From Alphaproteobacteria bacterium (GTDB lineage: Bacteria; Pseudomonadota; Alphaproteobacteria; UBA7887), in contig CBDCGL010000006.1 of assembly GCA_965216755.1 (NCBI GenBank), positions 1 through 12,279 on the forward strand: a stretch of 12,279 nucleotides of DNA, given 5' to 3'. Made by a program: the position numbers and the translations under genes. How positions within the stretch are numbered: position 1 is the stretch's first letter; every line of letters begins with the position of its first letter. This document shows, one piece after another, positions 1 to 12,279 of the stretch. The notes beneath the pieces are model-generated. The model did not search any database. It worked only from the letters and a program-made list of their open reading frames with translations, and was not told the origin of the DNA.

Positions 1-125
1 AGCGCAATCCGCCGCCTGCGACAACGCATTCCATCCCGTCGAAGTCGTATTCGGGGAACATTGACAACCAGTTAGCGTGAGCCAAGTAGGCGGCATTTTG
101 CGCCGGGCTATTCCGCGGCGCGCAA

Positions 126-156
126 CAATCTCGTTGCAATATCGTAACAATATCGT
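126..156 (+). repeat. Three direct repeats CAAT(C/A)TCGT with 11-bp period
   Basis: CAATCTCGT at 126, CAATATCGT at 137 and CAATATCGT at 148. Confidence 0.8.
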
Positions 157-185
157 GTAAGAATTCGCTTACTGACCTACACAGA

Positions 186-240
186 GCGACCTGCCCGTCG
201 ACCCCCCGATGCGACACCAAGGGCAGGTCGCGTTGTATTT
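186..240 (+). terminator. Long stem-loop followed by a U-rich tail (terminator or sRNA 3' end)
   Basis: GCGACCTGCCC (186-196) pairs perfectly with GGGCAGGTCGC (221-231). Inner GTCG/CGAC stem with a C6 loop. GTTGTATTT follows. Confidence 0.5.
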
Positions 241-374
241 GCCCCCACCGCAACTGCTTCGTTGGTCTGGCGCCCCATCACCATATGCTTGATTTGTTTG
301 TAGCTAGTTGCATAACAGTGGCAACCACCTGCGGCCATGCTATTTATAATTGCAGTTAAGCCCGGCAATTCTTC

Positions 375-427
375 GTAACCCAGTGGGGCAGATTTTTCTT
401 GACAATTGTGACCCAATGGGGTAGTAA
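375..427 (+). promoter_or_regulatory. TA promoter with two palindromic operators
   Basis: GTAACCCAGTGGGGCA (375-390) and GTGACCCAATGGGGTA (408-423) each have a CCCA-N-TGGG core. They flank TTGACA (399-404), and TAGTAA lies 17 nt downstream of it (422-427). Confidence 0.75.
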
Positions 428-771
428 TGCGCTCACTACTTATCACGGTCGTCGAAACTAAACCCTTTATGGCCGAAGCGAAGGGCCGCATGAAGGCCAC
501 GGAGGTAGAAGCCCTCATCGATTATCTTGCGGCAAGACCCGAGGCGGGCGATGTTATTCAGGAAACTGGTGGCCTTCGCAAGATAAGATTTGGGATAGGA
601 AATAGGGGCAAAAGTAGCAGCGTTCGCGTAGTCTACTACTATTACAACGATACGATGCCTCTGTTCCTGCTAACCGTGTTTGCAAAGAATGAGAAGAATA
701 ATCTATCCAAAGCGGAGCGCAACGCGTTAGCAAAAGTTGCCCGAGCGTTGCGAGATAGTTATGGAGAGTGA
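427..771 (+). CDS. higB: Type II toxin, RelE/ParE superfamily (HigB2-like)
   Basis: Motifs ITVVET, GDVIQETGGLRKIR, GKSSSVRVVYYY and LLTVFAKNEKNNLS. The toxin lies upstream of an HTH antitoxin. Confidence 0.9.
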   Translation: MRSLLITVVETKPFMAEAKGRMKATEVEALIDYLAARPEAGDVIQETGGLRKIRFGIGNRGKSSSVRVVYYYYNDTMPLFLLTVFAKNEKNNLSKAERNALAKVARALRDSYGE

Positions 772-774
772 GCG

Positions 775-1083
775 GTGAGCAGCAAAGCATTCAAGAAAAT
801 TATGGACGGCCTCACGGATGCCTTGGCCTATGCTGAAGGCGATGAGAGCAAAGGCAAAGCTCACGAGGTCGAGGTGCCGCAAGTGGATGTGCGGGCCGCG
901 CGAAAGAAGCTTGGGCTATCGCAAGACAAATTTGCCGCTGCTTTCAAGATTAGCGCATCAACCCTCCGCAAATGGGAACAAGGATCTCGTCATCCCCAAG
1001 GACCGGCTCAAGTGCTCCTTGCCGTGATCGATAAGGAGCCGGAAGCTGTAAAGCGCGCGTTGGGAGCGAAGGTAGCGGCCTAA
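775..1083 (+). CDS. higA: XRE-family HTH antitoxin (HigA-like)
   Basis: DVRAARKKLGLSQDKFAAAFKISASTLRKWEQGSRHPQGPAQVLL is a HigA2-type HTH. GTG start 3 nt after the toxin stop, with GGAG upstream. Confidence 0.9.
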   Translation: MSSKAFKKIMDGLTDALAYAEGDESKGKAHEVEVPQVDVRAARKKLGLSQDKFAAAFKISASTLRKWEQGSRHPQGPAQVLLAVIDKEPEAVKRALGAKVAA

Positions 1084-1291
1084 TAGAAATACACTCGCAC
1101 CGGCCTACTTGTACTCGCTCTCCAGAGCCTGAAAAGCCTTCACGACAAAGACGATATTGCCGGCTGTTAGATGCGACGGTAGCGGCGGCTGCAATTGAAA
1201 ACAAATCCACTGCCAGACTGTGTGGCGGCGACTGACGTGTTTTTACGGCACACATGAGGCATGAGAATGACCCGTTGGTGGTCACTGTCTC

Positions 1292-2065
1292 TCACCAACC
1301 ACACAATTCCCGTATCTTGTTTCTTCTGTCGATTTCGATCTTGGCCAACGCTTCCTCGAACACCATCGAGCGAAACATTGGCCGCGGCACGTAACTCATG
1401 CTTACTTCCACAGACGCGTCATCGTTTGGAATACCATCACCAAGTTTTTCGCCTGATTTGGCGACAACACGAATACCGATTTCGATCTCATAGATACTTT
1501 TGAAATGCTGACCCAGGCTGTTCTGATAGTAGACAACAATGCGCAATCTTGATGCGTCGTGTGATTCACGGGTAGGATCCGTTGCAATGCGATGCAGATT
1601 GAGCCGATAGGCTTCACGGACATCATCGAAGAAATGAGTGATAAGATTGTTCCCGAAGCTAAGTGATAAGTCACTTACATCATCGCCCGATCTGATAAAC
1701 GGGATGATGTCGGGATCGAAGCGCATTGGTATTACTTTGTGATCATCTATACTTGAATGCCGGAGGATTACCTCTCCATCAACTTGAACAGATATGGCTG
1801 GCGCGTTTCCAACATTCGTTAGCAGCAGATTGACCGCCATGTTTCGTCTTTCTGGCCCAAACGTTGCTCCAATACTGATTTTTTTGACCCCGATACCAAT
1901 AACAGGGTTTAACGAGAGGCGAGATTGACGTGACGTCGCCCTTAGTATCCCTCTAGTCCAATACGCATAAAAAGCCGTGATAATTGCGAGAGAGACTGTA
2001 GCCAGGGTCGTGACCGCGCCGGAGTTACTGTTCAGTGCTTCAATGAGCATTTCAAAGTAGGTCAT
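1292..2065 (-). CDS. Hypothetical protein with an N-terminal membrane anchor and a beta-rich soluble domain (257 aa)
   Basis: Start chosen at ATG 2065 (AGGGTG upstream) rather than 2134. Hydrophobic helix VTTLATVSLAIITAFYAYW, then alternating beta-strand patterns (LLLTNVGNAPAISVQV). Visibly more AT-rich than the core genes. Confidence 0.8.
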   Translation of the reverse strand: MTYFEMLIEALNSNSGAVTTLATVSLAIITAFYAYWTRGILRATSRQSRLSLNPVIGIGVKKISIGATFGPERRNMAVNLLLTNVGNAPAISVQVDGEVILRHSSIDDHKVIPMRFDPDIIPFIRSGDDVSDLSLSFGNNLITHFFDDVREAYRLNLHRIATDPTRESHDASRLRIVVYYQNSLGQHFKSIYEIEIGIRVVAKSGEKLGDGIPNDDASVEVSMSYVPRPMFRSMVFEEALAKIEIDRRNKIRELCGW

Positions 2066-2216
2066 CGCGGTCACCCTGCAACAACAATTTATCAATCCGC
2101 CGGTCGACGTAGCGTGCCGCACCGCCAGGGCCATTTTCTTCGATCAGCGCTTGGGCGCGTTGTTCGATGTTGGGTTCAGCGCCGCCTCCAGAGCGGTTGG
2201 CATTCCGGAAAGTCAT
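2052..2216 (-). pseudogene. Small helical ORF, possibly a truncated remnant
   Basis: IEQRAQALIEENGPGGAARYVDRRIDKLLLQGD reads as an amphipathic helical protein and ends inside the start of the 257-aa gene. The family resemblance is from memory only. Confidence 0.35.
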
Positions 2217-2270
2217 GAACATATTTGGGTCAACGCTTTCGTACAGACTTACTGAAAGGACCCTAACTAT

Positions 2271-2522
2271 ATGGCGATAGATCGAATGAAGGAACTCCAG
2301 GACCGCTGTAAGCAGCTCGGCATCAGCGCAGAGCCCAACGGCTTTAGGCCCAGTAGCAATGCCATTGTTCCAATTCCGGTGACTGAGCCGGAGCTTGAGC
2401 GGCGCATCGGCGAGAAAGAAAGCCACATCAGAGAAAATCGACTTTGGTGGGTCGCCCTGGCCTCAGCTGTGGCCAGTGGGATCAGTGCGGCCACAGCCCT
2501 GTGGGCTGTCATCGCGAACTGA
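2271..2522 (+). CDS. Small protein with a C-terminal transmembrane helix (83 aa)
   Basis: AAAGGA SD at 2255-2260. C-terminal LWWVALASAVASGISAATALWAVI. Confidence 0.7.
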   Translation: MAIDRMKELQDRCKQLGISAEPNGFRPSSNAIVPIPVTEPELERRIGEKESHIRENRLWWVALASAVASGISAATALWAVIAN

Positions 2523-2609
2523 GGATCGCCACGCAGCACCCCTGGCCGATCGGGGGAACACACCGAACCACCGGCAGGATCAAAGTCCCTGTACCGGGCG
2601 ATATGGGCC

Positions 2610-2647
2610 AAATAGAAAAGGCGTCAGGTCGATCACAACCTGACGCC
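2610..2647 (-). terminator. Rho-independent terminator of the leftward replication operon
   Basis: GGCGTCAGGT (2620-2629) / ACCTGACGCC (2638-2647) stem, followed on the minus strand by TTTTCTATTT. It lies ~35 nt after the stop at 2683. Confidence 0.75.
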
Positions 2648-2682
2648 CTTGGGGGTCGGCGGAGTATCACAAACACCGCCCG

Positions 2683-3027
2683 TTATGCCATCTCCTTCCG
2701 GTATGCATACTTTGCTCTTCGGTGGCGCTCCACCTCGTGCAGGGCCATTCCTTTCATCGCGTCGTGATAGGCGACCATGAATTTGTATTCCAGCTTGCTG
2801 GGATTTCCGTCATTAGCTGCCCGTAAAACTTCACACAGTTTGTTCTTCGCTGCGGTCAGTCGCCGACGCTGCGGTCTGAAGCTTCGATGTGGTGACCACT
2901 TGAGGGCAGCCTGGAATTCCCTCCAAAGAATTAGTCCATCGAACATCCCTTTCTGGTATGGGTCTTCAAGATTGTCGTTTTGCGATTGCAACCAGATAAC
3001 GTTGCTTCCGCGTGGTGCTGTAGTCAT
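2683..3027 (-). CDS. Hypothetical protein (114 aa)
   Basis: Strong SD AAGGAGAG upstream of the ATG. Co-oriented with the primase operon and followed by a terminator. Confidence 0.7.
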   Translation of the reverse strand: MTTAPRGSNVIWLQSQNDNLEDPYQKGMFDGLILWREFQAALKWSPHRSFRPQRRRLTAAKNKLCEVLRAANDGNPSKLEYKFMVAYHDAMKGMALHEVERHRRAKYAYRKEMA

Positions 3028-3104
3028 CGTTTTTCTCTCCTTCGTTTGTCACCGTCATTAAGGAAAAGTCAGGTCAGCGGGGACGATGGGAACCGCCGGC
3101 CATC

Positions 3105-3470
3105 TCAATATCTCCCGTAGGTCCGACGTTGCGCCTGCGCTTTCTCAATGGTCCTTTGAACCATTGCCCCTGGCACCTTCCGTCCGTGCACTGATAGAGA
3201 GATCAAGAAAGCGGTAAGGAAGTCGTCGAGGTCGACGCCTGGCTTGGTCGCAATGTGCATCGGCCAGTCGAGTATCTTGGGTTTTGACGGGTCGGCGGTG
3301 TGGTAAACCCGTTCGAGTTCCGTCTTCTTGATGTAGTACTGCTCGTCTCGGCGCTCTACGCCGTGGGTCGTGACCGACCATTGTCGTCCTTGCCAGAGCA
3401 CCTTGCTCAGTCTGTGTCTGGCGCGTACGCGATTTGTCGAGTGGTAGATTGGGTTGTTGAATTGTTGCAT
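3105..3470 (-). CDS. Hypothetical phage/satellite-type protein (121 aa)
   Basis: Starts 3 nt after the primase stop. Conserved-looking motifs WQGRQWSVTTHGVE and DWPMHIATKPGVDLDDF. Confidence 0.8.
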   Translation of the reverse strand: MQQFNNPIYHSTNRVRARHRLSKVLWQGRQWSVTTHGVERRDEQYYIKKTELERVYHTADPSKPKILDWPMHIATKPGVDLDDFLTAFLISLSVHGRKVPGAMVQRTIEKAQAQRRTYGRY

Positions 3471-3473
3471 TGC

Positions 3474-5756
3474 TCAGGTGTCCTTTTTGCCTGGGGTTTC
3501 GTCGTCAAATGCGTTGTCGAGGTCCTCGGGGGAAACATCCTCGATCTCGCGGGCGGAGATCTTGACCGTTCGGCCTTTTCGCGTCTTGTTGTTCGGGAAC
3601 TTGTCAAAGACGTGGATGATGTAATCGCTGGCCTCGTATTCGCCGGGGACAAGCTGCTTCTTCAGAGTTGTCTCCCCGTAATTGTCGTGACCGACACATT
3701 CCTCAATGACATTCCGCAGTGACATTTCAAACGGCCGGTCCGATAGGTCGGCGTCACCAACAAGCTCGTTGGCGAGCCCCGTCCACCACATTTTCTGTTC
3801 GTCTTTTTCGCTGAGCTGTGCGTTCGGGTCGAAGAAAAATGCCAAGCTGTCTTTTTTAATCCCATCGGCGTCATGGCCAAGGGGGACGACCCGGCCACGC
3901 ATGCATAGCTTGTCCTTCCACCCCCGGCCGCGTCTTGCTTTCACGCTTGTCAGCCAAGTTTGAAATTGCGTTTTGTCAGCATCAGTAGAGGTGGCCGACC
4001 AAAGGAGATCGACGGCGGCCGACGTCGCCGATGAACCCCGAACGCCGCGGGAGGGGTCTTTGCCACTGTGATGAACCCCGAACGTGAAGCAGTCGAAGGT
4101 GTCCCGGATTGCATCCATCCACTTGGTCAATTCACTGGCATCTTGCGCCGAGTTCTCGTCCAGCTGACCGGCCCACCGGGCGACCGTATCAATGACCACC
4201 AAGCCGACGTTGCCACATTTGCGCTTACAGGCCGTCAGGAACGCTTGCCGGGTCCCCTCGTCCCGAAAATTTGGTAACTCTGAGAAGATATGAACCCGCG
4301 GGCACGGCTTCGTATCGTTGGCCTCCAGCCAAGCGGCAACACGTAGTTTGATATCGTCCTCACCTTCACCAGTGAGGTAGATGACATCAGGCGTTGAGGT
4401 CGTTTTGTTTCCGGCCCAATCCATACCTCTTGCGACCCGTTGAAGGAGATCCAAGATCACGAAGCTTTTGAATGCAGACCATGATCCGTAGAGAATTCCC
4501 GTGCCCTTTTCCGGCAGGACATTCGCAATAAGCCAACGGGGATCGGGCATCGCCAAATAGTCATTCTCGCTACGACACCGCTCAATCCAGTACTCGGCGT
4601 CAGCGGGCGTCAGCTCCTTTGACTTGTTGTCATCATCGTTGTCATTGGCGTTTACGAGCCTGGCATGCGCGAGTTCTGGCTCGCCCAGTGCTTCCGCATA
4701 TCCCACCATCCGCGCTCGAAAACTCCTAGGCGCATGACTGTTGTGAGCATAGGCGTAAGCGTTTCGGATCTTCCGGTCTAACTCGCGCGGCTCCCATTCG
4801 GGCTCACAACGCGGATTGAAGTAGGCGTCCATCAGCTCCAGGCATTTGTCCCGGGAGATGCTGAAGTCACGCACGTCGCACGCCACGTCATAGGTTCGTT
4901 GGTCGCCACCTTTGCCTTCGATCGCCGGAGCGGTCGACCTCAAGTAAGCCATGACGCTTTCGATGTCGTACAGATCGTCATACGCCTCGAATTTCCGGCT
5001 TCGATCTGTCTCGGGTGTGGCTTCTTTCAGCCGTTGAACCAACCATTCGGGGGCAGCCGTCGGTTTGCTGCCATCCGGCAAAGGCGCATAAACTTTCACG
5101 TAGCCACCGAGCCCGCGCGTATCGACGCAGGGGCCAAGCTTGCAGGCACTATTACTGGTTGGGGCGGGTGTGGTCACGAATAGGTGCCTGCCGCCAGATG
5201 GACTGTCTTGATGGCAGGCACTCGGGACTTCTTCGCCTCCCTGGGAGACCATGGTCTTCAGGGTCTCCGCGCCACTGACACCGTCCTTTGTGTCTAGGTC
5301 AACGGCCATCAAATGGCCGGAGCCGTCGGCGACTTCATGCCCCATAGCAGCACCGAGGTCGTGCCCCTCGTCAATCCAGCCATCGATCACTTTGATGTCG
5401 TCTGTGAGGATCGCTTTCCAGCTGACGCCGGGGATCGGCATTTTGGTGCGCGCCGTCAGTGGTAGAAGCGGGATACCATGAGCCACCCAAGTCCGGGCCC
5501 AGCGCTTCAGGTCGGCCCGGTCGATCGGATCTTGGAGGTTGACGCCTGGAGGCGGTTCATTAGCCGGATTACCAAAGTACTGAAGACCAAAATCAAAGTC
5601 ATGTGTCAAAATATCAAAAGATGCATTGAGTAATTGATCAGATTGATCTTGACATTTCGAGCTGATGATACTAGTTTGTCTTTCAGTTTTCATTGTCATC
5701 GTCCTTTTTGAACCCCCGGTTGCTTCCCTGACCGGGGGTTTTCTCTTTCTATTCAT
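3474..5756 (-). CDS. Bifunctional DNA primase/polymerase (Prim-Pol, AEP) + PriCT-like helical domain + AAA_25/RepA-like SF4 helicase
   Basis: AEP motifs AVDLDTKDG, SPSGGRHLF and VDTRGLGGYV. Helical domain FNPRCEPEWEPRELDRKIRNAY. Walker A variant GSWSAFKS, Walker B LVVIDT, and HHSGKD...RGSSA. The start is either 5756 (ATGA overlap with the xis stop) or 5693 (AAAGGA SD 8 nt upstream). Confidence 0.92.
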   Translation of the reverse strand: MNRKRKPPVREATGGSKRTMTMKTERQTSIISSKCQDQSDQLLNASFDILTHDFDFGLQYFGNPANEPPPGVNLQDPIDRADLKRWARTWVAHGIPLLPLTARTKMPIPGVSWKAILTDDIKVIDGWIDEGHDLGAAMGHEVADGSGHLMAVDLDTKDGVSGAETLKTMVSQGGEEVPSACHQDSPSGGRHLFVTTPAPTSNSACKLGPCVDTRGLGGYVKVYAPLPDGSKPTAAPEWLVQRLKEATPETDRSRKFEAYDDLYDIESVMAYLRSTAPAIEGKGGDQRTYDVACDVRDFSISRDKCLELMDAYFNPRCEPEWEPRELDRKIRNAYAYAHNSHAPRSFRARMVGYAEALGEPELAHARLVNANDNDDDNKSKELTPADAEYWIERCRSENDYLAMPDPRWLIANVLPEKGTGILYGSWSAFKSFVILDLLQRVARGMDWAGNKTTSTPDVIYLTGEGEDDIKLRVAAWLEANDTKPCPRVHIFSELPNFRDEGTRQAFLTACKRKCGNVGLVVIDTVARWAGQLDENSAQDASELTKWMDAIRDTFDCFTFGVHHSGKDPSRGVRGSSATSAAVDLLWSATSTDADKTQFQTWLTSVKARRGRGWKDKLCMRGRVVPLGHDADGIKKDSLAFFFDPNAQLSEKDEQKMWWTGLANELVGDADLSDRPFEMSLRNVIEECVGHDNYGETTLKKQLVPGEYEASDYIIHVFDKFPNNKTRKGRTVKISAREIEDVSPEDLDNAFDDETPGKKDT
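5649..5677 (+). promoter_or_regulatory. Sigma70-type promoter antisense to the primase gene
   Basis: TTGACA (5649-5654) - 17 nt - TAGTTT (5672-5677). Confidence 0.6.
5684..5748 (+). ncRNA. Predicted counter-transcribed antisense RNA (~65 nt)
   Basis: Bounded by the antisense promoter and a plus-strand terminator. Complementary to the SD and the ATGs at 5699 and 5693 of the primase mRNA. Ends are estimated. Confidence 0.55.
5711..5748 (+). terminator. Rho-independent terminator on the antisense strand
   Basis: Perfect 10-bp stem AACCCCCGGT (5711-5720) / ACCGGGGGTT (5731-5740), then TTCTCTTT. There is no U-tract in the minus direction. Confidence 0.75.
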
Positions 5757-5959
5757 GGCATGGCCTCCGCCGTCTCTTTGGTTTCACTGGCCGTATCGAG
5801 CATTCGGTCCAAGGCCGCCACGGGCACAAAAAACCGATTACCGATACGAATAGTCGGGATGTCCCCCTTCTTGGCGGCTGCATAGGCGGTTGGTGCCGAC
5901 ATTCCCAGGAACCGACGCGCAGCCTCTTTCAGGGGGATCGCTTTACGTTCGTCGCTCAT
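5753..5959 (-). CDS. Excisionase/AlpA-like winged HTH protein (HTH_17-like)
   Basis: IPLKEAARRFLGMSAPTAYAAAKKGDIPTIRIGNRFFVPVAALDRML. Strong SD AAGGAG. First gene of the primase operon. Confidence 0.88.
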   Translation of the reverse strand: MSDERKAIPLKEAARRFLGMSAPTAYAAAKKGDIPTIRIGNRFFVPVAALDRMLDTASETKETAEAMP

Positions 5960-5994
5960 AAAATCTCTCCTTGAGTTCTAACTTGTCCGGAATT

Positions 5995-6022
5995 AGTATC
6001 GCAAAAACTCAGAAAAAGTCAA
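5995..6022 (-). promoter_or_regulatory. Putative promoter of the xis-primase operon
   Basis: Minus-strand TTGACT (6022-6017) - 16 nt - GATACT (6000-5995), in the divergent intergenic region. Confidence 0.55.
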
Positions 6023-6078
6023 TTAAACGCGCTCCATCTGAGCGACGTTCGAACCGGACCGGTAAAGGATTGAAAAGA

Positions 6079-6717
6079 ATGGCAAAACCAGGGAGGCCGG
6101 CGGGGTCGGGAAAGAAGAGTTCGGCAATCATGATCCGGATGGCGCCGGACCTGCGCGAAGCGCTCGACAAAGCGGCCAAAGCGGATGGGTGCACGATGAC
6201 TGCGGAAGTCGAGCGTCGCCTGCGCGCCACTTTCGACCCCCTGACGGAGAAGACGTGGGCGGACGGCATCGAACTCGCACTCGCCAGCACGCCACAGTCT
6301 TATGGGCTGCTATTGCTGATTGCTGACTTGGTGGATCGTGTGCAGGTCACGTGCATTGGCACGTGGCACAAGGATGCGTTTGCTCGTCAGAAGGTGCGAG
6401 AGGCCATCATGCTCGTGCTCGACGCCCTGTTGCCCGAGCCCGCAGAGGGGATGCCAGCGCCGCAGCCAAAAAAAGGCTCAACGGCATGGGCGCTTGGCCT
6501 CGACCCCGCCCTGTCCAACTTCGTGAGCGCTGTGGAGCAGGTGTTGCAGAAGCCCGAAACAATCCGCGGGATGCTGCGCGATGATGTGCCGTACTGGCCG
6601 GCGCCATCAGGAACTACTCTCCGCTATGTGGCTATTCACGAAAAGCTGGGTAAAGAGTTGGTCCACGAATTGGCACTCTCTCTTCATCGAAAGTGGCCTC
6701 AAAATAGGACAGAATAA
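6079..6717 (+). CDS. Arc-like ribbon-helix-helix regulator with an extra C-terminal helical domain (212 aa); probable repressor
   Basis: AIMIRMAPDLREALDKAAKADGCTMTAEVERRL matches the Arc pattern. ATG 6079 has an AAAGGA SD. Divergent from xis. Confidence 0.8.
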   Translation: MAKPGRPAGSGKKSSAIMIRMAPDLREALDKAAKADGCTMTAEVERRLRATFDPLTEKTWADGIELALASTPQSYGLLLLIADLVDRVQVTCIGTWHKDAFARQKVREAIMLVLDALLPEPAEGMPAPQPKKGSTAWALGLDPALSNFVSAVEQVLQKPETIRGMLRDDVPYWPAPSGTTLRYVAIHEKLGKELVHELALSLHRKWPQNRTE

Positions 6718-6849
6718 CTGATCCATATTCGTCGCGAGGGGCCGCGACGAATGGCGACGAATAGATGCAAAGAATAACTAAGTCATTGGTTTATAAAGGA
6801 AAGAGTCGGCGCGAAGGGCGCGACGAATAATACTTAACAGCAATTATAG

Positions 6850-6899
6850 CGACCAGGGGGCGGGGGTGGTGTGAGCGTTAGCGAACACCCCCCTGGTCG
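6850..6899 (+). other. Central hairpin of the origin (ssi/sso-like)
   Basis: CGACCAGGGGG (6850-6860) / CCCCCTGGTCG (6889-6899). An inner GGTGT/ACACC stem closes the loop GAGCGTTAGCGA. Confidence 0.65.
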
Positions 6900-7009
6900 A
6901 TAAGCCAATGTTCAAGAGATGTGAATGGGAATGGGTCATCCAGATTTAATTCGTCGCGACACACACACTCTAGGACGAATAAATCGCGACGAATCCAATT
7001 CCTATTTTT

Positions 7010-7022
7010 TATCAATAGGTTA
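7010..7022 (+). promoter_or_regulatory. IHF-binding consensus site
   Basis: TATCAATAGGTTA is an exact WATCAANNNNTTR match. One-mismatch copies lie at 6779-6791 (-), 7112-7124 (-) and 7291-7303 (+). Confidence 0.6.
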
Positions 7023-7555
7023 AGCAGATTTCGAGATTCTATTCGTCGCGAGGGTCCGCGACGAATACAAAACGGCCGAGTATGCCCCGAGCAAGGTGCC
7101 CTTTTTCCGGATAAGTCTTTGAAAGTCCGTACGAATATCGTTTAGGGATTGAGCGCTTGCGGCGCGCAAGGGCCAAGAACCCGCCAAACAAACCCGCCGC
7201 TGCTCCAAAAATTTCGCGGAGGCAATGGCCGCTAAAGGTCACCGCGATCGCGCGGACTTCCCGCGCAATTTCCGCCTAAATATGGTTCCGGATCAATGAG
7301 TTAGGTCCTCCGGGCCACCCCGAGTACCTGCGAAATCGCCCGCCCACTCACCCACACCCAGGCCGCCGCGCCTTGGCTATTTCAATTGCCCCCAATCGGC
7401 CTTTGATGCCCCAAAACCCGCAGAATTCTGCGCCCTTCCGGAGCCATGCACGCCACGCATACCGACAGTAGCGTCAACATGCTTGAGGTAGTTGACAATT
7501 ATTCGGCTAGAACCCATGTTTATTGCGGGACACAGGCTTGAGAAGGATGGCCACA

Positions 7556-8227
7556 ATGGCTCGAAACCGCCAAAAAGCAGTCGCTTATTTCCGCACATCG
7601 AGCGCCGCGAACGTCGGCGAGGCCAAGGACACGCTTGCCCGGCAGCGCGCGGCGGTAACCGTTTACGCAAAAGCCAACGGCATCGAGATTGTCGGCGAGT
7701 TCTACGATGCCGCGGTCTCTGGCGCCGACCCCGTCGATGCCCGCCCGGGCTTCGCAGAGCTCCTTGGCCGCATTGCAGGCAATGGCGTGGGCATGGTGCT
7801 TGTCGAGGACCCTTCACGCTTCGCCCGTGATCTGATGGTCCAAATGACCGGGCACGAGATGCTTAAGCGAATGTGCGTCGATTTGGTCGCTGTGAACGCC
7901 CCTGAACATTTCCTCGAAGACACTCCCACGGCCACACTGGTCCGGCAGGTCCTGGGGGCAATCAGCCAGTTTGAGAAGGCACAGCTGGTCATGAAGCTCA
8001 AGGCGGCCAGAGACCGCAAGAAGGCCGAGACAGGCCGCTGTGGGGGCCGTAGGCCCGTTCCAGCCGCGACGGTCAAGGAAGCCCGACGCTTGGCGCGTCG
8101 CAACCCCAAGACCGGTAGGGTCCGGTCACTGCGAAGGATCGCCAAGGAGCTCGCGGATCTTGGCCATCTGGGCCCCTCGGGCAACGAGTACGGTGCCGAA
8201 AGCGTCAAACGCATGCTGGCCCGCTGA
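7556..8227 (+). CDS. Small serine recombinase (resolvase/invertase family) with a C-terminal HTH
   Basis: AVAYFRTSS catalytic motif, DAAVSGA, RPGFAELL, VEDPSRFARD, and C-terminal SLRRIAKELADLGH. ATG 7556 has an AAGGA SD; 7547 is an alternative start. Confidence 0.92.
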   Translation: MARNRQKAVAYFRTSSAANVGEAKDTLARQRAAVTVYAKANGIEIVGEFYDAAVSGADPVDARPGFAELLGRIAGNGVGMVLVEDPSRFARDLMVQMTGHEMLKRMCVDLVAVNAPEHFLEDTPTATLVRQVLGAISQFEKAQLVMKLKAARDRKKAETGRCGGRRPVPAATVKEARRLARRNPKTGRVRSLRRIAKELADLGHLGPSGNEYGAESVKRMLAR

Positions 8228-8231
8228 CGTT

Positions 8232-8299
8232 GCCCGTACAGCCACGCTAAGGCATTGATTTGACCTGGGTGCCCGCCACCTCAGCGGCCCTGTACGGGC
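8232..8299. repeat. 10-bp inverted repeat enclosing an exact IHF consensus
   Basis: GCCCGTACAG (8232-8241) / CTGTACGGGC (8290-8299). AATCAATGCCTTA on the minus strand at 8248-8260. Confidence 0.6.
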
Positions 8300-8607
8300 C
8301 TCTGTGGGCCCCGAATTCAGCATAATGCGGCACCGTGCGCGGCCCCCGGCATGCCGGGAAGTCAGGGACCCCTGCACCCAAGAGAGGTCGCCCACGCAAA
8401 GAAAGTGGATTTTTGCGCAAAATCTTCCTGCGTTTTCGACCCGGTCTTTGAATACCGCCGCCCCAGCGCATTCAGATCAAACCCGATCTCGAAATATATC
8501 TGGGGTCAAAATCTCCGAAATCCTCCCGTTTTTCCCCACCCCTGGCCTGCTCGGGCGCTCCTCGTGGATGCCCAATATTCCTATGATCAATATGTACGAT
8601 ATTTCTA

Positions 8608-8636
8608 TTGACTGCATCATTATCCATTGGGACAAT
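8608..8636 (+). promoter_or_regulatory. Putative sigma70 promoter of the rightward operon
   Basis: TTGACT (8608-8613) - 17 nt - GACAAT (8631-8636), with a TGn extension, in an AT-rich patch. Confidence 0.65.
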
Positions 8637-8670
8637 GAGGGGAATATGAAGCGAACAAGGGACGAGATTG

Positions 8671-8991
8671 ATGTTGGCGACTGTCCAGAGTTGGTTCAGT
8701 GGAGAGCTTGAAGAGGGGTCTTGGGACACCTTCCGAGATCGTTTGACTGCGCTCTTCGACGACCCGACGGCAGAGAACGCTGAGGCGATCGTCATTGCAG
8801 CCGACCACCTGTTCAGACAGGCCGACCAGGGAACCAATTCCGGAGTAAAGGTGGCCGATATCGAAGCTGCGGCGCGAGCCCTTGAAACTCTAGCGCTCGA
8901 CCCGTCGGTACCGGATCTGTTGGCCGTCCGGGCGGGCTCGTTGCTCGGCTCACGTCAGGTGTGGAAGCGAGGGCTGCGCCATGGCAGCTGA
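8671..8991 (+). CDS. Hypothetical helical protein, paralogue A
   Basis: First long ORF after the promoter. Aligns with the next ORF. Start uncertain (8668 TTG or 8671 ATG). Confidence 0.8.
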   Translation: MLATVQSWFSGELEEGSWDTFRDRLTALFDDPTAENAEAIVIAADHLFRQADQGTNSGVKVADIEAAARALETLALDPSVPDLLAVRAGSLLGSRQVWKRGLRHGS

Positions 8992-9316
8992 CGTTCACAC
9001 GCCCCCCAATCAGCCGCATGGTGCCGGTGGTGCTGTCGGAGCCGTGGCGCGTAAGGTTTGGCCTGAATTTCACGGTCGCCTGATCGCGTTGCTATCGGAC
9101 CCGACGCCTCTGACTGCCGCCGAGGCAGTGGCCGCTGCGGAATATCTCTTTGCCCTCCGCGATGCCAACACCCATGCCGTCTCCAGCGACGATGTGAAGG
9201 TGGCCGCGGACGCGCTCGCGACCATAGCCCTTCATCCGTCTGTGCCCGACGATGTCGCCCTGCGCGCCGGAATTCTCCTCGATAGCCGCCGCCGTTGGCG
9301 CAGCAAGGAGGGTTGA
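8981..9316 (+). CDS. Hypothetical helical protein, paralogue B
   Basis: Overlaps the previous stop, with a GAGGGG SD. Shares RLxALxxDPT and ALxPSVPDxxAxRAGxLLxSRxxW with paralogue A. Confidence 0.82.
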   Translation: MAADVHTPPNQPHGAGGAVGAVARKVWPEFHGRLIALLSDPTPLTAAEAVAAAEYLFALRDANTHAVSSDDVKVAADALATIALHPSVPDDVALRAGILLDSRRRWRSKEG

Positions 9317-9319
9317 ACG

Positions 9320-9736
9320 ATGGCCGCCCAGATAAGTCCGCAAGCGCCCATGCGACTGATTGACCTGAAGCGGCAGCCCACCGAGGCGGAGTTAGCCCGG
9401 GCTCGCAAGAACGTCTCAGCCAATCCGGTGATCGCGACGGTCGTGTATGAGTTGGTTGAAGTCGAACCACCGTCTTTTGACCGCCATACAAAGCAGACTT
9501 TCCCGGGCAAGCGTTTGGCCGATGTTCGCGCCTACGCCGGCCGAAAGGCTTGGCCGGGCGCCCTGGTCGCCGCCACGGGTGGTCTACCGCCCATCAACGA
9601 TCCGGCCCAATCGCCCGAACTTCGCCGAGTGTTTGAGAATTTGGCCGTGGACGGCTTCACGCACGTGCAGGCCCCCCACTCATACCCGCGTCCAATCTGG
9701 GACGTCATCGATGGCTCCGAACCCTGGGGCCGCTAA
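9320..9736 (+). CDS. Hypothetical protein (138 aa)
   Basis: AAGGAGG SD. Starts 3 nt after the previous stop, in the operon direction. Confidence 0.78.
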   Translation: MAAQISPQAPMRLIDLKRQPTEAELARARKNVSANPVIATVVYELVEVEPPSFDRHTKQTFPGKRLADVRAYAGRKAWPGALVAATGGLPPINDPAQSPELRRVFENLAVDGFTHVQAPHSYPRPIWDVIDGSEPWGR

Positions 9737-9755
9737 CCACTGAAGGAGAAATCCA

Positions 9756-10427
9756 ATGACTACCGAAACACAAACCAAACCGCAAAGGATCGAAGATCAT
9801 CCGGTCCACCAGCAACCTCATGTCAGGCTCTTTGCCCCCTGGCTGCGCTACGTTGACGAGGAGTTGGTGTATGTCATCGGCCGGCTCCGGGGCTCCGTCC
9901 AACGCAACTTCGGTCGTCTAGACCGCGTGCCGGGACCCGACGCGATTGAAAGTGCTGTTGATCACATCGCCAATCAGCGGACCGAGCAGGCTTGCACCGT
10001 TCTCCGCAATGAATGTTCAGGCGATCCGCTACCAGTTGTTACGCAAATTGATGCAGTTTGGTTGCATTTAGCGCAAAATCACTTGATGCCCCGCCAAAAG
10101 GATGAGCCCAAAGCATGGGCCAAGCTGGCGACCAATGCCGTGACCAAGGCTATCGCCGATCTGGTCAATGACGAAATCATGGCCCTCCGCGACCGGAAAA
10201 CCGATCGCGCCGCTCGGCTTGAAGACCAGCGTATCGCCCGGGCCAAGATTGCCGCCAAGACCCTACCGAAGGTCGAAGCATTGATGGCTGAACTTGGCGC
10301 CTTTCGGCAAATCCCAACGCCGCCATTCGTCACGGAAGAGAGTGTCCCCCAAGCCATTGAGGCCTTGGGCGATGTACAGCGCGTTCTGACGCAAGCAGCT
10401 GAACAACCGCCGACTGATAGTCAGTAA
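9756..10427 (+). CDS. Hypothetical alpha-helical/coiled-coil protein (223 aa)
   Basis: GAAGGAG SD. Long charged Ala-rich helix AIADLVNDEIMALRDRKTDRAARLEDQRIARAKIAAK. Confidence 0.82.
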   Translation: MTTETQTKPQRIEDHPVHQQPHVRLFAPWLRYVDEELVYVIGRLRGSVQRNFGRLDRVPGPDAIESAVDHIANQRTEQACTVLRNECSGDPLPVVTQIDAVWLHLAQNHLMPRQKDEPKAWAKLATNAVTKAIADLVNDEIMALRDRKTDRAARLEDQRIARAKIAAKTLPKVEALMAELGAFRQIPTPPFVTEESVPQAIEALGDVQRVLTQAAEQPPTDSQ

Positions 10428-10454
10428 CCAACTAACCAAACGGAGTGACCAAAA

Positions 10455-11207
10455 ATGTCAGAATTTAACAATGAAAATGGCGGTGGCGCCCCAGCCGCAC
10501 CTGGACCGGCCCCAACGCCAACTGAGCCCGCGGCACCAGCGCCTCAGACCATCCGGGCTCGTCCAATCAACGAGGCTCTATCACCTGCCGAGCAACATCT
10601 CCTCCGTGATGCGGCAAAGAACGCGCCCAAGGATTTTGGTGCCGGGATCAAGGCCGCGTGGGAGCAAATCAATGCTGCACAAGCCAACGCACCAACTACT
10701 ATGGTTGATCAATCAAAGCCGGCGCCAGTCCAGGGGACGCCGTATCCACAGGCGCCGGCAGAGGTCCAGGGGGTCAATTTCGACAACCTGGACCTCACTA
10801 ATTCCGAGCAACGTAGCCAGGTTGATCATGCCCTTGCTGAAGCAACCAATGGTGCTTTAACTGTCGGCCAGGTCGAAGGGATTAGCCAGGCGATCGATCT
10901 CATGCCAAGCAAACTCGAAAATCTCTGGCTGGAAAGCGAACAGAACCCCGAGGTCTTCGGCCAAAAGCTGACGGAGGTGATTGAACAAGGCGACGACCGG
11001 GTGCGGGAGACTGTGTACGGTGGCAGCGCCGACGCTTTCAAGGCGGGCATGGCTGAGATCAGTTCCGCTCTCGACAATATCGGCGCGAGTAATGAGCTCC
11101 GAGCTCAGATTAACGAGAGCCTAGTCTTGTCGGATGTCCGTGGCCACACTCAAATGCTCGCACTTGCACGCGTCGTCAACAAGCGGACGGCCCATGCTGC
11201 CGATTGA
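10455..11207 (+). CDS. Hypothetical protein, capsid-scaffolding-like (250 aa)
   Basis: GGAG SD. Pro/Ala-rich disordered N-terminus and acidic helical body. The scaffolding function is an inference. Confidence 0.7.
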   Translation: MSEFNNENGGGAPAAPGPAPTPTEPAAPAPQTIRARPINEALSPAEQHLLRDAAKNAPKDFGAGIKAAWEQINAAQANAPTTMVDQSKPAPVQGTPYPQAPAEVQGVNFDNLDLTNSEQRSQVDHALAEATNGALTVGQVEGISQAIDLMPSKLENLWLESEQNPEVFGQKLTEVIEQGDDRVRETVYGGSADAFKAGMAEISSALDNIGASNELRAQINESLVLSDVRGHTQMLALARVVNKRTAHAAD

Positions 11208-11382
11208 CCGGGATCATGTCTGGGCGAAATTCTGGACCTTCCTTCGCGCACGGGCTCCACGATCTCCCGCAGGAGCTGTCTCCCACGTCCAAAACCTTCT
11301 AAGGGACGAGCGCAAGCGAAAAGCACGGGCGAGAGCAGAGCGTAAGGCGCAGCGCAAGTTGATGAAAGCTAACAATGAGTGA
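11194..11382 (+). CDS. Small basic hypothetical protein (62 aa)
   Basis: ATG 11194 overlaps the upstream stop, and its own stop overlaps the next ATG. K/R-rich C-terminal helix. Confidence 0.6.
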   Translation: MLPIDRDHVWAKFWTFLRARAPRSPAGAVSHVQNLLRDERKRKARARAERKAQRKLMKANNE

Positions 11383-11797
11383 GGGAGCCGAACGTCTATT
11401 CGGGGCTGAGCCGGACATTGGCCAATGGCACCAACCCGAGCGGACGACTGAACAAAACCTATGGGCCGCCGTCCTCGTTCAGATGGTTGAAGATGGGCTT
11501 TCGGCGAAACCTTTGGGGCCTCATGATCACGACCGACGTATTGCCCGCAGTTGGTTCACGGACCCAGGTTTCTCGAAAGATTTCGCCATGGTGTGCGATA
11601 TGGCGGGCTTTGACCCGCAGTTCATCCGTGATCGGTTTAAGAATTTACTGGCAGAGCAAGAGGGCAATCCAACACCTCACAAACCTGGCTCACGCGTCCG
11701 GAGGATCAGCCGGCCGCCCTCAGTGTTCACTATCACTTCGATGCCTAAGCAGTCGGCGAGCCCGCTGGCACTTACGTCTCCGCAATCCTCGCTTTGA
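11375..11797 (+). CDS. Conserved phage-type hypothetical protein (possible regulator)
   Basis: Pattern EQNLWAAVLVQMVED...ARSWF...DFAMVCDMAGFDPQFIR, recalled from phage hypothetical proteins. The last ~40 aa are low complexity. Confidence 0.75.
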   Translation: MSEGAERLFGAEPDIGQWHQPERTTEQNLWAAVLVQMVEDGLSAKPLGPHDHDRRIARSWFTDPGFSKDFAMVCDMAGFDPQFIRDRFKNLLAEQEGNPTPHKPGSRVRRISRPPSVFTITSMPKQSASPLALTSPQSSL

Positions 11798-11934
11798 CCA
11801 ATCGCCTGGGCGACTGCGCCGGACGGTATGGTCAGGCAGGCCGGGTCCTCAATGTCACATTCAGGTTTCAATTCGCCAAGTGGCAGGCCATTCATGGTCA
11901 CCAGCAACGTGGCGTAGGTGATCAGCTCAAGCAT
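11677..11934 (-). CDS. Small acidic Cys-containing hypothetical protein coupled to the integrase (85 aa)
   Basis: The ATG overlaps the integrase stop by 8 nt. Hydrophobic N-terminus and 4 Cys. Overlaps the tail of the opposite-strand gene by 121 nt. Confidence 0.45.
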   Translation of the reverse strand: MLELITYATLLVTMNGLPLGELKPECDIEDPACLTIPSGAVAQAIGQSEDCGDVSASGLADCLGIEVIVNTEGGRLILRTREPGL

Positions 11935-12277
11935 TGTTCAATTCCAATCCTGGGTACTTCACAGCTTCCACCACTTCCCGCAATGCCGGCAGATCTACGC
12001 CGGCAGGGTTATAGACGCCGTAAGTGAATGATCGTTCATGGCCAACAATCAGTGCCGCGCGGTCCCGATCGATCCCGGCCCGCTCCAGGGCATTGACGAA
12101 ACACTTCCTGAATGAATGGAACACCAACCGATCGCGCGTGACGCCGCGCTGGCGGCGGAACGCGGGGAACCGGCGCGACAGGCTGTATGCCCGCTTGTTG
12201 TCTGGCCCGCCTGGTTTCAAACCGGGCCAGAGTGGCCCTGAGCCGATCGCGGCCACGTATTCCAACACACCAAGGTC
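11927..12277 (-). CDS. int: Tyrosine recombinase/phage integrase, C-terminal part (5' end outside the window)
   Basis: HSFR (HxxR), VGH and TYGVY catalytic motifs. The frame is open to the window edge (DLGVLEYV). Confidence 0.92.
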   Translation of the reverse strand, partial: DLGVLEYVAAIGSGPLWPGLKPGGPDNKRAYSLSRRFPAFRRQRGVTRDRLVFHSFRKCFVNALERAGIDRDRAALIVGHERSFTYGVYNPAGVDLPALREVVEAVKYPGLELNNA

Positions 12278-12279
12278 GA

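What the first reader, a model, noticed from the sequence alone, without database searches (positions are those of the whole stretch)
2683..12279. Candidate undescribed phage-satellite family: Arc-type switch, Prim-Pol replicon, resolvase and a 7-gene operon of unknowns
Seen: integrase, xis-primase/helicase operon, divergent regulator, iteron origin, and a promoter-led, tightly coupled operon (8671-11797) with no recognisable capsid, portal or TerL gene. Established: PICIs and P4-like satellites combine int, alpA/xis and pri-rep with helper-hijacking genes. Inference: this is a satellite whose hijacking module shows no by-eye match to Sid/Psu, CpmAB, Ccm or the cf-PICI capsid module. The integrase also sits at the far end from xis.
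Basis: partly seen in the sequence, partly recalled or inferred. Interest (0 to 1): 0.8.

Follow-up and report, generated by a model that had tools for sequence, protein, structure and literature searches.

The report
Satellite-like self-replicating genomic island fragment
This is most of a small mobile island that can probably cut itself out of a chromosome and copy itself; it resembles known phage-parasite islands, but nothing found here shows that it actually rides in phage particles.

Summary
The window is an entire 12,279-bp contig, so no flanks exist. The "integrase" is only the last 116 residues of a tyrosine recombinase, cut off by the contig end.

Confirmed parts:
- an excisionase-like HTH_17 gene coupled to a 760-aa Prim-Pol/AAA_25 primase-helicase
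- a divergent ribbon-helix-helix-like regulator
- nine copies of an 11-bp iteron within 340 bp
- a small serine recombinase
- a tightly coupled seven-gene operon with no capsid, portal, terminase, defence or conjugation match
- a HigB/HigA-like toxin-antitoxin pair left of the reported region

The same backbone (integrase, HTH_17, primase-helicase, serine recombinase, G-like gene) forms a 14.5-kb island at tRNA-Glu in the same genome. Distant relatives show tRNA–integrase–RHH, then divergent xis–helicase. So the backbone is a PICI/tycheposon-like integrative, replicative island.

The operon is not conserved. D and E match only themselves among 5.8 billion proteins. Only G has relatives, a widespread uncharacterised phage-associated family.

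Satellite status stays plausible (about 0.35) but untested. By SatelliteFinder logic it would be a three-component "Type C" element. I rate it a new member of a known kind, of moderate interest.

The parts
84..252 (.). 169-bp block shared with the chromosome (C11:3427591-3427759, 92% identity, sharp borders). It holds an inverted repeat and folds strongly on both strands. Role unknown.
   Evidence: no Rfam match; not found in the 22 other genomes of the order searched
427..771 (+). HigB/RelE-like toxin of a toxin-antitoxin pair
   Evidence: PF06296 RelE, 29.8 bits, cut-off 27; phrog_5869, 3.7e-26
775..1083 (+). HTH_3 (Xre-type) antitoxin, starting 4 nt after the toxin's stop codon
   Evidence: HTH_3, 38.2 bits; phrog_2104, 3e-24
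1292..2134 (-). Unknown 280-aa protein with one hydrophobic segment
   Evidence: no Pfam, PHROG or PADLOC match; hydropathy
2052..2426 (-). Unknown 124-aa ORF upstream of the 280-aa ORF
   Evidence: coding-like GC pattern; no family match
2617..2650 (-). Terminator-like hairpin (15 pairs) ending the xis-primase operon
2683..3027 (-). Unknown basic 114-aa protein, last gene of the replication operon
   Evidence: no family match
3105..3470 (-). Unknown basic 121-aa protein downstream of the primase-helicase
   Evidence: no family match
3474..5756 (-). Prim-Pol + AAA_25 (RepA-like) primase-helicase, the presumed replicase
   Evidence: (phrog_906, 9.1e-37); nearest relative only 36% identical
5753..5959 (-). 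HTH_17 excisionase/AlpA-like protein, translationally coupled to the primase-helicase
   Evidence: 35.9 bits, cut-off 27; phrog_66 'excisionase and transcriptional regulator', 5.7e-6
6079..6717 (+). Divergent regulator: ribbon-helix-helix-like N-terminus plus a conserved C-terminal domain (212 aa from the ATG at 6079)
   Evidence: weak hits; family alignment A3; AF2 gives two helices at pLDDT 74-81 and is low elsewhere; divergent pairing with xis is conserved in L054 and L055
6727..7066 (.). Iteron array: 9 copies of TCGCGACGAAT-like words, partly as palindromic pairs, flanking a lower-GC stretch. Presumed origin of replication.
7523..8227 (+). Small serine recombinase (resolvase/invertase type); likely start is the ATG at 7547
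   Evidence: Resolvase, 92.2 bits; phrog_95, phrog_125 'DNA invertase'
8608..8636 (+). Sigma-70-like promoter candidate (TTGACT-17-TG-GACAAT), 32 nt before the operon
   Evidence: position only; not above chance window-wide
8671..8991 (+). Operon gene A (about 106 aa, acidic), paralog of B
8981..9316 (+). Operon gene B (111 aa), paralog of A, overlapping A by 11 nt
   Evidence: 49% identity over 82 aa, E 2e-18
9320..9736 (+). Operon gene C (138 aa), no relative found
9756..10427 (+). Operon gene D (223 aa), orphan
   Evidence: self only
10455..11207 (+). Operon gene E (250 aa, pI 4.6, Pro/Ala-rich N-terminus), orphan. Weak language-model likeness to viral hypothetical proteins.
   Evidence: self only
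11194..11382 (+). Operon gene F (62-82 aa, very basic), doubtful gene overlapping E and G
11375..11797 (+). Operon gene G (140 aa): four-helix core (residues 21-100) of a widespread uncharacterised family, seen in phages, prophage-like elements and related islands
11927..12277 (-). C-terminal 116 residues of a tyrosine integrase, truncated by the contig end

Best explanation
The contig holds most of a small integrative, self-replicating genomic island of the PICI / tycheposon kind. It is a 'hitcher' that has its own integration, switch and replication modules but no transfer machinery.

Shown by homology:
- a tyrosine integrase (fragment)
- an HTH_17 excisionase/AlpA-like gene coupled to a Prim-Pol/AAA_25 primase-helicase
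- a divergent RHH-like regulator
- an iteron array
- a small serine recombinase
- a HigBA-like addiction pair

Inferred mechanism:
1. The RHH protein represses the divergent xis-primase promoter.
2. On derepression, Int and Xis excise the island from a tRNA-type site.
3. The primase-helicase fires replication at the iterons.
4. The serine recombinase resolves multimers.

Transfer must depend on something else. A helper phage is the most likely vehicle, which would make the island a phage satellite. I put that specific step at only about 0.35.

The seven-gene operon A-G is lineage-specific cargo of unknown role. Its last gene belongs to a phage-associated family, and E has scaffold-like composition. 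A role in dealing with a phage (hijacking or interference) is therefore the leading guess, no more.
For: Iteron clustering: 9 of 11 matches lie within 340 bp.

A paralogous island in the same chromosome has the same backbone: integrase, HTH_17, primase-helicase (32% identity), serine recombinase and a G-like gene. It sits next to tRNA-Glu. A 17-bp repeat of the tRNA 3' end lies 14.5 kb away, and a 23-bp internal repeat lies near both ends. No capsid or terminase domain was found among the 10 of its proteins scanned.

Of the 5 RHH homologs found in 400 class genomes:
- 2 sit divergently next to an xis homolog with an integrase on the other side
- 3 sit within about 3 kb of an AAA_25 helicase gene
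- 4 have a tRNA gene on the fetched stretch

The replicase is phage-like rather than plasmid-like. tblastn at 1e-10 hit 716 of 50,697 phage records against 17 of 72,556 plasmid records. All hits are partial (at most 37% coverage), and 500 of the 716 phage records are Mycobacterium phages.

The G family occurs next to TerL, a major capsid protein, MuF and a tape measure in L035, and in a phage replication module in L036. Its model matches uncharacterised Caudovirales proteins in BFVD: 1 row at E<=0.001, and 12 of the first 15 rows at probability 1.00.

No relaxase, T4SS or FtsK-type domain was found in any window ORF. No VirB4 family (PF03135) hit was found in the genome. Two Terminase_6N loci show that phage-like regions exist in the assembly.

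Published precedent for this gene set:
- tycheposon hallmark genes include a tyrosine recombinase, xis, primase/helicase and a small serine recombinase (preprint 10.1101/2020.12.28.424599, passages read)
- six subgroups of virion-packaged marine elements carry both a serine and a tyrosine recombinase and no major capsid gene (PMC9618062, section 5)
Against: - No small terminase, capsid-morphogenesis, portal or other packaging gene, and no helper-sensing gene, was recognised.
- No helper is known.
- No DNA word of 16 or more bases beyond chance is shared with the phage-like regions of the assembly, so there is no shared cos or pac site.
- The contig is incomplete at both ends. The integrase is truncated, the att sites are unseen, and genes to the left of position 1 are unknown.
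- Integration of this element itself is therefore not shown, only that of its paralog.
- RHH + iterons + resolvase + toxin-antitoxin is also a classic plasmid set.
- The operon is not conserved anywhere. It cannot be called a family trait.
- The language-model hint for E is weak: recognition 1731, below the level that known families usually reach, and the nearest named cluster scores only 0.85.
- Depth in three public runs of one study was about 2 for window pieces, against 6-26 for the chromosomal look-alike block. This suggests the element is in a minority of cells or in another strain. Contig depths are not copy numbers.
Confidence: 0.5

Rival explanations
1. It is a plasmid or an episomal integrative plasmid. 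The Prim-Pol/RepA-like helicase and iterons are the replicon, the RHH protein controls copy number or partition, the serine recombinase resolves multimers, HigBA is the addiction module, and the tyrosine recombinase fragment is a remnant.
For: All these plasmid-typical parts are present. The sequence is a contig of its own with no long match to the chromosome. The reading frame of the integrase fragment stays open when the contig's two ends are read as a circle. That is weak evidence: my own rough estimate puts it at about a 1-in-20 chance event.
Against: - There is no terminal overlap, although the same assembly left a 10.6-kb overlap on its circular contig C8.
- No joint linking the two ends was listed in the laid contigs of 3 runs.
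- No near DNA match was found among 72,556 plasmid records.
- Replicase relatives are far more frequent in phage records than in plasmid records.
- The HTH_17/xis-primase coupling and the paralog's tRNA integration point to an integrative element.
- Depth is low relative to the chromosome-like block.
Confidence: 0.15
2. It is the early/lysogeny arm of a complete temperate phage. The structural genes lie beyond the left end of the contig or on another contig.
For: The contig is truncated. The replicase and G families are phage-associated. A distant relative sharing integrase, resolvase and G-like genes (L035) carries TerL, a capsid protein, MuF and a tape measure. The assembly holds phage-like contigs such as C3.
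Against: - The paralogous island with the same backbone is bounded at 14.5 kb, and no structural gene was found among its scanned proteins.
- No contig end in the assembly carries the missing integrase N-terminus. DUF6538 hits lie only inside C11.
- No sequence links C6 to C3 or to the C11 prophage region.
- The left part of the window holds a toxin-antitoxin pair and unknown cargo, not late genes.
Confidence: 0.15
3. It is a cargo-carrying or decaying island with no phage link. The A-G operon is ordinary accessory cargo, for example an unrecognised defence or stress system. Transfer, if any, is by vesicles, transformation or chance transduction.
For: The operon is unique and unrelated to any satellite module. 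The paralogous island carries an AbiV-like HEPN gene as cargo. Cargo-type tycheposons share the same hallmark genes as the PICI-like ones (preprint passages). Type C elements are ambiguous.
Against: No PADLOC match for 6 operon proteins or for 4 other unknowns. G's family is phage-associated. The operon looks like a late or morphogenetic operon: tightly coupled small genes, tandem paralogs, and one acidic low-complexity protein.
Confidence: 0.2

Closest known systems
PICIs (phage-inducible chromosomal islands), as defined for SatelliteFinder (PMC10085698, section 17, read)
   Same: It has an integrase, an AlpA/excisionase-type HTH regulator coupled to a primase-replicase, a divergent repressor-like gene, an origin with iterons, a size class of 10-15 kb, and no tail or lysis genes.
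   Different: No small terminase and no capsid-morphogenesis gene was recognised. This gives 3 of the 5 core components, the ambiguous 'Type C'. The integrase lies about 6 kb from the switch and is convergent with the operon. The replicase is Prim-Pol + AAA_25, with at most 36% identity to anything found. There is an extra serine recombinase.
Tycheposons of Prochlorococcus (preprint 10.1101/2020.12.28.424599, passages read)
   Same: Same hallmark set: tyrosine recombinase, xis, primase/helicase, small serine recombinase and a regulator. The paralog integrates at a tRNA gene. The layout is modular, with lineage-specific cargo.
   Different: The host lineage differs. Homology to tycheposon hallmark genes was not tested. 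The PICI-like tycheposons carry terS or a major capsid gene, which were not found here.
VEIMEs, virion-encapsidated integrative mobile elements of marine bacteria (PMC9618062, section 5, read)
   Same: They have no major capsid gene, but have primase/helicase, AlpA and excisionase genes. Six subgroups carry both a serine and a tyrosine recombinase. Many of their genes have no database homologs.
   Different: VEIMEs are defined by being found as concatemers inside virus particles. No such evidence exists for this element. Their supplementary datasets could not be consulted.
P4-like satellites (PMC10085698, section 16 passages)
   Same: Integrase, an AlpA-type regulator and a fused primase-helicase.
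   Different: No Psu, Delta, Sid or Ash/epsilon match. The primase-helicase belongs to a different family. The gene order differs.
Iteron plasmids with RepA-like helicase, resolvase and toxin-antitoxin modules
   Same: Iterons, an RHH regulator, a resolvase and a HigBA-like pair.
   Different: It has a tyrosine integrase and an excisionase-like gene. It has an integrated paralog at a tRNA gene. Circular closure is not seen. Its replicase relatives are mostly in phages.

Membership tests
PICI (SatelliteFinder model) | Integrase | tested here: met
   C-terminal fragment only: Pfam 22.4 bits, below the 27.1 cut-off; phrog_1 at 7.5e-5; 47% identity to a full integrase of the same genome
PICI (SatelliteFinder model) | Regulation module (alpA, merR or stl homolog) | tested here: met
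   HTH_17, 35.9 bits; phrog_66 'excisionase and transcriptional regulator'. That HTH_17 covers AlpA is recalled, not taken from a call.
PICI (SatelliteFinder model) | Primase-replicase module | tested here: met
   Prim-Pol + AAA_25; phrog_906 at 9.1e-37
PICI (SatelliteFinder model) | Small terminase subunit | tested here: not met
   No Pfam, PHROG or NCBIfam match in any ORF scanned. SatelliteFinder's own profiles were not available.
PICI (SatelliteFinder model) | Capsid morphogenesis gene | tested here: not met
   Same searches, no match. For E there is only a weak language-model lead to a T7 capsid-assembly cluster (0.85, 130 features).
cfPICI | Own major capsid, portal and head-tail connector genes | tested here: not met
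   No match in the window. Genome-wide there is no PF05065 or PF04860 hit.
P4-like satellites | Psu, Delta, Sid and Ash/epsilon | tested here: inconclusive
   No PHROG or Pfam match for any operon protein. Dedicated P4 profiles were not run.
Tycheposons | Flanked by a full and a partial tRNA gene | not testable with these tools
   The contig ends before any att site. The feature is met for the paralogous island: tRNA-Glu plus a 17-bp repeat 14.5 kb away.
Tycheposons | Hallmark genes homologous to the tycheposon set | not tested
   Only functional equivalence was seen (tyrosine recombinase, xis, pri/hel, small serine recombinase). No tycheposon sequences were compared.
VEIME / any phage satellite | DNA packaged in helper-phage particles | not testable with these tools
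   Needs particle DNA. The public runs found are low-depth contigs of one study.
Plasmid | Closed circular replicon | tested here: inconclusive
   No terminal overlap, while circular C8 of the same assembly has one. No end-to-end joint among the laid contigs. Coverage is too low to exclude a circle.
ICE / IME | Relaxase, coupling protein or T4SS genes | tested here: not met
   No such Pfam domain in any window ORF scanned. No PF03135 hit in the genome.

The most novel reading that the evidence does not exclude
The island is a true phage satellite of a lineage in which none has been described. Its orphan A-G operon would then be a new helper-exploitation module: the tandem paralogs A and B and the acidic, scaffold-like E would redirect capsid assembly or packaging, and the G-family protein would act on phage DNA or gene expression. 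It would work without any terS, Sid/Psu, Cpm or capsid homolog.
Probability: 0.15. Interest if true: 0.7.

Novelty: new member of a known kind. Interest (0 to 1): 0.33.

Why it matters
If it is a satellite, it would add a sequence-novel example whose presumed hijacking genes match nothing known. It would also give a first functional handle on a widespread uncharacterised phage protein family (G).

As it stands, it mainly illustrates a known problem. Thousands of integrase + AlpA/xis + primase-replicase islands exist whose means of transfer is unknown. Here the key part, the operon, is a singleton, so comparative genomics cannot help and only experiments can.

The pair of elements in one genome is a convenient system for asking what the variable module does. 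Both share the backbone but carry different cargo; the tRNA-Glu copy is cleanly bounded.

Tried and rejected
**Circular closure.** No terminal direct or inverted overlap was found. The integrase frame stays open across a notional junction, but the upstream 84 codons resemble no integrase. I did not take this as evidence of a circle.

**Missing integrase N-terminus.** It was not found on any contig. tblastn with the paralog gave nothing, and DUF6538 hits lie only inside C11.

**Near DNA matches.** None in plasmids, phages or 40 relatives.

**Related loci.**
- The search for related loci with the primase-helicase in genome contigs: 42 pattern matches, none confirmed.
- IMG/VR scans with C, B and G: 9, 421 and 7 pattern matches, none confirmed.
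- tblastn of G and E against 50,697 phage records: no match.

**Other protein and RNA searches.**
- PDB sequence searches for D, E, C, the RHH protein and the primase-helicase: nothing below E 0.2.
- ESM Atlas for D: no usable hit.
- PADLOC: none for the 10 proteins scanned.
- Rfam: no match at E<=0.1.
- tRNA scan of the window: none.

**Fold searches with the G model.** PDB Foldseek gave nothing at E<=0.001; the best rows were DnaA DNA-binding domain and sigma region 4, at E about 0.6-1. VIA-wide gave a best Z of 4.5, which is uninformative for a helical domain. I therefore do not name a fold for G.

**RHH protein model.** It is too poor (mean pLDDT 53) for a fold search, so none was run.

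**Shared cos or pac site with resident phage-like regions.** Only chance-level 16-mers were found.

**Laid public contigs.** Some parts of the window had no cover, and no piece ran over the ends. At depth of about 2 this shows nothing about the ends.

**Not used.** Supplementary files were not opened. These include the SatelliteFinder model definitions and VEIME datasets S3-S6, and they may bear on 'matches no described satellite type'.
Full report
**What the window is.** The window is the whole of contig C6 (12,279 bp) of an 11-contig assembly. The assembly has one 4.85-Mb contig and ten contigs of 4-26 kb. C6 has no terminal direct or inverted overlap. Another small contig, C8, carries a 10.6-kb self-overlap typical of a circular molecule. 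The only DNA shared between C6 and the rest of the assembly is a 169-bp block (window 84-252, 92% identity to C11:3427591-3427759). No near match exists in 72,556 plasmid records, 50,697 phage records or 40 related genomes.

**Gene content.** From left to right, the window holds the following.
- A HigB/RelE-like toxin (427-771) and an HTH_3 antitoxin (775-1083).
- Two unknown minus-strand ORFs (1292-2134 and 2052-2426).
- A minus-strand operon ending at a 15-pair terminator-like hairpin (2650-2617). It consists of an HTH_17 excisionase/AlpA-like gene (5753-5959; 35.9 bits), a 760-aa Prim-Pol + AAA_25 protein (3474-5756; 61.3 and 103.4 bits) and two small basic unknowns.
- Divergent from it, a 212-aa protein (from the ATG at 6079) with a ribbon-helix-helix-like N-terminus.
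- A long intergenic region in which 9 of the window's 11 matches to TCGCGACGAAT (up to 2 mismatches) lie within 6727-7066. Across the whole window, 4 of 200 shuffles reached 11 matches, so it is the clustering that is telling.
- A small serine recombinase (7523-8227; Resolvase 92.2 bits).
- A promoter-like site at 8608-8636, then seven coupled ORFs A-G (8671-11797).
- On the minus strand, the last 116 residues of a tyrosine integrase (11927-12277), running off the contig end.

The GC pattern by codon position supports these calls, except for F and some overlapping ORFs.

**The RHH claim.** Pfam gives nothing. PHROGs gives six weak hits (best 1.4e-4) and NCBIfam gives DDP1 at 0.022, all over residues 46-92 of the long form. 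A search of 400 genomes of the class found 5 weak homologs (E 1.2e-5 to 9e-4). Aligned, they share a strand-helix-helix-like N-terminal pattern and a second conserved region. AF2 on that six-row alignment gave two helices at pLDDT 74-81 and little else (mean 53). 'Arc-type' is therefore plausible but not established.

**The backbone recurs.** The chromosome of the same genome has a paralogous set:
- a full 504-aa integrase (47% identical to the window fragment over 83 residues)
- an HTH_17 protein
- a 691-aa Prim-Pol/AAA_25 protein (32% identity by HMMER; 29% by tblastn)
- a serine recombinase
- a G-like gene

This set lies directly after tRNA-Glu. The last 17 bp of the tRNA recur 14.5 kb downstream, and a 23-bp word recurs just inside both ends. 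It is thus a bounded island of about 14.5 kb. Of the 10 proteins scanned there, none had a capsid, terminase or conjugation domain. One inside the island is AbiV/HEPN-like. The Panacea and HEPN/RES genes lie outside the repeats.

In other genomes the arrangement tRNA - integrase - RHH, then divergent xis - helicase, shows up around the RHH homologs:
- 2 of 5 have a divergent xis homolog and an integrase match on the other side. One of these sits at the same tRNA-Glu, next to the same host genes.
- 3 of 5 have an AAA_25 gene within about 3 kb.
- 4 of 5 have a tRNA gene on the fetched stretch.

Relative to that layout, the window's integrase is displaced by about 5 kb (iterons, resolvase, operon) and inverted.

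**How rare it is.**
- The primase-helicase has only 13 relatives at E<=1e-30 among the 8000 candidates scored from 5.8 billion proteins, itself included. The nearest is 36% identical over 58% of the query.
- At E<=1e-20 it was found in 4 of 400 other genomes of the class.
- D and E returned only themselves.
- phmmer of A-F and four other unknowns against all ORFs called in seven related loci gave no hit at E<=1.
- tblastn of all window proteins against the rest of the genome found nothing for A-F.

A and B are tandem paralogs (49% identity, E 2e-18).

**Gene G.** G is the exception to this rarity. An exhaustive HMMER search found 343 proteins at E<=1e-3, the best non-self hit at 1.4e-10 and 42% identity. 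The family has an invariant W and D and a conserved core. It has no real Pfam or PHROG home: 2 of 51 members hit DUF6280 weakly, 2 of 51 hit phrog_3377 and 2 of 51 hit phrog_1065.

It occurs in 20 of 400 other genomes of the class; one of them, G261, is unpublished. Of the three G-gene neighbourhoods in other genomes whose genes were scanned (10 proteins):
- one lies in a compact element at a tRNA-Gln, with an integrase and matches to TerL, a major capsid protein, MuF and a tape measure, and a resolvase homologous to the window's (L035)
- one is a phage-type replication module (L036)
- one is next to an integrase and an AAA_25 gene (L041)

AF2 gives a confident four-helix core (pLDDT above 85 for residues 21-100). 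It matches uncharacterised Caudovirales proteins in BFVD but no solved structure convincingly.

**Phage or plasmid flavour.** At E<=1e-10 the replicase matched 716 phage records and 17 plasmid records. All matches were partial, and 500 of the phage records are Mycobacterium phages, so the contrast is inflated by redundancy. E's language-model neighbours are unnamed clusters, about half of them viral. The nearest named cluster is a T7 capsid-assembly family at 0.85. The query's recognition value is low, so this is only a lead.

The genome has no hit to HK97 capsid, TerL_ATPase, Phage_portal or VirB4 families. It has two Terminase_6N loci, one on contig C3 and one at 4.745 Mb of the chromosome. 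C3 is a diverged copy of that chromosomal region. No word of 16 or more bases beyond chance links C6 to them.

**Public reads.** Three runs of one study hold the sequence as low-depth contigs. Identical pieces cover 3543-11756 at depth of about 2. The chromosomal version of the 169-bp block has depth 6-26 in the same runs. No piece ran over the window's ends, and no joint connecting the two ends was listed. The three listed joints have sides of only 20-21 letters and belong to high-depth foreign contigs. This says only that the element is real DNA in those samples and is probably less abundant than the chromosome-like sequence.

**Interpretation.** The backbone is that of a PICI/tycheposon-like integrative, replicative island. 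The published PICI definition has five core components (PMC10085698, section 17). This element shows three of them, the 'Type C' pattern that the authors set aside as possibly satellites, other mobile elements or chance aggregates.

The combination of a tyrosine and a small serine recombinase has precedent. It occurs in tycheposon hallmark genes (preprint passages) and in six subgroups of virion-packaged marine elements (PMC9618062, section 5).

I commit to the following mechanism: a repressor-controlled switch, Int/Xis excision, iteron-primed replication by the primase-helicase, multimer resolution by the serine recombinase, and helper-dependent transfer. The first four steps are inferred from homology. 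The last has no direct support. Phage-mediated transfer is the most likely option, at roughly 0.35.

The plasmid, prophage-arm and cargo-island readings remain open, because both contig ends are unresolved and the operon is an orphan.

**Verdict.** The satellite label is a reasonable hypothesis but is not established. The 'family' claim fails for the part that would define it. I rate the element a new member of a known kind and of moderate interest.

Noticed in passing
window 84-252 and G000:C11:3427591-3427759 (L003): A 169-bp block is shared at 92% identity, with sharp borders on both sides. It holds an 11-bp inverted repeat with a 24-nt spacer and a doubled 9-mer. It folds well on both strands (z -4.3 and -4.0). 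It has no Rfam match and was not found in 22 other genomes of the order. In the chromosome it lies between an integrase N-terminal remnant and a full DUF6538-type integrase. It could be a recombination or regulatory site, or a small RNA, shared by related elements.
   Followed up: partly
G000:C11:2411051-2425547 (L030): A 14.5-kb island at tRNA-Glu has the same backbone as the window (integrase, HTH_17, Prim-Pol/AAA_25, serine recombinase, G-like gene) plus an AbiV/HEPN-like gene. It is bounded by a 17-bp tRNA-end repeat. A 23-bp repeat lies near both ends.
   Followed up: yes
L035 (G031:C3:496500-516499), about 2355-18132: A compact element of about 16 kb lies between tRNA-Gln and a DUF6538 integrase. 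It has TerL, GP7-like capsid, MuF-like, DnaT_2-like and tape-measure matches, a G-like gene and a serine recombinase homologous to the window's. It looks too small for a full tailed phage. It may be a capsid-forming satellite or a GTA-like element.
   Followed up: partly
G000 contig C8: The 26,386-bp contig overlaps itself by 10.6 kb at 99.95% identity. It is therefore a circular element of about 15.7 kb, assembled 1.7 times. Its content was not examined.
   Followed up: no
G000 contig C3 and C11:4.71-4.75 Mb: C3 (24.5 kb) carries a Terminase_6N gene. It matches a chromosomal prophage-like region at 98%, 82% and 73% identity in three segments. This suggests a second variant of that phage, or strain heterogeneity, in the assembly.
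   Followed up: partly
window 11677-11934 (-): An 85-codon ORF with a coding-like GC pattern starts 8 nt inside the end of the integrase gene and overlaps the 3' end of gene G convergently by 121 nt. It has no family match. Whether it is a real gene is undecided.
   Followed up: partly
L036 (G353:C1:293000-312999), 10029-11072 (-): A 347-aa protein next to the G-like gene has Hint and LAGLIDADG homing-endonuclease matches. This suggests an intein-containing or homing-endonuclease gene in a phage-type replication module.
   Followed up: no

Follow-up and report, generated by a model that had tools for sequence, protein, structure and literature searches.

A putative counter-transcribed RNA opposite the translation start of a PrimPol-helicase replication gene on a plasmid-like alphaproteobacterial contig

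Antisense RNAs at initiator genes and the locus under study

The described system whose anatomy appears closest to that of the locus reported here is pMV158, in which RNAII, an antisense RNA whose single hairpin is preceded by a 17-nt 5' tail and followed by a U-rich end, acts with the co-transcribed repressor CopG (PMC4485353, excerpts). The ctRNA of repABC plasmids (IncA, between repB and repC) is likewise a short antisense RNA, which represses the initiator gene post-transcriptionally (PMC2873474, excerpts). In the Synechocystis plasmid pSYSA, with its ssr7036/asRNA1/CyRepA1 arrangement, the start of an abundant cis-antisense RNA lies where the small gene adjoins the Rep gene (PMC9978351, excerpts). 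In pRN1 of Sulfolobus, a small transcriptional repressor gene, orf56, is co-transcribed with orf904, which codes for a prim-pol/helicase replication protein (PMC4234260, excerpts); that paper contains no mention of antisense or ctRNA.

We analysed a contig of 12,279 bp from an alphaproteobacterial assembly, the whole of which is called the window below. Its features around the replication gene are as follows.

1–12,279: plasmid-like contig (C6), alphaproteobacterial host
2617–2650, minus strand: strong terminator with the tail TTTTCTATTT, closing the HTH-rep-ORF121-ORF114 operon
3474–5756, minus strand: replication gene rep, with Prim-Pol (PF09250) and AAA_25 (PF13481) domains (Pfam)
5753–5959, minus strand: HTH_17 (excisionase-type) gene, 68 aa, first gene of the operon (Pfam, E-value 9.2e-9)
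5995–6022, minus strand: promoter-like sequence ahead of the HTH-rep operon, TTGACT and (TG)GATACT with a spacer of 16 nt (promoter scan)

The window is probably a complete, small circular plasmid. One ORF runs continuously across both contig ends, and an iteron-like 11-nt repeat occurs in eight copies at 6727–7066, against 0.4 expected. The Pfam scan of the 21 window reading frames matched Prim-Pol/AAA_25, HTH_17, Resolvase, RelE and HTH_3, and Phage_integrase weakly; the contig thus carries a resolvase gene and a RelE/HTH_3 toxin-antitoxin pair. The ParA, ParB and RepC families have no match among these 21 frames. The host genome is ~5 Mb in size, with a chromosome of 4.85 Mb.

The rep gene lies downstream of the small HTH_17 gene, both in one minus-strand operon, and the HTH_17 protein is a candidate Cop-like repressor. 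The likeness to pMV158 starts there, with a small DNA-binding protein gene located upstream of rep and co-transcribed with it in both cases, and extends to an antisense RNA, predicted in our case, that comes from the cop-rep junction and is aimed at the rep translation-initiation region (PMC4485353, excerpts). The 5' single-stranded tail, the hairpin that doubles as a terminator and the U-rich 3' end are also shared, as predicted anatomy here. However, pMV158 is a rolling-circle plasmid of Streptococcus with a RepB-type initiator and a ribbon-helix-helix CopG, whereas our locus combines a PrimPol and AAA_25 initiator with an HTH_17 upstream protein in an alphaproteobacterial host. RNAII of pMV158 is ~48 nt long with an 8-bp stem; the RNA predicted here is longer (~65 nt), with a stem of 12 pairs.

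The first-pass annotation of this DNA had instead drawn a parallel with repABC plasmids. The host class is the same, and a short antisense RNA just upstream of the initiator gene is common to both, as far as the excerpted account of repABC goes. Nevertheless, repABC replicons are large and of low copy number, whereas this is a 12-kb plasmid without ParA, ParB or RepC matches. With no Rfam match at the site either, the comparison does not hold, and the anatomy of the putative unit is closest to that of RNAII and CopG. As for pSYSA, it also has a small gene ahead of a primase-helicase Rep and an antisense RNA at the junction, but asRNA1, at 153 nt, lies over the small coding sequence itself and has been proposed to act in a priming switch that depends on RNase E and resembles that of ColE1 (PMC9978351, excerpts). 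CyRepA1 was rejected as a homologue of the window Rep (BLASTP E-value 0.13), as its Pfam domains are different, namely DUF3854 and an SF1-type helicase. pRN1 resembles our locus in having a small repressor gene, a candidate one here, in one operon with a prim-pol/helicase replication gene (PMC4234260, excerpts), and differs by its archaeal host and superfamily 3 helicase.

The predicted antisense unit and its target

Our preferred reading, which we consider somewhat better than evenly poised, is that a ~65-nt counter-transcribed RNA would block rep translation, as a form of plasmid copy-number control. The features on which this reading draws are listed here.

5648–5654, plus strand: putative -35 element CTTGACA (TTGACA at 5649–5654, preceded by C5648)
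5671–5677, plus strand: putative -10 element (C)TAGTTT (TAGTTT at 5672–5677), after a 17-nt spacer
about 5685–5749, plus strand: predicted antisense (counter-transcribed) RNA, ~65 nt, both ends predicted, with its fold
5710–5741, plus strand: terminator hairpin, 10 Watson-Crick pairs plus G-U extensions (terminator scan, folding)
5741–5753, plus strand: T-rich tail TTCTCTTTCTATT, on this strand only
5702–5707, minus strand: Shine-Dalgarno sequence AAAGGA of rep, followed by ATG 5699 after 2 nt and by ATG 5693 after 8 nt
5699–5697 and 5693–5691, minus strand: two in-frame rep ATGs, both behind AAAGGA
5754–5768, minus strand: alternative upstream rep start, ATG 5756–5754, with GGAGG at 5768–5764, 7 nt upstream

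The TTGACA-N17-TAGTTT arrangement claimed in the first-pass annotation can be read directly from the plus strand, and we regard it as a putative sigma-70-type promoter. Its -10 fits TAnnnT and also the CTAnnT of the alphaproteobacterial consensus CTTGAC-N17-CTATAT (PMC2873474, excerpts). Because TAGTTT agrees with TATAAT at just three of six positions, namely those of TAnnnT, the site is absent from the list of the automatic promoter scan. With motif definitions chosen post hoc, the site being already known, TTGACA-N16-18-TANNNT occurs once in the window against 0.09 expected (at least once in 18 of 200 shuffles), and CTTGAC-N17-CTANNT once against 0.01 expected (1 of 200 shuffles). The latter motif has a single occurrence on the 4.85-Mb chromosome, and this rhizobial consensus may not be the usual promoter of the host.

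The stem begins 33 nt after the -10 and is formed by AACCCCCGGT (5711–5720) and ACCGGGGGTT (5731–5740), closed by the loop TGCTTCCCTG. The perfect 10-bp GC stem announced some 35 nt on was thus right as to pairing and place, but 7 of the 10 pairs are G-C rather than all of them. With wobbles the stem reaches 12 pairs and -21.6 kcal/mol. The same energy was obtained for the fold of a 69-nt plus-strand RNA, against -12.06 +/- 2.14 kcal/mol for shuffled sequences (z -4.46; 0 of 200 as good). Owing to its G-U pairs, the hairpin is stronger as plus-strand RNA than as minus-strand RNA (-18.1 kcal/mol). The T-tract is confined to the plus strand, as had been claimed, since the minus-strand stem is followed by CAAAAAGGA. 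In the terminator scan, the site ranks second strongest among the 13 terminators of the window. Used as a pattern, the stem sequence hits at least 117 unrelated loci from many phyla in genome contigs, which indicates a generic terminator stem and no family.

The predicted RNA would start at a purine 8 nt past the -10 and end inside the T-tract, with a layout in which one hairpin separates an unstructured 5' tail of ~26 nt from a U-rich 3' end. It was said to be complementary to AAAGGA and ATG 5693, and indeed the Shine-Dalgarno sequence lies within its span, together with not one ATG but two, as ATG 5699 is also in frame. In mRNA folds of 141 and 431 nt, the Shine-Dalgarno sequence and the AUGs are unpaired beside the hairpin. 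When the window was searched with cmscan against all 4227 Rfam families (E <= 1), nothing matched at 5649–5750; the sole match in the window at that threshold, at 7042–7078, is unrelated. Curated ctRNA families in Rfam bear the names ctRNA_p42d, ctRNA_pGA1, ctRNA_pND324 and ctRNA_pT181.

We propose that the putative plus-strand promoter, contained within the opening codons of rep, would drive transcription in the direction of the HTH gene, and that this transcription would stop ~65 nt on at the intrinsic terminator between the HTH gene and rep. The resulting RNA, whose complementarity to both ATGs and to the Shine-Dalgarno sequence of rep is perfect, might pair with rep mRNA via the accessible single-stranded stretch or via complementary loops. 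Through occlusion of the ribosome-binding site, Rep synthesis would then decrease as plasmid copy number increases, and the HTH protein would probably add a second, transcriptional layer. A gene for such a ctRNA calls for its own promoter, an intrinsic terminator and a short product of some 50–150 nt with one or more stem-loops; putative signals for these are present and statistically unusual, with a weak -10. It also calls for an autonomous replicon, and the unit lies on a separate contig, opposite the Shine-Dalgarno sequence and ATGs of its rep gene. The plasmid-style antisense control first suggested for the locus, either to keep the primase-helicase silent or to limit copy number, is thus consistent with the rare, compact unit, the strand asymmetry and the target predicted to be single-stranded. 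Limitation of copy number fits better and silencing less well; the contig looks like an autonomous plasmid.

Where rep translation starts matters for this proposal. The database gene call places the start at ATG 5693, for a protein of 739 aa (P0001). The first-pass annotation took the N-terminus MNRKRKPPVREATGGSKR to be the hairpin read as protein, which may or may not be so: ATG 5756 overlaps the TGA of the HTH gene as ATGA and is preceded by GGAGG at a distance of 7 nt. If coupled translation of rep began at ATG 5756, the hairpin would be part of the coding sequence, which counts against the antisense reading. A later start is unlikely: downstream of 5693, the sole canonical in-frame candidate ahead of the conserved domain is TTG 5609, and it lacks a Shine-Dalgarno sequence. 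In an alignment of 15 sequences, the 60–80 N-terminal residues of Rep have no counterpart in any of the 14 homologues. Over 40 codons of this extension (5696–5577), GC3 is 0.25, against 0.64 for the whole rep gene, and the putative antisense promoter lies in this stretch, which may be an AT-rich segment recently captured. It is tempting to speculate, although we think it distinctly improbable, that two in-frame rep entries, the coupled ATG 5756 and the Shine-Dalgarno-dependent ATG 5699/5693, bracket the hairpin and are both gated by the antisense RNA. The promoter would then occupy synonymous positions of a lineage-specific AT-rich extension, and a circuit of the pMV158 type, Cop plus ctRNA, would have arisen independently within the reading frame that codes for a PrimPol-helicase initiator.

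Rarity, relatives and alternative readings

Across the whole genome, we counted 806 perfect hairpins with stems of 9 bp or more, 47 of which have at least six T in the next 10 nt (strict terminators); 38 of the 47 are intergenic on a crude ORF map. Two lie on the 12.3-kb contig, one of them at 5710–5741. As the other one closes the rep operon, this type of terminator sits where one is expected, and its tail TTTTCTATTT is of the same type as that of the hairpin at 5710–5741. TTGACN-N16-18-TANNNT is found within 150 nt upstream of one strict terminator, that of the putative rep antisense unit. The TTGACA-N16-18-TANNNT motif occurs 22 times on the chromosome, 16 of them within the 17% of the DNA outside the ORF map, compared with 30 of 62, 5 of 23 and 15 of 31 for three control motifs, which indicates that it is rare within genes. 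The genome has 111 promoter-like motifs, and in only four cases does a T-tailed hairpin of -10 kcal/mol or stronger come in the next 260 nt; the putative rep antisense unit is the most compact of these four pairs.

These counts bear on an alternative that we consider unlikely, in which the hairpin has its function as part of the sense mRNA or at the DNA level, the promoter-like and T-tract features of the plus strand being by-products. It might serve to process or stabilise the RNA between the HTH and rep cistrons, act as a barrier by which translational coupling is tuned, or be an inverted repeat of 11 bp to which a dimeric protein binds, for example the HTH_17 protein or Rep. The hairpin falls precisely in the gap that separates the HTH stop codon from the rep Shine-Dalgarno sequence, and at -18.1 kcal/mol it also folds in the mRNA (2 of 200 shuffles as good) and is kept in the 431-nt fold. 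Furthermore, the T-tract is the complement of the purine-rich run AAUAGAAAGAGAAAA, which possibly has a role of its own, and AT-rich DNA yields -10-like hexamers on either strand, such as ATGAAA-17-TATCAT at 5693–5665 on the minus strand. However, the sequence that follows the minus-strand stem makes no terminator on that strand, and it is the plus version that the G-U pairs strengthen. The operon promoter is ~250 nt off, and therefore the repeat is not its operator. In addition, a perfect -35, a 17-nt spacing and a TAnnnT 33 nt upstream, a combination seen at 1 of the 47 strict terminators, would be an unlikely by-product.

The closest match to Rep in a set of 5.8 billion proteins is 36% identical, and close relatives were found neither in genome contigs nor among plasmids (DNA or protein), viral contigs or phages. 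The 41 related genomes have only a chromosomal Rep paralogue, 29–32% identical. A profile search of metagenome contigs with a 5-sequence alignment led to 80 fetched loci; we analysed the 47 whose match begins at query residue 83 or earlier and dropped the other 33, in which the gene start was not captured. Among these 47 distant relatives (24–38% identity), only four show a terminator-like antisense hairpin in the interval from -250 to +200 nt relative to the start. These hairpins are weak (-8.5 to -12.2 kcal/mol), and none of the 47 has a unit comparable in strength and position. The promoter-hairpin unit is also absent from the two paralogous HTH-primase junctions of the same genome (C7, C11). 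The N-terminal extension of Rep is missing from the 47 relatives and the two paralogues as well. The absence of a comparable unit from relatives and paralogues counts against the antisense reading, as do the weak -10 and the lack of an Rfam family.

A relic or chance origin is a further alternative, which we find quite unlikely: an AT-rich foreign segment with an old promoter or terminator would have been captured between the HTH gene and the conserved PrimPol domain and have turned into an in-frame N-terminal extension, with no regulatory role today. The unique N-terminus, the atypical composition, the generic stem and the absence of comparable units (0 of 47 relatives, 0 of 2 paralogues) are all compatible with such an origin. 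Nevertheless, the unit covers the Shine-Dalgarno sequence and start codons of the one essential replication gene, exactly where a functional ctRNA would be, its promoter and terminator signals are intact and correctly spaced, and a useless, unregulated antisense promoter within rep would be costly.

Finally, the plus-strand RNA might be made for another role, as a primer or pre-primer, in an RNA-RNA switch of the ColE1 or pSYSA type, or for transcriptional interference with the operon promoter. The AT-rich stretch beside the GC hairpin is reminiscent of a site where DNA is unwound or priming takes place. On pSYSA, a small gene lies ahead of a primase-helicase Rep gene and is accompanied by an abundant antisense RNA, and a mechanism in which the sense RNA primes has been proposed (PMC9978351, excerpts). 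Such roles are very unlikely here, given an origin-like iteron array ~1 kb off, a Rep with its own primase domain and unrelated to CyRepA1, and a short RNA that covers the Shine-Dalgarno sequence and AUGs precisely and ends before the operon promoter.

Implications of the predicted RNA

Most likely, the locus represents a putative case of a familiar control type on an unfamiliar replication gene. In the full-text literature searched, we found no description of RNA control of PrimPol-helicase plasmid initiators. If the RNA is real, antisense copy-number control extends to plasmids with such an initiator. The mechanism itself is textbook, and the gain would be in breadth, with no new principle. 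It would nonetheless illustrate clearly how a regulatory RNA gene can have its promoter within the coding sequence that the RNA targets, and would offer a ready means of acting on copy number and incompatibility in a small cryptic alphaproteobacterial plasmid, a possible vector backbone.

A small plus-strand peptide was considered and rejected. The ORF at 5665–5853 (62 aa, hydrophobic) begins upstream of the predicted transcription start, and the 65-nt RNA does not contain any ATG. As for sequence variation at the locus, the Logan contigs of three runs of one study contain no diverged copy of 5600–5760. They are identical to the window wherever they cover it; record 3 of run X1, for instance, spans 4884–9676 with 0 differences.

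A candidate antisense unit opposite the start of rep

The minus-strand replication gene of this contig (rep) is preceded by a small HTH_17 gene, and a promoter-like sequence, a hairpin and a T-tail lie opposite its translation start.

Features of the candidate antisense unit and the HTH-rep operon
5648-5654, plus: C-TTGACA, putative -35 element, from reading the sequence
5672-5677, plus: TAGTTT, putative -10 element, 17 nt past the -35
5711-5720, plus: stem AACCCCCGGT, 33 nt past TAGTTT
between the stem halves, plus: loop TGCTTCCCTG
5731-5740, plus: stem ACCGGGGGTT, pairing with AACCCCCGGT
directly 3' of ACCGGGGGTT, plus: tail TTCTCTTTCTATT
5707-5702, minus: AAAGGA, Shine-Dalgarno sequence of rep
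6022-5995, minus: operon promoter-like site, TTGACT-16-(TG)GATACT
5959-5753, minus: HTH_17 protein gene, 68 aa (Pfam, E 9.2e-9)
ending at 3474, minus: rep, a long ORF with Prim-Pol (residues 90-228) and AAA_25 (404-567) by Pfam
3470-3105 and 3027-2683, minus: two unknown ORFs 3' of rep
2650-2617, minus: the window's strongest terminator-like hairpin, closing the operon

The first-pass annotation had described TTGACA-N17-TAGTTT, the hairpin, a T-tract confined to the plus strand and the overlap with the Shine-Dalgarno sequence and start codon, all of which can be read directly in the sequence; on the minus strand the stem is followed by CAAAAAGGA, which is no T-tract. AAAGGA, ATG 5699 and ATG 5693 all fall inside the predicted RNA, at about 5685-5749. 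We consider it moderately likely that a counter-transcribed RNA of ~65 nt holds down Rep translation and hence limits plasmid copy number, with the HTH_17 protein probably adding a transcriptional layer of control. If true, this would be a new case, belonging to no family, of a well-known control with a textbook mechanism, supported so far by sequence signals. Among the rival readings, a role of the hairpin at the level of the sense strand or of the DNA is possible, if unlikely; a relic of a captured segment seems improbable to us; and an RNA that is made and has another role is very improbable.

All motif definitions were set post hoc, with the site already known. On these definitions, the window has a single match to the promoter pattern vs 0.09 expected (18/200 shuffles), and to CTTGAC-N17-CTAnnT once vs 0.01 expected (1/200 shuffles); the full alphaproteobacterial promoter consensus is reported as CTTGAC-N17-CTATAT (PMC2873474). 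A stricter promoter scan of the window missed the site because TAGTTT agrees with TATAAT at three positions only. The 69-nt plus-strand RNA has a predicted folding energy of -21.6 kcal/mol (z -4.46), which none of 200 shuffles reached. What the first-pass annotation saw is really there, and it is clearly non-random.

Genome-wide controls and the choice of strand

A survey of both strands of the whole genome for perfect hairpins (at least 9 bp, loop of 3-10 nt) returned 806, of which 47 then carry at least six T in 10 nt: 44 on the chromosome, two on C6 (the contig under study) and one on C9, another small contig. Of these 47, 38 are intergenic by a crude map of ORFs (minimum 120 aa and GC3 0.62; 83% of the chromosome covered), which is how real terminators behave. 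Only the unit under study, one of the 47, has TTGACN-N16-18-TANNNT within 150 nt upstream. Genome-wide, 4/111 promoter-like TTGACN-N16-18-TANNNT motifs are followed within 260 nt by a T-tailed hairpin of -10 kcal/mol or stronger, and our unit is the most compact of the four pairs. The other three, all on the chromosome (4632393-4632577, plus; 3427563-3427327, minus; 2937522-2937400, minus), are possible small-RNA genes. Chromosomal TTGACA-N16-18-TANNNT sites number 22; the 17% of the sequence not covered by the ORF map contains 16 of these, and there three control motifs have 30/62, 5/23 and 15/31 of their chromosomal occurrences. CTTGAC-N17-CTANNT is found only once on the chromosome; this consensus is rhizobial and may not be the organism's usual promoter.

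In folds of the sense mRNA (141 and 431 nt) the complementary hairpin persists, and UUCAAAAAGGACGAUGACAAUG, holding the Shine-Dalgarno sequence and both AUGs, is unpaired. As minus-strand RNA the hairpin has 10 pairs (-18.1 kcal/mol), and as plus-strand RNA 12 (-21.6 kcal/mol), the latter being stronger because of G-U pairs. The promoter lies on the same strand as the T-tract and at the right distance from the hairpin. Together, the plus-only T-tract, the G-U-strengthened hairpin and the same-strand promoter favour a function of the plus transcript. The single-stranded 5' tail of such an antisense RNA would face an accessible mRNA single strand beside the hairpin. RNAII of pMV158, which has a 5' tail of 17 nt, one hairpin and a U-rich end, acts jointly with CopG, a co-transcribed repressor, to inhibit the translation of repB (PMC4485353); its geometry, a single-stranded antisense tail against an accessible strand next to a hairpin, is that predicted here. 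CopG/RNAII is the system closest in mechanism and anatomy to the predicted unit.

The 5' end of rep

The database gene call starts rep at ATG 5693 (739 aa), 8 nt past AGGA. Another in-frame ATG, 5756, shares the four bases ATGA with the TGA stop of the HTH gene and is preceded by GGAGG at a distance of exactly 7 nt; a four-base start/stop overlap with the upstream ORF occurs in 12/47 distant relatives examined. MNRKRKPPVREATGGSKR, the N-terminus from ATG 5756, may be just a translated hairpin, as the first-pass annotation held, or a true part of the protein; its 20 codons have an atypical GC1 below GC2 (0.35/0.60), which is weak evidence that they are non-coding. With either start, the predicted RNA would span +8 to +72 of a 5756 start along with the downstream Shine-Dalgarno sequence and AUGs.

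All 14 homologues aligned (13 database proteins, 25-32% identical to the window's protein in this alignment, and the chromosomal paralogue) start no more than a few residues from the first conserved helix. The window's rep has 60 (from ATG 5693) to 80 (from ATG 5756) residues ahead of this helix, with no counterpart in the alignment. Codons 5696-5577 have a GC3 of 0.25 vs 0.64 for the whole gene; the -35 and -10 both lie here, with several consensus bases at third codon positions (TGT, CAA, ACT). Such a composition agrees with coding sequence adapted to contain a promoter, and just as well with a recently captured AT-rich segment.

Relatives, known systems and the replicon

Comparative evidence is the weakest side of the case: no rep relative above 36% protein identity came up in the genome contigs, related genomes, plasmid, viral and phage collections or protein database. 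Of 80 metagenome loci with distant relatives, the analysis used 47, those in which the match extends to the N-terminus; the other 33 were excluded. In four of the 47, a terminator-like hairpin lies antisense to the gene between -250 and +200 nt relative to its start.

Antisense hairpins in distant relatives
L011: -55 to -78, -8.5 kcal/mol
L021: -178 to -208, -12.2 kcal/mol
L022: +76 to +102, -9.3 kcal/mol
L069: -217 to -237, -10.7 kcal/mol

None of the 47 has a hairpin comparable to the window's unit in strength and position, the set having little power because many loci look phage-like. A sense-strand terminator-like hairpin occurs in 1/47 (L029), and only 3/42 ORFs upstream in these loci are HTH_17. 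The source genome has two more HTH_17 and Prim-Pol modules: one on C7, a 10-kb contig (about 3090-4420), with an HTH 55% identical to the window's and adjoining a tyrosine integrase gene, and one in a chromosomal integrase-HTH-primase island (2413000-2415400), with a primase 29-32% identical. The antisense unit is absent from both HTH-primase junctions (the chromosomal one at about 2.41 Mb). The stem sequence alone is present in at least 117 unrelated genomes and is, by this distribution, a generic terminator stem. In the three sequencing runs matching the window, contigs are identical or without cover at the site.

The initial comparison with repABC plasmids is apt for the type of control and for the class of the host, but membership fails: Pfam scans of 21 of the window's reading frames gave no match to a ParA, ParB or RepC family, and no Rfam family matched at the unit. 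IncA of repABC is located between repB and repC (PMC2873474). In Synechocystis, pSYSA sets a precedent by combining a small gene and an antisense RNA with a Rep of the primase-helicase kind; its asRNA1 is longer than the RNA predicted here, spans the small gene and has been proposed to act in a ColE1-like manner (PMC9978351). Its Rep, CyRepA1, was considered as a homologue of the window's and proved unrelated on comparison. The pRN1 operon has in common with C6 a small repressor and a prim-pol/helicase (PMC4234260). Our full-text literature search found no paper describing a Prim-Pol plasmid replicon under the control of an antisense RNA.

The source genome, which encodes GcrA, as fits an alphaproteobacterium, consists of one 4.85-Mb contig and ten of 4-26 kb; the 12,279-base window is the whole of C6. 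Its ends have no terminal overlap. A 201-aa minus-strand ORF is continuous over the joined ends (253 down to 1, then 12279 down to 11927), its C-terminal half weakly matching Phage_integrase (Pfam, E 1.2e-4, below cut-off). This suggests that the contig is complete and circular and that a small tyrosine-recombinase-like gene lies across the junction, and we read C6 as a small circular plasmid with the PrimPol-helicase protein as its sole plausible replication initiator. Another contig in the three sequencing runs matches 84-252 with 14 differences.

Other features of C6
427-1083, plus: RelE-like toxin gene, then HTH_3/MqsA-like antitoxin-type gene (family scans)
6727-7066, both orientations: eight copies of TCGCGACGAAT (at most one mismatch; 0.4 expected)
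7523-8227: serine resolvase gene (Pfam scan)

The RelE-family toxin-like protein (114 aa, PF06296, E 7.9e-7) and the 102-aa antitoxin-type protein, whose gene starts 3 nt past the first, would form a toxin-antitoxin pair in which the toxin gene comes first and which probably serves to maintain the plasmid. The TCGCGACGAAT array, between ORF248 and the resolvase gene, includes two near-identical 27-nt palindromes (6726-6752 and 7040-7066) and AT-rich spacers; it probably represents an iteron/origin, partition or res region. In the helicase part of rep, GATGAACCCCGAACG forms an exact direct repeat of 15 nt (4030-4044 and 4070-4084, 40 nt apart). Diverging from the HTH-rep operon is a plus-strand ORF at 5971-6717, likely starting at an ATG near 6079 (MAKPGRPAG...). 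It matched no family in Pfam or NCBIfam, and in its shorter form residues 15-52 have a weak match to phrog_1388 (E 1.1e-4). The ORF may encode another regulator, one that has the control region 5960-6080 in common with the operon. A 20-nt near-palindrome lies at 5978-5997, with an inverted partner (80% complementary) at 10797-10816.

Follow-up and report, generated by a model that had tools for sequence, protein, structure and literature searches.

Ancient, one-sided tandem paralogy in a very rare orphan protein family, opening an accessory gene block on an alphaproteobacterial island

The island and its accessory block

The window, by which we mean the whole stretch of DNA analysed here, is the complete contig C6 (12,279 nt), from an alphaproteobacterial assembly of 5.0 Mb in 11 contigs. 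The backbone of the island is a minus-strand unit at 3474-5959, in which an AlpA-type gene (5753-5959, minus strand; HTH_17 in Pfam, phrog_66 in PHROGs) is followed on its 3' side by the gene of a replicase with Prim-Pol and AAA_25 domains (3474-5756, minus strand; Pfam, and phrog_906 in PHROGs). Divergent from this unit lies a 248-aa ORF with weak matches of ribbon-helix-helix type, and a serine recombinase gene of the resolvase/invertase type (7523-8227, plus strand; Pfam Resolvase at E 4e-26, phrog_95 and phrog_125) stands directly upstream of a block of ORFs that we call A to G. Beyond that block lies a tyrosine recombinase gene, cut by the end of the contig so that its C-terminal 116 codons remain (11927-12277, minus strand; phrog_1 and Pfam Phage_integrase). 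The Phage_integrase match of this fragment (E 1.2e-4, 22.3 bits) lies under the 27.1-bit Pfam cut-off, and the fragment shares 47% identity with the C-terminal end of a 534-aa integrase encoded at C11:2411087-2412691. Elsewhere on the contig are a RelE-type toxin and its HTH antitoxin (427-1083), four ORFs that have no explanation, and 84 codons at 2-253 on the minus strand for which no Pfam family was found. The assembly is a marine alphaproteobacterial one.

Many of these genes are without a family. When the 18 contig ORFs were scanned, 12 had no Pfam family and 11 no PHROG, while PADLOC gave no match for 12 contig ORFs and NCBIfam none for 13. At E<=1e-20 the replicase has 23 relatives of Prim-Pol/AAA_25 type, with 34% identity to the best foreign one, and not one of the 23 is on a contig of the sizes that carry members of the A/B family described below. 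Neither the replicase nor ORF E matched anything in viral sequence scans.

Terminal repeats, direct or inverted, are absent from the contig, and the N-terminal two thirds of the integrase were found neither across the would-be junction of the contig ends nor at other contig ends. Because a 209-codon stop-free frame crosses this junction, the element could nevertheless be circular. In the three sequencing runs that contain this DNA, which come from one study and cover it about twofold, there is no contig linking the two ends.

Taken together, the integrase, the AlpA-type regulator and the primase/replicase make up the set of a PICI/P4-like backbone, with an integrase fragment that scores below the Pfam cut-off. 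A set consisting only of integrase, AlpA and primase is what the SatelliteFinder authors call a 'Type C PICI', and the parts of their article that we draw upon warn that such three-gene sets may be satellites or defective elements, mobile elements of another kind, or genes aggregated by chance (PMC10085698). Marine Alphaproteobacteria carry many uncharacterised satellites, according to the portion of PMC9618062 used here. Hijacking genes (terS, ppi, rpp, cpm, sid, psu, delta or capsid) were found in no contig ORF using Pfam, PHROGs, NCBIfam and PADLOC. As far as gene content can tell, the island may be a phage satellite.

Behind the resolvase gene, a 21-nt inverted repeat (8232-8299, with arms at 8232-8252 and 8279-8299 that are 81% complementary) marks the end of the upstream unit. 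It is followed by a promoter-like site on the plus strand (8608-8636), TTGACT-17-GACAAT with a TG before the second hexamer, that matches the consensus at 9 of 12 positions and ends some 32 nt before ORF A; such a site is weak evidence alone, since the scan of 8200-12279 found two where shuffled sequence predicts 1.1. The earlier note had proposed that A and B open an operon, and this arrangement of repeat and promoter-like site fits the proposal. From there, seven ORFs without family match run on the same strand, A and B being the first, and converge on the truncated integrase gene.

Downstream of the pair, ORF C (9320-9736, plus strand; 138 aa) has AAGGAGGG before its start and no family, and the same lack of a family holds for ORF D (9756-10427, plus strand; 223 aa), for which a word-based protein search returned only the query itself among 800 candidates and tblastn against phages and/or plasmids returned nothing. 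ORF E (10455-11207, plus strand) encodes 250 residues with a pI of 4.6 and a Pro/Ala-rich N-terminus. It has no match in Pfam, PHROGs, the PDB or a tblastn search of phages, and its best hits in the Atlas are unnamed clusters with many viral members (top score 0.93). The nearest named Atlas cluster, at 0.85, has PF05396, a T7 capsid-assembly family, on 45% of its members, which is a weak lead toward a putative capsid-assembly protein of scaffold type and the only hint that the A-G block might be morphogenetic. ORF F (11134-11382, plus strand; 82 aa, pI 11.7) is a doubtful gene, because it overlaps E by 74 nt and is preceded by no ribosome-binding motif. The last of the block, ORF G (11375-11797, plus strand; 140 aa), has no family.

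Paralogy and asymmetry of ORFs A and B

ORF A (8668-8991, plus strand) encodes 107 residues when read from a TTG codon, or 106 from the ATG at 8671 that the earlier note had taken as its start; the protein is acidic and has no N-terminal arm. ORF B (8981-9316, plus strand; 111 aa) is the conserved copy, and its arm, GAGGAVGAVARK, occupies residues 14-25. A overlaps B by 11 nt (ATGGCAGCTGA, 8981-8991, plus strand), B being in the +1 frame relative to A with a GAGGG 8 nt upstream of it, and this layout fits translational coupling. A purine-rich GGGA/GAGGG motif precedes the starts of both genes. Both also have the GC profile of coding sequence, with values at codon positions 1, 2 and 3 of 0.67, 0.50 and 0.67 in A and of 0.76, 0.54 and 0.66 in B.

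The two had been described from the sequence as diverged tandem paralogues, with about 40 identities over about 82 positions and one gap, and BLASTP yields the same alignment: 40/82 identities (49%), 51/82 positives and one gap, for 60.8 bits and an E value of 2e-18. Without composition correction the score rises to 71.6 bits, and 200 shuffled versions of B score 10.2 on average (sd 6.6) and 22.7 at most, so the pairwise comparison comes out clearly on the side of paralogy. The other structural claims made for the pair were accurate as well. The aligned parts are residues 19-100 of A and 27-107 of B, leaving residues 1-18 of A and 1-26 of B as N-termini that do not align, and both frames are intact while overlapping by the 11 nt given above.

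At the nucleotide level the resemblance is of a very different kind. Over the 81 aligned codons, A and B are 50% identical, and identity at the first, second and third codon positions is 0.60, 0.63 and 0.26; synonymous differences are saturated (pS 0.81) and pN is 0.39. Third positions are thus random (26%) and first and second positions 60-63% identical, and therefore the duplication must be old and both copies must have been under selection at the protein level. From the same codon-position identities and the pS and pN values, it follows that the likeness of A and B is kept at the protein level and does not come from a recent DNA repeat. A profile of the family, run against the 263 stop-to-stop frames of at least 30 aa in the window, matches two of them, A and B (E 2e-48 and 1e-37), with all the rest at E >1, and these two remain the only matches across the 5.0-Mb assembly. 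A and B are almost certainly ancient tandem duplicates of one gene.

The two copies have not diverged in the same manner. An N-terminal arm of the form G-[FLA]-GG-x-x-G-x-V-A-R-[KNR] is found in B and in all five relatives that we could identify in other sources (see below), that is in 6/7 members, and is missing from A only, which has an unrelated N-terminus in its place. The relatives have basic C-terminal tails beside their basic N-terminal arms and isoelectric points of 10.0-11.5, B is near neutral (pI 6.2), and A is acidic (pI 4.7). A maximum-likelihood tree joins A to B as its sister, with moderate support only (ultrafast bootstrap 81, SH-aLRT 84), and the long branch of A is uncertainly placed. 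The branch leading to A measures 1.55 and that leading to B 0.088, so that the branch of A is about 17 times longer. Judging from motif, charge and tree, B is the conserved, ancestral form, and A the fast-changing copy that has lost the arm and turned acidic.

A very rare family and its predicted fold

We searched 1.84 billion representative proteins with a HMMER profile built from A and B together, at a threshold of E<=0.001, and obtained 14 proteins: A, B, five short ones (108-117 aa) that match full-length in a single stretch, and seven long ones (670-3183 aa). The long matches (E 6e-6 to 5e-4) were rejected as relatives, as Pfam finds Ig, cadherin, fn3, PKD or MucBP repeats in them, which makes them repeat-driven false positives; they are not HEAT proteins either. 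The five short proteins are also recovered when B alone is compared to them by BLASTP (P0005 at 2e-17, P0003 at 2e-16, P0006 at 1e-11, P0004 at 7e-8 and P0013 at 3e-6). All of them come from metagenome sources (Logan, ENA, JGI), and they are unnamed or labelled 'hypothetical protein'.

Outside this small set the searches were blank. A word-indexed search of 5.8 billion proteins with B returned only B itself among 78 candidates, and tblastn of B and of P0006 against phage and/or plasmid records gave no match. Pattern searches confirmed no family member among metagenome contigs (0/595 for the family, 0/483 with P0013), viral contigs (0/7 with P0013, 0/90 with P0006 and 0/600 with a family query) or genome contigs (0/575 and 0/176 with two family queries). 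Among the 23 genomes of the order, the family matched only in the genome that contains the window. Foreign matches did surface in wider sets of genomes, and we judged them to be chance: in 61 related genomes (own included) one at E 0.002 with two stops inside and one at E 0.009 within a 751-aa frame, and in 401 genomes of the class (own included) two partial ones at E 5e-4 and 7e-4. In the Atlas, B reached a best score of 0.81, which is under the level that counts as more than a lead, and for the family as a whole Pfam, PHROGs, NCBIfam, PADLOC, a PDB sequence search and the Atlas were blank or insignificant. The literature on phage satellites, including those of Alphaproteobacteria, yielded nothing on the family; the datasets of PMC9618062 lay outside the scope of this survey and could list a matching element.

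Judged by these profile and BLASTP matches, the family is real, and it is extremely rare. It is in none of the libraries searched, so that the accessory block, pair included, is new sequence space carried by a backbone of a known kind. The contigs that carry the clusters of the five relatives measure 12,524 nt; 11,341 and 11,189 nt; 11,059 and 4,982 nt; 1,667 nt; and 1,618 nt. Because each cluster sits on contigs of different sizes, there would be one detectable family copy per foreign contig. Four independent contigs of 11.0-12.5 kb, beside the 12.3-kb one studied here, hint at a discrete element of that size.

The AlphaFold models of the two proteins are all-helical. A is predicted to have five helices (pLDDT 80.7) and B four (residues 16-39, 43-61, 69-84 and 90-110; pLDDT 84.7), the arm of B running into the long first helix (16-39). 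In both models the helices form stacked hairpins joined by short D-P-x-x-P turns, and DSSP counts no strand. With Foldseek, neither model found anything at E<=0.001 in the PDB or among the BFVD viral models. VIA-align places HEAT/ARM-type solenoids and designed helical repeats as best PDB neighbours, with Z scores of 8.9-8.2 for A (best match: Z 8.9, rmsd 3.1, 97 residues aligned) and of 7.9-7.3 for B, and for helical repeats a Z under about 13 may reflect a mere common arrangement.

At the sequence level, none of the 7 members matched the Pfam models of HEAT (HEAT, HEAT_2, HEAT_PBS, HEAT_EZ), ARM or TPR repeats at E<=10, save for one TPR_12 match at E 0.079, and the best PDB sequence match, to the AP-2 alpha solenoid, is insignificant (E 0.088). 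An internal duplication within the family proteins was considered and finds no support, as hhalign of the N-terminal half of the family against the C-terminal half gives a probability of 1%. The earlier note had called the pattern HEAT-like. What holds of this, loosely, is the shape, since the models are hairpin stacks with HEAT/ARM neighbours at generic Z scores; membership by sequence is not borne out, with no HEAT/ARM Pfam match in any of the seven members at E<=10. 'HEAT-like' is, in a loose sense supported by the predicted models, a fair word for the shape, and assigns no family.

The same searches bear on a second suggestion made for the pair, a resemblance to small terminase subunits with a role in packaging. 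In small terminases an N-terminal helix-turn-helix domain precedes the helices that oligomerise and, in many cases, a beta barrel, and their gene adjoins that of the large terminase. No small-terminase family was found for A or B at E<=0.01 in Pfam and PHROGs, nor in NCBIfam, and lowering the bar changed nothing: Pfam gave none for any of the 7 members at E<=10, and PHROGs gave none for A, B or any of the five relatives at E<=5. Scans of the 18 contig ORFs with Pfam and PHROGs detected no large terminase, on a contig that is incomplete at its integrase end, and no capsid gene was recognised on it. TerS and Rpp are not among the PDB matches listed by Foldseek and VIA-align for the two models, and the viral fold search gave a single 'terminase small subunit' at rank 16, with E 1.7 and a probability of 0.30, which is not meaningful. 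With no TerS family, no terL among the 18 ORFs and strandless models in place of a winged helix-turn-helix, the packaging suggestion finds no support in these results.

Candidate roles and known systems

What is well supported is that the tandem paralogy is ancient and asymmetric and that the family, an orphan with five distant relatives, is very rare; any function is putative. The proposal that we favour, and that we hold tentatively, is that A and B form one hetero-oligomer in which B does the binding and A, which has no arm, modulates it or serves as a decoy. A heterodimer was also one of the two options raised in the earlier note. The two proteins would be made together from one message, through the 11-nt overlap and with a ribosome-binding site of its own for B, and would act as a single hetero-oligomer. 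The arm and tail of B might contact nucleic acid, another phosphate-bearing ligand or a partner protein, and A, deprived of the arm, would tune B as a modulating or decoy subunit. The pair would then work for the five ORFs that follow it, all of them unexplained, and the integrase/AlpA/prim-pol island that carries them is possibly a phage satellite. Within this proposal, binding of nucleic acid by this particular B is weakened because B itself is not basic (pI 6.2), and no ligand- or DNA-binding family was recognised for A or B in Pfam, PHROGs, NCBIfam, PADLOC, the PDB sequence search or the Atlas.

An alternative is that A and B do not bind each other and are independent specificity variants, each acting on a different target, be it helper phages, host factors or defence systems; for helper phages, the earlier note had raised this as its second option. 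Small helical-repeat proteins typically bind proteins, both copies are intact and constrained at the protein level, and they differ most in N-terminus and charge, a kind of difference that a new target would be expected to bring. However, divergence has been one-sided (1.55 for A against 0.088 for B), and A has lost a motif that 6/7 members keep, which resembles the taking up of a new role more than an exchange of one specificity for another; equimolar co-production is also favoured by the way the two genes overlap and are coupled. We regard this alternative as unlikely.

The pair could also consist of small DNA-binding regulators, controlling the A-G block or the switch for replication and excision of the island, with A as an acidic anti-regulator. 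The first genes of mobile-element accessory operons are often regulators, and A and B are the first genes behind the promoter-like site; moreover, the five relatives have pI values of 10.0-11.5 with basic arms and tails at their two ends. Yet the models contain no helix-turn-helix, ribbon-helix-helix or zinc motif, no DNA-binding family matches, B is not basic, and the region 8200-8700 holds no operator-like repeats besides one hairpin. It makes regulation by direct DNA binding a rather unlikely role.

A bolder scenario unites the pair with the rest of the block, and we offer it as doubtful speculation. The A-G block would serve to exploit a helper, in a family of marine alphaproteobacterial phage satellites, about 11-12.5 kb long, that has yet to be described; B-type proteins would be the conserved signature of this family, and A an antagonist to which the duplication gave rise in the present lineage. 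B would be a two-hairpin solenoid whose Gly-rich arm grips a target in the helper or on DNA, and the acidic, arm-less A, together with B and the scaffold-like ORF E, would constitute a switch for taking over capsids or packaging.

It is improbable that A is simply a decaying duplicate without function and that only B works. Such decay would account for the very long branch of A (1.55), the loss of the family motif and the shift in charge. Nevertheless, a frame of 107 codons has stayed intact while synonymous sites became saturated, 49% amino-acid identity has been kept against random third positions (26%), and A retains a coding GC pattern, a ribosome-binding motif and a confident model (pLDDT 80.7), all of which speak against decay.

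Very improbable, finally, is that A and B are TerS-like or Rpp-like and retarget the terminase of a helper to the island: the integrase/AlpA/prim-pol backbone common to P4-like and PICI satellites (as stated in the cited parts of PMC10085698), the many uncharacterised satellites of marine Alphaproteobacteria (in the cited portion of PMC9618062) and the weak scaffold-type lead for ORF E speak for it, but there is no TerS or Rpp family match, no terL among the 18 ORFs, and the strandless, all-helical models of 107-111 aa differ from the winged helix-turn-helix of Rpp, a protein of 144-153 aa (in the cited part of PMC6739421). What is left of our expectation goes to something beyond hetero-oligomer, variant, regulator, decay and packaging.

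If the couple of a conserved subunit and a decoy subunit is true, it would be a compact natural case of a duplicated adaptor gene that split into a working copy and a regulator, and it would offer a first handle on an accessory operon whose ORFs all lack a family. Satellite-type elements are abundant and almost uncharacterised in marine Alphaproteobacteria, and a signature gene for one of their lineages would help to find and sort such elements.

Among known systems, the closest in predicted shape are the HEAT/ARM solenoids, such as the C-terminal HEAT domain of TAF6 (4atg), Rix1 (8ptw), the trunks of AP-2 and AP-3 and designed repeats. The likeness lies in the stacked antiparallel hairpins, of which those proteins have long arrays, whereas A and B would have only two in about 110 aa. 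A second comparison is with the Rpp proteins of E. coli PICIs (RppA, RppB, RppC), considered here with the N-terminal domain of lambda TerS (6HLK, 6HN7, 1J9I). Rpp proteins are also small proteins of integrase/AlpA/primase islands and, like A and B, occur as diverged homologues. As described in the parts of PMC6739421 that we rely on, Rpp consists of three helices and a beta hairpin with a coiled-coil dimerisation helix, and the winged helix-turn-helix, beta hairpin included, is what RppC and lambda TerS use to bind DNA. Compared with Rpp, A and B have fewer residues and, in their predicted models, no such hairpin.

At the level of the whole island, the comparison is with the Type C 'PICI-like' elements and the marine VEIME satellites, as presented in the cited parts of PMC10085698 and PMC9618062: an integrase, an AlpA and a replicase are shared, as is the marine source, and 12.3 kb is within the size range of satellites. 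Our island differs in that it is known from its genes alone and carries no recognised hijacking gene.

As for the idea of a doubled small protein working as one unit, a precedent exists in a satellite. The Delta protein of P4 is a covalent head-to-tail duplication of an Ogr-type activator, a zinc-finger protein whose two halves are fused in one chain. A and B are made as two chains with a different predicted fold, so Delta serves as an analogy only, that of a small regulator or adaptor duplicated in a satellite with both halves acting as one unit.

Contig ends and the genome assembly

The integrase gene at 11927-12277 (- strand) is interrupted by the end of the contig, so that only a fragment of it can be read, and we found no terminal repeat on the contig itself. 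A stop-free frame of 209 codons crosses the junction that would form if the contig were circular, and the N-terminal remainder of the integrase was found neither across this junction nor on the other contigs of the assembly. The contig may be either a fragment or a permuted circle.

Near the left contig end, a stretch of 169 nt (84-252) is 91.7% identical to a chromosomal sequence of the same assembly (C11:3427591-3427759) that lies about 2 kb away from another tyrosine integrase gene. Comparison with Rfam families, tRNAs and Pfam families gave no match for the stretch, and it may be an island-end or regulatory module in common with the chromosomal site.

The assembly also overlaps itself at other places: the opening 400 nt of contig C8 are repeated at 15,735, the ends of C11 are found again near 3.96 Mb, C5 and C10 have ends in common (98-99% identity), and the terminal sequence of C7 has an identical counterpart in the chromosome. 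Among the small contigs, several may be copies that are redundant or arose by read-through, and the contig studied here (C6) may have been assigned to this genome through binning alone.

Possible element size and a second island

The longest contigs bearing members of the family to which the tandem paralogues ORF A and ORF B belong measure 12,524, 11,341, 11,189 and 11,059 nt (metagenomic clusters P0004, P0006/P0015 and P0013). These lengths are close to the 12,279 nt of our contig, a hint that the element may be a discrete unit of about 11-12.5 kb.

In run X3, taken from a different sample in the same study, 181 bases of ORF A (8737-8917) recur with zero differences on a contig of 727 nt (depth 13.9) whose flanks on both sides of the match differ from our sequence. 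This contig may represent a mosaic relative of ORF A, or it may be a chimera that arose during assembly.

The same genome carries a second island (L008, C11:2411087-2415331), which adjoins a tRNA-Glu gene. It encodes an integrase of 534 aa with 47% identity to our integrase fragment, and a Prim-Pol replicase with 29% identity to ours over 622 aa. No genes of the A/B type were detected elsewhere in the genome.

Other genes of the island

A gene pair at 427-1083 is likely an addiction module of the island. It consists of a gene for a RelE-type toxin (matching Pfam RelE at E 8e-7 and phrog_5869 at E 4e-26) and, 3 nt downstream, an antitoxin-type gene of the HTH_3 kind (matching phrog_2104 at E 3e-24). 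A basic ORF of 248 aa (5971-6717) is divergent from the alpA-replicase operon and gives weak ribbon-helix-helix-type matches at residues 46-99, to TacA1 at E 0.065 and to PHROG families of partition proteins at E 1e-3 to 2e-3. This ORF is a candidate for the master regulator of the island.

ORF E (10455-11207, + strand), which lies in the block headed by ORFs A and B, encodes an acidic protein whose N-terminus is rich in Pro and Ala. The Atlas clusters closest to it (score 0.93) are unnamed and have many viral members, and in the nearest named cluster (score 0.85) 45% of the members carry the T7 capsid-assembly family. This is no more than a lead that the block may be involved with capsid assembly.
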